Virus record (IMG/VR): IMGVR_UViG_3300034161_000018
Coordinates: 192,001 to 256,000 of that record
Length of the DNA stretch: 64,000 nt
Direction: 5' to 3' (one strand)
Origin: a virus
Taxonomy: Duplodnaviria > Caudoviricetes
Position numbers and translations under genes: made by a program. The notes below the pieces were generated by a model. It was not told the origin of the DNA. It saw only the letters and a program-made list of their open reading frames with translations, and made no database searches. This document shows, piece by piece, positions 1 through 64,000 of the stretch. How positions within the stretch are numbered: the first letter of the stretch is position 1; the number at the start of each line of letters is the position of its first letter.

Positions 1-324
1 GCGGACGTAATGTGGCAGTGGAACTACTCAAAACCGGAACAGCGCGAAAGCCGCGTGATTCCGATTCAAGTGTCGAAAGACCGGGACGCGGAACTGTACA
101 CCTTCGACGTGGGCGAACGTTTCGACGTAATGAACGTGACCACGAACGGCGGCGCAGGCCAAGTCCACAAGCCGGATGATTCGGAAGATGAAGATAAGCC
201 CAAAAAGGGCGGATTCGGAAAAGGTAAAAACAAGAAAATCGAAGGGAAAAAACTCAAAGGGAAAAAGTCTAAGTTCAAAGAGGACGAAGACGACGATGAC
301 ACTGGGAAGGATGCTCTCTCCTGA
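1..324 (+). CDS. C-terminal fragment of a probable DnaB-like replicative helicase, truncated by the window start, with a Lys/Asp-rich tail
   Basis: The frame is open from base 1. ADVMWQW...IPIQVSKDRDAELYTF resembles the C-terminal H4 region of DnaB/SF4 helicases. Confidence 0.45.
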   Translation, partial: ADVMWQWNYSKPEQRESRVIPIQVSKDRDAELYTFDVGERFDVMNVTTNGGAGQVHKPDDSEDEDKPKKGGFGKGKNKKIEGKKLKGKKSKFKEDEDDDDTGKDALS

Positions 325-365
325 TGAACTCGTTTCCGGTTTTATTCCCCCGGTAGCAACACACG

Positions 366-391
366 AAGCGCGGCCCACAAAGCCGCGTTTT
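366..391 (+). terminator. Possible intrinsic terminator
   Basis: Stem AAGCGCGGC/GCCGCGTTT followed by a short T run, 40 nt after the helicase stop. Confidence 0.4.
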
Positions 392-466
392 CGCGTTCGG
401 CGCCGAGATTCTTTCAATTTCCTTTCCGGAGTTTTCTTTGGCAACCCGCTTGGCTACCGAAACACG

Positions 467-1021
467 ATGACGGTAGACATTGAGTTGCCAGCGGAAAAGC
501 CCAAACCTATTTACCGTGACGGCATCAACTATCACGAAGCTGATGTGATTGCGGATAACGTTTTTGAAGTACCGGACGCGGAACTGTTGGCCTTCAACGA
601 TCAGACGATTGACAAGGCCGAAGCGTTCAAACAAATCATGTATTCCAGCGCCGCAACATTGAGCGCAATGGACACCGCTTCTGATTACGTTGGTGCAGCG
701 CTCAATGATGGCCTCGATTTAGGACTCGATATGGATGATCGCCCGTTTGCGGCTTTCGTCCATTTTTCACGTCTGGAGATTTTATCGCAAGCCGTCGAGC
801 TTTTAAAAATCAGCGACAAACAAAAACGTTTGCTGCTGGGGTATCTGACCAAAGCAATGTCGGACAAAGCGGTCGAAGCAATGACTGCAATGGACAATGG
901 CGAGAAAGCTAGACGTATGCTGCAAGCGCAGATGCACGCGGTTGTAAAACCTCAATCACGACAGACCGAGGAAATTGATCTTTACGACAAGAAACTCGGC
1001 CACAAGAGGGCGCGTCTGTGA
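467..1021 (+). CDS. Hypothetical helical protein, candidate small terminase subunit by position
   Basis: Part of track ORF 176..1021. The first 97 codons overlap the helicase tail and a terminator, so ATG 467 (MTVDIELP) is the likely start. Its stop overlaps the TerL start (GTGA). Function is inferred from position only. Confidence 0.45.
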   Translation: MTVDIELPAEKPKPIYRDGINYHEADVIADNVFEVPDAELLAFNDQTIDKAEAFKQIMYSSAATLSAMDTASDYVGAALNDGLDLGLDMDDRPFAAFVHFSRLEILSQAVELLKISDKQKRLLLGYLTKAMSDKAVEAMTAMDNGEKARRMLQAQMHAVVKPQSRQTEEIDLYDKKLGHKRARL

Positions 1022-3939
1022 AGCTACGAGAAAAGAGCAAAAAGAAAACAAGCTCAAACATTATTGTTCCGAGCACGGAAATCATCACGCCGGACAACCC
1101 GTTCGACTATTTGCAAACGTTGAAGAAAGGCGGATTGAAATCTACGCACGGTGAAGACTTTGACCCGGCAGCGTTGGCATCCAGTCGAACGGTAATCGGT
1201 GCGGGCAACTATGACGATCAGGAAATCGACATTGCCCGACAGATTCGCGAAACGGTAGATTCCAAAATCATCGTCCCAAAGGATATGAAAATCGACGATG
1301 GGGATTTGCCCTGCGCTGCAAACTTTTACGAATGGGTTACAGAAGACCGATTCGGGGCCGTCGATGAAGAACGCCCATTCCTTGAACAGTTGATTTGGGG
1401 AATCGTAACGTTCAACGACGCATGCCCGCGCTGCTCCGATAACGAATGGTTGTATCACGATCACAAGGTCGATGACACGTACCGGAAGTTTGAAAGAAAA
1501 GTTGCACTGATGCACCACGGCGTTTGCCCGCATTGCAAAATGGGCCGTTCGGAATTGGTCACGTCCGGGCAAATGAAATTCATCAACGAACTCGCGGTGA
1601 ACGCGGGCCAGCGTTGTGTGATTGGAACCACGCCGGTTCTGACAGCCGAAGGTGTGTTGCGTATTTCGGAATGTTTACCGGATGCGCCGTATTACTTCAC
1701 CGATTTTGAAATGGATGTGCATAACGGTAATGAGTTGGAAACTACTTCCGATTTCTACCGCGCCAAACCAGAACTCATTATCCGCGTGAAACTTTCCAAC
1801 GGTGTTTCGATTGCGGGCACCGCTGACCATCCAATCCTTTGTGGCGAAACGTTTATCACATTGGGCGAGATTGCGATGGGCCAAGAAGTCGGAGTCGCAT
1901 ACGGCCAGCGCTGTTTCGGTTCCGGTGTTCTCGATTACGCTTTCCAAGTTGGCGCCCGGTTCAACGCGCCAGAAGTCAGCAAGACAATTCGTACCGCAAA
2001 TGTTTGGATGGTGCGGGATTTCTTGCGTGGCATGTTTCAGTCGAAGGAACGCGCTTTCCTTTCGATGTTGGCAATCTCAGACGTAAGCGCCCTGCTCTTT
2101 AACCTCGGCATTTATCATAGCATTGACGGCCCGGCAATTATTTTGACGGATGACGGCTTTGCCTTTTTACATGGCGACGGCAACGATCTTCCTTCCGGCA
2201 CCGTAATGGAAAAAGTTGTAGCCATTACGATGGAAGCCGAACAGGATACCTTCGATTTCACCTTGCCCCAAACTCACCAGTTTGTAACAGGCGGAATCAT
2301 CAGTCACAACTCTGGCAAATCTCACACAATCGGCGGATACCTTTACCCGTATCTGACTCACCGAATGTTGAAAATGCAAAAGCCCGCGCAGTTCTATCGC
2401 TTGGCGCGGACAACCGTTTTGCATGCCACGTTTGTTGCACTCACCTATGCGCAAGCCAAAGATACTTTGTGGACACCGTTTTACGGCGCGATCCTTTCGA
2501 GCCAATGGTTCCAGCAATATCACAGCATGCTCAAATTCTACGAAAACAAATACGGCGAATCGCTGCTGAAACTCAACGACACGTTCGTTGTTTACAAGCC
2601 GCGTGGCCTCATGGTTTATCCGGCTGGCCCGGACAAACGGGTTCTCCGTGGTCGTACACGATTCGGCGCCTCAATCGACGAAATCGCATACTTCGACAGC
2701 CAGAAAGATTCCACCAAAGTAAAAATCAACGCCCACGAAGTTTACGACGCAATGACGAACAGCCTGTATACCTTGCGGGCAGCGGCAGAACGTTTGATTA
2801 ACAACGGCGCCGACGACGTGTTCCCCGGTTACTCGATGAACGTAACGTCGCCGGTTGCGCGCAACGACATGATTCACACATTGTTGAATCGCGCAAAAGA
2901 TTCGCAATCCATGTATGGCATTCACCGGCCAACATGGGAAGTAAACCCGGACTTCCCGCGCAACTCCCGTTTGATTACGGAAGCGTATCGGAAAGACCCG
3001 GACTCGGCTGAGAAAAACTTTGGCGCCAACCCGCCACTGATTGCAAACCCGTTTATCTCAAACCACGATTTCATCACCGGCGCAGAAGACCGCGACCGGA
3101 AGTCTGTTGTGAAAATCGAAATCGTCATGAAGACTTCCCGTAAACAGGGCCAGTCGTTTATGTACGGTCAGGTGAAGAAAGTCAAAAAGTCTGCGTATGC
3201 GACAATGATGGCACTCGACGCCGGTTTGACAGACAACAGTTTTGCGATGGCTGGTGGCCGACCAGACGGGCTTAATTTAAAAGTAGACTTCGCAACCGAG
3301 ATTATTCCGCAGAACGGTTTCAAGATTAACCACAGTTTGGTTTACTCCGACTTGATCTTGCCAGTAATGGAAGCGCGTAATTGCAAAATCCTACTGGCCG
3401 ACCGCTGGAACTCGATCAAACTTCTGGACGACGCAAAGCTCGATATGGGCGATCCGGAAGACGATGAAGATACTTTCATTGCGAAACAATACAGCCTCAA
3501 GTATCGGGACATGGTTAGCGTGCGGACTTGCCTTGAACAAGGTATTATCCGTTTGCCAAAATCCGAAATCAAAGTCAAATCCTTGCTGGAAGTGCTTGAC
3601 TCGGAATACCGTGACTTCTACGACGGCAAACCAATTGCGCATTTGTTTAAGCAACTGTACACCATTAAAGACTTGGAAAAATCGGTCGGCAAAGGTGACG
3701 GTTACACGGACGATATTTGGCGCGCTGTTGCTTTGCTTCTTTGGGGTTTGATGGAAGAAGAATTCCAAGGCATTCTGCTTTCCGAACCTGTTCACTTTGA
3801 AAAAACCAAACCGGCTGCTCTCGGGTTCTCCCGTTTGTACTCGGGCGGTGGCGGCACAGTTGGATCAGGCCAAGGCGGCGGACAAGCAACTCTAATCAAC
3901 GGCGCACCACTCGGCGTAATGGCGCGCAACAAACGGTAA
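1018..3939 (+). CDS. terL: Large terminase subunit containing an intein
   Basis: Walker A GQR|SGKS is split by an intein. Also present: Walker B (ASIDEIAYF), coupling region (VTSP), RNase H-like nuclease motif (MALDAG) and C-terminal DDIWRA. It lies just upstream of the portal. Confidence 0.88.
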   Translation: MKLREKSKKKTSSNIIVPSTEIITPDNPFDYLQTLKKGGLKSTHGEDFDPAALASSRTVIGAGNYDDQEIDIARQIRETVDSKIIVPKDMKIDDGDLPCAANFYEWVTEDRFGAVDEERPFLEQLIWGIVTFNDACPRCSDNEWLYHDHKVDDTYRKFERKVALMHHGVCPHCKMGRSELVTSGQMKFINELAVNAGQRCVIGTTPVLTAEGVLRISECLPDAPYYFTDFEMDVHNGNELETTSDFYRAKPELIIRVKLSNGVSIAGTADHPILCGETFITLGEIAMGQEVGVAYGQRCFGSGVLDYAFQVGARFNAPEVSKTIRTANVWMVRDFLRGMFQSKERAFLSMLAISDVSALLFNLGIYHSIDGPAIILTDDGFAFLHGDGNDLPSGTVMEKVVAITMEAEQDTFDFTLPQTHQFVTGGIISHNSGKSHTIGGYLYPYLTHRMLKMQKPAQFYRLARTTVLHATFVALTYAQAKDTLWTPFYGAILSSQWFQQYHSMLKFYENKYGESLLKLNDTFVVYKPRGLMVYPAGPDKRVLRGRTRFGASIDEIAYFDSQKDSTKVKINAHEVYDAMTNSLYTLRAAAERLINNGADDVFPGYSMNVTSPVARNDMIHTLLNRAKDSQSMYGIHRPTWEVNPDFPRNSRLITEAYRKDPDSAEKNFGANPPLIANPFISNHDFITGAEDRDRKSVVKIEIVMKTSRKQGQSFMYGQVKKVKKSAYATMMALDAGLTDNSFAMAGGRPDGLNLKVDFATEIIPQNGFKINHSLVYSDLILPVMEARNCKILLADRWNSIKLLDDAKLDMGDPEDDEDTFIAKQYSLKYRDMVSVRTCLEQGIIRLPKSEIKVKSLLEVLDSEYRDFYDGKPIAHLFKQLYTIKDLEKSVGKGDGYTDDIWRAVALLLWGLMEEEFQGILLSEPVHFEKTKPAALGFSRLYSGGGGTVGSGQGGGQATLINGAPLGVMARNKR
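1615..2310 (+). mobile_element. Intein (232 aa) in the TerL Walker A motif, with a degenerate LAGLIDADG remnant
   Basis: Starts CVIGTTPVLT, has block B TADHP, ends GIISHN followed by Ser(+1). The central FLRGMF...LLFNLGI segment resembles decayed endonuclease blocks. Confidence 0.9.
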
Positions 3940-3945
3940 ACCAAA

Positions 3946-4212
3946 ATGAAAGTTACCCTTGCGCAAGTAGAAGAAAACATTGTTCGCGAAGAAATCTGGA
4001 TTGTTCCGGGCACCAAAGCGACAATCGTTGCGTTGATTTGCAAAAACGGTTACGTCGCTACTGGTTTCAATAACTGCGCTGACCCAGCCGAGCACGATGC
4101 TGAATACGGTTTGCAAGCCGCACGCGAAGAAGCAATGAGCGACGTGTGGAAGCAATTGGGTTATGAGCTTCGCACCAAATTGCTGGAGGCGAAAGATGGC
4201 GGTCAAAGTTGA
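3946..4212 (+). CDS. Phage Gp49/Sf6 gp66-family protein
   Basis: Pattern V.PGT..T...L..KNGY..TG...CADP...D...G...AR..A...VW...GY.L matches this family. Confidence 0.7.
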   Translation: MKVTLAQVEENIVREEIWIVPGTKATIVALICKNGYVATGFNNCADPAEHDAEYGLQAAREEAMSDVWKQLGYELRTKLLEAKDGGQS

Positions 4213-4876
4213 TTCCTATAAGTGGTTCAAGTACGCCGGTCGGCATCTGATTTTTCCAACCGGCCACCCCGATCATGAACTCAGTTTGTTTGATGGTGAA
4301 ATCTACGGCTACAAGAAGTTCAAAGACAAACATTATGTGATCGACAAATCCAATCCGGAGATTCGTTTTGAATTGAAGGAAAAGGATGCGTTGCGCATTT
4401 TGAAAATGTCGGCGGGCTGGTCGGGATTGGTGCGCAAGGTTCCCGTAAAAGGCGGCATTGGCGGGAAAGACAAACCGGCGCCAAGTACGCAAGATACGAA
4501 AAACCTACACTTCCTCGAAATCGACAGTAGCAACCTGAAAGAAGCGGTTTACGACAAAAAGGAAAAAACTCTTTACGTCGGATTCCACACTTCCCCGGCC
4601 AAGTGGGCGTACCTGAATGTGACGCCTCGCGAAGTGCGCGAACTGGAAGAATCACCGAGCCAAGGCCGGTATTTCATCTACAAGATTCGCGAAGTGAAAC
4701 CGCAACATCGCGTTCGCTCAATGCCTACGCAAGCTGCTCCGATTCCGGAAGTTGAACCCGTTGCAGAAGTGCCGCCAGTAGCCAAACCGAAGAAATCGCA
4801 GACCGCAAAACAAGCGGTTAAAGATTTGCCGAAACCTGCTGTGGCCCCGGAAACAAAACCGAAACGACGGCGCTGA
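4196..4876 (+). CDS. KTSC-domain protein with an N-terminal module shared with the SprT protein
   Basis: GGAGG RBS before ATG 4196. IDSSNLKEAVYD...LYVGF...Y.NV....L..SPSQGRYF..KIR is a KTSC pattern. Pro/Lys-rich tail. Confidence 0.72.
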   Translation: MAVKVDSYKWFKYAGRHLIFPTGHPDHELSLFDGEIYGYKKFKDKHYVIDKSNPEIRFELKEKDALRILKMSAGWSGLVRKVPVKGGIGGKDKPAPSTQDTKNLHFLEIDSSNLKEAVYDKKEKTLYVGFHTSPAKWAYLNVTPREVRELEESPSQGRYFIYKIREVKPQHRVRSMPTQAAPIPEVEPVAEVPPVAKPKKSQTAKQAVKDLPKPAVAPETKPKRRR

Positions 4877-4930
4877 GAAAAGCGTAAAGACACATTGTCC
4901 AATCGCGGTTTTGTGAAAAGAGAGAACTGA

Positions 4931-6817
4931 ATGAAACTACGAAAACGCGGGGCTGGTGCTGCAATGCACACGGCAACTTCAACCGCCGCGCCGAAAACCC
5001 AAACCAATGCCGGTATCTTTACCGGTCGGCGTTTGGGGCCGGAACGTGACGAAATGGACGACAAAATGTCGGCGACGGCAGCGGTTGGCAATGGTATGAA
5101 AAACACCAGTGTCGCGCAGTTGCCAATCGAAATCGACATTGATCCACTGCTGAAAGATATTGTGTTCAGCGAAGACCTTGAACAGAAAAAACTGGTCATG
5201 CGTCTGTTTACCGACATTTACTACAACGACCCGACTGCCGGTTCGATTGTGGATATTAAGTCGAACCTGATGTTTTCCGAATTCAACCTCGGCGGCATTA
5301 TGGACAAAAAGGTCGCGCAGGCATTTGGCGAATCTTTGGAAAACCTAAACATCCGCAACCTGATGCCACACGCATTGGTTGACCACGATGTAAAAGGTGC
5401 ATTCGTTGGCTCGTTGCTGTACAACGAAAAGAAGAAAACGTTTGTCGATGTGATGCCACACGGTTACGAGAACTGCAAAGTTGATATGCTGCCGTTCTTC
5501 AACCAAGACCCGTTGATTACCGTCGCGTTTCCGGACGACGTGCGGGCGACAATGGGCGTGGACACTCCGCGACTGAAAGCATTGCGTGAGTATTTGGGCG
5601 CCGAAGTAATTGCACAAATCAGCAATGCCGCGCTGGAACTGGATGCGAAATCGACAATCTATTTGCCGCGTCAAGCATTCACAAACAGCACGGGCGTTTC
5701 GTATTACCGCCGCATTCTGCCGATGTATCTTTTGGAGAAAAACCTTTTCCGGGGAACGCTGGTTGAATCGGCCCGTCGCCAACGCGGTATTCTGCACCTG
5801 ACGCTTGACGGCGGCGGGGAATGGGAACCGACGGTTGCCGACTTTGAAATGATGACGCAACTTTTCCAAAATGCTGACGCCGATCCGTTGGGTGCAATCA
5901 TTGCAACCCGCTCAGGGATTAGCGCAGACGAACTTCGCCAAGGCGGCGATTTCTGGAAAGTGACCGACGTTTGGGATTCGACGCTTTCAATGAAACTGAA
6001 AGCACTCGGGATTTCCGAAGCGTTCTTGAGTGGTGACGCAACATTCTCCAACCAAGACACTTCTATGTCGTTCTTCATTGACGGCATTCGTGGTCAGCGT
6101 GATTTGTTTGTTCGCAAAATGCTGTACAACCGCATCTTCCCGTTGATTTCTGCGTTGAACGGTTTTGTAATCGGTCAAAACGGAAAGCTGACTCGACGCG
6201 GTAACATGCTGGACAAGATCGACCCGATGGGCAACATCGGCATTCTCAATGACGGTTCGCGTTTGCTGATTCCGTCTGTGCATTGGGAAAAAACTTTGAA
6301 GCCGGAAGGCGATCAGCAATACATGGATATGTTGCAAGCACTTACCGAAAAAGGTGTGCCTGTTCCAATTCGTGCAATGGCTGCCGCTGCTGGTTTCAAC
6401 ATCGAACGTCTGCTCGCCGATCAACAAGGCGACAAAGACCTGATGGAAGAATTGTCGAAGTACAACAAAGAAATCGCAGACATTAAAGCGAAGTACGGCC
6501 CTGCTGATGGTGGCGACGACGGTACTGCAATGGCTTCGGCTTTGGCAGGCGCACGCTATTTGCAAAACATTCAGAACGGTTCGCGCTCCGATGTATTGGC
6601 GCGCAATAACGGGAAAATGTTGGGCTTGGCATCGCGTGATTTCGGCGAAGACTTTGAAGTTGCTGGCATGACACACGACGGTAAACGCCGCTACCTGCAC
6701 GATCAGAAGAAAGGGCAGGAACGCGCAAACCGTAAAATCGTTAAGCAACTGCAATCTATTCGTTTGGCAAACAACACGCATTTGTCCCGAATGACCACTA
6801 CCCCGTTTAAAGGGTAA
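4931..6817 (+). CDS. Probable portal protein
   Basis: 628 aa, downstream of terL. The IYYNDPTAGSIVDI helix and the LKALGISEAFLSG.....S segment resemble portal proteins. Confidence 0.65.
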   Translation: MKLRKRGAGAAMHTATSTAAPKTQTNAGIFTGRRLGPERDEMDDKMSATAAVGNGMKNTSVAQLPIEIDIDPLLKDIVFSEDLEQKKLVMRLFTDIYYNDPTAGSIVDIKSNLMFSEFNLGGIMDKKVAQAFGESLENLNIRNLMPHALVDHDVKGAFVGSLLYNEKKKTFVDVMPHGYENCKVDMLPFFNQDPLITVAFPDDVRATMGVDTPRLKALREYLGAEVIAQISNAALELDAKSTIYLPRQAFTNSTGVSYYRRILPMYLLEKNLFRGTLVESARRQRGILHLTLDGGGEWEPTVADFEMMTQLFQNADADPLGAIIATRSGISADELRQGGDFWKVTDVWDSTLSMKLKALGISEAFLSGDATFSNQDTSMSFFIDGIRGQRDLFVRKMLYNRIFPLISALNGFVIGQNGKLTRRGNMLDKIDPMGNIGILNDGSRLLIPSVHWEKTLKPEGDQQYMDMLQALTEKGVPVPIRAMAAAAGFNIERLLADQQGDKDLMEELSKYNKEIADIKAKYGPADGGDDGTAMASALAGARYLQNIQNGSRSDVLARNNGKMLGLASRDFGEDFEVAGMTHDGKRRYLHDQKKGQERANRKIVKQLQSIRLANNTHLSRMTTTPFKG

Positions 6818-6834
6818 ATGGTAAAACGGAAACG

Positions 6835-6879
6835 GCTACCCTAATTTATCCATACTGGTTGAGCTAGGGTAGCTTTTTT
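6835..6879 (+). terminator. Intrinsic terminator after the portal gene, with a TAATTTA motif at the stem-loop junction
   Basis: 9-bp stem GCTACCCTA/TAGGGTAGC, 21-nt loop, T6 tract. Confidence 0.7.
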
Positions 6880-7186
6880 CATCGGTAGAGCCTTTTCTGT
6901 GGTTGTCGCCAACTTGAAGTTGGGTGACTTCAACTTGCCGAAACGAATAGATTTACCTCGTCCATAAGTCTGTTCCCGCAGACGCTCGGCTGCCCTAGCT
7001 CGGGCCAGTACCGAATTCTCTTTTTCGCCGCCTTTTGGTCGGACTACTCCTGAGAAGTTAAATCCTAAATCGCGCTGCTAACGAATGTAATGTGCTAGGA
7101 AGCGAAAGCAGTCCGTTGTCACATTGCTTTCTGAGCGGCAAAACGTAACTGGAACTTTTCGCGCGACCTGAACCTAAAAGGCGGCA
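6880..7186 (+). ncRNA. Candidate structured ncRNA, two domains (6882-7014 and 7027-7185), family unknown
   Basis: No credible ORF. Nested helices 6882-6887/7009-7014, 7027-7036/7176-7185, 7037-7041/7164-7168 and 7052-7059/7153-7160, plus a possible loop-loop pairing. G-U pairs work on the + strand. Confidence 0.5.
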
Positions 7187-7194
7187 CCTATTTC

Positions 7195-7205
7195 AAAACT
7201 GTAAA
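7195..7205 (+). promoter_or_regulatory. AAAACTGTAAA putative phage promoter motif (non-structural class)
   Basis: The CTGTAAA core recurs at 7732, 9129, 12163 and on the minus strand at 24358-24368. Confidence 0.4.
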
Positions 7206-7236
7206 CATGCTGCATACACTCACCGAGGAATTTCAA

Positions 7237-7611
7237 GTGGAAAGCGTCGCAATCCCCGCCAGTCAATACGAAAAGAGTTTTGTTGTCGGCCTGTTTGAAG
7301 GGCTTGCAGTAGAAGTTGTTTTCTTGAAGCACGGCGATGTGCCCGTCTACATTAACGAATCCGGTGAATCGGCTGTTGCTGAAACGGAACTGGTGCAAAT
7401 CACGCTTCCAACTTCCGAAGGTTCCGAAAAGATGGCGCAGACTCTGCGTGACGCGTTGCTGAAATTGCGTTCGCCAGATTCCAACACTGTGTTCATTCGT
7501 TCGGCAGACTTTGCGGAAATCAACAACAAGCTGTTTACGTTCGCCCAACTCTGCGTCGGCTTTGTCCACGCCAAATCTGTAACGGAAAATGAATCTGCAA
7601 CCTCGCAATAA
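7237..7611 (+). CDS. Hypothetical protein
   Basis: Track ORF 7207..7611. A GAGGA RBS at 7225-7229 favours GTG 7237. Confidence 0.7.
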   Translation: MESVAIPASQYEKSFVVGLFEGLAVEVVFLKHGDVPVYINESGESAVAETELVQITLPTSEGSEKMAQTLRDALLKLRSPDSNTVFIRSADFAEINNKLFTFAQLCVGFVHAKSVTENESATSQ

Positions 7612-7633
7612 GTTTGACGACGCCGGTGACAAA

Positions 7634-7744
7634 ATGCTCAATGTTTTACTGAGCGCGCCGCCGTTATTTATGGAAGCGCTTTGCGCAATCATTCTGGTGG
7701 CCGGTTATTTCTTTTGGCCGGTTTCACAAATCTGTAAATACTGA
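7634..7744 (+). CDS. Possible 36-aa membrane peptide
   Basis: Read by hand: MLNVLLSAPPLFMEALCAIILVAGYFFWPVSQICKY*. One hydrophobic helix, weak GGTG RBS. Confidence 0.4.
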   Translation: MLNVLLSAPPLFMEALCAIILVAGYFFWPVSQICKY

Positions 7745-7748
7745 ATAT

Positions 7749-8148
7749 GGGAAGATGCTTTCCCGAAAGAGCACTAACGGGTGCTGTCCTTCATCCGTTA
7801 TTGCGCCTGCGCTTCGGTGCCGCTCGTTGTTCCTGAGAGTTGGTTCTAGTAGTCGCCATAGGTGATCCGATTAGCGCCCAGCGTGAAGTGGTGCTATAAA
7901 AGCTAAACAACTTCCTCCGCAACCAAAGCGTTACCTTTACCTCCCTGCGTTTCTTAATGTCCTAAGAAGCGTAGTAAAAAGGACGTGACTTTCGTTTGTG
8001 CGGTAAACCCACGGGAATAGGGCCGTGTGGTCGGCTGTTACATTTTTGAAATGATCGTGCGTGATTTGGTCGATTTGCCGGGCGTAAGCGGCTCATTGAA
8101 TTCGTTTCCCCAAGCCGCGTTCGGAATCCCCACCAGCGCGGCTTTTTT
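7749..8148 (+). ncRNA. Candidate ~400-nt structured ncRNA, family unknown
   Basis: Bounded by CTGTAAATA (7732-7740) and a terminator (8112-8148). Contains a C(UUCG)G hairpin (7809-7820), a 12-bp hairpin (7945-7974) whose loop can pair with 7981-7986, and a GUAA tetraloop hairpin near 8078-8093. Confidence 0.55.
8112..8148 (+). terminator. Intrinsic terminator
   Basis: Stem AAGCCGCG/CGCGGCTT followed by a T tract. Confidence 0.65.
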
Positions 8149-8175
8149 ATGTCTGAAAAATGGAGTGTCACTATT

Positions 8176-9117
8176 ATGGCCGGTTCTGAATCTGCTGCAA
8201 TTGAGCAACTCGACGAAAAAGAAATCTATCACAAGCAAGCGCGTGCAGGTAATCGCATCAAGCAAGTGATGGCAGCGCTGCATATGGAAATCAAAGGCTT
8301 GGATCAGCGGCGCACACAACTGGAACGCCAGTACGCGCAGCTTGAAGAAGCTTTGGAACTACAACAATTCTCGCCGCTGAATATCGGCAAGCGTGATTTG
8401 CCGGAACGCCCAAACAATCACCTCGGCCTGTGCAACGAAATTCCAATGCCCGGTGGCAGTGGTGACACGCCAATTGAATTCACTTTCAATGAAGCTGCGC
8501 GGGACGCATTCTTTGGCCCGCCGATGTTTGAAAGTGGCAAACACATTGACGACTGGCCTGCATCGACAATCGAAACTCCGGTCGAAGTAAAAGAACCTGA
8601 TTTCCTACCAGTGTTCCAGCTTGGCCCGCAAGACAAATTCTATCCACACACCATGCGCGGCGCAGATTGGAATGATGCACTGAATTTCGGTTGCAGCTTT
8701 CCGGAAGACACCGAAGGTTACTGGCGACACAATCCACAAAAGCCCGCTGCCGACGTTTACGAAAAACTTCCGTGGCCGGTTGCTCGCGACATTCCGGGTT
8801 ACAACCCGTTGGATTTCCACAAGCGTATGCGCGACGTTGAAAACCATTCAGCGACCGAGCGTAAAGTTTATCGCGGTATGACAATGCACCGCTGGCATGG
8901 TGGAACATTGGGCAATGCTGAATTCTGGCGTGGTTCATTCCGTTGGCCGGATTCGTATGGCAACTACATTTCCGAAGGCGTGCCACCGTCGCGACATTTC
9001 TTCCGTTTCATCATGACGGAACACGCGGAAATCTTCCCGAAACATCCAACGCTTTCCAATGAAGAATTCAACACCGTGTTCAATTGGTTGCCGAATATGA
9101 AACGAACGCCGGAATGA
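8176..9117 (+). CDS. Hypothetical protein: N-terminal coiled coil plus a C-terminal YRG...WP.....Y domain
   Basis: Track ORF 8149..9117. GGAG RBS at 8162 favours ATG 8176. Confidence 0.75.
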   Translation: MAGSESAAIEQLDEKEIYHKQARAGNRIKQVMAALHMEIKGLDQRRTQLERQYAQLEEALELQQFSPLNIGKRDLPERPNNHLGLCNEIPMPGGSGDTPIEFTFNEAARDAFFGPPMFESGKHIDDWPASTIETPVEVKEPDFLPVFQLGPQDKFYPHTMRGADWNDALNFGCSFPEDTEGYWRHNPQKPAADVYEKLPWPVARDIPGYNPLDFHKRMRDVENHSATERKVYRGMTMHRWHGGTLGNAEFWRGSFRWPDSYGNYISEGVPPSRHFFRFIMTEHAEIFPKHPTLSNEEFNTVFNWLPNMKRTPE

Positions 9118-9140
9118 TCCGGATTAAACTGTAAACTGAA

Positions 9141-9177
9141 ACCGTGCATTCCAACATTCCGGAGTGCGCGGTTTTTT
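9141..9177 (+). terminator. Intrinsic terminator
   Basis: 12-bp stem ACCGTGCATTCC/GGAGTGCGCGGT with G-U pairs, followed by a T tract. Confidence 0.65.
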
Positions 9178-9197
9178 CGTTTTTGGAGAATTTCATT

Positions 9198-9500
9198 ATG
9201 TGGGAACAAATGAGTGCGTCGCAGCAATTGCTCTACATTTGCAATGCTGCCGGAAACAAAAGCGACCGAATTGATATGGCAATGATTTGGCTGGTCGAAG
9301 AAAACATGCGCCAAGACGTGCGTGTGCGTTATACCGATTTGGTAAGCGCCGAAGCTTCGCTGGTCACGTATCGCGGTTTGTCTGACGAACAAATTCAATC
9401 GGTCGATACTTCGCAGCGCTACTATTTCAACATGCTGCACATGCCAGCCGAAGTTAAGGCCCGTTGTGCATGGCACGCGATTGAAAATGTTGATCCGTGA
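9198..9500 (+). CDS. Hypothetical protein
   Basis: GGAG RBS at 9185; in frame with track ORF 9144..9500. Confidence 0.65.
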   Translation: MWEQMSASQQLLYICNAAGNKSDRIDMAMIWLVEENMRQDVRVRYTDLVSAEASLVTYRGLSDEQIQSVDTSQRYYFNMLHMPAEVKARCAWHAIENVDP

Positions 9501-9681
9501 GTTTCACCGCCAGATAATCAACCTGTTGCAAGAAGGGCAAATCAGTCTGGCGGCAATCTACGCCCACGAAAACCAAACCATCGAACTCGACGTTGCGCTT
9601 CTGGAGAAATTCATTCCGGAACAAACGCTTTCTGAATTCAACGAACTTGTGAGTGAGCTAAATGGCGGGGCCACCCTTTAA
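9487..9681 (+). CDS. Hypothetical protein
   Basis: Short ORF overlapping both neighbours, consistent with an operon. Confidence 0.55.
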   Translation: MLIREFHRQIINLLQEGQISLAAIYAHENQTIELDVALLEKFIPEQTLSEFNELVSELNGGATL

Positions 9682-10453
9682 CGCAACAAAACATTTGCAG
9701 CGCCAAGGTGTTGATCCGAAAATCACATACGCCGCTGTGGTCGTAAACAACAAAGACAAATCGAAACGTGGCCGTGTGCAAGCGCGTGTCATTGGTTTCA
9801 TGGACGGCATCGAAGATCAATTTCTGCCGTGGGCGATTCCGTCGAATAACTTTGGCGCCAACAAAGCGGCTGGCGTTGATCGTTCCGGATGGTTTGACGT
9901 TCCGCCCGTTGGTTCCAAAATCGGTTTGCGTTTCCCACTCGGCGATCCGCACCGCCCGATTCAAGACAATTACCCGATTGACGATTTAGTCATGATGGAA
10001 GAAGCGAAAACGAATTATCCTGACCGGAAAGTTTTACGCTTCAACAACGGGTTCTTCATTATCGTTGACACCAAAACCAACGAATTGCTTTTCAACAATC
10101 CCGGCGATATGCACATTACGATTTTGGGCGACTGTTCCCAAACCGTGATCGGTGACAGCATGCAAATCGTTTCCGGTTCCAAAGGTGACATTCCGGCGTA
10201 TCTGCTAAACGCGCCGGACACCAAGGTAAACGAAATCGCTGCGAAGAAAGCGGGCAAAGTGAAATTCAAAGGACTCGGCAAAAGCGGTGGTGGCAACCTG
10301 CACCACGAAGTCACAGGGGATTACACTTTGAAAGTCGGCGGTAATCGCAAAGTTGTGATCGGCGGAAACGATGATGTTCAAGTCGGGCGTAACCGAACTG
10401 AAAAGATTGGTGCAACCCATTCGATCAAAGCTGCACGTTCGGAGACAAACTGA
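9662..10453 (+). CDS. Baseplate central spike (gpV/gp5/VgrG-like), no lysozyme domain
   Basis: OB-fold pattern D...RGRVQARV.G......LPWA...G..G.F.VP.VGS.I....GDP..P and C-terminal V.GN....V.GN beta-helix repeats. Confidence 0.82.
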   Translation: MAGPPFNATKHLQRQGVDPKITYAAVVVNNKDKSKRGRVQARVIGFMDGIEDQFLPWAIPSNNFGANKAAGVDRSGWFDVPPVGSKIGLRFPLGDPHRPIQDNYPIDDLVMMEEAKTNYPDRKVLRFNNGFFIIVDTKTNELLFNNPGDMHITILGDCSQTVIGDSMQIVSGSKGDIPAYLLNAPDTKVNEIAAKKAGKVKFKGLGKSGGGNLHHEVTGDYTLKVGGNRKVVIGGNDDVQVGRNRTEKIGATHSIKAARSETN

Positions 10454-10635
10454 TGGCCTCAATGCCGAATACTCGTTTGTTCCTTTCGGGCGAATTGCTG
10501 GTTGGTGTTAAGCAATCCGACCCGAATCAGATTCAACTTTTGAAACGCAATCGTCCGTCGATCCTGTACCGGAAAAACACGCAATTCGCGACCGGGCGTT
10601 ATCTCAGTGAAGAACCGTCCACGTACCTACGATAG
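10453..10635 (+). CDS. Small hypothetical protein
   Basis: Start overlaps the spike stop codon; followed by a terminator. Confidence 0.55.
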   Translation: MASMPNTRLFLSGELLVGVKQSDPNQIQLLKRNRPSILYRKNTQFATGRYLSEEPSTYLR

Positions 10636-10656
10636 CCCGGCAAACGCTGGGCTTTT
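10634..10656 (+). terminator. Intrinsic terminator
   Basis: Stem AGCCCGGC/GCTGGGCT followed by TTT. Confidence 0.55.
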
Positions 10657-10669
10657 CCGTTTGTGGCCT

Positions 10670-10676
10670 TAATTTA
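10670..10676 (+). promoter_or_regulatory. TAATTTA putative late promoter motif
   Basis: The same heptamer sits in short intergenic gaps at 6842, 24336, 30351 and 50701, with a variant at 39858. Confidence 0.55.
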
Positions 10677-10714
10677 CTTTTATACACCACTCATTCAACG
10701 TTGGGTATACGGAT

Positions 10715-11023
10715 ATGACAAGACTGTACGAACCAGTCGTCCTCGGAAAAGGAGTAACGATCAAATCGAAACCTTCTGATCCGATGCACGCGGTACGTGT
10801 GACGGATTTGAAGGAATATGCAAAAATGCAGAGAGTGGATTTCGTAAATGAAACCGCTATCTCTGTGCCAAGGTTGGCTGAAAATAATATCGTGCAAGTG
10901 TACGATTCCAATTCACAAGCGTTTACACCGGAACGGCTGGAGCAATTGACCGACACCATTGAAGTTGAATTCTTGGTTCCGGAAACTGGCTACATGCTAA
11001 TCTTTTCGGTAGGAGAACTTTAA
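10715..11023 (+). CDS. Hypothetical, probably structural, protein
   Basis: First ORF after TAATTTA; coupled to the fibre gene by TAATG. Confidence 0.65.
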   Translation: MTRLYEPVVLGKGVTIKSKPSDPMHAVRVTDLKEYAKMQRVDFVNETAISVPRLAENNIVQVYDSNSQAFTPERLEQLTDTIEVEFLVPETGYMLIFSVGEL

Positions 11024-11820
11024 TGGCGATTACGGTCGGCAGTCCTCTCAAAAAGGCGAGCGCATCTGTTGCGTACACTGTCGATGACCAAGAATTAAAA
11101 GGTGGTTTTCGTTGCGTTGCTTCCATTACGGAACGAAATGCAATTCCTATTGGTGGTCGTCGTCCCGGTATGATTGTTCGGGTTGTCGATGTTGATGCGG
11201 TTACAGACTGGACTTTGCCAATTAGCAGTTTGGCAAACAGCGCGTGGGTTGAACAACCGAAAGGTGGTGGCGGTGGCGGGGATGGTTACGTTCCTACTGC
11301 GGGCGGCGACATGACCGGCAAATTCAAACTCTCGAATACCGGCAGCATTGATTTCAACGGAAAGGCAAAACTCACTCTCAATTCCGAAAACGTGCTCTAC
11401 ACTTCGACCAGTCCGTCGAACGGTTTAGCGTTCAGTAACGGAACAGAAAACACAATCGAGTTCGACATTCAGACCGGCCAGATTACAGCGAAGACTGAAA
11501 TTGCGCTGTCGTCGGATAAACGATTGAAGAAGAAAGTCAAAACGATTGCCAACAGCTTGGATATTACCGAGCAACTGCGCGGTGTGTTCTTCACATGGAA
11601 GGCAACCGATGCAGATTCAATGGGCGTTATCGCGCAAGAATTGGAAAAGGTACTGCCGTTCCTCGTAACGAAAGGCAGTGACGGAAAGCTGGCCGTGTTG
11701 TACACCGCACTCGCCGGATTGTTTATTCAGAATATCAAAGAGTTGATTGAGCGCGACAAACTGAACGCTCAAACTATCGCTGAACTCCAAACTCAAATCA
11801 AAGAGTTGATGAATAAATGA
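11023..11820 (+). CDS. Short tail fibre/spike with a C-terminal intramolecular chaperone (peptidase S74-like) domain
   Basis: SSDKRLKK...L..L.GV.F.WK.....MGVIAQELEKVLP.LV motif followed by a coiled coil. Confidence 0.8.
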   Translation: MAITVGSPLKKASASVAYTVDDQELKGGFRCVASITERNAIPIGGRRPGMIVRVVDVDAVTDWTLPISSLANSAWVEQPKGGGGGGDGYVPTAGGDMTGKFKLSNTGSIDFNGKAKLTLNSENVLYTSTSPSNGLAFSNGTENTIEFDIQTGQITAKTEIALSSDKRLKKKVKTIANSLDITEQLRGVFFTWKATDADSMGVIAQELEKVLPFLVTKGSDGKLAVLYTALAGLFIQNIKELIERDKLNAQTIAELQTQIKELMNK

Positions 11821-12329
11821 ATGTCGTGTTTCTCGATATTGATGGCCCGATCCAAAATATGCGTTCCGCGTTTGCGGGTTTCGAGTATGATCCGGCCACC
11901 GTTGTAATCGTCAATGAATTTCTCCAGCACGAAAACGTCCGCGTTGTATTGGCTTCCACTGTTCGCATTCTTTGTAAGGATGCAGTCGGCGCCGAATCGC
12001 ATTTGCGTAAACGCTACGCCCTGCAAGGTTTCCAATTCCACGAACACTGGCGCACCGGAGAAAACTACGGTGGCGGTGAAGGCAATCGCGAACGTGAAAT
12101 CCGCGAATGGTTGGAATTGCATGAAAGCCCGGATGATGTTTATTTTTCCATTGACGACGACCCTGTAAATATCGAGAACGTGACACAATTCAAAGCCGAC
12201 TATAACGGCCTTCCTTATATTGAATTGCTGCGCATGCGTGGCGTTCATCATCCAAGTTCGGCGCACGCCGCTGTGACTTGGGCAGAATGGGAAGCGAAAA
12301 GAAATGTTCAGGATCGCAACCGAAGCTGA
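11817..12329 (+). CDS. HAD-superfamily phosphatase (Swiss-army-knife RNA-repair-like HAD type)
   Basis: Motifs VFLDIDGP, VVLASTVR, R..EI.EWL..H and IDDD. Confidence 0.75.
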   Translation: MNVVFLDIDGPIQNMRSAFAGFEYDPATVVIVNEFLQHENVRVVLASTVRILCKDAVGAESHLRKRYALQGFQFHEHWRTGENYGGGEGNREREIREWLELHESPDDVYFSIDDDPVNIENVTQFKADYNGLPYIELLRMRGVHHPSSAHAAVTWAEWEAKRNVQDRNRS

Positions 12330-12741
12330 CATGACCGCGCCATTTCGTTACGAACTCCCCACACCAAAGATTGTGGAAGTAGCGAAAGGCGCGGTTTCTG
12401 TGCTTTCAAACCTGACGAAAGCTCTCGAAGACGACGTTAAATGGTTTGGAAATTTACAACGCAATGAGCCAGCATTGAGTCACCGGTTTATTCTGTTGGT
12501 TCACGAAAGCGAAATGGACTCGGCAGAAATCAGTCTGGTCGATGCGCTCAAACCGCTTGTGTGGATTGCCAAAATCGAAACAGGCATTCCGTACACCGCT
12601 GATTATAGCCTATACATTTCCGACATTGCGGCGCTGGGTTTGAATCCCGATCTGGTGAGCGAGTCGGACTATATCAACTCCCAAGTCCGCTACGCAAAGA
12701 AAGTGGTTTACATAAGAGGGAATTTTCATGGCGCTGTATAA
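12304..12741 (+). CDS. Hypothetical protein (alternative start 12331)
   Basis: ORF track; abuts both neighbours. Confidence 0.65.
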   Translation: MFRIATEADMTAPFRYELPTPKIVEVAKGAVSVLSNLTKALEDDVKWFGNLQRNEPALSHRFILLVHESEMDSAEISLVDALKPLVWIAKIETGIPYTADYSLYISDIAALGLNPDLVSESDYINSQVRYAKKVVYIRGNFHGAV

Positions 12742-14029
12742 ATTCAAAGGGGATAAAATTTCCTTCGAGGACGCTAACCCGACGTATGCACTCGACCTTA
12801 TCGTCGGTGACGAATTCATTTTGAACAAACACGGCAAAGGTTATCAGGTGTTCTTCGCGGCAGACACTTCGATCCCATTTGTAATCACGCCGAAAGAAGC
12901 GCGCCTTCTGCTGAAAGAAAGTACGGAATCATTAAACATCGTACCGAATCCGGCAAACCCTCCGTATCTGGATTACTCGCCGAAGTTTGCGATTGTTCCA
13001 AAGTTTTATGAATACTACAACGACCTGCTGTTCAACGGCGGTTGCCCTGTAGTGAAGTTTGAGAAAACTCGCGACAACAGTATTCTCGGTTTGGCCGTGC
13101 TGGAATGGCACAAAGGCAAACCGGTTTACACAATGAAGATCAACGAAAAGTCGATGGCGGACATTAAACTGTTCACCAACACTGTCGTGCATGAAATGAT
13201 TCACCTTTTCCTTTACGCGAAAGGGATCAAGCTCAACGACAAGTCGATCATCTTCGATTCGCACGGGCCAAACTTCCTTGCGGAAATGGCGCGTATCAAC
13301 GGGCGCGGTTTCAATATCGACGTTGTTGCATCTGGTGAAGCGTACAGCCACGAAGCGAGCGAAACGCTTTTCGGTATTGTTGTCGAACCTGCAAACCGCT
13401 CGTTCGGCATTCAGTGTTATTTCGCCCGCACCAGCATGGCCGATCAATTCGATTCTTTCGTCGATGCCTATTCGCTGGCGCATCCGAATGATTCGGGAAC
13501 GGAAATCTATTTGCTGAAAGGCACTGACCTACGCATGGCTGCGTATACCGCGTGGCCTGCGTCCGGCAAGATTCCGCCGCGAAATCTTTCCAAATGGTTT
13601 GGCGTTCCGGACGGCGGCATGTTTAAAGGCATGCGTCTCAAAGAAACCAAAACCGTGGGCGGCGGCGTAAACATTCCAACATTCAAGGATGTTCCGGAAA
13701 CCTACGCGTTGGGCTTTGCGCGCTTCCAACAGGCAATGCGCAAATACGGGGCTTCTGATACATTCCTGCGTGCGAAGTGGAACGAGTTTCCATTGCGCAA
13801 CCTAAACAAAATCATGGAAGCGGATTTGAAATCGACGATTGGCCGCGTGGCCCGGAATTCGATTACGCTTCCCGACCTGACCAACAAGTTGCAAGACATT
13901 GTTGATGCTTACGCCGGGCGTGTGCCAGAAGATCAATACAAAAAGATCATGCTGAAAATGCTCGCCGACAATGATCCGAAAAACGTGATGGCCGATGAAT
14001 ACGTGACGTTGAAGTTGACACGACGATGA
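12728..14029 (+). CDS. SprT-like zinc metalloprotease
   Basis: YN..LF.G, HEMIH (HExxH) and downstream HG..F...M..IN form the SprT signature. Confidence 0.8.
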   Translation: MALYKFKGDKISFEDANPTYALDLIVGDEFILNKHGKGYQVFFAADTSIPFVITPKEARLLLKESTESLNIVPNPANPPYLDYSPKFAIVPKFYEYYNDLLFNGGCPVVKFEKTRDNSILGLAVLEWHKGKPVYTMKINEKSMADIKLFTNTVVHEMIHLFLYAKGIKLNDKSIIFDSHGPNFLAEMARINGRGFNIDVVASGEAYSHEASETLFGIVVEPANRSFGIQCYFARTSMADQFDSFVDAYSLAHPNDSGTEIYLLKGTDLRMAAYTAWPASGKIPPRNLSKWFGVPDGGMFKGMRLKETKTVGGGVNIPTFKDVPETYALGFARFQQAMRKYGASDTFLRAKWNEFPLRNLNKIMEADLKSTIGRVARNSITLPDLTNKLQDIVDAYAGRVPEDQYKKIMLKMLADNDPKNVMADEYVTLKLTRR

Positions 14030-14499
14030 ACAGACGCGAAATCACCGCCGCCTTGCTGACTGCCGCAACTTTCTATTGGGCAAAGAAAACGTATAGCGTA
14101 CACCCGGAATTCGGAATCGAGCGTTGGGGCAAACGTCGCCTAGACGCTGTGTGCATGAATTTTAAAAGCAACTTTGTCGGTCTGGAAATCAAATCCTGCC
14201 TTGCTGATTATCGCACCGACAAGAAATGGAGAAACTACCTCCCATACGTTAACCAGTTTTATTTCCTGTTCCCTCCTTCGGTAATCGAGAGTCGCTGTTT
14301 CAAAGAGATTCGCGCCGAACTGAAAGCCGAAGGTGCAGGGATTCTACAATTGTCCAATGGGAAAATCCGCTGCTTGCAAAAAGCAAAGTGGCGTGAAGTT
14401 CCGGCAGAGATTCAGCACAACATGCTGGTCAAAATGGCATGGCGTACCGGTGATTGTCGCCGCAATGTGAAAAGAACTAGAAGGGTCAATGTAAGATGA
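14026..14499 (+). CDS. MmcB-like PD-(D/E)xK nuclease-fold protein
   Basis: Pattern R.D......F...EIKS...DY..D.KW..Y......FYF. Confidence 0.68.
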   Translation: MNRREITAALLTAATFYWAKKTYSVHPEFGIERWGKRRLDAVCMNFKSNFVGLEIKSCLADYRTDKKWRNYLPYVNQFYFLFPPSVIESRCFKEIRAELKAEGAGILQLSNGKIRCLQKAKWREVPAEIQHNMLVKMAWRTGDCRRNVKRTRRVNVR

Positions 14500-15131
14500 A
14501 TCACGGCAAATTCATTGTGTTTTCCGGAATGGATGCGTGCGGCAAAACCACAAACCTAACCCACGTTGATATGCGCCTAAACAGTACCGGCATTGATTAC
14601 GCAATGACGCGTGAACCGGGCGGCACTCCTTTTGCGGAACGGATTCGTGAATTGATTCTGTCCGACGATTACGACGTGCCGCCGCTTTCCGAAGTGCTGA
14701 TGTTTTACACCGGTCGCGTTGACCACACCAAAAATTTGATCGTGCCGTATCTGGAACGTGGCTTCCACGTTTTGTCGGATCGCTATTACGATTCGAGTCT
14801 AGCGTATCAGTCAGTCGATTGCCCGGAAACGCACGCGCTGCATGAACTTTGCAAACCGCATTTGCGCGTTCCTGATTTGACTTTGTTGTTTGACGTTCCA
14901 GCCGAGATTGGTTTGGAGCGAATGAAGAAGTCTCGCGGTGCCGACAAAATGGACAAAATTGAAAAGCGCGGGATTGCGTATTTCACTCAAGTCCGAAATA
15001 ATTTCCTAAGTATGGCAAGCAACGACCCAAACACCATTATCATTGACGCAACCAAACCGCTGTCAGTGGTGATGGACGAAACGTGGAATCACGTCAAACA
15101 ATGTATTGGATACAAAACTGATGAAGATTAA
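14496..15131 (+). CDS. tmk: Thymidylate kinase
   Basis: P-loop GMDACGKTT, TREPGGT, LSDRY..SSLAYQ, PDLTLLFDVP. Confidence 0.92.
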   Translation: MNHGKFIVFSGMDACGKTTNLTHVDMRLNSTGIDYAMTREPGGTPFAERIRELILSDDYDVPPLSEVLMFYTGRVDHTKNLIVPYLERGFHVLSDRYYDSSLAYQSVDCPETHALHELCKPHLRVPDLTLLFDVPAEIGLERMKKSRGADKMDKIEKRGIAYFTQVRNNFLSMASNDPNTIIIDATKPLSVVMDETWNHVKQCIGYKTDED

Positions 15132-15573
15132 ACTGCGGCGCAGCACGGTATTCACTGCTTTGGCTTTCGAGTTGAAACAGTTTTTGCCAAAAGGTTTAGT
15201 CGAGCGTCTGGTCAAGGAACGTGGATTCTGGCGTGACCTGCCCAAGCGTTTGGCTGTGATCCCAATCATTCCGAAAGCGCGTTACATCGGAACGGAAAAA
15301 GGCAATAACGTTGATACCGCTGTGAAGTTTGCGGCAGACAACGGCCTTGAACTGTATTACGGTTATTTCATCACGTCGAGCGTGGAAAAAACTTCCATCG
15401 AGCCGCGTGCGTTCTGTGTGTTTGACGGAAAAGTTGTGGAGCCGGGCGCTGACGTTTCGTGGGCACACAATTGCTATTACATCGGAATCCCTGTTCCGTT
15501 CTCCGACATTGAAGCGCGCCGCTTTGAAACTCGGTTCGAGCGGATGGATTACGTTTTGAAAAACCTTTCGTAA
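15121..15573 (+). CDS. Hypothetical protein
   Basis: ATG 15121 overlaps the end of tmk. Confidence 0.65.
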   Translation: MKIKLRRSTVFTALAFELKQFLPKGLVERLVKERGFWRDLPKRLAVIPIIPKARYIGTEKGNNVDTAVKFAADNGLELYYGYFITSSVEKTSIEPRAFCVFDGKVVEPGADVSWAHNCYYIGIPVPFSDIEARRFETRFERMDYVLKNLS

Positions 15574-15584
15574 CAGGACAGACC

Positions 15585-17252
15585 ATGTACATTTCTCTGG
15601 CTTCCGTAAACCCAAGTTCGACGGAATCCGCGATTAAGTGTCTGATCGCATTATACAAAACCCGAGAGTTTGCGTATGAAACAAGTTTTCTGCGCAAGCT
15701 GACTCTGTGGGGCGATGAGTCGCGTGAATTCGCGGAACGATTCAAAATGTTGAAAGTGTTCAATCAGGCGATTCGTCTGGTTGTCTCCGGTCGCGACGTT
15801 GCGAAACATGACGACGTGCGTATCGCAATCAACGGCGTTTTCGACGCACTGAAAGAACAGAAAACAATCATCGACCGCGAAACGGACGTAACCCGTGCGC
15901 AACTCGGCATGATTAACGATTTGCGTTTGGCAGCCAACGGTTCCGAAGCCGCTGAAAACCGCCTGATGAAAAACGTGAGTTCGCTGCGTGACCCGGACAT
16001 TAACGAAATGTTTTTGCACACCGAGGAAGCTGGCGAAGACATGAAAGACGTGTATTCCAAACTGAATGCACTGGTGAAGAAATACGGCAACGTCAACGGT
16101 TACGAAATGCCGGTCGAAGTTCTGCGCGAGTGGCAAGCGTACAACAAATCGAAAGGCACGAAGCTCAAGCAACATGAGCAGTATCTGGAATTGCGCAAGC
16201 AAGTGAACGCGTTCTACAAAAAGCAATTGTCGAACCTGATTCGTTCCAGCGGCCAACCGTACCTGCCCGTCGCCGACGTGAAAAAGGCATTGGGCCAAAC
16301 GCTCAATCCGATTCCGGAAACTTTCGTCGGCATGATCGACGACAACGGCGGTTACTACACCGTTGCAGGCAAAAAGCTGATTCAGGCGCCAAGCGGCATT
16401 GTGCAAATGAACCCGGCATACGATGCGAAACTCGACAACGCGTATGTTTGCACTTTCAAAGCGCCGTTCTCTGCGGACTTCTCCCGCGCCTACACCGTCG
16501 ATTATCGCCAGTCTTCGCGCAGTGCGAAATTCGATGTTGTCGCCGAAGCAATGCCGAATCTGACCAACCTCACGAAAAAGTGGTTGCCTGATCTGCAAAA
16601 AGTTGCGGCGACGAAAGATTCCGTTTGCGCCCTGCTTTGCGAATTGACGTACCAAACTTCCGGTCGAATCGGCAGCACCAAAGGCGCGACCGATGGCGAA
16701 ACCACGCACGGTATTTCTACTTTGCTGTTGCGCCACTGCAATATCAACGACCAACGCATCATCATGAATTACACGGGCAAGTCTGGCGGTAAGCAACGCC
16801 ATATCGTGAAATTCAATACGCAACGCGGCCAGCTTCTGCACGCTGCTTTGATTAAAGCAATGGCGAACAAGAAACCGGGCGATTACCTTTCGACGTTCAA
16901 AGGCAAACCATTGCCGGGCAGCGCAGTAAACGCGTATCTGAAAACGTTGGGCTTCCCTGATGGTTTCACGATTCACAAACTGCGTACCGCGAAAGGTTCG
17001 GAACTCGCGCAAAAACTTCTGGAAAAACCACCGTTCAAGAAAGGCGCCAAAGACACCGACGTAAACAAATGGGTTGAACAGCAACTGATGAAAGTCGGTG
17101 CGGAACTCGGCCATATGTCCGGTGACAAGGTGACGGCAAACACCGCAATCGCAAACTACATCGACCCGGCGATTCTCGCTGAGTTGTTTGCATCGTTGGG
17201 CTGCCGACCAAACTCGAAAATCCAGAAAGCAATCGACTCGGTAGTCAAGTAA
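15585..17252 (+). CDS. Type IB DNA topoisomerase with a long N-terminal extension
   Basis: Catalytic set R (GRIGS), K (YTGKSG), R (HKLRT), H (LGH), Y (NYIDP), arranged as in poxviral/bacterial TopIB. Confidence 0.8.
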   Translation: MYISLASVNPSSTESAIKCLIALYKTREFAYETSFLRKLTLWGDESREFAERFKMLKVFNQAIRLVVSGRDVAKHDDVRIAINGVFDALKEQKTIIDRETDVTRAQLGMINDLRLAANGSEAAENRLMKNVSSLRDPDINEMFLHTEEAGEDMKDVYSKLNALVKKYGNVNGYEMPVEVLREWQAYNKSKGTKLKQHEQYLELRKQVNAFYKKQLSNLIRSSGQPYLPVADVKKALGQTLNPIPETFVGMIDDNGGYYTVAGKKLIQAPSGIVQMNPAYDAKLDNAYVCTFKAPFSADFSRAYTVDYRQSSRSAKFDVVAEAMPNLTNLTKKWLPDLQKVAATKDSVCALLCELTYQTSGRIGSTKGATDGETTHGISTLLLRHCNINDQRIIMNYTGKSGGKQRHIVKFNTQRGQLLHAALIKAMANKKPGDYLSTFKGKPLPGSAVNAYLKTLGFPDGFTIHKLRTAKGSELAQKLLEKPPFKKGAKDTDVNKWVEQQLMKVGAELGHMSGDKVTANTAIANYIDPAILAELFASLGCRPNSKIQKAIDSVVK

Positions 17253-17497
17253 TGAAAGTGCTAATCAGCTTGTCGGTTTCCGATGCAGCGATTGCACACA
17301 CTATGAAAGTCGGGCCGAGTCTCATTTCCACAATTCCATCCGATCCGTTTCACGACGAAATGCAGAAAACGAAACCGAAGGGAGTGTCTAGCCCAACGGT
17401 TTCGGGCAAGCGTAAGAAACGGAAGAAAGTAAAACCGAAAACGGATGGCGCGGAAATGGATACGCAACCTGCATTCCATATGCAACCGAGGTTCTAA
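17252..17497 (+). CDS. Small basic protein
   Basis: Coupled to topoisomerase by TAATG; contains KRKKRKK. Confidence 0.7.
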   Translation: MKVLISLSVSDAAIAHTMKVGPSLISTIPSDPFHDEMQKTKPKGVSSPTVSGKRKKRKKVKPKTDGAEMDTQPAFHMQPRF

Positions 17498-17751
17498 TGG
17501 AAGTGATGCTGAGTTTGGCCGATGCCACGAATCGAAACAAAGAAACTGGCAGCGGCGAACACGGCGGGGCACGTATTGCTCGCTGGAACGATCTTGAGGG
17601 AAAGCCGACCAAACCAAAAGTTAAAAGTCGGCTGAAAGACAAGACAAAGAAAAACACCGATATGAACGGCGGCTCCTACGGGCCAATTGGTAAAATGCAC
17701 ATGCGCAAAGCCAATTGGCTCGGCCTGATGGAACGCGGTCGAGAACGCTAG
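17497..17751 (+). CDS. Small basic protein
   Basis: TAATG coupling; Lys-rich core. Confidence 0.7.
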   Translation: MEVMLSLADATNRNKETGSGEHGGARIARWNDLEGKPTKPKVKSRLKDKTKKNTDMNGGSYGPIGKMHMRKANWLGLMERGRER

Positions 17752-17761
17752 AGGTTTTGAA

Positions 17762-18205
17762 ATGGCGACTACGAAAAAGAAACGCGTTGTAAACGCCAGC
17801 GGCAAGCGACCAGTTAAAAAGGTTGCAACTGCCAGCACTGGCGCAGTGATGAAAAAGAAACGCCGCACCAAACGCCCTGCCAGTATCGCGGGAACTTGGT
17901 TTGGCAAAATGGGCCGTGAGAAACAAAAGCAGTACACGGACAAACACCCAACTTCCATTTTCTCGCGTAAGTCTGCGGCAAAGAAAGCGCCGTTGGATAA
18001 AGAAATGGATGGCCTGCGCCGCTTGGAAGACAAGCTGCACAATCTGGCAAAACAGCACGACGAAGTTTCCCATCAAGTCCACAAAGACATGGCGGGCAAA
18101 CGGATGCAGAAAAAGAAACTCGGTGATCTGTACGAAAAGATGGCGGAAGTACGCTCTCACATTCGTGCGGCCAAACAGGACATTGCTCGCAAAAAGGCGG
18201 CGTAA
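17762..18205 (+). CDS. Highly basic Lys-rich protein with a WF...KHP.S motif
   Basis: GAGG RBS; histone-H1-like composition. Confidence 0.75.
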   Translation: MATTKKKRVVNASGKRPVKKVATASTGAVMKKKRRTKRPASIAGTWFGKMGREKQKQYTDKHPTSIFSRKSAAKKAPLDKEMDGLRRLEDKLHNLAKQHDEVSHQVHKDMAGKRMQKKKLGDLYEKMAEVRSHIRAAKQDIARKKAA

Positions 18206-18208
18206 TCC

Positions 18209-18811
18209 ATGCTCGTACAAATCAGTTTGAATTCGCAAGTCAGCACAGCGACTGCAAACATTGCTGTTGCTGCGGCAAAACCGAAAACCATCAAAGAAGC
18301 GCGTGCGGAAGTCGCGGCAATCAAAGCCGAACTCGACATTTACAAAAAGAAGGCCAAAGCTGAATCCGGCCTGACTGTTGTACGTGCGCAAATCGAAGCG
18401 GTGACTTACGGCCACCATTCACCAAAGAAAAAGAAAGACGCGTTAGTTCCGCTGAAAGCGAAGCGTGACAAGTTGCGTGAGCAGATGAAAACTCTGCAAG
18501 CACAGCGCAAGATTCACAAAACCGCTGACGGTCACAAGCTTCTGAATTTGCTGACCAAAGCCAAGCACCATTTGGAAGTGTTGAAAACTCTCAAAGGCGG
18601 TTTGAAAAAACCCGCTCCGAGTAACGCTCCGGCTCCAGTGGTTCCGCATCCGCAAAAGCGTGGCCCAACTCCAGTTGTTGTGCATGTCGGTAAGGATGGT
18701 GCGCAATCGGTTCGCAGAATCAACGGTGCGAAACCAAACAGTGCGCCGCTGCGTGCGAAAGCCAAACCAAACTCCGCACCTCCACGCGCTCGGGTTAAAC
18801 CGAACCGCTAA
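18209..18811 (+). CDS. Basic Lys/Ala-rich coiled-coil protein with C-terminal AKPNSAP repeats
   Basis: ORF track; GAKPNSAPLRAKAKPNSAPPRARVKPN. Confidence 0.75.
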   Translation: MLVQISLNSQVSTATANIAVAAAKPKTIKEARAEVAAIKAELDIYKKKAKAESGLTVVRAQIEAVTYGHHSPKKKKDALVPLKAKRDKLREQMKTLQAQRKIHKTADGHKLLNLLTKAKHHLEVLKTLKGGLKKPAPSNAPAPVVPHPQKRGPTPVVVHVGKDGAQSVRRINGAKPNSAPLRAKAKPNSAPPRARVKPNR

Positions 18812-18823
18812 CAGGAAAACGCA

Positions 18824-19231
18824 ATGGCTACCAAAAAGAAAGTTGCGAAGAAACCAGAAGCGGCAAAGAAACATTGGTTCACTGACAAGAAAGGTAGCAA
18901 GGGCAAGGAAGCTTATTTGAAAAAGCATCCAAACTCGAAATACCATCCGTCGAACCAAGGCCCGCCGCGCCCTGACCACGTTATTCAAGAGCAGAAGAAA
19001 GCACGCAAAGCTGCGGGCAATCAGAAGGCGAAGAAGATGAAATCTGCCAACGAACGTGTTGAGAAATACCGTGAGTTGATTAAGAAAGGTGAACAGCATT
19101 TCATCAAACTCGGCCAGCGTCCAAAGGACTTGAATGCTGCGAAGGCGTGGGAAGAAAAGCGCAAAAAGATTCTGGATGGAATCAAGAAGTACAAACTGGC
19201 AATGCGCGGTGCGCAATCTGTCGGTCGATGA
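18824..19231 (+). CDS. Highly basic protein with a WF...KHP.S motif, paralogous to 17762
   Basis: CAGGA RBS; shares the motif and the MATxKK start. Confidence 0.75.
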   Translation: MATKKKVAKKPEAAKKHWFTDKKGSKGKEAYLKKHPNSKYHPSNQGPPRPDHVIQEQKKARKAAGNQKAKKMKSANERVEKYRELIKKGEQHFIKLGQRPKDLNAAKAWEEKRKKILDGIKKYKLAMRGAQSVGR

Positions 19232-19235
19232 AAAC

Positions 19236-19276
19236 AAAAAACCCCACTCTCCATTTGACCGGAGGTGGGGTTTTTT
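19236..19276. terminator. Bidirectional intrinsic terminator between convergent blocks
   Basis: AAAAAACCCCAC-T-CTCC / GGAG-GTGGGGTTTTTT. Confidence 0.85.
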
Positions 19277-20013
19277 CATTCCTGTAGCAATTTGTCCCAG
19301 TTTTTACCAGAACGAATATGCGACGGTGGGCAGCGATCCAACAAATCGAAAATGCCAGTGATTTGATCGGATACATCTTTTTCCATCATGAGGCGTTTGC
19401 CTTTCTTTGCAGAATCGACAATGCACACACGATGTTCTGCCAGCGGATCAGCACAGCGTTCAACGTCGTCGTGAAGTTTCAGAACGTACATTCCGTCATT
19501 CAGGAATTGTTCTGCCCACGAATTGCTAAACGCATCGGTGTAAATCCGCGTCCGGCCCAAGCGTGCAATGTAACCGCGTAGAATTTCATCCGTGGTTTTG
19601 CTTTCGATCAACCAGTGTTTGAAGTTGTTGCGGTTGTTGGTCTTTGTGCGAATTTCTTCCCACAGATTACCGGGAATCCAAATAGCATCGGCGTTCGCAG
19701 CAATTGCGTTAAAGAATTCGTTGAAGCCCGCGTGCTCCCGGCGTTTCAGCGTACCGACATAACCGGCCCGATAGAAATCCTCACTGGCTGATTCCATAAT
19801 CGGATACGCATACGCACCGCGTTTGAAAAACGGCGCACTCTTTCCGGCAACTTCGGTTCCAAACTGCGCACCAGAACTGGCAATTGTTGCGTGGCGCCAG
19901 TTCACCGGAACCCACTCGCCTTTCTGGTGAACGAAACCGAATTCATGCTCCAGTGCTGGAAGGCCAGTGAATCCGATTTTGTACGTCAACACAGGATTGT
20001 CATGCGTGTGCAT
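19276..20013 (-). CDS. Hypothetical protein
   Basis: 245-aa ORF, last gene of the minus-strand block. Confidence 0.75.
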   Translation of the reverse strand: MHTHDNPVLTYKIGFTGLPALEHEFGFVHQKGEWVPVNWRHATIASSGAQFGTEVAGKSAPFFKRGAYAYPIMESASEDFYRAGYVGTLKRREHAGFNEFFNAIAANADAIWIPGNLWEEIRTKTNNRNNFKHWLIESKTTDEILRGYIARLGRTRIYTDAFSNSWAEQFLNDGMYVLKLHDDVERCADPLAEHRVCIVDSAKKGKRLMMEKDVSDQITGIFDLLDRCPPSHIRSGKNWDKLLQE

Positions 20014-20266
20014 ATTTGTGATTCCGAATAAACAGGCAGGAGCCGAAGTAGATCACGTCCGGGTTTTCGATTTTGTTCCAGCGCACAAGGTCGTCCACAC
20101 CAACTTCAAAGCGTTCCGCGATTTCCGAAAGCGTGTCGTTGGTTTTGATTCCATACACGCCGAATTCATCGGCTACCCGGCGTTCATACAAAATGTCGGC
20201 GACGGCAGTTTCCGGACGCTGCCACTGCAAACGTTTGGCGAGAATCTTTTCGTCAAGTTGATTCAT
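20000..20266 (-). CDS. LysM-domain protein
   Basis: Y.IK.NDTLSEIAERF.V...DL..WN.I.NPD.IY.G..L.I is a canonical LysM. Confidence 0.82.
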   Translation of the reverse strand: MNQLDEKILAKRLQWQRPETAVADILYERRVADEFGVYGIKTNDTLSEIAERFEVGVDDLVRWNKIENPDVIYFGSCLFIRNHKYAHA

Positions 20267-20577
20267 CCGCCGACCCATCCTCTTTCTTCGATTTCTTCCT
20301 TCGCCGCGCAGTGCTTGCGATACGAACTATTCGGCGGGAACACAATGTCGCGCAGTTCTGGAAAACGCTCGCTGATATGCAGGTCGAGAGTTTCGTAAAC
20401 ACCGCGAATGCTGAACTCCAGATAACCGGCAGCACCGAGTTTGATTTGCTCGTATTCCAGTTTGGTCAGTTCTTTGAGACTTTGCGAAATGACTTTGCGA
20501 TCCGGGTGCATGAAACTTGCACGCAAAACGAAATTGTTCATTTCCCAATGCACGACATACGGTTGGCTATAAACCAT
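20263..20577 (-). CDS. Hypothetical protein
   Basis: ORF abutting both neighbours. Confidence 0.65.
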   Translation of the reverse strand: MVYSQPYVVHWEMNNFVLRASFMHPDRKVISQSLKELTKLEYEQIKLGAAGYLEFSIRGVYETLDLHISERFPELRDIVFPPNSSYRKHCAAKEEIEERGWVGG

Positions 20578-20578
20578 T

Positions 20579-20875
20579 TCAACCTCGCGGGATTGGTGGA
20601 ATTTTTATGCTGGCGACATGCTTGCGCCGGTAGCCATCTTCAAAAGGTTTCTTCGGACTGAACGACGCGTAGGCATCATCGTACAAAACGTAGTAACCGC
20701 CGATTTGGACATTGTGTTTCTTTGCCCATTCGTGGTCAACTTCGACGCGCACGTTTTCGTTATCCAGAACCAGCGTCACTCGATCATTGTCGAATTCGAG
20801 GCCCGTGATTTGTCCGGCGTTCACTTCTTTAAAGCATTCGTAACGCGGCAGCCTACCTTTCAGAATGTTGCTCAC
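20579..20875 (-). CDS. Conserved small phage protein (P.Y.C.K.V.A..I...GGY.V.Y.D.Y.SFSP...FEDGY family)
   Basis: Recognisable widespread phage motif; GGGAGA RBS before GTG 20875. Confidence 0.7.
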   Translation of the reverse strand: MSNILKGRLPRYECFKEVNAGQITGLEFDNDRVTLVLDNENVRVEVDHEWAKKHNVQIGGYYVLYDDAYASFSPKKPFEDGYRRKHVASIKIPPIPRG

Positions 20876-21197
20876 GGTATCTCTCCCATTCAAAGAAACG
20901 CGGCACCACAACCAGAATCAAAGTGAGGAACGGAACGCACGCGCCTACGGTTGCGAACAGCGTTTCACTGAGATTCGTTTTGTAGTTTTGCCACAACCAG
21001 AACGAACCGGCCAACGCCAGCAACCACAGCACCACGTACAGCGCGTCCATTGCGTAAAACATTTTCGGTATGCGGTAATTCAAACCGACCGAACCGCACT
21101 GGCAAATAGCTTTCTTGACGCGCTTTTCTTCCAGAAACTTTCGGGTGCAGCGTTGGCATTTCCGTAACGTGAGTTTCACTGGCTTTGACATTTGCAT
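20853..21197 (-). CDS. Zn-ribbon plus two-transmembrane-helix protein
   Basis: CQRC...CQCG followed by two hydrophobic helices; AAGGA RBS. Confidence 0.65.
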   Translation of the reverse strand: MQMSKPVKLTLRKCQRCTRKFLEEKRVKKAICQCGSVGLNYRIPKMFYAMDALYVVLWLLALAGSFWLWQNYKTNLSETLFATVGACVPFLTLILVVVPRFFEWERYREQHSER

Positions 21198-21313
21198 GGG
21201 TATCCTTTCTTATTGAATGTTCCGCACTTCCGGCATTCTAGCTTTCCGTGTTGTGCAATCACACGAATCATATTGTCGATCCGTTTCCCAAGCCGTTCCA
21301 TTAGGCCCATCAT
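21176..21313 (-). CDS. 45-aa Cys-rich peptide, not in the ORF track
   Basis: Read by hand: MMGLMERLGKRIDNMIRVIAQHGKLECRKCGTFNKKGYPCKCQSQ*. ATGA overlap with the upstream gene; fills the gap. Confidence 0.55.
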   Translation of the reverse strand: MMGLMERLGKRIDNMIRVIAQHGKLECRKCGTFNKKGYPCKCQSQ

Positions 21314-21540
21314 TCCATCCTCAGTTTCTTAATGTCGGCACCAGTGAAGAAAGTGCAACCGCGTGTGCGAAACTTTGGTTGGGCCAACAGACGATCTTTC
21401 TGGCTATCAGACAAAACGTTGCGGCCCCACACATTCAGCTTTTTCATCACCGGTTTATACTCGTCCGGCAACCAACAACGCTCGGGGCAGAAGATGAATC
21501 CCATCAGAAACTCTTTTTCCATTTCGTTCAAGTCTGCCAT
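21310..21540 (-). CDS. Hypothetical protein
   Basis: ORF track; fits operon packing. Confidence 0.6.
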   Translation of the reverse strand: MADLNEMEKEFLMGFIFCPERCWLPDEYKPVMKKLNVWGRNVLSDSQKDRLLAQPKFRTRGCTFFTGADIKKLRME

Positions 21541-21556
21541 CTTCTGCCCCCTCTGG

Positions 21557-21817
21557 TTACATGACCACTTTCGGCAAATGCTTTTTCAGGTCAGCACCGC
21601 TAACGCCTTCCATCGAAGCTTTCTGAATCGGCGAATTGCACTCGACTTGCACCGATGCGATTTTGCGTGTTTGGTCAATGTAGTAAGTTTTCAAACCAGC
21701 GTCCCCGCATGCGGCAACGGCTTGTTCGACTGTTGGGTAAATACGAATTGGTTGCCCCGCCATCTGGTCACAACCGGCGATAGCCAACAACGCGCAAACA
21801 ATCAAAACCTTTTTCAA
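21557..21817 (-). CDS. Predicted lipoprotein
   Basis: AAGGAG RBS then TTG start; KKVLIVCALLAIAG|C is a type II signal peptide with a lipobox. Confidence 0.7.
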   Translation of the reverse strand: MKKVLIVCALLAIAGCDQMAGQPIRIYPTVEQAVAACGDAGLKTYYIDQTRKIASVQVECNSPIQKASMEGVSGADLKKHLPKVVM

Positions 21818-21818
21818 T

Positions 21819-22199
21819 TCATTCTCCTTTATGTGGCAGTACGCCCGCATATCCACCAGCTTCAATGAAAGCGGTGTAACGTGCGCAGTTAGTTGGATCG
21901 AGTCCGCGCATTGTGTGACGCCATTGTTTATCGGAACGCATATTCCACGTTTTATCACGCAACTGATCCCACGCAATCAGGTAGCGACGTGCGGCAAACG
22001 TGGAACGTAAAAGCGGCACAATGACTTTTGGAATCTCGGCTGGCTCTACTTGAATCAGTAGGCAATCAAGAAACTCATAATCTTTCGTGTCGCACATAAT
22101 CAACAGCGTTCGCATTGTTTGGTGTTCAGCTTCGGGGCCGTACACTTCTTTCAATTTCTCCCACGCTTCAACGGCGCGGTGCATCGGCGAATACGCCAT
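21819..22199 (-). CDS. Hypothetical protein
   Basis: GGAG RBS before ATG 22199. Confidence 0.7.
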   Translation of the reverse strand: MAYSPMHRAVEAWEKLKEVYGPEAEHQTMRTLLIMCDTKDYEFLDCLLIQVEPAEIPKVIVPLLRSTFAARRYLIAWDQLRDKTWNMRSDKQWRHTMRGLDPTNCARYTAFIEAGGYAGVLPHKGE

Positions 22200-22593
22200 A
22201 TTTCGCTCCCACAAACAAAAACTTGTCTTTTGGATTTCGGCGATTCACCGTCAACAGGCTATCGGTGAAAACCGGCGAGCCTGCAAAGTGCCCGAGCAAA
22301 CCTATTGTGTCAGGAATCACATTCGACCAATTCATGTGCATGCAAACCGCTGCACTCGCCCGAATGTACGGAACGAAACGCTCCGGAACCAGAATCACCG
22401 AAGCTAAGCGCGCACGGCGAATGAATTCCTCCGGACGGAAAACAACCAGTTGCGGATTCCACTCAAGATCGAGTTTCCCGATTGGCTCCCGGCGCCGCCG
22501 CAAATACGGCATCAGTTCTTCGCGTTCTGCCTGTTCGCCAACCGCAATCATTAGGCCGCGAGTGGTTTCAATCAATTCAGCATTCGGATTCAT
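22168..22593 (-). CDS. Hypothetical protein
   Basis: GAGG RBS; ORF track. Confidence 0.7.
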   Translation of the reverse strand: MNPNAELIETTRGLMIAVGEQAEREELMPYLRRRREPIGKLDLEWNPQLVVFRPEEFIRRARLASVILVPERFVPYIRASAAVCMHMNWSNVIPDTIGLLGHFAGSPVFTDSLLTVNRRNPKDKFLFVGAKYGVFADAPRR

Positions 22594-22599
22594 AAAACC

Positions 22600-24018
22600 T
22601 CACACGGCAACTTTCGCCTTGATCGCTGGATAGTGTTCGTAGCCGACCAGTTTGCAATCGCCGGTTTTCATTTCCAGAATCGAATTGAACTCGCCGGTGA
22701 TTTCCAATTGCGGGTGTTCGTATTTGAACGGGTCGCGTTCCAACTGTTCTTTCACTTGCGCGACGTGGTTGGTGTAAATGTGAGCATCGCCGATTACGTG
22801 CGTGAAGAAACGCGCTTTCATTCCGGTAACGTGGGCCAGTTGCGAAGTGAGCAAACTGTATTGCGCCAGATTGAATGGAATACCGAGGAACATATCACCA
22901 CTGCGTTGATACATTTCGCAATCGAGGAAATGTTTGCCGTCTTCGTCTTTCTCGCTCGACACATACCACTGCGCCAAAACGTGGCAAGGTGGCAGCGCCA
23001 TTTCTTCAAGCTGCGCGACGTTCCAACCACTCAGAATAATGCGACGGCCAGCCGCATGTTTTTCCAATTTGCCTTGCTGGAACAACAGTTCATCGCGGAT
23101 TTGTTTTTCGATCTTCGCGATTTGGTCAATCTTGCGCGTGATAACGATTTGCCAACCGTTATACATTTTGCCTTCGACGGTGTAACCCTTGTCCTGCCAA
23201 CCTTGCGGGTCGGCTTCCCATTCTTTCGAGTCGATGATTCGGGTGTCTTCCCAATAACGCCATTGCGTTCCGTACACCCGGCCCAATTCACCGCCGATCA
23301 AAACCTTTTCCGGAATGCCCGCGTTGGTCAGGTATTGTGATTGTTTGTTCAAACGGAATTCGTCGCTGCGTCCGTCTTCGCGCATCATGGAATCAACTTC
23401 AAGGAAGTCTTCCATTTTCTCTTTGGACAGTTTGCGAATTCGCTCAGCGTGGCTAAGCATACGCCATTCTTCGGTGCCCGGAATTACCCATTCGTCCCAA
23501 ATGCGCGTGCCGTTCTTTTTCATGGAACGAATATTGGAACTGCCGGATTTCATCCAATCCAGTTCGTCGTCCACCGCAAGGAAGTGAACGTATTTCGTTG
23601 TCAGCGCCGGGAAGTAAAGACGCAAATCGGTACGCATGATTACTTGACCGAACATCGAAATGGTTCCGGTGCCGGTGCGGTCGCCTCGGAATTCACCCTC
23701 TGCCAGAATGCGGCGCAGCCACAGCAAATAGTAAATGTCGATTTTGGTAAAGTCGGGCCTCGGGTCTGCCTTGATTTGAATCTGGTAGTTTGGGTCTTCC
23801 AACATTAAGGCAACCTGCGCCTTTTCGATTGCGTCATGGTCGGATGCGCTGAAAGTGCGAATGCGCAATTTCTGTTCGTTCGGATTGCCGTGGCCGAATT
23901 GTTCCATCGGGTCAAGTTCTTCGCTGGCCTTTGGTATTTCGTCGGATTGGCTCGGTACACGCGGAAGCGGTTCGCCAATCTTTTGCAGGTCAGCGAAAGT
24001 CAGTTTCTTATCGGTCAC
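22600..24018 (-). CDS. thyA: Thymidylate synthase with an N-terminal extension and internal insertions
   Basis: DRTGTGT, FPALTTK, LGRVYG.QWR, RRII..WN...MALPPCH, YQRSGDMFLGIPFN, GDAHIYTNH, C-terminal IKAKVAV. Confidence 0.95.
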   Translation of the reverse strand: MTDKKLTFADLQKIGEPLPRVPSQSDEIPKASEELDPMEQFGHGNPNEQKLRIRTFSASDHDAIEKAQVALMLEDPNYQIQIKADPRPDFTKIDIYYLLWLRRILAEGEFRGDRTGTGTISMFGQVIMRTDLRLYFPALTTKYVHFLAVDDELDWMKSGSSNIRSMKKNGTRIWDEWVIPGTEEWRMLSHAERIRKLSKEKMEDFLEVDSMMREDGRSDEFRLNKQSQYLTNAGIPEKVLIGGELGRVYGTQWRYWEDTRIIDSKEWEADPQGWQDKGYTVEGKMYNGWQIVITRKIDQIAKIEKQIRDELLFQQGKLEKHAAGRRIILSGWNVAQLEEMALPPCHVLAQWYVSSEKDEDGKHFLDCEMYQRSGDMFLGIPFNLAQYSLLTSQLAHVTGMKARFFTHVIGDAHIYTNHVAQVKEQLERDPFKYEHPQLEITGEFNSILEMKTGDCKLVGYEHYPAIKAKVAV

Positions 24019-24029
24019 GCTTTTCTCCT

Positions 24030-24326
24030 TTAGGCCAAAGCCAATTGATCTTTAAACAGTTGTCGGATTGCTTGAAACTCCGGTTCCGTCGAATCCGGAA
24101 TGTGCAGCAAGTGTGCAAGCTGGTGAACGATTCCATCATCACGCAAACAAACGTAAGTCGGAATCTCTTTTACGAAACAGATGAAACAGGCGAGGTGCAA
24201 CGCTCGCGGTATTACTTTGCGGAATTCATCATCGGTCATTCCGCACAGGATCAGGTATTGCTCACGCACTTCCTGATATGAAAACGTGAATGTCGAGTCT
24301 CCGACCTTGTAATCCATCATTTGCAT
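24030..24326 (-). CDS. Hypothetical protein
   Basis: First gene of the minus-strand block; start uncertain (24326, 24320 or 24317). Confidence 0.6.
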   Translation of the reverse strand: MQMMDYKVGDSTFTFSYQEVREQYLILCGMTDDEFRKVIPRALHLACFICFVKEIPTYVCLRDDGIVHQLAHLLHIPDSTEPEFQAIRQLFKDQLALA

Positions 24327-24335
24327 TCGCTCGGC

Positions 24336-24368
24336 TAATTTAACCATACACATACAATTTACAGTTTT
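24336..24368. promoter_or_regulatory. Face-to-face promoter motifs: TAATTTA (+, 24336-24342) and AAAACTGTAAA (-, 24368-24358)
   Basis: Both recurrent motifs lie in the ~50-nt junction between the divergent blocks. Confidence 0.5.
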
Positions 24369-24378
24369 GGAGCAGATT

Positions 24379-24672
24379 ATGGGGCGCCCCAATATCCGTC
24401 TGATGACCGACCTTTCCAACGGCCACGGCTGCTTTCCTCCGTTCCTTCCGGCGCAAGCATCGACAAACGTTTTCGTAAACGGTTTGGCCGAAGTGCGAAC
24501 CGGCGATTCTTACATGGTGCATTGCTGCCCCGGAATGGGATGCCATACAGGAAAAGCTTTACCGGGCAGTTCTACCGTTTACGTGAATGGGCGATTGGCT
24601 CACACGAAAGGCGCGGGAATTGATTGCGGCGACACGGCGGGGAATGGCTCCATGAATGTTTTTACAGGGTGA
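24379..24672 (+). CDS. PAAR-like spike tip protein
   Basis: GH.CFPP...S.NVFVNG....R.GD....H.C...H.....GSSTVYVNG......G..I.CG......GS.NVF.G. Confidence 0.88.
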   Translation: MGRPNIRLMTDLSNGHGCFPPFLPAQASTNVFVNGLAEVRTGDSYMVHCCPGMGCHTGKALPGSSTVYVNGRLAHTKGAGIDCGDTAGNGSMNVFTG

Positions 24673-24675
24673 ACC

Positions 24676-25047
24676 ATGCCAGTCTATTCTGACGTAAACT
24701 TGTTTTTGGGCGCAGGCAGTCCAAACACATTGGTAACGGATGCGGATTCCGTCAACCAAAACATCATGTTGATTTGCACAACGCCGATTCGCTCCAAGTG
24801 GTTCCGCCCGCGCATCGGCTCCAACATTCCGGAATATCTGTTTGATCCAGTCGATGACATTTCGGCACAGAAAATCCGAACTGAAATTCTGACGCTATTC
24901 CCACGCAACGGCGAACTTCGGATTACGGTTGAATCTGTAATTGTGATTCCGGTTCCGGACGAACAAGTTCACTTCGTTTCGATGACTTACACTTCGCCGT
25001 ACCTCGACCCAAGCCGGGTGAAATTCGACTTCAATTTGGCGCGCTGA
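24676..25047 (+). CDS. Baseplate wedge subunit, T4 gp25-like
   Basis: V.Q.I..I..TP...K.FRP..GS.I..YLFDPVD pattern. Confidence 0.85.
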   Translation: MPVYSDVNLFLGAGSPNTLVTDADSVNQNIMLICTTPIRSKWFRPRIGSNIPEYLFDPVDDISAQKIRTEILTLFPRNGELRITVESVIVIPVPDEQVHFVSMTYTSPYLDPSRVKFDFNLAR

Positions 25048-25049
25048 CC

Positions 25050-26495
25050 ATGAGCAAAGATTTTACAAGAACGGTAGTTGACTTTGAAGATGCGGTGAAA
25101 GAAATTCATCGCGAGTTAACCGAACGTGGTTCGTGGATCGACACGTTGCCGACAAACGTTGGCGAAACAATCATTTCGATGATCGGCGGTTCGGTCGCGG
25201 CGTCGCAACACCTCGGCATTATGTCGATGCGAAACGCGTTCCTCTCCACGGCTGTGCGGGACAGTTCGATTTACGCAATTGTGCGCCAGCAAGGTACACA
25301 CATTTCCCGCCGTATCAGTTCCAGCACAACCGTGCGTTTGAAAAACTCGTATCAGGAAGCGCTGTTTATTCCGATGTATAGTTCGTTCGACATTGGCGGT
25401 GTGAAGTATTACAACAGCACGCAATTGGTATTCACTGCCGGTCAGGAAATGGACATTGAACTGACGCAAGGCGAAGTGAAAACTCAGCTTTACGATTTGG
25501 ACACTGTTGCGCCGGACTTCCTTGAGTTCTTCCTGAATCAACCGGATTTCGTTGTGACCGACGATCTGTTTGTTTTCACGACTGACAAAGTGAGCGGCAC
25601 CACACGCGTTTGGGATAAAGCGGACGGCGGCCTGTTCAAGTTCGACGGTGACGATTACGTTTATTTCGGTTCGACAACTGCAAAAGGCGACGTGTCGTTT
25701 ATTTTCGGTGACGGCGAATACGGGGCGAAACTCCCACGCAATTCCGTGCTGACTGTGCGCTACGTTGTTTCGCAAGGTGAATCGGCAAACGGAATGTTGG
25801 CCGGTGTGCGTGCGCGGTCGATTCAATATCCGCAATTGTCTGGTCAAACCATCGCCCCAACAACTGGCGGTGCAAACGTAAAAAGCAGCGCGTATTACAA
25901 ACGCTTCGGCCCGCTGATGTTTCGTGCTCGCGACAAAGCAATCAGTGCCGACGAAATCCGCGCAAAGATTGCCGACTATCCGGGCGTTGCCGACTGCTGT
26001 GTTTTGGGCCAGCGAGACATTGCACCGCAAGATCGCACTTGGATGAACACCATGCGAATTTGCATTCTGCCCGAACAGCTTGATTCGTGGGGCGGTGCAA
26101 ACCCAAATCCGAAATCGGCAAGCTGGACAAACTTCTGCAAATGGCTACAACCGCAAATCCACGCAATGATTGAAATCGACACATGCAACCCGGTAAAGGT
26201 CATGGTCGCAGTTCGTGTTTTGGTCGCAGTTCTTTCGACTGCCGATCCTGACGCAATCAAACTGAAATGCAACGAAGCAATCCTCAAGCTGTTCCAGAAA
26301 CGCCCCGGCATTCTGAAACGGCGTTTGTCGAAATCCGACATTCGCGACGCGTGCAAAATTGATGGTGTCGATTACGTCGAAGTCGAATCTTTCAACGGTG
26401 AAGAATCCATCGTGTTGACCGATCCAACTTCTTACGTGGCGCTGCAAGGTACGCCGGTTATTAATGTCGTATACACCGAGCGCGAGAATTCGTAA
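25050..26495 (+). CDS. Baseplate wedge subunit (T4 gp6/baseplate J-like)
   Basis: DFE...E., A..R.SIY.I....G, FGDG.YG..LP.NS.L.V.Y..S.G..ANG, A.DKAIS.D. Confidence 0.82.
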   Translation: MSKDFTRTVVDFEDAVKEIHRELTERGSWIDTLPTNVGETIISMIGGSVAASQHLGIMSMRNAFLSTAVRDSSIYAIVRQQGTHISRRISSSTTVRLKNSYQEALFIPMYSSFDIGGVKYYNSTQLVFTAGQEMDIELTQGEVKTQLYDLDTVAPDFLEFFLNQPDFVVTDDLFVFTTDKVSGTTRVWDKADGGLFKFDGDDYVYFGSTTAKGDVSFIFGDGEYGAKLPRNSVLTVRYVVSQGESANGMLAGVRARSIQYPQLSGQTIAPTTGGANVKSSAYYKRFGPLMFRARDKAISADEIRAKIADYPGVADCCVLGQRDIAPQDRTWMNTMRICILPEQLDSWGGANPNPKSASWTNFCKWLQPQIHAMIEIDTCNPVKVMVAVRVLVAVLSTADPDAIKLKCNEAILKLFQKRPGILKRRLSKSDIRDACKIDGVDYVEVESFNGEESIVLTDPTSYVALQGTPVINVVYTERENS

Positions 26496-29400
26496 TGGAA
26501 AAGATGACGTTTGACCAGCTCGAAACGGAAATGTTTACCTCGCAAGTTGTGTGGCAAGATTTCCTCGAAGCACTGGCGGACTTTTATCAGGAACAAGTGC
26601 GCGAACCAATGGAAGGTTTGCGTGAAGTCCGCAACATCACAGAAAAGACCGATCCGAATGTCGTGCTGTTGACGCTGCGCGACCTCGGCATTGATACGCC
26701 GCTGGATTTGATTTTGAATCCGGATCGTTTGATGAAATCGGTTTACATGATTCCGTTGATTTATCAGCATTCCGGTCTGGATTCAATGTGGCGCGTAATT
26801 GAGTTTATTCTCGGGCGCCGCATGTCTGTGCAATATCTCTGGACTCAGGATTACATTGATTTCTATCCGGAACCGTATGGCCCGCGCCGCGTCGATGGCG
26901 GAACGTGGTACAAAACCACGCACGTAAATCTGACAATGCAAACCACTGGTTCGGATGCCCGAATCATTCTGCCGCGTAATTCAACGCTGAAAGATCGTCT
27001 TCTTTCAGCGTTTTATTCTTATGCGCCGGTCAATCTGGTAATCGACAAATTCGCTTTCACGATTGACGTTGAATCCTCTGATCTGCAAATGAGCGCGGTT
27101 GTTGAAAAGCATCACCGCCGCGTAATGCGTTTCGGCGAGAACGGCACTGAGATTGATCCGGAAACCGGAAAGCCTGTTCGCCATTTCAGCATGGTCGGCA
27201 CTGACAAAATCGAAATGGGTGGCAGTGCCCAATACTACTTGGAAGAAAACGGTTTCCAATTCTTTCCTTCTGAGTGGTGGTCGGATAAACCCGGTTTGGT
27301 CAACTTCACCCCGGCTGGCCTCGCCAGTTTCGCCAACGTGCAGTTCGATACGACCGTGACTGTTTTCACAAAGTTTCTCGGTTACACCATTTCCAAACAA
27401 GTGTTGATTCAGAAAGCATTCGACGACATCCGGTTTATTCAAATCGAAGGCCCGGAAACAATTCAGGGTGGCGCGTATGCTGATTACACTGTGCGTTGTT
27501 ATCACGCGCACGGTAATGACGAACTCGATACGCAAATCACGCTTATGTCGCCGTATGCAAAAGCGGCATTCAATCGCGTGACCTGTGAAGACGTTTCCGC
27601 CGATCAGGAATTGGCATTGCACGCGGTTTATACTGTGGGTGGTGTTGATTACACGGCAGCGCTTTTGGTCGAAGTGAAACACGTTGATCCGAATCTGGTA
27701 TTGACCGACTTCTACATTGCGGGCGAAAAAGAACTGAATGAGAATTCGGTTTATCTGTTTCAGGCGAATGCGGTTTTCTCCGATGGCAGCGAACAAGCTG
27801 TTTTGTCGTCGTGGTCTACCAGTTCTTCCGTTGCGTATGCCGACAATAATGGACGCGTGACAACCGGCGTCACCGAAGGCCCGACTGACGTTTCGTTCAA
27901 AGCGAAATATACGTTCCGTGGCGTTTCGCTGGATCACACTTTCGATTCCACTGTTGTGCAAGTGTTGAATCCGTTGGTTGGCATTTCGATCCAAGGCCCG
28001 ACAATCGGATACGAAAACAACCGTTTGCAATTCAACGCATTGGGTATTTTCGCAGACGGGACAACCGGTGTCGTTGTCGCTGAATGGGCGTGCGAAGATT
28101 ACTATATCGGCGCCGATGGCATTCTGGAAGTCGGTACAACCGGCGACCGCGCAAAAGAAGTAATCGTGAAAGCGGCAGTGCGTGATTTCACTGCGGAACA
28201 TTCGGTAAACATCACACGCGATCCAATCGTGTTGACCAGCCTTGTAATTCAAGGGCCGGAAAACTTGCATGAAGGCGCAGCGGGTTCGTTCCAAGCATTG
28301 GCGATTTTCTCCGATGGCAGCAAGCAAGCGATTTCCCCAACGTGGTCGCTTGTTGATAATCCGACATGGGCAACAATTTCCAATACCGGCATCGTGGTTT
28401 TCAATGATCCGGAAGTTGGCCTTTTGGAAGTGCAGGCGGATTACCTGAAAGACGGTGTGCGCTACACGCAAACGAAAACCGTTGTGTGCATTGCGAAAAC
28501 CAACGTCATTACCGGGCTGATTGTTTCCGGGCCAAACCTTGTGAATGCGAATGAGCGAATTGTTTTAACCGCCACCGCGATTTACAAAGACGGCACAATG
28601 GAAACCGTTACTCCGAAATGGAGCGCGTCCACTCTGGATTCCAACGCGACTTACGTTGCTGCGGATGTTGTCGGTTCCGGTGTTGTGCAGGGCCGCGATG
28701 TTGATTCCGATATGGACGTAATCATTACGGCGCGCTACTTTCAGGAAGAAGTGAATTACAAAATCACCGTGCGTTACGTTGCGCCGATGGGGCCAGACAA
28801 ACCAATGACTTCGCGAATCAGCGGGCCACCAGTTTTCTACTCCAACGAAATCGCATCGTTTGCACAAATGATTCGCTTCGACCAGTGCCCGAATGAATTG
28901 GCAGTTTCATCTGATTGGTCACTCGACGTTGATTCGGATATTGCTTCGATTGACGCAAACGGATTCCTAACTGTGGAAGGCAACCGCGCCGCGACCATGA
29001 CGGTTACGGCAGTTTACACCTGCGGCGGTTACACGGTTACGGACAGTATCGTTGTTTCTTCTGTCGTTCGCGATTCCGCATACAGCACAATGTTGATGGC
29101 CGCGCCGGACACAATGGAGATTGGCGAAACTGCACAATTCAGCGCAGAAGTTTTCACACTCGCAGACGTTGTGGTTGTTGGCGGCGGTAAACTGGTGGCA
29201 TGCGAATGGGAAGTAATGACCGACTCGCTAAACATTCAGGTTTCCAGCAATGGCCTTTTGCGAATTGTTGGCCCGGTAGTGAATACCAGTTTCACAATCA
29301 AGGCCACGTACAACGACGGTTTCGAGACGATTGAAGTTTCCAAAACCGTTGCAGTCTCTGGCAGCGAACCGCTTTGGGGAACTGCGGCAATTGACGCAAG

Positions 29401-29707
29401 CAACGATGCGATTTTTGCAATGACTGGAAAACTGGTCGATGGCCGTTTCCAAATCAACGTTGGTGCCGGGCGTTATGGTTTCTTTGCGTATCCGCTGGTT
29501 TGGGGATTGGCAACTTTCAAAGAAGTCACCACGCAAATTGTCGGCGGTTGGGATGGTGCGACGTGGCCTGCGGATGGTTCCATTGGTTCGACTGCGGGGC
29601 CGCTCACAGTCAGCCGCGTTATTAACGGAATCACCACGCAATGGTACATCTACCGAACAAACTTTTCTGCAATTGGTAACACGGCGTTTGACGTTACCTT
29701 TTCGTGA
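26495..29707 (+). CDS. Baseplate wedge/tail protein with tandem Ig-like domains
   Basis: Follows the gp6-like gene; repeated L.I.GP...E.....F.A.A.FSDG.....W.....G modules. Confidence 0.72.
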   Translation: MEKMTFDQLETEMFTSQVVWQDFLEALADFYQEQVREPMEGLREVRNITEKTDPNVVLLTLRDLGIDTPLDLILNPDRLMKSVYMIPLIYQHSGLDSMWRVIEFILGRRMSVQYLWTQDYIDFYPEPYGPRRVDGGTWYKTTHVNLTMQTTGSDARIILPRNSTLKDRLLSAFYSYAPVNLVIDKFAFTIDVESSDLQMSAVVEKHHRRVMRFGENGTEIDPETGKPVRHFSMVGTDKIEMGGSAQYYLEENGFQFFPSEWWSDKPGLVNFTPAGLASFANVQFDTTVTVFTKFLGYTISKQVLIQKAFDDIRFIQIEGPETIQGGAYADYTVRCYHAHGNDELDTQITLMSPYAKAAFNRVTCEDVSADQELALHAVYTVGGVDYTAALLVEVKHVDPNLVLTDFYIAGEKELNENSVYLFQANAVFSDGSEQAVLSSWSTSSSVAYADNNGRVTTGVTEGPTDVSFKAKYTFRGVSLDHTFDSTVVQVLNPLVGISIQGPTIGYENNRLQFNALGIFADGTTGVVVAEWACEDYYIGADGILEVGTTGDRAKEVIVKAAVRDFTAEHSVNITRDPIVLTSLVIQGPENLHEGAAGSFQALAIFSDGSKQAISPTWSLVDNPTWATISNTGIVVFNDPEVGLLEVQADYLKDGVRYTQTKTVVCIAKTNVITGLIVSGPNLVNANERIVLTATAIYKDGTMETVTPKWSASTLDSNATYVAADVVGSGVVQGRDVDSDMDVIITARYFQEEVNYKITVRYVAPMGPDKPMTSRISGPPVFYSNEIASFAQMIRFDQCPNELAVSSDWSLDVDSDIASIDANGFLTVEGNRAATMTVTAVYTCGGYTVTDSIVVSSVVRDSAYSTMLMAAPDTMEIGETAQFSAEVFTLADVVVVGGGKLVACEWEVMTDSLNIQVSSNGLLRIVGPVVNTSFTIKATYNDGFETIEVSKTVAVSGSEPLWGTAAIDASNDAIFAMTGKLVDGRFQINVGAGRYGFFAYPLVWGLATFKEVTTQIVGGWDGATWPADGSIGSTAGPLTVSRVINGITTQWYIYRTNFSAIGNTAFDVTFS

Positions 29708-29714
29708 GGCTTTT

Positions 29715-30332
29715 ATGATTGCACTGAATCCGGATTTGCGTTTGATTAAACCAACCGCAAAAACTCTGACCGTGACCAGTCGCATTGCAGGCCGTGAACG
29801 TATTGCTTTCAAGATGAAGGTTTTGGGTAACAACATCAGAACCTTCAAATTGAATTTCCTGCCACCGTGCGTTGAGTGGGTTGAAGTTTATTACAACGCT
29901 CGGCGCATGTTGACCGGCTATACGATTGTGGGCCAGCAACTTACATTCGACGTTCCCCATTCCGGGCGCGTCGATGTTATTTGCGACAATGAAGACCCAA
30001 CCGATTTGGAATGGTGCGAGATTCCAATCAAAAACATGATTTCGTACACCAGCCTTGTAGACGCAAACTACGGAACCGACCGGCGCGATGGCCCTGATAT
30101 TTGTCAGCGTGTTATCCCGGTTGTAATCGTGCAACCGTCTGCGGGCTTTTGTCGTTCCAGTTTGTATTTCGACACTTTGCTGTATTGCCCAATTAAAGGA
30201 TACGAAGGGCCGGACTCGATTACTTACGCAATCTTGAATGATAGCGGCCAAGTGTCAGAACCGAAATGTATCAACATCACCGTCGAATTGCCACCGCCGC
30301 CAGAACCTCCGGTTGTTCCGCCGACCCCGTAA
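29715..30332 (+). CDS. Tail-associated protein with a C-terminal Ig/cadherin-like domain
   Basis: GAGG RBS before ATG 29715; Y.P..GY.G.DSITY...D.SG..S.....ITV. Confidence 0.65.
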   Translation: MIALNPDLRLIKPTAKTLTVTSRIAGRERIAFKMKVLGNNIRTFKLNFLPPCVEWVEVYYNARRMLTGYTIVGQQLTFDVPHSGRVDVICDNEDPTDLEWCEIPIKNMISYTSLVDANYGTDRRDGPDICQRVIPVVIVQPSAGFCRSSLYFDTLLYCPIKGYEGPDSITYAILNDSGQVSEPKCINITVELPPPPEPPVVPPTP

Positions 30333-30350
30333 TTAATTCTGGCATCCGTT

Positions 30351-30357
30351 TAATTTA
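30351..30357 (+). promoter_or_regulatory. TAATTTA putative late promoter
   Basis: Intergenic copy about 20 nt before an AAGGAG RBS. Confidence 0.55.
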
Positions 30358-30377
30358 ACGGAAAAGGAGAAAGTTTT

Positions 30378-30635
30378 ATGCAAATCATGACTACTGGCCG
30401 CAAGGTGTTTGATCCGTTTGCGCCTGCTGTCCCGCAACAATCCGTCGCTTCTTCCGTTTCTTCTGACGCGGAACACAATCGCGAAATCGCAACCGCTTCC
30501 GCCCTGACGAACATGAATCCGAATCAGTGCCCGAAATGCGGTGCGATGATGGGTAACGGCATTCTGGCAGATGGCGAGAAAGTTTATTACTGCCCACCAT
30601 GCCGCGTTACTAACCCGATCCCGGTTCCGGTTTAA
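30378..30635 (+). CDS. Small Zn-ribbon protein
   Basis: CPKC...CPPC; strong RBS. Confidence 0.7.
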   Translation: MQIMTTGRKVFDPFAPAVPQQSVASSVSSDAEHNREIATASALTNMNPNQCPKCGAMMGNGILADGEKVYYCPPCRVTNPIPVPV

Positions 30636-30646
30636 TAGGTTTTCAA

Positions 30647-32959
30647 ATGACTGACAAACTCATTCTACAAGACGCTGGACTGCGCGCAATCAACAATGCG
30701 AATGCGGGCGGCGTTTTGGTAAATCCGGTATTTTTCAAAGGTGGCGATTCTGCTCTGTCGCCCCTGATGGAGAATGCTACCGATATTCTCGGCAGCGTTG
30801 TAATCCAAGGAAATATTCACCACGTTGAGGTTGCCAGCGCAAACAGTGCTCGATTCTTTTTCGTTCTTGACGGAAACTCTGTCACGGTTGAAACCGAAAT
30901 CAAAGAACTGTGCGTCTATTTGGAAGGCGACATTCTGCTGGGCCGTTGCGTGTTCACCGAAGCAATCGTGCTGATTCCGAATGAGCTTTACGAAATCAGT
31001 GTCGTGCTCGCATCTACACGCGGCGACCTTTCTGCAATTAGCGTTGCATACGGCGATTACGAATCCATTCCAATCACTCCGTTCCTGTATCGTTTGCCAG
31101 CGCCAGCCGCTACGCAATTCAACGCGATTTCAGTTGCCAACGGTGTGACCAACGCAGCCGGGGGCGACTCGCCTATCATGGCTTTGCGTCACGGTTCGGG
31201 CGCTTTCCAGTGGGGCTTTACCGGACACACTCGCGTTTATTCCGCAAAACCAAAAACCGCAACCGTTTCCAGTTTCACGATTACGAGTTCTCAAGTTTTC
31301 GTGGATAAAGAAGTTGTGATTGTTCACGTTGTTGCAGGCACCGGCCTCGGCCAAACCCGCCGCTTCTATTACGAAGCATCCAACGGTTCGTTTATCGAAT
31401 CGGATGGTCGCAACCTGACCGATCTTGCGAATTGCACAATTGCAGTTTGGCGCGCAATGGGTGGCAGTGTGCAAGGTGGCGGTTCTTCGCTTCCTGACAA
31501 AACCAACGTTCCAGAAGATTGGGTTCTGATTTCAGGGCCGGGCGAAACCCCAGTGTGGGGGCCGCAAAAATCTGGCGCAAAAGTTTTGAATACGCTGTAC
31601 ACCGCACCTTCGCGGCTCGACGTAAACATCCTCAATTATATCGGCAACGGTGCGGAAGCGCGGTATAGCCTCGGTGAATTGAGTGTCGAAAACGCAAACT
31701 ACATTTACCCGGCACTCGGCGGCATCACGCAGCACCGTACCGCTTTCGACGTAAACGCGTCGGAATTGGAATTCGCCGAAAACATTCCTGCGGCTGTTGG
31801 TATTGACCTGCGCGTTTTCACAAAAGCGAGCAGCACCGGCACACGTTTGGAATTTACCAGCGATCACTTTGTTGGTGACGGGCAAACCGTTCGTTTCAAA
31901 CTGAAAACTGCAATTGCCGATGTGAAATACGTCTTTGCGTTTATGCAAGGTACGTTGCAGGCGATGAACGCCTACACATACGACAATCAAACTCAGGAAA
32001 TCGTTTTCACCGAACCGCCGCTCGCTGGTTTGCCGTTGGAATTCCGTGCAATTGTGCAGGTCATTGCGACCGGTTACAGCACGCGGATTGTTTCGCAGAC
32101 CTACATGATTACCGGCGAAACGCTTTTCCTCGTTCTGCCATTCAAGCCACAAACGAAAGAACAAGTTTTCCTTTCGCACCAAGGTACGCACGTTCACGAC
32201 GATCTTTATACCATCGTCGAAGACACGTTGATCCTGACCGGCTCGCTGCAAGATGGCGTCGAAGTTGAAGTATTGATTTTCGACAACGTGGAAGCGCAAG
32301 GTTCCGAAAACACAAACCTGAAAGGGATTGTGACTGACGGTTTCCTTTCGTACAAAAGCCTCAAGCTTCTGCGCAACGGAATGTCGCCGATTACTCTGCC
32401 AATTCCAGCGCCAAACTTTGAGTCTGGTGACGGCATTCGGCTGACCGGCAACTATCCGACGATTCGGATCGAAAACACTTTCGCAGCTTCGGCAGCGCAA
32501 GACCCGATTAAGAAATACACCGATCTGAAAGTTGAGAAAAACGCCAGCCAAGTGCTGAGCACGCACCGCGTCGATATTACAAACAACATGCTGATTATGG
32601 TGACTTGCGATTTCGCGGCGAAACTCGGCCCCGGATTCATGACAACCGAAGGTATGGAAAATATCGAATTCGTTGTCGGTATGCGTTCGACCAACACGAA
32701 AGAACCGGATTACGGAAAGCAAATCATTGGTACAGGCTCGGCAGGTTTTACCAGTCTGGTCGGCACCACTTCCAGTTCGACAACTGCATTCGCAAACGCG
32801 AGCATGACGCGCATTTTTGAAATCGACAAATCCAACCATCCGGCTGGCTACGTTGAAGTCATTGGCAAAATGCGAATCAACAACGCAAACGTGAGTCAGT
32901 TCCCCGCACTGCTTACCGTGAACTTAAACGTTGTTGAAATTCCAAAATGGGACACGTAA
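30647..32959 (+). CDS. Tail fibre proximal/collar-type protein
   Basis: N-terminus (L.DAGL.AI..A...G..V....FK.GD) resembles tail-collar fibre domains; repeated G.G....F.L beta modules. Confidence 0.62.
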   Translation: MTDKLILQDAGLRAINNANAGGVLVNPVFFKGGDSALSPLMENATDILGSVVIQGNIHHVEVASANSARFFFVLDGNSVTVETEIKELCVYLEGDILLGRCVFTEAIVLIPNELYEISVVLASTRGDLSAISVAYGDYESIPITPFLYRLPAPAATQFNAISVANGVTNAAGGDSPIMALRHGSGAFQWGFTGHTRVYSAKPKTATVSSFTITSSQVFVDKEVVIVHVVAGTGLGQTRRFYYEASNGSFIESDGRNLTDLANCTIAVWRAMGGSVQGGGSSLPDKTNVPEDWVLISGPGETPVWGPQKSGAKVLNTLYTAPSRLDVNILNYIGNGAEARYSLGELSVENANYIYPALGGITQHRTAFDVNASELEFAENIPAAVGIDLRVFTKASSTGTRLEFTSDHFVGDGQTVRFKLKTAIADVKYVFAFMQGTLQAMNAYTYDNQTQEIVFTEPPLAGLPLEFRAIVQVIATGYSTRIVSQTYMITGETLFLVLPFKPQTKEQVFLSHQGTHVHDDLYTIVEDTLILTGSLQDGVEVEVLIFDNVEAQGSENTNLKGIVTDGFLSYKSLKLLRNGMSPITLPIPAPNFESGDGIRLTGNYPTIRIENTFAASAAQDPIKKYTDLKVEKNASQVLSTHRVDITNNMLIMVTCDFAAKLGPGFMTTEGMENIEFVVGMRSTNTKEPDYGKQIIGTGSAGFTSLVGTTSSSTTAFANASMTRIFEIDKSNHPAGYVEVIGKMRINNANVSQFPALLTVNLNVVEIPKWDT

Positions 32960-33424
32960 ATGTGGGCAGTAAGCGCCACGGGCCTTTACGCAGGTAACGG
33001 CCCTTTTCCAGAAGGCGTGGCTTATGTCGATGAAGAAACCTTCAATTACATCCGCGACAATTTCGAGTTGTTGAATATCGAAGTCGCCAAAGAAGGGTTG
33101 AAGGTTTCCGTCGATCTGGTCGCGTACAAACAATTCGCCATATCGGAAATCAAACTCGCAGATTGGACGGAGCACAAAGGGATCAAGGTTTTTGACCATG
33201 AACTCGCTCTGGTCATGCAGCTTGAAACCCGGTATGGCGAAATCTATTTGCGGAACGGTTTGTTTAAAGGCACCAGTGGTTCGCTGGCTTCGGCGATCAA
33301 TAACCGAAACCGTTTATTCCACACGGCTGTCGCGGCAATCAACGCCGCACAAACCCCGCCCGAGGTGGACGCTGCACTGGAGTCGTATTCAGATGGCAAA
33401 CGAATTAACGAAAGCGAGTCTTGA
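32960..33424 (+). CDS. Probable tail fibre assembly-type protein
   Basis: Position after the fibre gene; helical C-terminus R..LF...V..INAA.T..EV.A. Confidence 0.5.
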   Translation: MWAVSATGLYAGNGPFPEGVAYVDEETFNYIRDNFELLNIEVAKEGLKVSVDLVAYKQFAISEIKLADWTEHKGIKVFDHELALVMQLETRYGEIYLRNGLFKGTSGSLASAINNRNRLFHTAVAAINAAQTPPEVDAALESYSDGKRINESES

Positions 33425-34655
33425 CGGAAACAGCGTCAAAGTTCCAATTGGCGCGCCGGTCATTACAAACAAACGCGACGGAAATTCCACGTCAATTAAA
33501 GCGTTGATGACCGGCCAGCAATTGACGCTGTTGCAAATGCAAACCATTGAAGCCCTTGGCTACGATGGAAAACAGATTGGGCGAAACTCTGCGACCAACG
33601 AATTCGATTTCGTAACGCCGGAAGTTGCCAACTCTGAAAAATCAGTACAGTGGTCGTTCGATAGAGAAAGCGGGCAAATCGTTTTCGTTCGTTCCAGTGG
33701 CGAAGTTGTTACGATTTCCGGTTTTCTTCGGCAGATTGATTTCGGTGTTGGCCCGCAAGGCCCGCGTGGCAATCCGGGGAAGGATGGCGAAGATGCAGAA
33801 GACGGTCGCGACGGAAAAGACGGTGACACGGGTTGCGCTGGAACAACTGGCGCAGATGGGCGCACTGGTGAAATTGGTGACTACGGCGAAGAAGGCCCGG
33901 TCGGCCCTGACGGATTAACTGGCGCACCCGGCCCAACTGGCCCAACTGGAATTATCGGCCCGCAAGGAATTCCCGGTCGTGAAGGTAAACGCGGGCCAAA
34001 AGGTTTTTCGTGCCCCACAACTTTGATTGGCCCCGATGGCCCTCAAGGTCGAGAAATGAATAAGTTTGTTGGATTGTTGGCAGCGCCCGGTTCAACAGAT
34101 TTGATTTGGGCGGCACCAGAAGATTGCCTTTGTGCATTCGATCCAACTGATCCGGAATTCGTGGACGGTGTGCAGACTTATGCAGTCAGCACAATTACAC
34201 TTATTGCACCTGATCTTTTGTGTCCGGCGGGACAAACTGTTGGCGGCGTAGTCGGCGGGCCAACCACGGCTTCCGGCACGTACACAGAATCGGTAATGTC
34301 GGACGGTTCGATTCAACGTTCGGCCTACAATTACGGCGGCGCATATTGCGCAGTGGCGACAACTTCGGAACCACACGTAATCATTACCGAAAAATATGTT
34401 CCGAACAGCACGCAAGTTACAAAACAAGTCAGCAAAACCAACCCGAACGAAGCGTGGTATTTCTTCTACGAAGGCGGGAAGCTGGTTCACAAAGTCCGCC
34501 GCGTTTCTGCGGGTGGCGCTTACAATTACACCGCTGCCGATCCAGATATTCGCGAAGACGGTATGAAGTTCTGGCAGGGCGCGTTGCAGACAACTCAGTC
34601 TGACGCAAACTGGAATTACTACATCTACACTTACGCGGGCAGTTTCACCGTTTAA
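33393..34655 (+). CDS. Collagen-like fibre protein 1
   Basis: GGAG RBS before ATG 33393 (MANELT); Gly-X-Y run at about 33748-34060. Confidence 0.78.
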   Translation: MANELTKASLDGNSVKVPIGAPVITNKRDGNSTSIKALMTGQQLTLLQMQTIEALGYDGKQIGRNSATNEFDFVTPEVANSEKSVQWSFDRESGQIVFVRSSGEVVTISGFLRQIDFGVGPQGPRGNPGKDGEDAEDGRDGKDGDTGCAGTTGADGRTGEIGDYGEEGPVGPDGLTGAPGPTGPTGIIGPQGIPGREGKRGPKGFSCPTTLIGPDGPQGREMNKFVGLLAAPGSTDLIWAAPEDCLCAFDPTDPEFVDGVQTYAVSTITLIAPDLLCPAGQTVGGVVGGPTTASGTYTESVMSDGSIQRSAYNYGGAYCAVATTSEPHVIITEKYVPNSTQVTKQVSKTNPNEAWYFFYEGGKLVHKVRRVSAGGAYNYTAADPDIREDGMKFWQGALQTTQSDANWNYYIYTYAGSFTV

Positions 34656-34673
34656 TCTTGTGGAGCATTTGGG

Positions 34674-37600
34674 ATGACCTGTTGCAGAACGCATCCGAAT
34701 TCCGTTGGAATGCCACCACTTGAACCAGAAAAAGTAATTGTCGATTGCGGCACTTGGGTGGGTTCCTGCGGAATGGGAATCCACGAATTTTTCCTGTACC
34801 TCGGAAAGATCAACTCCAAGGTGACAGTCTGGTTTGAGCGGAAATACACTGATGACATTTTGAATGCTTATCAGTTTGGCGAAATCTTGGGCGCCACTCC
34901 AACCGGTGGCAAAGACGGTTCGTTCTCTTTTGAGTACGCGCCGTATGATCCAAACCTCGCCGGTCGCGACGAAATCCGTGTCGAAATCGTCAACAATCAC
35001 CGCGATAGTGAATGGCGTTTCCGCGTTGACTGTCCGGAAGAATATGAAGACGATCCGCCTGTTTCCGAAGTTAAAGAAACAGAATCGACGTGCGGACGTT
35101 ATCACCACCAAGCTGGTTACGCAAAAAAGAACACCATTCTTTTGGGTGATGAATCCGGCACCGTGAATGTGACGTGGGCAATTCAAGGTTACGCCGAGGT
35201 GAAGTTTTACCAAGGCGACGTATTGCTGAAAACGATTAAGTCGAATCGCACCGGCACGTTTTCGTTTTTCTACGATCCAACCAAAGGGCCAGTGTATGCT
35301 TTGACGCAAGGCACCGGCACCGTCGATTATCTGTTTAGCTGTCCGTACACTCCGCCCGAGGAAATTCCCGAGAAGTTTGAGTTTACGTGCGGTGACGACA
35401 TTCACATTTTCCAAGCGCCGAAACTGGTGAATGTGATTCTGCCACCTGACCAAACAGGCAGCGTGGAAATCTGGTTTGAAACGGAATCGACTGTCGTTCT
35501 GAAATTCATGCAGCGCGACACGTTGCTGTATCAGGTTCAACAGTTTGAAGGCTCAAGCGCATTTTCGTTTGATTACGATCCTGCAAATGGCCCGCTGACA
35601 ATCGTTTCGGAAAACTACGGCCAGTTCCGCACTTCGGTGAAATGCCCATACGAAGCGCCGCCGATTACTCCCGATCCGCCAAAACAATACGACCTCGATT
35701 GCTGGGACGCATTGCAAACATTTGAATCGCCGAGTGAAATCACTGTGCGACTTCCGAATGTCACTGGTTCTGTGTTGGTCACTTATGTGATTCCCGGTTC
35801 CACCGAATTGTCCTTCAATCAGGCTGGCCTTGAAATCGGTCACGGTTATCCGCAAGACGGTTTGCGTTCTTTCAGTTTCAACTACGTTCCGTCGAAAGGC
35901 GATTTGCTCGTTGTTGCAACTGGCACCGATGATTTCCAATTGTGGGTTGATTGCCCGATCCCGCCACCGCCTCCAGAATATCAGGCGAATTGCGGCGTCG
36001 ATAATCAATTCGATAGTCCGGGTAACGTAAACCTTTCGATGGGTGCGCTTTCCGGAAACTTCAATCTCACAGTTGATAAAACGATTGCGCTGTACAATCA
36101 CAGCACGTTGGTTGCGTCGTTTACCGGCACGCGTTCGTTCTTCTACACCGTTGGCGATCAGTGGAAAGTTGTCAGCACAGAAGTTGGTGTGCTGAATATC
36201 AAAGCAACTTGCCCGTCGATTAAAGGAATGGTTTGCGGCCCTGACGATGAAACGTTTTTGGCTGGTGACACAATCCTGATTGACGTTGATGAAAACGTCG
36301 GCGATACCGCTGCAATGATTGTTGCACCTGATACGGTGACAGTCGCGTGGTATTTGGACGGCCAGCTTTTCCGTTCCACGACTGGCACTGCCGAAGTTGA
36401 TTTGTATCTTCCAGATGTTGTGGAAGTGAAATTGATTTCCAGCGGCACCGGCAATTTCGATCTGCTTTTCCCGTGTCCAGTTCCACGCACGCCGGAAGGC
36501 ACCTGCGGCAAACTGGTTCATTCCGGAACTGGCGTGCAGGCGGATAAACCAATTCGCATTTCTGGCAATGGGCAAGTTCTCATTACCTACGAATTGGCGG
36601 CACCGCGTTCGATTACGTTTGCAACATCTGACGGAATCATTCAGACAGTCACTGGCCCTGTGAAGGATCAATTCGTTTATGACTATCTGCTGACCGAAGG
36701 CCCGATAAATGTTTCGTTTACCGGCACTGGTGAATTTCGTTATGTGATTGGTTGCCCACCGGGCGCTGGCGAAGAATTGGTTATTTCTCCACCTGACGTT
36801 ATTTTCGACGGCGGTACAGTCGAGGATGATCCGGACGAAAACAACGGGCCGTGCGATGATGTTTATAACACGGAACTCGAATTCGTTTCTGATTTGACGT
36901 TGCCAATTCCAAGCGCTGGAACTGATTGCTCACTGCTTTTGACCAGCCGTGCGTTTTCGCATCCGGGTATGAACGCGACTGAGCTTTACGGTGCAACACT
37001 CATGACTGCCGTGCGCGACATTACGGCAAACAACATGAAGAAAACAAAGCTGGGTTCGGATTTCTTTTTCTATTACGAATTCCCGTTGGCTCTGGAAGCC
37101 GAGGATTACACATTCGTTTTGAAAGCGTCCGAAGCCGATGTTGACGTTGCAATGTATGTGAACTGTTATCCGGTTCTCGACCGGGCGCGGAACCTAACAT
37201 TGCGTGAAACGGTTACGCTTTTCGATGCGCAGACTTTTGTGCAAATCTATTGGCGCTATCCGGACGACATTACTTCCCAAAAACTCATGACCGGTGGCAT
37301 TTACGCGGCAGTTGTTCGTACCGCGACAAACGAAGTTGTGTGGCGCAGCGGCGACATTATGCAAAAAGTGCGTACCAACGCAAAATTGCAATGTTCCGAT
37401 AAACCACGCTGGCCGGTTACTCGCGTGCCAAACTCCGAACAGGTTGCTTGCCCAAGTGGACAAACGCTAAACGGCGTTGTTGGTGGCGTAAGTTATTTGA
37501 CCGCAACGTGGGAAACCATTACGTGGTCGGATGGTGTTGTCGAAGTCACCGAGAAAGTTTTGAACGGCGTTTGCAAAATTCCACCAACCGTTACCGGCAC

Positions 37601-38885
37601 TCGCGTTGTAAACGTGAATCGTCAATGTCCAAGCGGCCAGACAGTCGGCGGTGTTTGGAATGGTACGCCAACGCAAACCGGCAGCTACACAGAAACAACG
37701 TGGTCTGACGGAACGAAAACAAATAGCGATACAACGTGGGATTCGTTCTGCGCCGTTCCATTGAAACCCGCTGTAACAATCGTTTCGCAAACTCCAAAAG
37801 TGAGTGTCGATGCTTGTCCGAGTGGGCAAACAAAAGGCGGTTACATTGGCGGCGAATCGTTTATCACTGGCAATTACGTCGAGTATCTGTGGTCTGACGG
37901 TACAAAAACGTACAGCGAGAAAACGTATGGCCCTGCGGAGTTTTGTGCATTGCCGACCAAACCATATGTTCCACCGACAATCGTTTCGCAAGTAAACAAA
38001 TCGGATTCTAAGCCGTGTCCAAATGGGCAAACGGTGAACGGACAACCGGGCGGACGAACTGCAATCACTGGCACGTACATTGAATATACGTGGTCGGATG
38101 GATCAACAACGAAATCGGAAACGACGTGGGAAGCTGGCGCAGTTTGTCAGATTATCGCGACGACTCCGGAAAGCATTAACCCGCGAATTCTTGGCCCGGT
38201 GTATGTCGGCAAACCAGATTCCGCTGTTCAGGGTGCAGTCGCTGCTGGTACGGTTTTGACGCCGACAATTCCAACTCCTTACGGAAGTTTGAATCCGGTG
38301 AACGCCGCGAATTACGCTGTTGGAATGGATGACCAATACGGCGCTAAGCGGATCGTGTTCAGTGCAAACAAAAACACGAAACCACCTGCGAAAGACTTTT
38401 ACGTTTCGGTTCCAATCTCGCTTCCAATCAGTGCCGCGCTCACAACGATTTTCCGAGTCGAAGTGATTGCTTCTGGTGTTGGCGTAGGTGCGCCGATGTT
38501 GGTTCGCCAGACTGCTTTTGCAATCAGCAAACCGAACGGACGTTGCAGCATTATGGAAATCGTGCCGCAACCATCTGTAGTCGCGCAACCGAATCGAATT
38601 CAGTCAGCGCCAGCTTCGGGAATGACCGCGTATGATTTTGCGGTTACAAACAAAGGTGGAATTCCGCTGTCGGTTTCGCAAGTTCCGGCAAACAACCCGA
38701 ACGCTTGCCCGCTCAACAAAGTGAATTACTCCAACGACTACGGCGGAACGTCTTTGTTGTTTAAAGTCGATACGCGTCAAGCAGGTTCCGGCCTCGCTGG
38801 TTTCTCGTTTGTAGTTCTCAACTCTGTCACGGGTGCTGTTCTGTATAAGAGCGGACAAGACGGAAACATTCGCATAACATCGTGA
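34674..38885 (+). CDS. Large Cys-rich repetitive tail appendage protein
   Basis: About 9 beta-rich repeats ending in CP, plus four CPxGQT...WSDG repeats. Confidence 0.75.
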   Translation: MTCCRTHPNSVGMPPLEPEKVIVDCGTWVGSCGMGIHEFFLYLGKINSKVTVWFERKYTDDILNAYQFGEILGATPTGGKDGSFSFEYAPYDPNLAGRDEIRVEIVNNHRDSEWRFRVDCPEEYEDDPPVSEVKETESTCGRYHHQAGYAKKNTILLGDESGTVNVTWAIQGYAEVKFYQGDVLLKTIKSNRTGTFSFFYDPTKGPVYALTQGTGTVDYLFSCPYTPPEEIPEKFEFTCGDDIHIFQAPKLVNVILPPDQTGSVEIWFETESTVVLKFMQRDTLLYQVQQFEGSSAFSFDYDPANGPLTIVSENYGQFRTSVKCPYEAPPITPDPPKQYDLDCWDALQTFESPSEITVRLPNVTGSVLVTYVIPGSTELSFNQAGLEIGHGYPQDGLRSFSFNYVPSKGDLLVVATGTDDFQLWVDCPIPPPPPEYQANCGVDNQFDSPGNVNLSMGALSGNFNLTVDKTIALYNHSTLVASFTGTRSFFYTVGDQWKVVSTEVGVLNIKATCPSIKGMVCGPDDETFLAGDTILIDVDENVGDTAAMIVAPDTVTVAWYLDGQLFRSTTGTAEVDLYLPDVVEVKLISSGTGNFDLLFPCPVPRTPEGTCGKLVHSGTGVQADKPIRISGNGQVLITYELAAPRSITFATSDGIIQTVTGPVKDQFVYDYLLTEGPINVSFTGTGEFRYVIGCPPGAGEELVISPPDVIFDGGTVEDDPDENNGPCDDVYNTELEFVSDLTLPIPSAGTDCSLLLTSRAFSHPGMNATELYGATLMTAVRDITANNMKKTKLGSDFFFYYEFPLALEAEDYTFVLKASEADVDVAMYVNCYPVLDRARNLTLRETVTLFDAQTFVQIYWRYPDDITSQKLMTGGIYAAVVRTATNEVVWRSGDIMQKVRTNAKLQCSDKPRWPVTRVPNSEQVACPSGQTLNGVVGGVSYLTATWETITWSDGVVEVTEKVLNGVCKIPPTVTGTRVVNVNRQCPSGQTVGGVWNGTPTQTGSYTETTWSDGTKTNSDTTWDSFCAVPLKPAVTIVSQTPKVSVDACPSGQTKGGYIGGESFITGNYVEYLWSDGTKTYSEKTYGPAEFCALPTKPYVPPTIVSQVNKSDSKPCPNGQTVNGQPGGRTAITGTYIEYTWSDGSTTKSETTWEAGAVCQIIATTPESINPRILGPVYVGKPDSAVQGAVAAGTVLTPTIPTPYGSLNPVNAANYAVGMDDQYGAKRIVFSANKNTKPPAKDFYVSVPISLPISAALTTIFRVEVIASGVGVGAPMLVRQTAFAISKPNGRCSIMEIVPQPSVVAQPNRIQSAPASGMTAYDFAVTNKGGIPLSVSQVPANNPNACPLNKVNYSNDYGGTSLLFKVDTRQAGSGLAGFSFVVLNSVTGAVLYKSGQDGNIRITS

Positions 38886-38892
38886 GGCATTT

Positions 38893-39843
38893 ATGAGTTT
38901 GACAAGAACTCCGGTGCAGATGGTTCAGGCGAAAGGTTTGGCTAACCAAACTCAAATCGTTATTTCCAATGAGAAACTGACGGTTGCCGAATCAACTGAA
39001 ACGAAAATTTCGGAAGTGAGTGGCGGTTCTTACGACGTGCAGCAAGGTGTTTTGATCTTGCGCATGTACAACGGGGAAGACGTTCGCATTGAAGGCTTTC
39101 CAACCGCCGATAAAATCCCAACCGGGCCAACTGGCCCGCAAGGGCTTCCGGGCAAAGATGGAAAAAGCGGAAAAGATGGACGCGACGGCGCAGCGGGTGC
39201 TTCCGGTTGTGAAGGCCCGCAAGGTGCAATGGGACAAACTGGCCCGCGTGGCGAACAAGGTCGCGCCGGTCAACAGGGAATTATGGGGCCAACCGGATTA
39301 ATGGGGCCGGAAGGCCCGCAAGGCCCACCGGGGCCAACTGGCCCGCAAGGCCCGATTGGCCCACAAGGCCCACGCGGAGATATGGGGCCGCAAGGAAGAC
39401 CCGGCCCGCGTGGTCCTGACGGAAAAATGAATATTGTGGTTTCCACTTGCGAACCGGAATCTCCAGAACCCGGAATGCTTTGGGTAAACCCCGATGCGAA
39501 TTATCCGTGCTGCGCAACTGCTGCTGAATTGCGTCCGCGTTGCAAATGTTGCGACAAACCTTTGGGCGAATGCGATACAAATGTTTTGATTCCGCCTTCT
39601 GCGTGTTTGAGCGCTCCAGTAATGTGCCAACTGTACACCGAATTGTTTGGCCGTATGCCAGATGAACCGGGTGCGAATTACTGGTTGAACACGATTCAAA
39701 CAAACGGCTGGAAAACCGATAATACCGTTCATATGTATTTGCTGCGCGGAATGATGTTGCGTTCTGCTGCGCCGCAGGATTGTGCATACGTCGGCGGAAC
39801 GTATGATCCGGTAAATAAGGTTTGCGTAATTCCGGGTTTGTAA
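38893..39843 (+). CDS. Collagen-like fibre protein 2
   Basis: Gly-X-Y run at about 39121-39425; Cys-rich C-terminus with a LY..LFGR.PD..G..YW (DUF4214-like) motif. Confidence 0.78.
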
Positions 39844-39891
39844 TTCGCAATTCCGCGTAATTTTAACGTAAGTAAAACAGGAATGTGAAAA

Positions 39892-40410
39892 ATGGGGACG
39901 ACTACTCGCGTCCCCCTCTCACTCGTTGGTGCGAGGGGTAAAGCCGGTGATAAAGTTTCGTTTACCGGCGATGGTTTAACAACCCAAGAAGAAAGTTTGG
40001 ACGCAAACGTCAAACTTGAAAGTGGCACATTGGATTCCACAACGGGCACACTTTCCTTGCTTTTGAGCAATGGTGAAGTTTTGAAAGTTGAAGGTTTTCT
40101 GACGCCGAATTCTGCGGGACAAGGTGCGCCGGGTGTTCAAGGTTTGCCCGGTCGTGACGGAATCGACGGCCTCGATGGTCGTGATGGTGAAAAAGGTGCA
40201 ACAGGTTGCCAAGGCCCAGCGGGGCCGCGTGGTGTTGCAGGCCCGCAAGGTGAACGCGGCCCGCAAGGCGTTCAAGGCCCAACTGGCCCGCAAGGTTTGA
40301 CTGGTCAACGCGGTGATGACGGTTTTGTTCAAGTGTGGATTCAGAATGATGATCCTGCGGAAACTTCCGGTTCACTCGTACAGGCTGGCGCTATTTGGGT
40401 GAAAGTTTAA
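39892..40410 (+). CDS. Collagen-like fibre protein 3
   Basis: Gly-X-Y run; paralogous N-terminus. Confidence 0.78.
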
Positions 40411-40454
40411 GATTCCGATAATGTCTTTCGGAATACCGAATCGGAGCAGATTGA

Positions 40455-43400
40455 ATGAGTCGTTTACGTGTTCGCACGCCCAGCGGTAGCTGGCTCGACG
40501 TTTGCGAAAGTGAATGGTACGTGCGTGATGCAAAAAACCTGAATTGGATTCGTTTGGTCGTTTCCAAAGAAATGAAAGTACGGCACGGCAGCAATGCGTA
40601 CTGGTTGAATATCGAATGCGACGTTGACGATATTTACTGTCCGCCAGATGAAGTGCTGGAATGCTGGCCGGGTGCGACTGGCAATTTCGATAACGGAATC
40701 ATCATTGACGGCGGGCCAACTGGTTCGCAACTTTGTGATTGCGACGGAAAGAATTGCGTTACTTACATCGGCCCCGGCCCCGGTGGCGAAGGAAACGGAA
40801 ACGCTGGCCCAAACACTGGCGGGCAATTGCTCGCTACCAGTGCAAAGGCTGGCGCAACCGGCAGCAAAACAATGCCGCTTCCTTGCCCGGTTACTGCATA
40901 CGGTGGCCGCGCAACGATTACCGAATTCTACGTTGAACTTTCACAAGTCAGCGGAATGGTGACGCTCAATGCTCGCGGGATTACCGGCAGCGTGCGCGTC
41001 CGTGTTTACAAAAACTGCGAACTGTTGGCCGATACTGATTTGGCGCAGAACGCAACGCGTAACGGAATCAAAAGTTACGTGACGAAATTCATGAATGACA
41101 CCGCTTCCGGAATCGGTCGCGTGCTTGTTCGTGTTGATGCACAAAACGAAAACACTCTTTGGGACGTGGCGCTTTCGTGCCCGAACCAAGACCCGGATTT
41201 CACCGACATTGAACCAGCACAATGCTACGGCACTTTCCACGCGTTGATTGGTTGCACCGCTTTTGTTTATGAGCGCATGCACAAACTGGAAGGCAGCGGC
41301 GTAACGTGGTTGGACATTACTGTTGGTAAAGAACCGATTCGCGTTTCTGCTTATTATCAAGGCCAGTTGCTCGCTTCGACGATTGACCTGATTACCAGTT
41401 CGACGCAATTGTCGTGGAATTTCCAACCGAAAAGCAACGACGATTTGGTGACGATTCGCGTAGAGTGCGACCAGCCAACAACGGCGTGGACGTATTCGCT
41501 TTATTGCGCCGGAACAACTGGCAGTTTCAACAATCCGGATCATTGCTGTGGCACCGGCCTGCCTGAGCGTTGCGAAGATATTGGCAAACCGTGCCCACCG
41601 GAATTCAACCGCGTTTCCAACAAAGCGGATGTTACCGATACGTGGTACGACTTGTCGAAAAACATCGACGGCAAAGTTTACATTCCGTACAACCTAATCG
41701 GCGACAAACCGTTGCAGATTCTGGTTTACCAAAACGGAAATGTCGTCGCGGGTATCGGCCCGAAACTCGGCAGTGGCAAACTGGTTTTCATGTTTAAGAA
41801 AGCCAATGGTGCAAAGATTCGCGTTCGTGTAATTGGTACGTGCTGCCCTGAATGGACATTCAGCGTGTTGTGCCCGTTCCCGTTGCCGCAAGTGTGTATC
41901 GACAATCCTTCAATGGTTCGCCCAACGAAAGGTCAAGTCGGCCAACTGTGTTTCACTCTGACTCTCGATCACATTTATGACGAAACGGTCACGGTGGATT
42001 ACGAAACTCGTTCATCGAATGCGATTGGTGTTTATGCGCAAACTAATGTCTTGGTTGAAGACGAATTTAATTACCCTTTCTTGGCTGTGGCCGATTCGGG
42101 AACTGGCCGTGTTGTTTACGATGCTGGCTTTCCTAAGTTTTACAACAATGTTGTTAACGGCGTAACTGACCAGTACCTGCGCAACGTTGTGAATTACTGC
42201 GCCAACCCAAACAAACCAAAACGTGCGCTTGTTTGTTCCAGTGCGAAACGCGGTTTTGCGTATCCTGCTGACGGCCAGCCTACCGGTTTCGGAATTCGCG
42301 TTCCAAACATTTTGGCAGCGATGGGCTTTGCAGTTGACGTGGCGTGTGTGAACGATCCGTTCTTCGGTGCGGGCGTCATGGATCACGATTACGACAAGCT
42401 GGCACCGTATTCGATGGTGATTTTCTTTTCGTCGGATGAATTCAACGCACCAAACATCACCGAACGTACCGCGACTGCTTACGGCGAATTCGTGAAGAAA
42501 GGAAATGGTTTGTTCCTTGTGACCGACCACTTCTCTTTCCAGTACGCCGCAAACATGATTGCAAAACAGTACGGCGTGGTGTTCTCCGGTTCGGTGGATC
42601 GTTCGCCAGTTTCGATTGCACGGTCGATTCAGATTTACGGCCCGTCGCCATTGTGGAACGGAATCGAAAACCAAACTTTTGCAGCGGGTGGATCGGAAGG
42701 GATTATCGGTGTGGAATACACGCCGCCTGATTACGTTCCGGAAAAAGGCACTGTCGAATTCTCGCCGTGTGAAACTGCACGCCAAGTCTGCATCGACATT
42801 TGGGGAATCAGTCGCCCCGGCCCTGACCGCACGATTGAAGTGGTTTTGAAAAGTGCAAAGAACGCGACAATCTGTACGCCCGGCGTTGGCACTGGCACAA
42901 TCGAAAATAACTACGTTGCGAATTGCCCAAGCAATACACAACTGGTTGTAAAAGATGGTGGCGCTCACGCAGCAATGGGCAGCGGCGCACGTTTGATGTA
43001 CACGCAAGAAAGTTTGGGCGCTGCGAACTTCCAGTATTCGTCCATTCTCGATATGAAAATCAACTTCCCGGCAGAAGGCATTTATCGCTTCTACGTTTGG
43101 GGAGACGACGAAGCTGAACTGTATCTCGATTGCGATTTGGTCGTGAAACACGTTTTGTCTTCCGGCACGACAATCATTCAGAGTGGCCCGGCATCGCGAC
43201 CTTATTGGGTTCCGGCTGGTGAAGTTTATCTGTATTTGATTTACACAAACCGAGGCCCACGTTCGCGCAGTGCTAGCGCCTGCTCGATGAAAATCATGTA
43301 TCCGAATGGTTCGCCATTCTACGTGTCGAATGCTGCAAACTGGCGTTCGCGTGTTTTGGATATGGGCTTGCCGCCGATTTGCAAACAGTTCCCCGACACT

Positions 43401-44264
43401 TGCCAAATCACGCCGACTGGTGGCGTGCGAAATGGTGGAAACTCCAACACGCACAACATTGGTTATCCGGGCGCGCAAAACATTAGCTCCACGCTTCACT
43501 CGCCGAACTGCGCACCGGGCGGAACGTTCTACGTTTTGGAAACGATGATCGCGTTCCCGGTTACAGGTATTTATACTTGGGTCGGTACAGCGGACGATAA
43601 CATTTGGATGTATCTCGATTGTAATCTGTTCGCCACTGGCAACAACTGGGAAGGAACATTCTACGCGTCGGTTTATGTAACGGCGGGTATGCACCGCGTA
43701 ACAGCGATGTACCAAAACATTCCAAACTGCACACCGGGTTGGGTGAAATTTGTTTTCCTCGCTCCCGACCTTCACGTTACTTATCAGAGTGAGGCAACTG
43801 GCTGGGGTTCGATTCAAGGTAACTTGTCGGATCAAGGCGCGGCTGCAATTTATTCTGGCGGTTCCGTTGGTGCATGGGCAATCAACTATCTCGGTGGTTT
43901 GGGCGCTCGCGCAATTTCCGCACCGTTTGGTCAGAACTACGGCTACACAACTTCGGAACTGAAATTCAGTTTCCCGCATGCTGGCAATTATTCCATCCTG
44001 ATGTTTGGCGATGACACGGTTGAAGTTTTCGTCGAGTGTCGTTCGGTGGCGTATTGCGGCGCTGTGCGTCAAGGTTCGCTTGCAACCGGTTCGTTCTACG
44101 CGGGCGCAGGTGAGACAAACATTATTGTGCGGCATTACAACGTTTCGTCGCCACAATGGTTTATCTTTGCGATTCTCGACGAAGGTGGGAATACGGTTTA
44201 TGGCACCAACACGGCAGGATGGAAATGTCGTTTAGGTGATATGGACTTCTCCGGTATTTCATAA
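40455..44264 (+). CDS. Large Cys-rich adhesin-like tail protein (CP repeats, split Calx-beta, three PA14-like domains)
   Basis: Calx-beta halves at about 41950-42015 and 42725-42870; G.Y.....GDD...(L/M)Y..C repeats near 43080, 43570 and 43985. Confidence 0.72.
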   Translation: MSRLRVRTPSGSWLDVCESEWYVRDAKNLNWIRLVVSKEMKVRHGSNAYWLNIECDVDDIYCPPDEVLECWPGATGNFDNGIIIDGGPTGSQLCDCDGKNCVTYIGPGPGGEGNGNAGPNTGGQLLATSAKAGATGSKTMPLPCPVTAYGGRATITEFYVELSQVSGMVTLNARGITGSVRVRVYKNCELLADTDLAQNATRNGIKSYVTKFMNDTASGIGRVLVRVDAQNENTLWDVALSCPNQDPDFTDIEPAQCYGTFHALIGCTAFVYERMHKLEGSGVTWLDITVGKEPIRVSAYYQGQLLASTIDLITSSTQLSWNFQPKSNDDLVTIRVECDQPTTAWTYSLYCAGTTGSFNNPDHCCGTGLPERCEDIGKPCPPEFNRVSNKADVTDTWYDLSKNIDGKVYIPYNLIGDKPLQILVYQNGNVVAGIGPKLGSGKLVFMFKKANGAKIRVRVIGTCCPEWTFSVLCPFPLPQVCIDNPSMVRPTKGQVGQLCFTLTLDHIYDETVTVDYETRSSNAIGVYAQTNVLVEDEFNYPFLAVADSGTGRVVYDAGFPKFYNNVVNGVTDQYLRNVVNYCANPNKPKRALVCSSAKRGFAYPADGQPTGFGIRVPNILAAMGFAVDVACVNDPFFGAGVMDHDYDKLAPYSMVIFFSSDEFNAPNITERTATAYGEFVKKGNGLFLVTDHFSFQYAANMIAKQYGVVFSGSVDRSPVSIARSIQIYGPSPLWNGIENQTFAAGGSEGIIGVEYTPPDYVPEKGTVEFSPCETARQVCIDIWGISRPGPDRTIEVVLKSAKNATICTPGVGTGTIENNYVANCPSNTQLVVKDGGAHAAMGSGARLMYTQESLGAANFQYSSILDMKINFPAEGIYRFYVWGDDEAELYLDCDLVVKHVLSSGTTIIQSGPASRPYWVPAGEVYLYLIYTNRGPRSRSASACSMKIMYPNGSPFYVSNAANWRSRVLDMGLPPICKQFPDTCQITPTGGVRNGGNSNTHNIGYPGAQNISSTLHSPNCAPGGTFYVLETMIAFPVTGIYTWVGTADDNIWMYLDCNLFATGNNWEGTFYASVYVTAGMHRVTAMYQNIPNCTPGWVKFVFLAPDLHVTYQSEATGWGSIQGNLSDQGAAAIYSGGSVGAWAINYLGGLGARAISAPFGQNYGYTTSELKFSFPHAGNYSILMFGDDTVEVFVECRSVAYCGAVRQGSLATGSFYAGAGETNIIVRHYNVSSPQWFIFAILDEGGNTVYGTNTAGWKCRLGDMDFSGIS

Positions 44265-44275
44265 GGGTTTGAAAA

Positions 44276-44479
44276 ATGGCTCGACGCTTATTGGTTCGCC
44301 AAGACGCGCAAAGCCCGTGGGTAGACAATTTTGCAAAAGGGGGTTGGCAAGTTCGCGTTGGACTTGCTGACCCCGAAGCGAAATGCCCCGCTGGTGCAGC
44401 GTGCGAGTGGGTGAAAATGTTGCCATCGAATACAAAATTCCGCTCCGCTGACAACAAGTCGTGGGAATGCGTGAAGTGA
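44276..44479 (+). CDS. 67-aa protein similar to the N-terminus of the 40455 protein
   Basis: RLLVRQDAQSPWVD...GWQVR versus RLRVRTPSGSWLD...EWYVR. Confidence 0.65.
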   Translation: MARRLLVRQDAQSPWVDNFAKGGWQVRVGLADPEAKCPAGAACEWVKMLPSNTKFRSADNKSWECVK

Positions 44480-44489
44480 GGAATAAATA

Positions 44490-46517
44490 ATGGCTGGTAC
44501 AATCACGCGCGTTCCGCTAACAATGGTCGCAGCGAAAAACGGTGAAGCCGGTGATACCGTAAAGTTTGACGGCGATCAGTTGAATCTGCAATCCGAACAA
44601 ACAACCGGCGACAAATATGTAAGCAGCGCAAAATACGACGGCGAAACCGGCATTCTCACAATTGGTTTTTCCGACAACACACAATTAACCGCCACTGGTT
44701 TTATGGTGCCGGGAAACATTGGTGTTGGCCCTACTGGCCCAACTGGCCCGCAAGGCGTTTCCGGAAAAAATGGGCGTGACGGAAAAGATGGTCGCGCCGG
44801 TGAAGCCGGTTGCGCTGGCCCAAAAGGTGATATTGGCCCCGCTGGCCCAGCCGGTGGTTATGGTGGTATCGGCCCGCGTGGCCCAATTGGCCCAACTGGC
44901 CCGCAAGGCGCAACAGGATTGCAAGGCCCACGCGGCCCCGATGGCCCAACTGGCCCGCAAGGAATTACAGGCCCGCAAGGTTTAGTCGGAACAATTGGCC
45001 CAACTGGCCCGCAAGGCCCAACTGGCCCGCAAGGTGTTGACGGCCCAACTGGCCCGCAAGGTTTGCCGGGAACAATTGGCGCAACAGTTACAGGCCCGCA
45101 AGGAATTCAAGGCCCGACCGGCCCGCAAGGTGTTGATGGGCCAACCGGCCCGACTGGCCCAAAAGGTGCGCAAGGTGCAACGGGCGTTTCTCCGCTTACC
45201 ATTTTTTCTAAATGGGCATCTGCCGATCCAAACGTTGGTCGTTATTACACAATTGATACCGACGGCGTTTCTTTGGAAGTTTGCGGTACTTACGTTGGCA
45301 CGTCCACGCCAATTGCGAGCGCAACAATCAATTTCCAAATGGGCGGTTTCGGCGCACGTATTCCACTGGTCTACATTTCGTGGCGCAAAGTCGGAAACAT
45401 TACAGCAAGTCCAAACTTGGAATATACGGTTACGACTGCTGACATTGAAGAAGAAAGCGGTGCCGGTTCGTTTACCGTTACGTTGCCAAGCGCGAAAAGT
45501 AATTGGGATTTCACTTGGCGCGTTTTGCTCGCCACGCCTGATGTGAATCAGCCGGTTGTAACTCCGTCGAATACCAGTGCGCCAAGTCCGGGCGGTGTTG
45601 GAACTTCCGGAACAATGACGTACACGGTTTCGCTTTCGCAATCTTACGATTTGCCAGTTTCCGTGAAATGGACAACGCGCAGTCCTGATGCTGACGGCAC
45701 GCCTCCAGCTATTCCAACTGCGACGGATGTTTTTGCAACGTGGAACCGAACAGCGGGCAACGATTTCTTCCCGGCAGGTTCTACAGTTCCTGACACCAGT
45801 GAAGCGGCATCGTGGTCTATCAGCGGTACGAAAATTCAAACCTCCGTTAATTCGACTGGTTACATTTCGTTCCTCTCGCAATTCCCGGCGTCGAAATTCA
45901 CGGTTGAAATGTTGGTCGGTTCCACTGATGCGGACGACGATCAAATCGGCGGTGTTATTGCGGCAGTCCGGAAAAGCGGCGTAAACCATTTGCTGGTTGC
46001 TTCGCGAAATCGCGGCGGCACTGCTGGCCCAACGTTTGCATTGATTTATTTGCAGGGCAATACTGTAAAGAAAGTAATCGCATCGTATGACGATGGTGTG
46101 CGCGGTGGGTGGTCTGGTGCAACGTCGAAAATCAAAATGACGCGTGATCGTGATTTGATTTCGATTACTGCATCGCCATTTGGTTCGACTTCGTATGGCG
46201 CTGCGTACAATCTCAGCGTTGACCTTTCCACCGATCCTGATTTGGCAATTTTCCAGAATGGTGCGCTGTTCGGAATGTACGCACAATCTCAAGCTGCCGG
46301 TTATTTCGACAACTTGGTGTTTACGTTCCCGGCTGCAAACTACAAATCGGAAAGTGGCACTTTGTTGTTCGCTGCTGGCGAATTCTCAAAAGAAGTGCCG
46401 ATTACCATTTACGGACGCGACCCAGCGGACACAGCAACTCGCCACGTTCAATTGGTTTTGAGTTCGCCGCGTAACGCGACGCTTGCCACTCCGGATTACG
46501 GAACTGGTACGTTCTAA
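44490..46517 (+). CDS. Collagen-like fibre protein 4 with a split Calx-beta and a lectin-like insert
   Basis: Long Gly-X-Y run; Calx-beta halves at about 45614-45682 and 46338-46485. Confidence 0.78.
44728..45185 (+). repeat. Collagen-coding repeat (GGCCCAACTGGCCCGCAAGG units)
   Basis: Many near-identical copies encoding GPTGPQG; shorter runs occur in the three other collagen genes. Confidence 0.9.
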
Positions 46518-46564
46518 AGATCGGGGGCCGCGTGCCCCCTTTCTCAATTCCGTAGGGGTTAAAA

Positions 46565-49500
46565 ATGGCAACAACCTACACAAAGATTTTATACGGTACT
46601 CCAACTTCAAGTTCTGAGTACAACGACTTCGGCCTTACCGCCGCAATTGCTGACGGAAACTTTGGCAGCGGCTGGTCTTCGGGCAACGCTTATTCTGTTG
46701 TTGACTACGTTGGTTACGTTTATCCGACGCCAACCAAAGTTCGCAAAATTGAATTGTATTTCCATACATGGGGGCCAACAATTGTTGTCGGCGTTGCAGA
46801 CTCGTGGCCCGTATCGCAAGCCGGTTTTACTGTTCTGCGCACGATTGATGTTAACACCACGCCGAATGATGACCTCGGAGTTCCGTGGGCGAAAAACACA
46901 GTAAACACAATTCTTTTGCCTGCTAATACTCCGTCGAAAGCGGCGTTGGCAGTTTGGACAACTAGCGGCGCAGCAAACAAACTTTCCAGCGGCGGCGTTG
47001 ACCGCGAGCGTTTGTTGGAATTTAGCGCGTACACCGACGACAGTGATCCGCCTGCACCAATTGCAACAAACCCAAAACCGCCAGCCACACTTCCGGTTCT
47101 TCCGTTCACTGCGGTTCCCAACGCAAACTGGACGCGCACCGAATATTCGGCGGCAGGAACTTTCAACTTTACGCCAGCCGCAAATACCAGTTTGGTTCTC
47201 GCAATTCTGCAAGGCGCGGGGGCCGGTGGTCGAATCAACATCGGTACGGATGGCCTCGAAACTGCGGCGATTGCAAATACCGCTGGCGGCGATTCGTTTA
47301 TCAGTTCTGATAACGGCCAATTGTGGCGCGCTCCGGGCGGTATCGGAATTCTCGTTCCAGATGAACCACTGCTGGCGAATCCGGAAAACTGGTTACGCTT
47401 TTTGGATTCCGGTGGTCGCACGGGTAACACACTCGGTCGCGGAAACACACAAGCGGCAGCGGGTGTGCAATCTCTGCTTAGCGGAACTGCTGGCGCGGCG
47501 TGGACAACGGCTGCCGTTGACACAAACAGCGGAATTGTTGCATCGCCAACCAATCTCGGTGGCACTGGAACTTTACCGGGCAGCGTCGTTTATAACGGGT
47601 TCACGCGAAGCGCAACAGTTACAGAAGGTTTTGTAAACACTGGTTCCGGCGCTGGCATTCGGACAGTTGAATACACAATCAACGCATACGCCGGACAAAT
47701 TCTTTCGTACAACTACGGACGGAATACTTCTGCGTATCAAGGTTCGATGGAGTTTCAGGTAAACGGGATTTATCAGTTTACCGATCAGTCTGCATTCATC
47801 GGCACCAAATCTGCGGCTGGTTTCTTGGTAACTGTTTCCGGCCCGCAAACAATCAAATTGATTTTCACCGGCAACGCGGCAGCACTGCCAAACGGTGTAA
47901 AACTTTACGCAATCCTTATCGACGGTATTGGCTACGGCGGTTCGACTGGTGGTGCATCTGGTCGTTTGCTTCAAGGTTTTATGTTGCCGAAACCGCTGAC
48001 AATTAATGTCGGTTTGGGCGGTAACGGAATCACCGGCGGACAAACAGTTCCAACATCCGCAAACGGGCAACGTGGTTCTGGTGGTGCAGGCGGTGGTAAA
48101 GGCGGTGACGGTGTTGTAATCATTTATGAATACAAAATCCCGCTTTCCGGCGAATCGCCAATCACGCCAATTTTCAACAACTTCAACCTTGCACTGGCAA
48201 CAGAACAAGTTGGTTTTTATCGCACCAACTATTTCTCGACCACGCGAAACGAACTCGTAAACTTCCGCCACAAACTACGCCCACGCTCGAAAGCTGTTTA
48301 CGCAATTATCGTTGGTGCAGGCGGCGGCGTTTGGCTCGGTGCTGGTTTCTCGAAAACTGCTCCACCAAACACAAAAATCTTTACCAGCAAAGTTGCATAT
48401 GAAGTTGGTTCCGGCCAATGTTCTGCGGGGCCAGACGGAAACGGTTCTTCGCCGGGTGCGGGTGGTGTTGTCGTTAGCGCTTCCGGTGAAGTGCTGGCTT
48501 CAAAAAATGGTGGTCAAGGTTTCGGCGGCGCATCTTCCGGCGTAACACCTTCCGGCGTCACTGGCGGCTATGGCGATGGTGCAAGTTCCAGCGCGTACTA
48601 TTGGGCAGGCGGTGGTTCTGGTGCTTATGCACTTGTGGCACTCGGCGAAAAAGATTTCAACTCGGATCATTCGGTTGACATTACTTTCAGCGGCCCGCAA
48701 TTCATCACCAGCACGCAAGGCACGTCCGGCGCGGTTTTCATCTTTGAAACAGAAACCGTAATCGGCCCGCTGACTTCGCAAACTGCTGAATTGGTTTTGC
48801 AGAAAAACACAATCGGCCAAACGCAAGTAACGCAAGCTGCGCAACTGGTGTTGCAGAAAACCAACGCAGGCGCCCCGTCGAATACGCAAGTCACCCAATC
48901 GGTAATGCTGATTCTGCAACGGAATCCGAAATCGACTGGCACTTCTGTAACCGAACAATTGTTGGAAGTTGTAACGACTGCGGAACCGGGCAACGCTCGC
49001 ATTTCGCAAAACGTGCAATCGGTGCTGGTTGAATCTGATCCTGTTTCGCAAAACGTAACTCAAGTTGCCTCGTTGGTTCTGATTAAGGAAAACCCGACGA
49101 TCATCCAAGTGATGGACTTCGGCGTAATGCGTTATCCATTGAAGAATCAATTGTACACTTCGTTGATAAACAAAATCGACGGTGTGGGGCAAGGCAATAC
49201 TTTGCGCGTGCAATTGGAAGGTGATCTGCCAGTGGGTTCCTCGTTGATTATTAATGGCGTGGATACTGGAAGTCTAACCGCGATGGTGAAAGACGGCGAC
49301 ACGATTCAGCTTAAAGGCGGCGTGACGAATTATTTCATTACCAGTCAATTCCTGTATGCGTATTTGCAACGCGGCGATCAAATCATTCGTGAGCATGCTG
49401 GTTTCTGGTCGGTGCTGCAAGCTGATTTGGCTCCACGCAAACGCGCAACGATTGGTGTTGTCGGCAAGTTCATCGGAATGCTTGTGTCGAAAGCTGATTC

Positions 49501-50698
49501 GATTCTTTCCGGTAAAACGACTGGTCTGAAAACTTCGGGCCGTGGTGTGTTGGCAAATGCGTTGACTGCAAACGTCGCAAAAGAAAATGCTGTAATCGCA
49601 CCTAAGCAAACTGCTATTCCGGATTCGGCGTTGGCTGTACTGCTCGCGAATAACGGAACGCAAGTGGCGAAGGACAACACGGTTCTCAGCGGAACGCAAA
49701 CATTCACAGCGCGTCCTAGTCCCGGCACCATTATGTGGTTCTGGAATAATTGGATTGCACGAAATCTCGGGTCAACCGCAAACTGGAATCAAACACAAAC
49801 ACTTGGCGCCGGTCAACGGATTGCAAAAGGTGAAGTGTGGTTCCGTGCAGCGAACGGCGCGTCGATTGCGAAAGCAGAACAATTTTGGGTTCGCGGCACT
49901 GCGCAACAATCCAGTAACGCCGACCAACTGTACTCTGTTTTCAAAACTGATGAACCTGTGTTTATGAGTGCGCTTATGTACACGGCGGCAAAAACACGCG
50001 CAGAGAAATTTGCACGCGTTGCCTACACCTACGCGCCGACCTACGTGTTCTCGCCAATTGAACTTGTGGAATACACTGTTCAAGAACGGGACAAGGTTGC
50101 ATACATCGGCCAGCAATGGCAACAAACGATGGTTCACGGTTTCGCGTGGAAAACACCGGATTGGATTTCCCCGGCAAAAGACAACACGGAAGTGCGCGGG
50201 AAATTGGATTTCGTTTCTGCGGTTCCAGTTCACATTCACTTGTTTGGCAAAAACGATTGGCTCACTGTACACATGCCGAGTGGCGCTTACCGTTCGCGTG
50301 AATTCGCGAAATTGGAAATCGGCAAATCGTCTACCAGTGTGCAGAATTGGACATTCCGTTCGACGACCGCAACATTGTCGCCGACGGTTGGGTACGCCGC
50401 ACGCCTCAGTAATTCGACTTTGATTAACGTCGAGTATCGAGTTACGAAAGCAAACGCAACCCTGTTCAATATGAAGCCGATTCTTTATCAGGCTGGCAAA
50501 AACCAAATTGATAAAGCGAAATACTACATGGGCTTTACCACCAAAGCAGAAGTCGATGCGTTTATTGTCAACTTCCTGAAACCGACAACGAAAACGAAAC
50601 TTGACGGTTACGTGTATCGCGTCGGAACAGACGATACTCTGGTGTGTGAAGTACGTGGGCCAAACATGCCGATTGCGTGGCTGATGCACGGCGGTTGA
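46565..50698 (+). CDS. Large tail protein with Gly-rich domains and TQV.Q...LVL repeats
   Basis: Y...GTF.F........L.GAG.GG glycine-rich modules, an N-terminal discoidin-like segment, and about 6 short xQ...LVL repeats at about 48770-49090. Confidence 0.7.
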   Translation: MATTYTKILYGTPTSSSEYNDFGLTAAIADGNFGSGWSSGNAYSVVDYVGYVYPTPTKVRKIELYFHTWGPTIVVGVADSWPVSQAGFTVLRTIDVNTTPNDDLGVPWAKNTVNTILLPANTPSKAALAVWTTSGAANKLSSGGVDRERLLEFSAYTDDSDPPAPIATNPKPPATLPVLPFTAVPNANWTRTEYSAAGTFNFTPAANTSLVLAILQGAGAGGRINIGTDGLETAAIANTAGGDSFISSDNGQLWRAPGGIGILVPDEPLLANPENWLRFLDSGGRTGNTLGRGNTQAAAGVQSLLSGTAGAAWTTAAVDTNSGIVASPTNLGGTGTLPGSVVYNGFTRSATVTEGFVNTGSGAGIRTVEYTINAYAGQILSYNYGRNTSAYQGSMEFQVNGIYQFTDQSAFIGTKSAAGFLVTVSGPQTIKLIFTGNAAALPNGVKLYAILIDGIGYGGSTGGASGRLLQGFMLPKPLTINVGLGGNGITGGQTVPTSANGQRGSGGAGGGKGGDGVVIIYEYKIPLSGESPITPIFNNFNLALATEQVGFYRTNYFSTTRNELVNFRHKLRPRSKAVYAIIVGAGGGVWLGAGFSKTAPPNTKIFTSKVAYEVGSGQCSAGPDGNGSSPGAGGVVVSASGEVLASKNGGQGFGGASSGVTPSGVTGGYGDGASSSAYYWAGGGSGAYALVALGEKDFNSDHSVDITFSGPQFITSTQGTSGAVFIFETETVIGPLTSQTAELVLQKNTIGQTQVTQAAQLVLQKTNAGAPSNTQVTQSVMLILQRNPKSTGTSVTEQLLEVVTTAEPGNARISQNVQSVLVESDPVSQNVTQVASLVLIKENPTIIQVMDFGVMRYPLKNQLYTSLINKIDGVGQGNTLRVQLEGDLPVGSSLIINGVDTGSLTAMVKDGDTIQLKGGVTNYFITSQFLYAYLQRGDQIIREHAGFWSVLQADLAPRKRATIGVVGKFIGMLVSKADSILSGKTTGLKTSGRGVLANALTANVAKENAVIAPKQTAIPDSALAVLLANNGTQVAKDNTVLSGTQTFTARPSPGTIMWFWNNWIARNLGSTANWNQTQTLGAGQRIAKGEVWFRAANGASIAKAEQFWVRGTAQQSSNADQLYSVFKTDEPVFMSALMYTAAKTRAEKFARVAYTYAPTYVFSPIELVEYTVQERDKVAYIGQQWQQTMVHGFAWKTPDWISPAKDNTEVRGKLDFVSAVPVHIHLFGKNDWLTVHMPSGAYRSREFAKLEIGKSSTSVQNWTFRSTTATLSPTVGYAARLSNSTLINVEYRVTKANATLFNMKPILYQAGKNQIDKAKYYMGFTTKAEVDAFIVNFLKPTTKTKLDGYVYRVGTDDTLVCEVRGPNMPIAWLMHGG

Positions 50699-50700
50699 CA

Positions 50701-50707
50701 TAATTTA
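50701..50707 (+). promoter_or_regulatory. TAATTTA putative late promoter
   Basis: Intergenic copy upstream of 50740. Confidence 0.55.
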
Positions 50708-50739
50708 ACAAAAGGATTGTAGAGAAGGAAAAAAGCTAA

Positions 50740-51165
50740 ATGGTCATGTCTCAGGGTAAAAAACTCAGTGAGGCTGGTCTACGCAAACGGAAAACGTTCA
50801 CTTACACAACCGCTACACTAAAGCCAAACGCCAGCGAATCGTTTTCGATGGAACTCGGGCATTCGGTGATCGTGCAGCGGTTGAAAGTAAGTGGGCCTTG
50901 TTTGGTTGAAGTTTACGGTGATCCGAATTTCGATCCCGCGATCGACCCAAACCCCTACACATTCCGCGCAACCGATGACCATTTACTTGATGATGGTTCT
51001 ACGTTGCTGCGGGATGGTACGGTTTTGAAAACCAGACAGTATTCGATTTTCGTAAACCTTGAAAACCCCAGCAAACCGTTCATGTATGGTCAAGTCACAA
51101 ACAATGGTGCGACCAACGCAAAGCTTACGCTGGATTTAACTTATTTGATTGTTGAGGAATTCTAA
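50740..51165 (+). CDS. Hypothetical structural protein
   Basis: ORF track; AAGGA RBS. Confidence 0.7.
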   Translation: MVMSQGKKLSEAGLRKRKTFTYTTATLKPNASESFSMELGHSVIVQRLKVSGPCLVEVYGDPNFDPAIDPNPYTFRATDDHLLDDGSTLLRDGTVLKTRQYSIFVNLENPSKPFMYGQVTNNGATNAKLTLDLTYLIVEEF

Positions 51166-52305
51166 ATGGCAACTGGATTTCAGATTCGCCGCCACGGTTT
51201 CAAAACCGCTGGCACTCTGATGTTGTCGGTGATCGACGACCTGCTGGCGAACGGTTTCACTTATTGCGGTACTGGCTCGTATCAAAAACCAGTCGGCGCC
51301 GCAATTGAAGGTTTTTCCACCACGCTGGAAGCTGGCCCAAACGTTGACCCGCTGAATCCGCTGCCACAAGGCGGCGTTGCAAACCAAGCGTGGCGTTTGA
51401 ACGTCACTGTTTACGATAACGCAACTGCCGGTATTGTTGTTGGTCCTGATTCGCAATTGCCAAACGGTGGCGCACTTCCTTTCGTAACCAACGAATTTGA
51501 ATCCGGCGCAACCACAACTTACGGCGGCGTTGTTGGCCCTGTTGGTCAGCGTTACTCGAAATTCGGCGAAGACCCGGTAACTGGCGCCGACCGTTGGAAG
51601 TTTCCAGCACCTGCAAACATTCGCCCAAGCAAGTTCGCAACTCAAGGTTTTATCAACCGTGGTTTGCGTGTTTGGGTTGGCGTCAACAACGATCCACTGA
51701 CCGCAACCGCGCCAGTACAACCGACTGATCCTACAAAAGATTTGTCGTCCGCTTACCCAATGTCGTATTTCCTGTCGATTACTCCGCGTGGTGTTTTCCT
51801 TTCCGTTTGGGAAGGTGCAGCGTCCGACGTTGACGGCAACTATTTCAGTTGGATGTTGGTACAACGTCCAGTTGATCGCGACACTGGTGCGACAATTGTT
51901 TCCGGCAAAGCTCCAGTTTTCTGCGTGGCTTCTGTCGGTGGGCAGATTACTCGTTTTGTTGTTCGTGAATCCGACGTGCTGCGCGCAACGTGGCCTGCAT
52001 CGGCAACCAAAGATGATCCGGACACCGCCGCAATCATCAACGACAAAATTCAAGTTGCTGTTTCGGAAGATAACCAATACGTGGTTTCTTTCCCAAGCCG
52101 CTTGAACACTCCGCGCTACGCTTACACTTACGAACTCGACATGATCGGGTACACCAGTGCGACCGTGGTTTCGCAAAATACCGAAGTGCCGTTGACTTTG
52201 TATAACGAAGCGCAACCGCGTAATTACGTGGCTGTCCACGCAAACCAAGTAAACAGCAACGGCATGCGTATCGTCGCGCTTGTCAAAGGCGGCGGCATTT
52301 CGTAA
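51166..52305 (+). CDS. Virion structural protein, paralog A1
   Basis: Shares long identical stretches with 52319 (AYPMSY, VSFP.RLNTPRYAYTYELDM.GYTS). Confidence 0.75.
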   Translation: MATGFQIRRHGFKTAGTLMLSVIDDLLANGFTYCGTGSYQKPVGAAIEGFSTTLEAGPNVDPLNPLPQGGVANQAWRLNVTVYDNATAGIVVGPDSQLPNGGALPFVTNEFESGATTTYGGVVGPVGQRYSKFGEDPVTGADRWKFPAPANIRPSKFATQGFINRGLRVWVGVNNDPLTATAPVQPTDPTKDLSSAYPMSYFLSITPRGVFLSVWEGAASDVDGNYFSWMLVQRPVDRDTGATIVSGKAPVFCVASVGGQITRFVVRESDVLRATWPASATKDDPDTAAIINDKIQVAVSEDNQYVVSFPSRLNTPRYAYTYELDMIGYTSATVVSQNTEVPLTLYNEAQPRNYVAVHANQVNSNGMRIVALVKGGGIS

Positions 52306-52318
52306 TAGGGGAAAGTAA

Positions 52319-53344
52319 ATGGCATCTTCTGGTTTTGTAGTTCGCCGTTCCGGGTTCGTCACTGTTGGCGACCTGATGATTTCGGTCGTAAATGATTTGA
52401 CGGCAAACGGTTTCAAAGCCGTTTTCCCAAATCCGTGGGTTGTTCCAAACACTCCACAAAAATGGGCCGTTACTCTGGAAGCTTCGGAAACTGTTGACCC
52501 GCTCAACGCCGTCGCACTTCCAAACAAACAACCGTGGCGTTTGCGCGTAGAAGTTTACGATCAATACACTTCGTCGTTTGTTGTTGGTTCGCAACTTTCG
52601 CTTCCGGATTCCGGCGCGCAGTCGTGGTTGGTTGCAGGTTCTGACACCGCTGGCCCGCTCGGCGTTGTTGGTGGCAAATACACGCAAGGCACCGGCATCA
52701 CGCGTTCGCCTTTGCCGACTGACATTAAACAAGGTTTCCTTAACCGGAAAAACCGTGTGATGGCAGGCTCGGTTGATCTTTCCGCTTCTTATCCAATGTC
52801 GTACTACATTTGCATTACGCCTCGCGGCGTTTTCATCGACGTTTGGGAAGACTTGACCACTGACACTTTGGCAATTCCGCATGCGTGGTTGCTGGTTCAA
52901 CGTCCAGTGGATCGGAAAACCGGCGCCGTAGTTGTAACCGGTAAAGCGCCAGTGTTTGCGCTGTACAGTGTTGGTGGCGTAATCAACAAAATGGTAATTC
53001 GTGAATCCGACGTTCTGCGTCCTTCCGAATCCTACGACGCCACGCTCGACACCACGAACAGCGCAGCGGTAATCAACGCAAACGAACAAGTTGCGATTTC
53101 GGAAAACAACCAATACGTTGTGAGCTTCCCGGCGCGTTTGAATACGCCGCGTTACGCTTACACTTACGAACTGGATATGTTGGGTTACACGTCTTCGGAC
53201 GTGGTTGCAGAAAACACCTATCTGCCACTTCGCGTTTACGGTGAAACTTCCGACCGCCGTTTTGTTGCGATGCACGCCAACAAACCAAACAACGCCGGTA
53301 TGCGAATCGTCGCTCTGAACACTGGTGGCGGTATCGTTCCGTAA
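52319..53344 (+). CDS. Virion structural protein, paralog A2
   Basis: Tandem paralog of 51166. Confidence 0.75.
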   Translation: MASSGFVVRRSGFVTVGDLMISVVNDLTANGFKAVFPNPWVVPNTPQKWAVTLEASETVDPLNAVALPNKQPWRLRVEVYDQYTSSFVVGSQLSLPDSGAQSWLVAGSDTAGPLGVVGGKYTQGTGITRSPLPTDIKQGFLNRKNRVMAGSVDLSASYPMSYYICITPRGVFIDVWEDLTTDTLAIPHAWLLVQRPVDRKTGAVVVTGKAPVFALYSVGGVINKMVIRESDVLRPSESYDATLDTTNSAAVINANEQVAISENNQYVVSFPARLNTPRYAYTYELDMLGYTSSDVVAENTYLPLRVYGETSDRRFVAMHANKPNNAGMRIVALNTGGGIVP

Positions 53345-53388
53345 TTCGATTTTGGGCAGGGACGCCCACGTCTTAAAAGGAAAAGCGC

Positions 53389-54438
53389 ATGGCAGTTCTT
53401 TTTCATGACGGACTCGACCATTACGGCGCAGGCAATATCCCAAACTCACTGGCGCAAGTCGGTGGGTTTGTTGCTTCCGGTTATTCGATTCCGACGCAAA
53501 CAATTTCACTTCAAGAAACGTATGCACGTTACACTGCGGCCCGCACCGGTTCGCCTTTGTCGTGTGGTGCGTCTCTCAATTCTTCAAACGTTGCAAACCA
53601 AATCTGGATTCAGCGCGCAATGCCTGCATGGGCCACGCGCCTAGTGTTCGGTTTCGCATTCCGCGTTAATGCTGTTCCGGCAACGGAAACGCAAATCCTC
53701 GAATTAAACTCCACTCTCCAACTCATGATTCAGGCCGACCTGAAAGTGAAAGTCTTCGGCGCAACTGCTGATTACACTGTTGAGATTGGCGTCTACTATT
53801 TCGGCGAAATTCAAATCGACACGGCAGGCAATGCCACGCTTTGGATTTCCAACACGCAAGTGGCAACCGCAACAGGCCGTAATGCCACGGTAACTTCTTG
53901 GCATCTGATGGCGAAAAACACATCGGCTGTTCAAGCAAACTTGATTAACGTTGACGATATTTACGTGCTCGACGGATCAGGCACCGCAAACACCAGCCGC
54001 CTTGGACGGACGAATTCGGTCATTCGGATTCCTACGGCTACGGTAGAGGCTGGTTTTTCTGTTTCAAGTGGCGCCGCTTTGAACCACACGTATGTGAATA
54101 AAATCTCACCGCTCGGCGATTCGTCGTATGTGAAATCCAACAAAGCAGTGCGCGACCTGTACGGCAACAACGCTGCAATGCTTACAACAAAACCGATTCG
54201 TGCTATTTCGATTATCACTTCGGCACGACGCGAAGACGGTGACGATTTCCGAATCATCCCGGTTGTGAAAAGTGGCAGCGCAACAAAAGAAGGCGCGGAA
54301 TACACGCTTACGCAATACAACTACACCGGCAACTTCCAAGTGTTTGAAACCGATCCCGCGACAAATGCGCTTTGGTTATCGGCTGGCCTACTCGCTGCAA
54401 GTTGGGGCCAACGTTTGAAAGTTCCAGTCACAACATAG
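53389..54438 (+). CDS. Virion structural protein, paralog B1 (lectin-like beta fold)
   Basis: MAVL..DG.DHYG start, VDD.Y.LDGS, GDSSYV, ETDP.T shared with 54449. Confidence 0.72.
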   Translation: MAVLFHDGLDHYGAGNIPNSLAQVGGFVASGYSIPTQTISLQETYARYTAARTGSPLSCGASLNSSNVANQIWIQRAMPAWATRLVFGFAFRVNAVPATETQILELNSTLQLMIQADLKVKVFGATADYTVEIGVYYFGEIQIDTAGNATLWISNTQVATATGRNATVTSWHLMAKNTSAVQANLINVDDIYVLDGSGTANTSRLGRTNSVIRIPTATVEAGFSVSSGAALNHTYVNKISPLGDSSYVKSNKAVRDLYGNNAAMLTTKPIRAISIITSARREDGDDFRIIPVVKSGSATKEGAEYTLTQYNYTGNFQVFETDPATNALWLSAGLLAASWGQRLKVPVTT

Positions 54439-54448
54439 GATTTGAAAA

Positions 54449-55534
54449 ATGGCAGTCCTTCAATTTGATGGTTTCGATCATTATGGCGCCGCAACACTGG
54501 CTACCGTTTCAAACCGCCAAGCGTTTGAGGCCGCTGGTTTCGCCGTGTCCAGCACAACCCGCGTAATGGCGTTCGGCACTGCTTACGGAAAAAACGCCGG
54601 TTCCTACGGCATGCGTTTGGTTTCTTCGACACAGGCTGACACCGCTGCAAACCAAGTGCAGATTTCCAAACCGATCAAACCGGAACAGTGGAAAAGCGCG
54701 ACCCCATACGTTGCAAAAGATTTGGTGATTCTCGGTTTTGCATTCCGCATGGTTATCAACCCGACTGCCGAATTGATTATCGCGAAAGTGGGCGACCATG
54801 ACGTGAGTGTCGGCATTGATATGTTTATGCTGGCCGACGGTTTTCCAACCGCGTACCAAATCGAATTGTCGATCTGGAACTATTGCGAAGTCGAAGTGAA
54901 CGCCCGCGACTCGAAATACCGCGTGTGGATGAACGACATTCTGATTTCGGAAAGAACACTCACCGAACAAACGGTAAACTTCGACAAGTGGGAAATCAAA
55001 GCGCTGTATCGTGCAAACGGCACAGCGGGCCAGTCGATCATGGACGTGGACGATTACTATTTGCTCGACGGTTCTACTTCTGCGACCAGCGTTGCAACTG
55101 TCCGTCTTGGCAAAATCAACGTGGCTACGCGTCTGCCGCTTTCTGATTCGGAAGTTGCATTCGGTCGCGACTCGGGCACCACAAACTTTTCGCGTGTGAA
55201 CGAACAAACTCCAAACGGCGATTCGTCGTATGTGTATTCCGGTACGGTCGGTGCAATTGATCTTTACGGAAACAACACGGCGCTGACTGTGGTTGACGAT
55301 AACGCAATCGTTGCTGTAGCTGTTGCAGTTTCTGCGCGTCAAACCGAACCGGATAGTTTGTCTTTGGCACCGATGATTAAAAACCTCGGCCAGACTTACA
55401 CCGGCGATAAACTGGCGTTGAAGGCCGCGTCGTATTCCGCCGAGAAAGGCATTTTTGAACTTGATCCAAGCACTGGTGTTCGGTGGAAACCTGCGGGCGT
55501 ATTGACCGCTACGTTCGGCCAGAAAATTGGATAA
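54449..55534 (+). CDS. Virion structural protein, paralog B2
   Basis: Tandem paralog of 53389. Confidence 0.72.
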   Translation: MAVLQFDGFDHYGAATLATVSNRQAFEAAGFAVSSTTRVMAFGTAYGKNAGSYGMRLVSSTQADTAANQVQISKPIKPEQWKSATPYVAKDLVILGFAFRMVINPTAELIIAKVGDHDVSVGIDMFMLADGFPTAYQIELSIWNYCEVEVNARDSKYRVWMNDILISERTLTEQTVNFDKWEIKALYRANGTAGQSIMDVDDYYLLDGSTSATSVATVRLGKINVATRLPLSDSEVAFGRDSGTTNFSRVNEQTPNGDSSYVYSGTVGAIDLYGNNTALTVVDDNAIVAVAVAVSARQTEPDSLSLAPMIKNLGQTYTGDKLALKAASYSAEKGIFELDPSTGVRWKPAGVLTATFGQKIG

Positions 55535-55561
55535 AGTCGCGCCGTAAATAGGGAGCCTAAT

Positions 55562-58500
55562 GTGGCTATTCTTTTTGCAGATAGTTTCAACAGCTACGTC
55601 GCTTCTGCATCTTTGAATGCGGGCGGTAACGTGAGCGCTGCCGATGGATTGGTAAAAGCCGGGTACGCTCAGCCGTATGAGTTGCCCGGTTCAAACCGAT
55701 TCGCTGCCGGTTTGTTTTTGGCAAACGGAAAACTCAACAACGGCAACAGCTTGCGCCTGTGCTGGCAAAACGCAAACGCAAACTCACAACTGAACTACAC
55801 GCCGCCAACTGATGCACTTGCACTCAAGCGAAAGTTTTCGTTTCACTGGGAACGTTTCATTTGCTTGAGCACGCAAATCAAGTTGTCGAAAACGTGGACA
55901 CAAACTACCGGCCTGTCGAAAATCCCGTTGATTAAATTCGGGCCGGTGACTGTTTACGTTGTGTTGAATTACGACACGCCGAACGCTGTGCAGTATTACA
56001 GCCTGTACGCGAATGATAGTGCGCAGATTGGTCGGATGGATTCGACTCAGTGGTCGAGTCTAGATATTGAAATCAACCGCGAAGAAAAGAAACTGCGCGT
56101 TTGGTTGGCAAATGCCAAAGTGTGGGAAGTCGATTCCGATTATTTCACCACGACCAGCTTTGAATACATTGGTATGTTGCGTGCGCCAAACGCCGATAGT
56201 GCAACGCTCACCGCGCACGTCGGTTACTGCGATTTGGATTCGATCATCATTCAAGATGGTTCTGGCCCGCGCAATAACACACGTACCACTTCGCTGACAG
56301 CAAAAGCGATTTCACCAGACAGCGCGTCGGTTGCACAATTCGCTTACGTCGGTAACGCAAGCCAACTGACTTCGGTTTCTGATACTGCGAAATCGAACAC
56401 ATCTTACGACACAAACTATCGCACGTCGCCAACACTGGCAGCTTACGATTTGGCGAAAGTTTCAACGCCGGGAGAAATTGCCCCGCTTGCTGTGCAGGTT
56501 TCAACAGTTGCACGCGGCGAAGGTGCAGATGCTCCGCCCGTAAAACTGACCACGCGTTTCAACAATGGCAGCCTCACTTACAAAAAACCGCAACCGCATG
56601 CGGGCGTGTGGCGCCAACAGAAAGTAATGTTTGACCAAGCGCCAGACAATTCAAACTGGAGCGTGGCACAAATTCCAACATTGGAGTTCGGCTACGCGGT
56701 TGCACCTCAGTCGGAATTGGAATCGCTGGTGAATGGCGGTTTCGAGTATTTGGTATTTGGCGCACCGGGCAACGATCTTTTTGATTTGTATCGCGGTGAC
56801 GTTGATCCGACTTATGTTCCACCGTCGCAAGTGGAATATCAGCCACCATTAGAAACGCTGCCGAATTCTGGCCCCGGCCCGAAAACGCTGAAAGGCGGAA
56901 CTTCGCGCTTTGGTTATTTCGGCACTGTGCCAATGGCTACGCTTTTCCCAACCCGTCCGCTGGAACGCATTGTTGGATTGTCTGCCGGTAACTCGGTGAA
57001 CACTAGCACGGATTGGTTGAAGTTTATCGTCGGCGGCAAAACGCTATACATTCCGAAAAAACCAATTCGTTCATCTGTTGCGTGGGCGGATTTGTACGCA
57101 CTCGGTTTGGTTTACGGCGCACCGGGAAATGGCGCTGCGCCAAGCGGCCAGCCCGTCGATCAAGACAAGAAAATTGTTGTAGCTGGAAATAAATACGAAG
57201 TCCGGTTGATGACTGGTGCAGAAGCAGACCCGACCGCATTCCCAATCAACCAAACCGATCCTGCAACAACGCAAAACTCGGAATGGTCGCGTTTGATTTA
57301 TCGTGTTTGGGAATCTGACCCGACTGCAACGTTTTGGGAAAAGTTTACTGATTCCGATCTTGGTGTAAACGATGGTGGTGTAAACTATCTGACGTGGTGT
57401 CGTGAAGCTCATACGTTCGGTGCAGGTTATCGGGCGATGCGTGGTTATCCGGGCCTCACTGGCGGAACGGCGGCGATTAACACTTACGTTAATGCTCCAC
57501 CTTTGCAAGCGGCATGGCGTCCGGTTTTGGAATATCTCGGCACAACAACCGATCCAGATACGCCACCCCTAATTCCTGATCCACCAGTCGGCGATCCAAC
57601 AATGGGGCCGAAAACTTTGGTGGGCGGTGATTTGCAAGCCGGTTATTATGGGCTTCTGTCACAAACGGAATTGGGAATTACCAACGTGCAATTGGCAGCG
57701 CTGGTCGGCGTGACTGATGGCACTGACATTAACACAAACGGATCGTGGTTGAAGTTTTCGTGGAAAGGGAAAACAATCTTTACTCCACAAGCTCCAATCC
57801 GTCGAAATGTTTTGTGGCAGAACCTGTACCAGTTGGGCCTCGTTTATGGCGTGGACGCTTTCGGCGCTGCTCCATCGGGTGGCAACAAAAACCAACTTGT
57901 CTATGTTGACCTCGGCGGTTTCCGTTTCAAAATTCGTTTAATGAACGGCTCCGACACTAACCCATCGAGCGGCGTAATCAACAGCACGACCACGCAAAAC
58001 ACCGACAACTGCGAATGGGATAACACAATTGAAAGAGTGTATTCCGGAACACCGGCAAACCTGCGGTGGGCTTCGTTCACAGATGCGGAATTGGGTTCGG
58101 GCAGTTCAGACATTACAATCTGTCAGGAAAACCACACGTACTACGGCGGCACCACGCTTGCGAATACTCCGGCTCGCGTAGTTCGCGGTTATCCAAACGT
58201 GCAAGGCATGTCGGTAACACAAGCAACAACAAACGGCGGTTTCGGTGCTTACGCAAGTTGGCGTCCGGTTCTGGAATATGTTGGCCCTGCGCCAGTTGCT
58301 GGTTACACCGATCCAACGTGGGCACAAATGAGTTTCGCGGAAGGCATCCCACTTGACGACGTTTCGGAAAGTCCGTTAGCGACGACGAATGCAGCAATCA
58401 CCGCAAACAAATTGGTAAACACGACTACAACAGATGTGCCGTTGGATAAAGCGACGCCAGTGTATTTCAGTGCGAATGAAGATTTCAGCATTGAAGGGTG

Positions 58501-60253
58501 GGGCAATTTCAGTAGCATTTCTACAGCGGGTGCCGCAATTATCTGCATGGATAACCAAGCACTTACTGACACTAACCGCTCGTTCAACCTGTTTGTAGAT
58601 TCGACATTAACTGTTGGATTCATGCTGACTTCGACCGGCGCGTATGCAGGCGGTTTCTCAAACCCAGCCAATCCGAAAATCACTTTGAACTCCGATAACC
58701 ATTTCGCGGCGTGCCGTGTAAGTGGGACGCTCAAGATGTATTTGAACGGTGTTGAAATTTTCAGTGCGGCAAACGTTGTGGCTGCGTTTAAAACCACGAT
58801 GTATTTGGGTATTCGCCAAGGTGCAATTGGTAAGCGTTGGAACATGCGAGTCATGCGTGGGAAATCTGCGTACAATGGCGCGTTCACTCCACCGGCCTCC
58901 TTGCCTGCAATTGTGGTTCCGACCTACGATTCCAGTGTTGCGGCAGACATTGTTTTCCAAACGTGCTTCCGTCGAAATAGTTTGTACGACGAAGTTTCCC
59001 AAGCGCCACTCGCACTTTCGGGTACGGGAATCGCAGTTGCGAATGGTCGTCTAAACATTACGCAAACCGGATCAGCCGCACGCTTCCAGAAATTCATTCC
59101 GTACTTCGGCGCGGGGGATTACACCATTGAAGCAATCGTGCGTGTGCTCAGTACGGCTGGAAACGAAAACTGCGTCATGGGGCAATACGTTAACCCCGGC
59201 CAGAACAACAGTTGGTTGATTTGGTATAGCGCTGGCGGCGGAATTATTTTCTATTCCAACTCCACAGCAAACGGGTTGGTTGGCCTTACCGCAACCAAGG
59301 TAATTCCGTTTAACGTTGATGTGCATTTGGTTATCGAGAAGTATAAAGGAGTTCTAACGATTTACATGGATGGCGTGGCTTGCGGCACCGTCGCAAATAC
59401 ACAACCACTTTCCGATAACAGCGCGACAATCCCGGTACGAAACTGGTGGGGCGATAACTCCATGAGCAACAGTATGAGTATCAAGCATATGCGGATTGCA
59501 AAACGCGCAATGTACAAAGGTGTAATTAAACCGGCACCAACACTTCCGAAAATGCCACAAGCTGCGGCACTTCCGCTGCAAGGCCCAACTGCCTTGAAAG
59601 CTGGTGATGCGCAACTTGGTTATTACGGAACGCTGACCAGTTCGGCGATGTTGGGAACTTTAGATGCAGCGGCACTTATTGGATTGACTGTTGGTACGCC
59701 GATCAACCCGACAACGGATTGGTTGAAGTTTGCGTACAAAGGGAAAATCCTTTTCGTTCCGAAAATGCCTCTACGCCGTGACGTTACATGGAATGACATT
59801 TACGCCGCTGGTGCTGTTTATGGTGTGGCTGGTGTTGGCAACTTCCCTGCAACTCCAACCGTAACGCAAAACAGAACTATCACAATCGGCGGAAACAAAT
59901 TCCTAGTCCGGCTGTTCAAAGGTGCTGACGCTGACCCGTGCCCTACTTCGCAATACGCTGTAAACAACGTGGTCGGTACGCAAAACTCGGAATGGACTCA
60001 ACTCATGCAACGCGTTTGGGACACTGACCCGACCGCGACGTTTTGGGAAAAGTTCACGGCGGCACAAATGGGCACGACGATTGGTGCAACAGACTGCGGC
60101 GCATGGTGCCAAGAACAACATCCGTTTGCTGCAACCACTCGCGTTCTCCGAAACTATCGCGGGCTGCTTGGTATGACTGCGGATTACGTTTACTCGTCTG
60201 GTGCCGCAAGCTTGACCGAATGTTGGTGGCCTGTGTTTGAGTATGTGCCGTAA
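55562..60253 (+). CDS. Large modular tail protein: B-type N-terminal domain, three GPKTL..G...GY.G modules, two LamG/ConA-like domains
   Basis: Repeats start at about 56875, 57605 and 59582; DFSIEGW / DYTIEAIV...H...R..G...MY.NG LamG patterns. Confidence 0.75.
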   Translation: MAILFADSFNSYVASASLNAGGNVSAADGLVKAGYAQPYELPGSNRFAAGLFLANGKLNNGNSLRLCWQNANANSQLNYTPPTDALALKRKFSFHWERFICLSTQIKLSKTWTQTTGLSKIPLIKFGPVTVYVVLNYDTPNAVQYYSLYANDSAQIGRMDSTQWSSLDIEINREEKKLRVWLANAKVWEVDSDYFTTTSFEYIGMLRAPNADSATLTAHVGYCDLDSIIIQDGSGPRNNTRTTSLTAKAISPDSASVAQFAYVGNASQLTSVSDTAKSNTSYDTNYRTSPTLAAYDLAKVSTPGEIAPLAVQVSTVARGEGADAPPVKLTTRFNNGSLTYKKPQPHAGVWRQQKVMFDQAPDNSNWSVAQIPTLEFGYAVAPQSELESLVNGGFEYLVFGAPGNDLFDLYRGDVDPTYVPPSQVEYQPPLETLPNSGPGPKTLKGGTSRFGYFGTVPMATLFPTRPLERIVGLSAGNSVNTSTDWLKFIVGGKTLYIPKKPIRSSVAWADLYALGLVYGAPGNGAAPSGQPVDQDKKIVVAGNKYEVRLMTGAEADPTAFPINQTDPATTQNSEWSRLIYRVWESDPTATFWEKFTDSDLGVNDGGVNYLTWCREAHTFGAGYRAMRGYPGLTGGTAAINTYVNAPPLQAAWRPVLEYLGTTTDPDTPPLIPDPPVGDPTMGPKTLVGGDLQAGYYGLLSQTELGITNVQLAALVGVTDGTDINTNGSWLKFSWKGKTIFTPQAPIRRNVLWQNLYQLGLVYGVDAFGAAPSGGNKNQLVYVDLGGFRFKIRLMNGSDTNPSSGVINSTTTQNTDNCEWDNTIERVYSGTPANLRWASFTDAELGSGSSDITICQENHTYYGGTTLANTPARVVRGYPNVQGMSVTQATTNGGFGAYASWRPVLEYVGPAPVAGYTDPTWAQMSFAEGIPLDDVSESPLATTNAAITANKLVNTTTTDVPLDKATPVYFSANEDFSIEGWGNFSSISTAGAAIICMDNQALTDTNRSFNLFVDSTLTVGFMLTSTGAYAGGFSNPANPKITLNSDNHFAACRVSGTLKMYLNGVEIFSAANVVAAFKTTMYLGIRQGAIGKRWNMRVMRGKSAYNGAFTPPASLPAIVVPTYDSSVAADIVFQTCFRRNSLYDEVSQAPLALSGTGIAVANGRLNITQTGSAARFQKFIPYFGAGDYTIEAIVRVLSTAGNENCVMGQYVNPGQNNSWLIWYSAGGGIIFYSNSTANGLVGLTATKVIPFNVDVHLVIEKYKGVLTIYMDGVACGTVANTQPLSDNSATIPVRNWWGDNSMSNSMSIKHMRIAKRAMYKGVIKPAPTLPKMPQAAALPLQGPTALKAGDAQLGYYGTLTSSAMLGTLDAAALIGLTVGTPINPTTDWLKFAYKGKILFVPKMPLRRDVTWNDIYAAGAVYGVAGVGNFPATPTVTQNRTITIGGNKFLVRLFKGADADPCPTSQYAVNNVVGTQNSEWTQLMQRVWDTDPTATFWEKFTAAQMGTTIGATDCGAWCQEQHPFAATTRVLRNYRGLLGMTADYVYSSGAASLTECWWPVFEYVP

Positions 60254-60273
60254 CCTTTGATACAAAACTTTAT

Positions 60274-60300
60274 AGGGCGGTCTGCACGACGCCCTTTATT
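60274..60300 (+). terminator. Possible intrinsic terminator
   Basis: AGGGCG-GTC...GAC-GCCCT followed by TTATTT. Confidence 0.45.
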
Positions 60301-60311
60301 TTGGGTGCATT

Positions 60312-61493
60312 ATGGAATTTGTAAAGCACGAACAGCATAGAGCTTTTAATACGGTGCTGCAAAGCGCAAAGGGAACGCGGTTGCTTGTCCTTCGGGAAAC
60401 TACCGTCGAAGTTTACGTTGTTGCAAACTTGAGCGTTTCACGTATTTTGAGTTTCGGCGCTGCTCCATCGGCAGCCTCGATTTCACCAAACGGCCAGTAC
60501 ATTTCTTTTGTAAATGGATTGACCCTCACGACTTATACCATCGCCACGAAAACTCGGGTTGATGTTCAACTTCCGGATTACTGCGACTTGTGTTCGACCA
60601 ACGATTTGGGCGAAACAGTTTTGACAGCGCAGCGATTCATCGACGGCACCGCATACAAAGTTGTCGGTTCCGTTCTTTCCACAATCAACATCGGTAATCT
60701 GACCGGACGTAAATTTATCGCTAACGGTTCGACGTTGCGAGTATCCGACGAAAAGCGCTATGGCACTGTCGGTTCAATGGTCACGGCCACCGATTTGATT
60801 ATCGGAATGTACCACACGCACACGGTTGTTGCTGACGGCAAAGTGATTGGCCCAAGCACGACATTCGATTTCGCCGAACGTATTTACGAATCGTTTGATT
60901 GCGGACGTTACGTTGTCGTGCGACTGGCGACGAAATACGCGGCAGTGAAAAAAGCGGACACGACGAAAGCCGACATTCCGCAATCTGATTTGGCGACAAT
61001 GGTTGTGCCGACACGCATTGCGATTGGGCCGACGTTGAAAGCGTACACTGGCGAACAATTGACGATTACGCAAGGCAGTGGCTCGCTGACCATTAGCGGC
61101 CCGGACGCGTTTTTGTCGAAGTTCAAATTCGTCACAATCAACTCCACGAAGTTTCCTGTTTCGTTTGTTGCGGGTTCGGTCACGATCACCACTGCTATTC
61201 TGGCAAGTGCCGTCGTGCAGCTTTACCTAAACACTCAGGAATCGAACGCGCTGACTTCTGGTTTTGCAAACGCAACTCAGCTAATCATCAGTCGCAAGAT
61301 TGTCACTGTGCCGAATTATGTAACGCGCACCGACAACCCGTTGATGGGCCTACAGCCACCGCTTGCACCAACACGTAAAATTGTTGCAATCACCGGTTAC
61401 GATTACGGCGACAAATTCTCGCTCATGACTGCCCGTGCGGTTGCGGTAACGCGCCAGAAAATTGCAGTCACCTCTTACGACGAAAACCAGTAA
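60312..61493 (+). CDS. Hypothetical beta-rich (propeller-like) structural protein
   Basis: ORF track; SISPNGQYISF beta-propeller-like segment. Confidence 0.65.
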   Translation: MEFVKHEQHRAFNTVLQSAKGTRLLVLRETTVEVYVVANLSVSRILSFGAAPSAASISPNGQYISFVNGLTLTTYTIATKTRVDVQLPDYCDLCSTNDLGETVLTAQRFIDGTAYKVVGSVLSTINIGNLTGRKFIANGSTLRVSDEKRYGTVGSMVTATDLIIGMYHTHTVVADGKVIGPSTTFDFAERIYESFDCGRYVVVRLATKYAAVKKADTTKADIPQSDLATMVVPTRIAIGPTLKAYTGEQLTITQGSGSLTISGPDAFLSKFKFVTINSTKFPVSFVAGSVTITTAILASAVVQLYLNTQESNALTSGFANATQLIISRKIVTVPNYVTRTDNPLMGLQPPLAPTRKIVAITGYDYGDKFSLMTARAVAVTRQKIAVTSYDENQ

Positions 61494-61503
61494 GGAATCA
61501 AAC

Positions 61504-62850
61504 ATGGCTTTTTCAACAATTCCGTTCACCGGCCCAATTGTTTCTGACCCGACAAACTTTGGCTGGTGCAGTGTTTCGCCGACGAAAGCATTCATCATTT
61601 TCACCGGCTGGACTGGCGCCACTATCGGCACCGGCACTCGCAAACTTTTCATTCAAGCCGTTTATTTCAACGGTAAAGCGGCACCGACGTATGGCCCCGC
61701 TTGCGCAGTGCAAAACATTGCGTATGCTGGCGCACTGTTCCCGAATATCGTAGCACTCGGCGACGGGCGTTTGCTCGCTACCGTAAACGAAACTGCCGCC
61801 GCTTTCTCGTATTACGTTTTCGACGTAAACGGTTCCGATCAAGTTTCTTTCAGTTTCAAATCAGGCGCACCAATTACCCCTGCATGGTCGAACGTGGGCT
61901 GCTACGGCGTTGGGCTTGCATTGCTTTCCGGAACCAAAGTTCTTTCCGGAAACCAGACTTCCGCAACAAGCGGCGCACAGACTTACCAAATCGTTGATGT
62001 TGGTGTTTCCGGGTTTACGCTTACACCTGTTCCTGTCGGTTCGGCGTGGTGCATTGACCGCGTGGATCGCCAGCGGAAAGCACACTCGTATTTCCAAACG
62101 CAATTGTTTCGCCGTGACCGTAACGGAAAACTCATGGCAATCCGTTCGTTGTTTGCACCAAGCTACGTGAGTGGGCAAAACAACATTCAACCGTTCGGCT
62201 ATGCGTTTGCGTCTTTCGACGATCAAGGTGTTCCGCAATTTTACGCCGGTGACGACGGAATGTTTGCTATCACTGCCGCGCTCGGTGGGCACGACGATAG
62301 CGGAATGCAAAAAGCGCGGGATATGTTGCCTATTTCTCCTAGCACTATTCTGTCTTTGGGTGCAGTGGACAACCTCGGTCGCGGTGCAGCACTTCCTAAA
62401 TCCAACTTTGTCAAACTGACAATCGGTAAACAGGAATCGCTCGAAACCAACCAGATTTCTGCCAGTGCGGAAACGCCGTGGCGCGATACTGGAAAGATTT
62501 TCTTCCTCGACGTTATCTGGTTGGACACAGAATATTTCTTTGCGTTGGCCCGCACTGCAACCGCCGTTAGTGATGACGTTATTGTGGCGAACACGTTCCA
62601 AACAACGGGCACCACAAACTCGCGTGACCAAATGGTTTACATTGGTAAATACAATGACACAACCGGTTCGATTACTTTGGGGGACGCTTCGCCGCTGGCG
62701 TTGCCAACTCGTTGTTCCAACACGCAACCGGGCGGCCAGTACCTGCATCGAATCAGCAACGTCGAAGTTGCAATTCTCGAAGTGACGCAAAAAGACGACG
62801 TGCCTACCAACAACAGTTGGGAACTCAACGTAATCGTCATTGGAGCATAA
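61504..62850 (+). CDS. Hypothetical beta-rich structural protein
   Basis: TAAGGA RBS before ATG 61504. Confidence 0.7.
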   Translation: MAFSTIPFTGPIVSDPTNFGWCSVSPTKAFIIFTGWTGATIGTGTRKLFIQAVYFNGKAAPTYGPACAVQNIAYAGALFPNIVALGDGRLLATVNETAAAFSYYVFDVNGSDQVSFSFKSGAPITPAWSNVGCYGVGLALLSGTKVLSGNQTSATSGAQTYQIVDVGVSGFTLTPVPVGSAWCIDRVDRQRKAHSYFQTQLFRRDRNGKLMAIRSLFAPSYVSGQNNIQPFGYAFASFDDQGVPQFYAGDDGMFAITAALGGHDDSGMQKARDMLPISPSTILSLGAVDNLGRGAALPKSNFVKLTIGKQESLETNQISASAETPWRDTGKIFFLDVIWLDTEYFFALARTATAVSDDVIVANTFQTTGTTNSRDQMVYIGKYNDTTGSITLGDASPLALPTRCSNTQPGGQYLHRISNVEVAILEVTQKDDVPTNNSWELNVIVIGA

Positions 62851-62853
62851 GCT

Positions 62854-63525
62854 ATGTCTTTCGCAACTTTGGAAAGTTTGGTCACACGGCTGAATGACGT
62901 TTACACCGCACGCGGTTCCCTCGATTGTTTGCTGACGGTTGGCCTTGTGCCGACCGAACAAACCACAATCGCAGTTTGGAATCGCCGCGAACCTTACACC
63001 ATCGACGCGCCAATCAATCTTAAATGGTTGAAAGGCACGACAATGTACGTGCGGACTTCGCGCAGCCCAAGCGGCGGAAACAAAAATACGTGGATTGCGA
63101 TTTCCACAATCGACAAAGCGCTGGAACCGCAAAAGTGGGACAAAGCAAAACCTGCTGATTGGGATTTGTTGCAACACAGTACCAACATCGACGACCCGCA
63201 CCAAACACGCGGCGAGTTTGCGGGCGGTACTCTGAATGCCCCGCTGAAACTTTGGACTGAGCAGCCGCTTGGCGACGATTATGCAGCGAGTCAGAAATTC
63301 GTTGAAGACAAGCTGAAAGATTTCACGCCAGCCGAACGCTACGAGTACACGGCGAACAGCGCGAAAACGGAACATTTGATTACGCACGGAAAAGGAACAT
63401 TTACACCGTGCGTTTCCGTTTACGTCGAAAGGGAGATTGCGTTTACGGAAGTCGCAGTCATTGACGAAAACACAATTGCAGTTCGGTTTCCGGTTCCGGA
63501 ACTTTGTGAGGTAGGAGTCCTGTGA
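62854..63525 (+). CDS. Hypothetical tail-associated protein
   Basis: ORF track; C-terminal H.IT.HG.G......V pattern common in fibre proteins. Confidence 0.65.
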   Translation: MSFATLESLVTRLNDVYTARGSLDCLLTVGLVPTEQTTIAVWNRREPYTIDAPINLKWLKGTTMYVRTSRSPSGGNKNTWIAISTIDKALEPQKWDKAKPADWDLLQHSTNIDDPHQTRGEFAGGTLNAPLKLWTEQPLGDDYAASQKFVEDKLKDFTPAERYEYTANSAKTEHLITHGKGTFTPCVSVYVEREIAFTEVAVIDENTIAVRFPVPELCEVGVL

Positions 63526-64000
63526 AACAACTATTACTTTTTCTTTGTTTGCTAATTTACCAATGTACCGGATCAACTTATGGCAATGTGCCACCACGAC
63601 CGATCACTGACCTCGTTGTGCAATCTCATTCTGTGACATTGCTTTACGGCGAGCATTTGGTAAAAGCCATCGGCGTCAAGGATGTTGTTTTTCTTGATCC
63701 GAGTCCGCGAGCGCGGGATGTGAAAGAAGTTGTCTCCCGATTTGTCGTGGAGAACAATGTCGAAAACGCAACCGTGCTTGGCGACAATTACGAATTTACC
63801 GCAAAACATATCAAGTACGTTCCTCTGCTTTCTCAGATAAAGCTAGACCCGAAATTGTTTGACGGCCCGATCTACATTATCAGCGGTAAATCGCCAATCG
63901 CAGAAAAGCGTGCGGACGTAATCAAAGCGCAGTTGAAGAACACAACTGAGTTTACCGTTGAAACTGAGTACGAGCTACGGCAGACAATTGCAACGGTTTC
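63522..64000 (+). CDS. Exported or membrane protein with a signal-peptide-like N-terminus, truncated at the window end
   Basis: Read by hand: AGGAG RBS, GTG overlapping the upstream TGA, MKQLLLFLCLLIYQC..., open to base 64000. Confidence 0.65.
   Translation, partial: MKQLLLFLCLLIYQCTGSTYGNVPPRPITDLVVQSHSVTLLYGEHLVKAIGVKDVVFLDPSPRARDVKEVVSRFVVENNVENATVLGDNYEFTAKHIKYVPLLSQIKLDPKLFDGPIYIISGKSPIAEKRADVIKAQLKNTTEFTVETEYELRQTIATV

Follow-up and report, generated by a model that had tools for sequence, protein, structure and literature searches.

A conserved two-domain structured RNA candidate encoded behind the portal gene of an uncultured giant phage

The gene-free gap 3' of the portal gene in an uncultured giant phage (IMG/VR record IMGVR_UViG_3300034161_000018; the window, meaning the whole 64,000-nucleotide stretch analysed here, covers its positions 192,001 to 256,000) carries a conserved two-domain fold on its + strand, which we refer to as RNA-A. 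Our best explanation, to which as a whole we assign a probability of roughly 0.55, is that window positions 6855-7190 encode a structured non-coding RNA of ~335 nt that is transcribed late, mostly as a stand-alone unit, and is linked to a second structured RNA, RNA-B, at 7745-8147. Jumbo phages are increasingly found to carry several large folded RNAs, and RNA-A adds a well-supported new two-domain family of ~335 nt. Its fixed and easily recognised slot, together with the analogous RNAs of the cultured relatives PaBG and Lu11, makes a late-RNA role testable at the bench; PaBG infects Pseudomonas aeruginosa PAO1 and Lu11 infects P. putida. Binding of RNA-A to polymerase, to a sigma factor or to a virion protein would add a layer to what is known of phage gene control or assembly; as a leader and nothing else, RNA-A would still be unusually ornate.

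Location, non-coding nature and homologs of RNA-A

RNA-A lies directly behind terL, a KTSC gene and the portal gene, at a distance from the genome ends, which are direct terminal repeats; all of the features described below are on the + strand. The sequence is non-coding, also when examined for small open reading frames: every reading frame is interrupted by stops, no frame is kept across relatives, three-base periodicity is absent, and indels, which do not come in threes, frequently shift the frame. ARAGORN finds no tRNA or tmRNA gene in 6000-9500 and Rfam gives no such match either. A search of the whole phage genome with nhmmer and a domain-1 covariance model returned no paralog, and RNA-A is thus single-copy.

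Ten distinct homologs were collected, all of them metagenomic (Logan, ENA and IMG/VR contigs) and with a portal identity of at least 68%. Samples that contain this phage clade include those behind SRR27973119, ERR15285207, SRR30681644, SRR28403164 and ERR3573433. Every homolog keeps the same architecture and folds alone into the same topology; domain 1 is present in nine, and one locus, L136, has an unrelated domain in place of domain 2. Identity to the window is 70-89% for RNA-A, 58-78% for the 124-aa gene that follows it, and 79-93% for the last 600 nt of the portal gene, so that RNA-A is more conserved than the gene downstream.

A two-domain fold maintained by compensating changes

The interval of the original prediction, 6880-7186, folds better than chance: the + strand has an MFE of -106.4 kcal/mol and a z of -3.96, with 0 of 100 shuffles as good, while the - strand has a z of -2.93. 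Extending the interval to 6855-7190, which adds the helix P1, lowers z to -5.25 (MFE -125.8 kcal/mol), with corresponding values of -3.01 and -108.4 kcal/mol on the - strand, a difference in MFE of 17 kcal/mol in favour of the + strand. The domain-1 covariance model, R1, scores 76-179 bits on the + strand of all nine homologs and no more than 16 bits on the - strand. Together with compensating mutations that preserve the fold across nine relatives, these scores bear out the earlier proposal of a two-domain, + strand RNA just behind the portal gene.

The RNAalifold consensus of domain 1 (6855-7008) and the independent MFE folds of the homologs agree in topology. The domain is closed by P1 (6855-6874/6988-7008), a 20-bp helix that contains four U-G pairs and whose strands are both almost invariant in sequence. 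The original prediction had closed this domain with TCGGTA/TACCGA and begun the RNA at 6880; that pairing is not kept in relatives, the real closing helix is P1, and the RNA would accordingly begin, with P1, ~25 nt further upstream. Within P1, the conserved helices P2 (6888-6891/6984-6987; GAGC/GCTC) and P3 (6896-6902/6976-6982; TCTGTGG/CCGCAGA) lead to a three-way junction formed by P3, P4 (6906-6921/6926-6941) and P5 (6945-6955/6965-6975), the last of which is conserved as well. This set of helices supplants the GCCGA/TCGGC and GTCTG/CAGAC pairings suggested earlier. The apical loop of P4 lies within an invariant GGGUG, and in L135 the stem below it has been wholly rewritten with the loop kept. 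Two alternative hairpins had been proposed at 6905-6933; one corresponds to the conserved P4, and the MFE folds of two relatives have the other, CAACTT/AAGTTG, as an alternative.

A U-rich linker (7009-7026), variable in length and sequence in the alignments, connects domain 1 to domain 2 (7027-7185), a rod of ~160 nt that appears as the same nested rod in nine independent MFE folds. It consists of the closing stem S1 (7027-7042/7168-7185), the helices S2 (7051-7059/7153-7161), S3 (7074-7079/7134-7139) and S4 (7083-7094/7120-7131), and an apical part (7095-7119) that forms the tip. The internal-loop strands at 7060-7073 and 7140-7152 are nearly invariant and are the best-conserved part of RNA-A, with small invariant UCC/GGA and CG/CG pairs predicted within the loop. 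S1 in L116 and S2 in L112 show coordinated one-pair insertions or deletions, and the sequence of S4 varies between subtypes with the pairing retained.

Across the ~10 sequences of the covariation set, all from one narrow clade, paired cells make up 96% in domain 1 and 93.9% in domain 2, counts that are inflated by inherited changes. Each domain contains ten pairs with changes on both sides. Shuffled controls gave means of 4.6 for domain 1 (1 of 500 as high) and 4.2 for domain 2 (0 of 500), and slid controls gave 1-4 and 0-2, respectively; in both domains the observed count lies well above the controls. At the level of individual helices the outcome is mixed. All of the pairings originally listed occur where they had been placed, and only three of the nine are the conserved ones. 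In domain 2, GCCGCCTTTT/AAAAGGCGGC and GAGAAGTT/AACTTTTC are conserved, with compensatory or coordinated changes, whereas GGTCG/CGACC, TCCTA/TAGGA and GAAAGC/GCTTTC are not. AATGTG and CACATT do pair, but as part of the plain nested helix S4 in one long rod rather than through the kissing loops first envisaged.

We considered several further pairings and motifs and set them aside. The P4 loop GGGUG could form a pseudoknot with GGCACC, which is otherwise invariant behind domain 2, but GGCACC is better read as a -35-like element of the next promoter and is absent in L135. As judged by eye, the complement of the same loop in the P5 loop (UACCU) is lost in L004, L116 and L132, and that in the domain-2 loop (CCUAA) is lost in relatives. 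In several homologs the P4 loop could also pair with UCACC upstream of the ribosome-binding site of the next gene, but leaders rich in A and C are frequent, and the loop is retained in L135 and L136, which lack that gene. Enrichment of YGGGUG across different slot RNAs is weak and mostly outside loops. A nine-base duplex between the 3' end of RNA-A and RNA-B (GGUGCCGCU) is within background and shows no covariation. Inspection by eye also indicated that CUGAGA in domain 2 has the wrong sixth base for a hammerhead core and is lost in L112, that a boxA-like CUCUUU in the linker is not conserved, and that conserved GGA loops of the kind seen in CsrA sponges are absent.

Searches beyond the immediate relatives

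The comparison with Rfam that had been recommended assigned RNA-A to no family. The window as a whole gave no match at gathering score, RNA-A in eight homolog loci gave none at E up to 1, and 6700-7350 gave none to any known RNA family at E up to 10, apart from a sole weak match of the region to an animal microRNA model (E 2.8). A blastn search of the gap against 50,697 phage records gave no match. The P1 14-mer has 83 matches in viral contigs, all of which, except that in a known relative, look like chance. Of the loci that match a domain-2 pattern in viral or metagenome contigs, the known relative alone is genuine; the other 12 loci (10 distinct sequences) are chance matches, several of them apparently in a bacterial sigma-factor gene. 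Nor did nhmmer and the domain-1 covariance model find a distant homolog at PaBG-, Lu11- or HRDY3-type loci, whose slot RNAs have no similarity to RNA-A detectable by these methods and cannot be aligned with it. The RNA-A family is absent from Rfam 15, from the INPHARED phage records and from the literature searched, and is thus uncatalogued there.

Candidate transcription signals and neighbouring genes

Behind the stop codon of the portal gene (6817) lies a candidate terminator for that gene (6834-6880), a hairpin of -18.7 kcal/mol followed by T6. The hairpin is strong and followed by a T-run in just four of nine homologs (the window, L111, L112 and L132), is weak or lacks the T-run in L004, L137, L116, L135 and L136, and is therefore conserved less than P1. 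RNA-A does not reduce to an intrinsic terminator or 3' UTR, since its conserved, covarying part comprises 335 nt beyond the hairpin. A late-promoter-like motif of the -10-only type, TAATTTA (6842-6848), stands in front of RNA-A, as had been claimed. In the form TAATTTATC it is invariant in all nine domain-1 homologs, 6 nt 5' of P1. The genome holds 13 copies of the motif, of which nine lie in intergenic sequence, 20-45 nt 5' of a start codon, and the copies in the window precede baseplate-wedge, tail-fibre-like and tail-sheath operons. We infer that TAATTTA is the promoter for RNA-A and that transcription would start near 6853-6856. The locus is compact, in that the late promoter motif sits inside the loop of the terminator hairpin of the upstream gene and one strand is common to terminator and RNA, the 3' arm of the hairpin (6861-6874) doubling as the 5' strand of P1.

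At the other end, a U-rich tail (7186-7195) behind the domain-2 closing stem may be a weak terminator or the putative 3' end of the RNA. In the homologs a spacer of 3-4 nt follows the closing stem and is succeeded by TATTTC, TTTTTC or TTTTC; in L136 the equivalent stem directly abuts T6. With the U-tract 3-4 nt from the stem, the window clade has a poor intrinsic terminator here, and RNA-A may therefore be largely the 5' part of a longer late mRNA. RNA-B (7745-8147), which co-occurs with RNA-A, has its own CTGTAAATA motif (7732-7740) and a terminator (8115-8147). In L135, RNA-B follows RNA-A immediately: neither a gene nor a promoter motif intervenes, one terminator serves both, and the pair fill a 750-nt ORF-free unit that runs from TAATTTA to this strong terminator; transcription at that locus must thus pass the end of RNA-A into RNA-B.

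The promoter-like site of the next gene (7183-7206; GGCACC, 7 nt, then AAACTGTAAAC) overlaps the 3' end of RNA-A and lies outside the RNA fold. Its core, CTGTAAA[TC], has 38 copies in the genome, most of them in the wider AAACTGTAAAC form. The strand of the copies follows gene direction, they lie 25-45 nt upstream of start codons, and several have GGCRCC 6-7 nt upstream. Behind RNA-A the AAACTGTAAAC motif is conserved in eight homologs. The gene downstream in L136 is preceded by a ribosome-binding site alone and lacks a separate promoter motif, an arrangement that fits a leader role. The 124-aa gene of the window (7237-7611) starts with GTG at 7237, with a GAGGA ribosome-binding site in front; the ATG at 7207 is not conserved and is therefore not the true start. 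Homologs of the protein span 122-127 aa. The neighbouring proteins matched no Pfam or PHROG family and gave no match in the Atlas search. An AF2 model of the 124-aa protein has a pLDDT of 86.5, and its fold matches are weak and at noise level (lambda tail terminator, E ~0.04; part of the HK97 capsid fold, Z ~6); the model of the 313-aa neighbour (pLDDT 40) is unusable.

A model for the synthesis and action of RNA-A

We suggest that synthesis of RNA-A most likely begins at the late-type TAATTTA promoter, which the portal terminator hairpin carries in its loop. Transcripts started there would lack the 5' arm of the hairpin, which would leave the 3' arm free to form P1, and the very 5' end of RNA-A would then enter the 20-bp helix that is predicted to lock the three-way junction of domain 1. 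Domain 1 would display the invariant GGGUG loop, and domain 2 would form the 160-nt rod, in which two strands of the internal loop are nearly invariant. Termination probably occurs, with low efficiency, at the domain-2 closing stem and U-tract, or else the RNA continues into downstream sequence. Promoter, ends and late timing are read here from the logic of the motifs. We presume that RNA-A works through its fold, possibly in trans and, as a guess, as a protein-binding scaffold or decoy for some partner, and that it probably acts jointly with RNA-B.

The view of RNA-A as a stand-alone unit draws on the AAACTGTAAAC motif behind it in eight homologs, on the stem and T6 of L136, and on the 750-nt unit of L135. 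It also draws on the order of elements in the corresponding slot of the PaBG clade, where TAATTT is followed by a folded RNA, a canonical terminator, a promoter and a gene.

Alternative explanations

RNA-A could instead be a cis-acting leader of the late operon, a possible though rather unlikely reading in which the fold is the 5' part of TAATTTA-started transcripts and acts on its own transcript or on the polymerase. Such a leader might promote read-through of the terminators at 8115-8147 and 9138-9175, as do HK022 put and Bacillus EAR, protect the 5' end of the mRNA, or affect translation of the next gene. If TAATTTA is a promoter, RNA-A would share with HK022 put and the lambda PR'-tR' ("6S") leader a layout in which a phage promoter and a structured or terminated short transcript lie upstream of late genes and terminators, and a put/EAR-type layout would fit the locus. 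The window clade has no good terminator between RNA-A and the 124-aa gene and has two intrinsic terminators between RNA-A and the baseplate-hub gene; moreover, genes behind the analogous RNA and terminator of the Lu11/HRDY3 clade are, like the gene behind RNA-A in L136, devoid of a promoter motif. Yet a separate promoter motif lies between the RNA and the next gene in eight homologs, and in the PaBG clade the RNA is followed first by a canonical terminator and then by a promoter. In addition, L013-L015 and L018 have the promoter-terminator cassette without the RNA, and read-through there thus needs no such RNA. The complementarity of RNA-A to downstream terminators or leaders is within background, and 335 nt in two ornate domains far exceeds put (~70 nt) or EAR (~120 nt).

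In another reading, RNA-A would act as a decoy resembling 6S RNA (SsrS, RF00013 and relatives), with domain 2 mimicking an open promoter and sequestering, late in infection, RNA polymerase with a AAACTGTAAAC-class sigma (or host sigma-70). We regard this proposal as improbable, and the same holds for its corollary that the decoy would enforce a switch to TAATTTA-driven late transcription. Domain 2 does resemble 6S RNA in size (~160 nt, compared with a 6S rod of ~180 nt) and in predicted outline, with a closing stem, an internal loop of 12-14 nt per side, an inner stem and a terminal loop, and the strands of this loop are the most conserved part of RNA-A. The 3' loop strand, AAAACGUAACUGG, matches the promoter word AAAACTGTAAAC save for two one-base gaps, and this phage group depends on the host polymerase with phage sigma factors (PMC7412058). 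However, no Rfam 6S model matches at E up to 10, invariant pairs (UCC/GGA and CG/CG) are predicted inside the supposed bubble, and the likeness to a promoter is one short motif that was noticed after many looks. The extra 150-nt domain 1 is foreign to 6S RNA and has no place in such a model, and domain 2 itself is exchanged for an unrelated domain in L136. The broader scheme, in which RNA-A and RNA-B would be the RNA part of a late phage ribonucleoprotein that reprograms transcription and domain 2 would trap middle-class-sigma polymerase, is equally improbable. Domain 2 would there be a virus-made 6S analogue directed against a viral sigma, and the slot RNAs of PaBG- and Lu11-like phages, with no better odds, would be equivalents tuned to their own promoters. 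We consider it very improbable that the inverted repeats are a DNA-level element (an origin, a recombination or protein-binding site, a mobile-element remnant, or terminator/promoter furniture) or arose by chance. The - strand also beats shuffles (z -3.0), and the P1 strands are almost invariant, one of them overlapping terminator and promoter, but the two strands differ strongly (17 kcal/mol; 175 bits vs at most 16), and many pairs are U-G, which the opposite strand would render as A-C. A duplex DNA site would not be expected to acquire compensatory changes in helices as much as 150 nt apart; the element is single-copy, with no relatives elsewhere that would hint at mobility, and the direct terminal repeats are far off. 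The packaging or virion role first proposed for this RNA, by which it would dock on the portal or procapsid for DNA packaging or head assembly in the manner of phi29 pRNA (RF00044), has in our view almost no chance of being correct. In its favour are the position behind terL, the KTSC gene and the portal gene, the late-type promoter motif and the retention of some folded RNA in the slot by three related clades; both RNAs are phage-encoded, structured and two-domain. Against it, the Rfam pRNA family is unmatched, RNA-A is about twice the size of pRNA with a late rather than an early promoter motif, and the phage encodes a complete large terminase of 973 aa; such large terminases package DNA without RNA. 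Inspection by eye found no conserved complementary loop pair for ring formation, and the slot is without any RNA in L009, L023 and L140. Adjacency to the portal gene is no argument, since the pRNA gene of phi29 is not beside its connector gene, and the KTSC gene, which had been taken as a clue to packaging, is a neighbour and no more.

Comparison with other phage RNAs

Like GOLLD, ROOL and the T4 species 1 and 2 RNAs, RNA-A is phage-borne, ORF-free, elaborately folded and conserved by covariation. It differs from GOLLD and ROOL in length (335 nt, compared with about 580-800 nt), has no Rfam match to either, is not located beside tRNA genes, and so far comes from one narrow jumbo-phage clade. 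It is likewise much larger than HK022 put and, unlike put, is usually followed by a separate promoter motif.

The closest parallels in position are found in Lu11/HRDY3-like and PaBG-like jumbo phages, in which the same slot, between the portal and baseplate-hub genes, is a non-coding stretch of 110-250 nt. The RNAs in these slots, which carry no annotation in the GenBank records examined, each form one rod of 110-200 nt with a canonical terminator at its end, in contrast to the two domains, ~335 nt and lack of a clean terminator of RNA-A. The three slot RNAs may be either diverged homologs or independent occupants of one slot. In both of the other groups the RNA resembles RNA-A in having a phage promoter motif in front and a long closing stem that covaries between relatives.

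The portal-downstream gap is non-coding

The window covers bases 192001-256000 of the source IMG/VR record, which is 274,896 bp long and carries direct terminal repeats. The large terminase gene (1018-3939, 973 aa), a gp49/66-like gene and a KTSC-domain gene (4163-4876) lie in that order ahead of the portal gene (4931-6817), on whose 3' side follow a gap, a small gene, a second gap, a gene of 313 aa, another small gene and the baseplate hub gene (9662-10453). Among cultured phages, three Pseudomonas jumbo phages are closest by portal protein, namely PaBG (65% identity), Lu11 and HRDY3 (both about 57%); their group relies on the RNA polymerase of the host together with phage sigma factors (PMC7412058). 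The terminase shows a weak intein-splicing-domain match at residues 243-431; terminases of relatives (969-1419 aa) have intein and LAGLIDADG matches, and intein domains also occur in several portal homologs (about 780-1090 aa).

The small gene behind the first gap encodes 124 aa and ends at 7611. Its true start is GTG 7237 rather than the ORF-finder start at ATG 7207, since homologs are 122-127 aa long, this ATG is not conserved and the GAGGA is; ATG 7207 falls inside a promoter motif. The non-coding interval is therefore 6818-7236. The 124-aa protein has a confident fold, with sole fold matches, to the lambda tail terminator and part of the HK97 capsid fold, that are at noise level, and no informative family or fold match was obtained for the proteins flanking the gap. 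A 51-codon ORF (7589-7744) with a hydrophobic C-terminal stretch, a candidate small membrane protein, overlaps the 3' end of the 124-aa gene and stops exactly at the CTGTAAATA motif of a second structured RNA (RNA-B, below).

No match to the gap was found by blastn against phage records. Ten distinct homologous gaps were collected by three routes: from the portal protein in IMG/VR (locus L004), from contigs carrying homologs of the 124-aa protein (L108-L118), and from contigs of close portal homologs (L132-L137). Identity to the window is 70-89% in the gap, 79-93% in the final 600 nt of the portal gene and 58-78% in the 124-aa gene. The gap holds no ORF of at least 30 aa except a single 30-codon one on the minus strand; each frame is interrupted by stops in most homologs, the majority of indels are frame-shifting, and substitutions among the homologs have no 3-base periodicity.

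Fold and covariation of RNA-A

The original prediction placed a structured RNA at 6880-7186. Each helix that it listed is present in the sequence at the coordinates given, and on the + strand this interval folds at -106.4 kcal/mol (z -3.96) with 0 of 100 dinucleotide shuffles as good, the - strand giving z -2.93. The RNA, which we call RNA-A, is predicted to start about 25 nt further upstream than proposed. A repeat scan revealed two more long complementarities that had been missed, one of them between 6861-6873 and 6989-7001. With helix P1, described below, included, the + strand reaches -125.8 kcal/mol (z -5.25) and the - strand -108.4 (z -3.01). P1 alone contains four U-G pairs.

The structure is an RNAalifold consensus on MAFFT alignments, with which separate minimum free energy folds of each homolog agree. 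Domain 1 (6855-7008, + strand) consists of P1 (6855-6874 with 6988-7008, about 20 bp), a variable 5' internal loop, P2 (GAGC/GCUC) and P3 (6896-6902 with 6976-6982), leading to a three-way junction with P4 (6906-6921 with 6926-6941), whose apical loop always contains GGGUG, and P5 (6945-6955 with 6965-6975). Domain 2 (7027-7185, + strand) is a single rod, in which S1 (16 bp, bulged) and S2 (9 bp) lead to an internal loop, beyond which come S3, S4 and a small hairpin at the apex; the two strands of the internal loop are the most conserved sequence of RNA-A. Among the helices originally proposed, GCCGCCTTTT/AAAAGGCGGC and GAGAAGTT/AACTTTTC are kept in relatives, and TCGGTA/TACCGA, GCCGA/TCGGC, GTCTG/CAGAC, GGTCG/CGACC, TCCTA/TAGGA and GAAAGC/GCTTTC are not. 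The AATGTG/CACATT pairing also persists, but it belongs to the nested helix S4, which makes the kissing loops invoked for it unnecessary.

Covariation among the homologs was found in both domains. For domain 1, the share of paired cells is 96.0%, and both partners have changed in 10 of 34 pairs (shuffle mean 4.6, 1 of 500 as high; slid controls 1-4); in domain 2 the corresponding values are 93.9% and 10 of 30 (shuffle mean 4.2, 0 of 500 as high; slid controls 0-2). Since the set comprises ten sequences of one narrow clade with shared ancestry, counts of pairs and types are the safer measures. P4 changes from GAAGU/ACUUC to GGAAU/AUUCC in L004 and is a wholly different 14-bp stem in L135, with the loop retained; P2 shows A-U to G-C, and P3 both U-A to C-G and G-C to A-U. 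S1 changes from C-G to U-A in L111 and L116, the latter with one additional pair inserted on both strands, S2 lacks one pair on both strands in L112, and S4 occurs as AUGUG/CACAU, GUGUG/CACAC, GAGUG/CACUU or GAACG/CGUUU, depending on the homolog. With a covariance model of domain 1, the + strands of 9/9 homologs score 76-179 bits and their - strands at most 16. RNA-A is a real structured RNA family, absent from the resources searched, with its boundaries and fold now corrected.

Putative transcription signals

TAATTTA occurs 13 times in the genome; nine copies are intergenic, and nearly all of these lie 20-45 nt ahead of a start codon, on the strand of the gene. Those in the window precede operons with a baseplate wedge, a tail-fibre-like protein and two tail-sheath proteins. 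At one copy the ribosome-binding site starts 6 nt behind the motif, so any transcription start would have to lie within a few bases of it. TAATTTATC is invariant in the 9/9 homologs holding domain 1, and because P1 begins 6-9 nt behind it, the predicted 5' end of RNA-A is the base of P1. We infer that TAATTTA is the RNA-A promoter.

The motif lies on the loop side of a hairpin (6834-6874) followed by T6, plausibly the terminator of the portal transcript. This hairpin's 3' arm doubles as the 5' strand of P1, whose 3' strand (6987-7000) nearly repeats the hairpin's 5' arm. Transcripts arriving from the portal gene could form the terminator hairpin, whereas those begun at about 6855 could not and would instead fold into P1. 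Only 4/9 homologs have a strong terminator form with a T-run; P1 is present in 9/9.

Beyond domain 2 comes a brief U-rich tract, separated from the stem by 3-4 nt, and then GGCACC-N7-AAACTGTAAAC. CTGTAAA[TC] has 38 genome copies, most in the wider AAACTGTAAAC form, of which the window holds those at 7196, 7732 and 9129; several copies have GGCRCC, resembling a -35 element, 6-7 nt upstream. Its strand tracks the direction of the genes and its distance to the start codon is 25-45 nt, which makes it a second promoter-like class, distinct from the TAATTTA class that precedes virion operons. In the Lu11 annotation the counterpart of this motif is labelled a putative middle/late promoter. A stretch of some 300 nt of apparently ORF-free sequence outside the window (G000:C1:165450-165800, whole-genome coordinates) carries four AAACTGTAAAC copies on its + strand, which could mark more small RNA genes or a regulatory hub.

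In the interval 9126-9200, a strong terminator hairpin (9138-9175) with a T-run begins 2 nt behind AAACTGTAAAC, and a ribosome-binding site and the ATG (9199) of a small gene (MWE...) come next. Lu11/HRDY3-like phages have the same promoter-terminator cassette ahead of the homologous gene, in some cases enclosing an RNA and in others not. This layout resembles lambda PR'-tR', and the genes 3' of it would need read-through or else initiation within the stem.

Stand-alone RNA or leader

Three architectures suggest that RNA-A is a separate unit. In eight homologs the next gene has its own promoter motif behind RNA-A. L136 keeps domain 1 and has in place of domain 2 an unrelated domain, ending in a GC-rich closing stem directly followed by T6. 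In L135, RNA-A abuts a homolog of the second structured RNA, RNA-B (7745-8147 in the window), forming a 750-nt ORF-free unit that ends at one strong terminator, with a promoter motif and the next gene beyond. A cis-acting leader would better suit the lack of a good terminator behind RNA-A in the window clade and the L136 gene, which follows without a promoter motif. Weighing the three architectures against these two points, we favour a stand-alone RNA at a probability of roughly 0.55 and regard a leader as the distinctly less probable arrangement.

RNA-B occupies an ORF-free structured region (7732-8147, including its front motif) with CTGTAAATA in front and a terminator (8115-8147) behind, and accompanies RNA-A in 8/9 phages in which the downstream region was recovered. 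Because the two abut in L135 with no promoter motif between them, they may form one transcription unit or act jointly. L135 lacks the 124-aa gene and has an extra 73-aa ORF (L135 3378-3599) between the portal gene and TAATTTA; gene content around RNA-A is thus fluid, while RNA-A itself is kept.

As to function, none was identified by any computed comparison (Rfam, tRNA/tmRNA, paralogs, complementarity, neighbours). Rfam yielded no family match for the window, the region or the homolog loci, the region has no tRNA or tmRNA, neither nhmmer nor the covariance model found a paralog in the phage genome, and complementarity to downstream leaders or terminators did not exceed background. The proposed analogy with phi29-type pRNA had been drawn from position only, and several tests argue against it. 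The outline of domain 2 is 6S-like, and the 3' strand of its loop is similar to the AAAACTGTAAAC promoter word, but that resemblance is single and post hoc, and we think a 6S-like element with a promoter-word loop very improbable. We favour a protein-binding scaffold or decoy, because two invariant features have the look of recognition surfaces: the GGGUG loop and the internal-loop strands of domain 2.

The same slot in related phages

PaBG and two metagenomic relatives have, behind the portal gene, TAATTT, a 110-nt hairpin whose 15-16-bp closing stem differs in sequence in each phage, a canonical terminator and AAACTGTAAA, beyond which lies the next gene. Lu11, HRDY3 and many IMG/VR relatives have CTGTAAATA, a rod of 150-200 nt whose closing stem covaries, and then a small conserved hairpin and a terminator ahead of the next gene. 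Some relatives (L013-L015, L018) have the promoter-terminator cassette only, and others (L009, L023, L140) no gap at all. Neither nhmmer nor the covariance model linked the PaBG- or Lu11/HRDY3-type RNAs to RNA-A; the slot is conserved, its occupant not recognisably so. In the GenBank records these gaps (L001 4753-4963 in PaBG, L002 4846-5110 in Lu11, L003 4951-5203 in HRDY3) are unannotated except for a promoter feature in Lu11. Each contains a strongly folded, promoter- and terminator-bounded element, with a closing stem that covaries among relatives, and these elements offer experimentally accessible analogues of RNA-A.

Follow-up and report, generated by a model that had tools for sequence, protein, structure and literature searches.

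A covarying RNA family with a promoter-like motif and an intrinsic terminator in an accessory module of PaBG-like jumbo phages

What does a jumbo phage encode in a 404-nt gap between two genes that carries no credible reading frame? The gap lies at 7745-8148 (+) of a 64,000-nt stretch (hereafter the window; bases 192,001-256,000) of an IMG/VR phage genome of 274,896 bp with direct terminal repeats, and it is filled by the RNA element described here, with p51 on one side and p322 on the other. The initial annotation had proposed a pseudoknotted non-coding RNA, either a divergent tmRNA relative or a new large phage RNA. Among cultured phages, the portal protein points to Pseudomonas phage PaBG (64.6% identity) and Lu11 as the nearest.

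For the genomic setting, 20 portal relatives from IMG/VR were compared. Just one other contig has the genes surrounding the gap; at the other 18 portal loci the portal gene is followed directly by p118 and the gp5-like hub genes, and in PaBG the same slot is occupied by unrelated genes. This comparison indicates that the gap belongs to an accessory module of 2.3 kb, in the order structured gap 1, p134, p51, RNA and p322, which has been found so far in a single subclade of PaBG-like jumbo phages, where the portal gene precedes it and the baseplate-hub genes follow. More loci were gathered by protein searches with p322 and p134 followed by contig look-ups, giving 15 further loci of about 8 lineages from soil, sediment, wetland and wastewater assemblies. 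All 15 showed the identical gene order and a gap of 400-480 nt at the equivalent place, and p134 and p51 are conserved at all loci. Loci L064-L068 were recovered via another gene and were kept out of the building of the covariance model.

The coding potential of the gap was determined with a codon-usage log-likelihood scan trained on 90 long ORFs from the same genome. The neighbouring genes scored +10 to +14 per 120 nt in their true frames, and no coding signal was detected in any of the six frames over about 7660-8080, where the scores stayed near or below zero (best +4.6 at 8020). Every ORF within 7745-8148 is disrupted in relatives.

The gap was then compared with known RNAs. At the gathering score, the models of Rfam 15 gave zero matches across the 64-kb window; at E<=10 the sole match within 7500-8400 was a chance Togavirus element at 7548-7627 (-), outside the RNA, and at E<=1 nothing was found in the RNA region of five relatives. 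The models covered include GOLLD, ROOL, HEARO, RNase P, 6S, group I and II introns, T-box and riboswitches, none of which matches. There was no match by blastn against 50,697 phage records, no copy in a pattern scan of 185,579 prokaryote genomes, and just one other contig in exact-pattern scans of IMG/VR and the JGI metagenomes with the most conserved core words (22 of the 23 JGI metagenome pattern matches were due to chance). With the covariance model, nothing credible was found in PaBG or in three complete relatives lacking the module, and the phage's own genome holds no paralog of the RNA. No cultured phage is known to have the element. A search for RNA runs covering 7600-8300 gave none. 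Among four sequencing runs compared with the stretch, DNA contigs were obtained together with two 151-nt pieces from a run labelled RNA, which are probably DNA, and neither bears on the ends or the level of a transcript. No paper describing such an RNA in PaBG-like phages was found in the literature. A catalogue of viral structured-RNA candidates demanded at least three IMG/VR regions (PMC10690425), and since the present family has two, it is probably absent from that catalogue. The element is thus a new RNA family, previously undescribed, of a broad kind that is known, namely large structured phage RNAs or leaders.

An alignment of the gaps by MAFFT (A2) showed an invariant 5' hairpin, a hypervariable region, a near-constant core, a variable linker and a conserved terminator. 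The positions of these parts, of the helices within the core and of the neighbouring genes are listed in Table 1.

Table 1. Positions of the neighbouring genes and of the parts of the RNA element in the window
Feature	Position	Strand	Remarks
p134	from 7237	+	GTG start after GAGGAA; 124 aa; start at 7207 in the ORF list probably wrong
p51	7589-7744	+	51-codon gene; small protein with hydrophobic stretch
Promoter-like motif	7727-7741	+	CAAATCTGTAAATAC, variant of genome-wide AAACTGTAAAC; overlaps last codons of p51
P1, 5'-terminal stem-loop	7749-7764	+	GGGAAG-AUGC-UUUCCC, then conserved GAAAGAGCA; six pairs in 12/12 A2 sequences
Hypervariable 5' domain	7765-7870	+	one or two lineage-specific irregular hairpins (per-sequence folds) of unrelated sequence
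Px, stem 1 of H-type pseudoknot	7872-7896	+	UAGCGCC (7872-78) pairs with GGUGCUA (7890-96)
H1, pseudoknot stem 2	7881-83/7918-20	+	from covariation
H2, pseudoknot stem 2	7885-89/7910-14	+	from covariation
Pseudoknot loop 3	7897-7909	+	A-rich
H3, long-range helix	7922-31/8059-70	+	ACCAAAGCGU with GCGUGAUUUGGU; closes a multi-helix domain of 149-153 nt
H4	7935-37/7979-81	+	encloses H5; 2/3 pairs compensatory
H5, 12-bp hairpin	7945-56/7963-74	+	10/12 pairs compensatory; preceded by invariant CUCCC
H6	7982-89/8051-58	+	7/7 pairs compensatory; 84% paired; encloses H7 and H8
H7	7998-8004/8034-41	+	87% paired
H8	8011-14/8023-26	+	98% paired
H9, hairpin GCCGG...CGGC	8077-81/8089-92	+	conserved CGUWA loop; 96.7% paired; nearly invariant
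Variable linker	8095-8111	+	ends in pyrimidine tract GUUUCCCC (8104-8111); alignment A2
Intrinsic terminator	8112-8148	+	AAGCCGCG (8112-19) pairs with CGCGGCUU (8137-44); C-rich loop; U6 at 8143-48
p322	8176-9117	+	ATG start; 313 aa; ribosome-binding site GGAG (8162-65); listed from 8149

The core, 7871-8094, is 224 nt long with nine helices, and its length in relatives is 221-230 nt. Folding of the single sequence gave -139.4 kcal/mol (z = -2.93) for the plus strand, against z = -1.88 for the minus strand, and RNAalifold on the gap alignment predicted 69 pairs, among which 32 had changed in a compensatory way on both sides. All family members, including the five loci outside model building, scored 154-221 bits with R1, a covariance model built on the core (223 positions, 55 pairs). 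In the alignment fitted to this model (15 distinct sequences, representing only about 8 lineages), pairing is kept in 92.6% of the 822 cells (slid controls, 36-43%), pairs changed on both sides number 30 against 9-15, and cells changed on both sides 117 against 22-28; the observed values of pairing and covariation were reached by 0 of 500 shuffles. Because this alignment had been fitted to the model, the count was repeated on a plain MAFFT alignment, in which 93.4% of cells are paired (35-45% slid) with 25 compensatory pairs (7-8 slid). Covariation across related phages was a check named in the initial annotation, and over both alignments it came out at 92-93% of cells paired against 35-45%, with 25-30 compensatory pairs against 7-15.

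The best-supported helices are H3, H5 and H6. In H3, 99.3% of cells are paired and five of the ten pairs are compensatory (for instance CCAAA/UUUGG is replaced by UUGGA/UCCAA), and the length of the domain that it closes is constant among relatives. Px is paired in 90.5% of cells against 30-59% in slid controls, with 3 compensatory pairs. It is not nested with H1 and H2, as the loop of Px contains the 5' strands of both; H1 is 100% and H2 87.5% paired, with compensatory changes in each, H2 being weak in the clade of L035, L002 and L068. Two invariant motifs accompany the 3' helices, GGGAAUAGGGCC (8013-8024), which forms the loop of H8 and adjoining pairs, and CGAUU, which precedes H9 within 8071-8094. 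Several G-U pairs are invariant (e.g. in 15/15 or 14/15 sequences), and since these would be C-A on the opposite strand, the plus strand is the functional one.

This pattern bears on a reading of the gap as an unrecognised small protein gene or genes, or as an element acting at the DNA level, for example an origin, a site for packaging or an array of protein-binding sites. About 30 gaps of at least 250 nt exist in the crude gene map, some of which may hide small genes, and packaging genes adjoin the locus. The substitutions, however, are compensatory in pairs and not three-periodic, in addition to the flat coding scan and the broken ORFs; the conserved G-U pairs are strand-specific and would not be needed for a cruciform or a binding site; and no repeats are present, as Tandem Repeats Finder returned 0 rows and no direct-repeat family was found within the RNA. 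We regard a gene or DNA element at this place as very improbable.

The seven hairpins listed in the initial annotation fared unequally. Five are conserved (GGGAAG/TTTCCC, TAGCGCC/GGTGCTA, the 12-bp stem, CACGG/CCGTG and the GUAA-capped stem), four of them with covariation and the GUAA-capped stem without compensatory change, but AGCAC/GTGCT and GCGC-UUCG-GUGC are not conserved and belong to the hypervariable 5' domain. This domain is 90-140 nt long among relatives, with an identity of 54-77% against 58-98% for the core. On the 3' side the linker carries an extra hairpin of 30-40 nt in four lineages, and across lineages 6 to about 45 nt separate the core from the terminator. The predicted terminator stood up well: its GC-rich stem of 8 bp and a run of 5-7 U are retained in all relatives, with compensatory changes such as GCCGCG/CGCGGC to ACCGUG/CACGGU. 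A simple terminator scan misses 8112-8148 solely because its loop exceeds 8 nt. In the PaBG group the host core polymerase is used with a phage-encoded sigma-70-type factor (PMC7412058), and an intrinsic terminator should therefore work.

A promoter motif of the RNA's own had also been claimed. The word CTGTAAATA forms the terminal codons of p51 and is at the same time a member of a recurrent genome motif, AAAWCTGTAAAY; as an exact word it recurs little, with two occurrences only. The recurrent motif emerged on aligning the upstream gap of the module, in which the word recurs as CAAAACTGTAAAC, about 30 nt ahead of p134. In the form AA[AT]CTGTAAA it occurs in 30 copies in the genome against about 0.26 expected (an excess of about 100-fold), of which 28 are co-oriented with the local genes and only 13 are followed by a predicted start within 60 nt. 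Across nine lineages there is almost no variation in the 15 nt that end p51 and the 12 nt that follow (CAAATCTGTAAAYANTGAAYAYGGGAA), four synonymous sites included, and the codons just before this segment vary freely. The motif was found at the equivalent place in L064-L068. What holds of the claim is thus a recurrent, co-oriented genome motif at 7727-7741, for which a role as promoter is the probable interpretation.

Among the 7-mers with the strongest enrichment in the 90 nt preceding genes is ACTGTAA, together with TAATTTA and ACACTTACGACT, and the occurrence of the latter two beside AAACTGTAAAC suggests three promoter classes. From its distribution, AAACTGTAAAC is likely a promoter element of this phage group, which would fit the sigma-70-type factor of PaBG (PMC7412058) and a sub-threshold match to Sigma70_r2 in the present genome. 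The 5' end of the RNA would then be placed at about 7745-7749, by the base of the 5' hairpin. With these observations the candidate RNA of the initial annotation is confirmed: the gap is non-coding, the structure is conserved and covarying, and synteny and terminator are kept. The alternative of a new large phage RNA is likewise strengthened by the conserved synteny, the constant core length, the covariation, the promoter-like motif and the terminator.

Sites of the AAACTGTAAAC motif are located at 7194-7206, 7727-7741 and 9124-9136, and at 27 more places of the genome. At 9124-9175 the motif stands between the stop codon of p322 and a hairpin resembling a terminator (9138-9175 plus a T-run). 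Transcription beginning about 7-9 nt past this motif would start in the 5' arm of the hairpin, so that transcripts from upstream would terminate and those of this promoter would not. Outside the window, a 336-nt gap at 165456-165791 of the whole genome carries four copies of AAACTGTAAAC, with a hairpin GGGAAACG...CGTTTCCC about 10 nt past the first copy, in a layout matching the 5' end of the RNA; this gap may encode further small RNAs.

The relation to tmRNA (SsrA, including the permuted form) was suggested by a size of about 350-400 nt, by pseudoknots and by the occasional carriage of tmRNA by phages, and in this one sequence also by a frame starting with an alanine codon and ending in a hairpin. 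The RNA differs in having neither a tRNA-like domain nor a conserved tag frame, and its covarying helices are without tmRNA counterpart. ARAGORN in tmRNA mode gave 0 matches in the window and in the whole 275-kb genome, which also holds no tRNA genes, and Infernal with Rfam gave no match to the tmRNA clan at E<=10, nor in five relatives at E<=1. The absence of an acceptor stem and a T-arm had been stated from the start and is agreed upon here; the T-loop-like letters of the terminator loop differ among relatives. The A-rich stretch taken for a resume signal is actually loop 3 of the Px/H1-H2 pseudoknot. The GCA-initiated frame at 7919, read as a tag, varies from 12 to 33 codons in relatives, with unrelated ends and frameshifts by indels, and the 'tag' region itself forms the covarying helices H3 and H5.

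The pseudoknot between the loop ATGTCC and GGACGT is present here with 7 bp, but only the subclade of the window, L024 and L027 retains it. Taken as AUGUCCU/AGGACGU, it has 7-8 bp in these three; in L002 the pairing comes to 6 bp, wobble pairs included, and elsewhere to 3-5 bp, not above shuffled sequence. On its 3' side it overlaps two covarying helices, H4 and H6. One covarying pseudoknot (Px/H1-H2) lies upstream of the 'tag' and a subclade-specific one downstream, neither of which is homologous to PK1-PK4 in a model search. The limitation of the pseudoknot to a subclade and the unconserved tag frame led us to reject a kinship with tmRNA, and a tmRNA identity is ruled out by the lack of a tRNA-like domain, of a conserved tag frame and of a model match. 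The probability that the RNA is a divergent tmRNA, or a tmRNA-like RNA of trans-translation, is close to nil in our estimate.

The function of the RNA has to be considered together with p322, which accompanies it in 15 of the 16 loci. Homologs of p322 are about 305 aa long, begin with MAGSES or MADSKS and follow a GGAG, indicating that the true start is the ATG at 8176; the next gene has 100 aa in relatives, which places its start near 9198 and makes the listed start at 9144 probably wrong. Model and fold searches indicated that p322 combines a coiled coil at its N-terminus with a DUF7919-like domain at its C-terminus, the latter being encoded by other jumbo phages also as a small protein on its own. 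Homologs of this C-terminal domain are found at unrelated places in PaBG, Lu11, HRDY3 and jumbo phages of Erwinia, and a paralog is encoded outside the window, at 32056-32487 (-) of the whole genome (32% identity over 147 aa). Neither p322 nor p134 could be placed in a Pfam or PHROG family. The predicted fold of p134 is confident (pLDDT 86.7), and fold searches with it gave no convincing match. Foldseek and VIA searches with p322 and p134 yielded just matches to uncharacterised proteins and coiled coils, together with weak hits to a TNT domain (E 0.14-0.5) and to lambda gpU (E 0.04) that were not trusted. By inspection, p51 is likely a membrane protein.

None of the three upstream-enriched motifs is present in 7745-8175, that is, upstream of p322, and the distance from the U-tract to the ATG of p322 is 27 nt. 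Lacking a promoter motif of its own, p322 would be transcribed only by read-through of the terminator of the RNA. Two readings have to be weighed on this basis. We favour a stable stand-alone RNA, which we hold to with about even confidence. The RNA would form a transcription unit of its own, running from the motif at 7727-7741 through the stem-loop, the hypervariable domain, the core and the linker to the terminator at 8112-8148. The bulk of the transcripts would stop at the terminator and give a stable RNA, protected by a hairpin at both ends, which would act as RNA, presumably in trans, be it as a scaffold, as a decoy or as the partner of a protein. The minority of read-through transcripts would be the only visible source of p322 mRNA, and a single promoter would thus supply the RNA and p322 at very different levels.

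Alternatively, the RNA could be a cis-acting leader or attenuator in the p322 mRNA. Its fold would then decide between a stop at 8148 and read-through, either unaided or with a bound partner, be it a ligand, the polymerase or a protein, perhaps p322. The order of motif, structured RNA, terminator, ribosome-binding site and ATG is the classic layout of a cis-acting leader, and the short distance to the p322 start with no intervening promoter motif, as well as the co-occurrence of RNA and p322, agrees with it. The 3' arm of H9 (GCGGCU) is moreover the best or second-best alternative partner of the 5' arm of the terminator in six of nine lineages. However, there is no alternative partner common to all lineages: in L029, L035 and L002 the candidate antiterminator has disappeared with no compensating change, and the covariation of the terminator is between its own two arms. 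Between core and terminator, the spacer differs in content as well as in length, and the RNA is large and complex; to our knowledge, attenuators are far smaller than a nine-helix core of 224 nt with about 130 nt of variable hairpins. When compared with attenuating leaders in general (riboswitches, T-box and protein-binding leaders), which share a structured RNA from promoter to ORF with a terminator just before the ribosome-binding site, the present RNA is 2-4 times larger, its linker is variable, no antiterminator extends across lineages and no leader model of Rfam matches.

In the one exceptional locus, L066, the RNA, the promoter motif and the terminator are intact in spite of the loss of p322, which has become an out-of-frame remnant of about 55 codons (L066:3341-3600). 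The RNA core of L066 is 99% identical to that of relatives which keep p322, indicating that the deletion is recent and thus weak evidence. L066 is a Logan contig of 123 kb whose p134 protein is found on 17 contigs, and two unrelated genes are inserted downstream. It is the variable spacer between core and terminator, the lack of a universal antiterminator and the presence of L066 without an intact p322 that make us prefer the stand-alone RNA; the leader we consider rather unlikely.

The arrangement of a promoter, a non-coding RNA, an intrinsic terminator and a protein gene is also that of type III toxin-antitoxin systems (ToxI-ToxN), in which read-through sets a high ratio of RNA to protein. 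The likeness is one of layout only, as the RNA is not an array of tandem repeats and p322 has no ToxN/AbiEii-like or other nuclease signature in Pfam. A pseudoknotted RNA of several hundred nt directly upstream of an ORF is known from the omega-RNA of IscB and IsrB (HEARO). That model, however, does not match, and p322, with its DUF7919-like C-terminal domain, shows no RuvC or HNH signature in Pfam or in fold searches.

A further resemblance in kind is to GOLLD and ROOL of phages and prophages and to OLE and raiA of bacteria, which are likewise large and multi-helix, covary strongly and are unexplained by their neighbouring genes. The RNA does not match their Rfam models, and it differs from GOLLD and ROOL in being smaller and in having no adjoining tRNA genes. 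A more far-reaching but tentative possibility is that it represents a new class of large ornate phage RNA acting by itself and ranking with GOLLD, ROOL and OLE, for instance as a ribozyme, as an RNA-only assembly or as a decoy of host defence or RNA machinery, and that it may work with the RNA of a second structured stretch in the module.

This second conserved non-coding stretch, 6818-7206, is located 0.6 kb upstream of the RNA. It contains the portal terminator (at about 6835-6885), followed by about 300 nt with long invariant blocks, and RNAalifold predicted 86 pairs across 9 lineages, 24 of them with compensatory changes. About 140 nt downstream, GGCUGCCCUAGCUC offers a possible alternative partner to the 3' arm of the portal terminator. 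Pairing between this stretch and the RNA was looked for by RNAduplex, which on full-length RNAs gave meaningless giant duplexes and was discarded.

Natural RNAs of several hundred nt with many covarying helices and pseudoknots are rare, and most of those that are understood are ribozymes, ribonucleoprotein scaffolds or self-assembling RNAs. In jumbo phages, mobile accessory slots are where anti-defence and takeover functions tend to gather. The RNA family described here, unannotated and absent from Rfam, shares such a mobile accessory slot with a second structured stretch. As a by-product, its analysis yielded a candidate promoter motif, AAACTGTAAAC, for this phage group. With a defined promoter-like motif and terminator, a natural variant lacking the neighbour gene and sufficient diversity for compensatory mutants, the family offers a clean test case.
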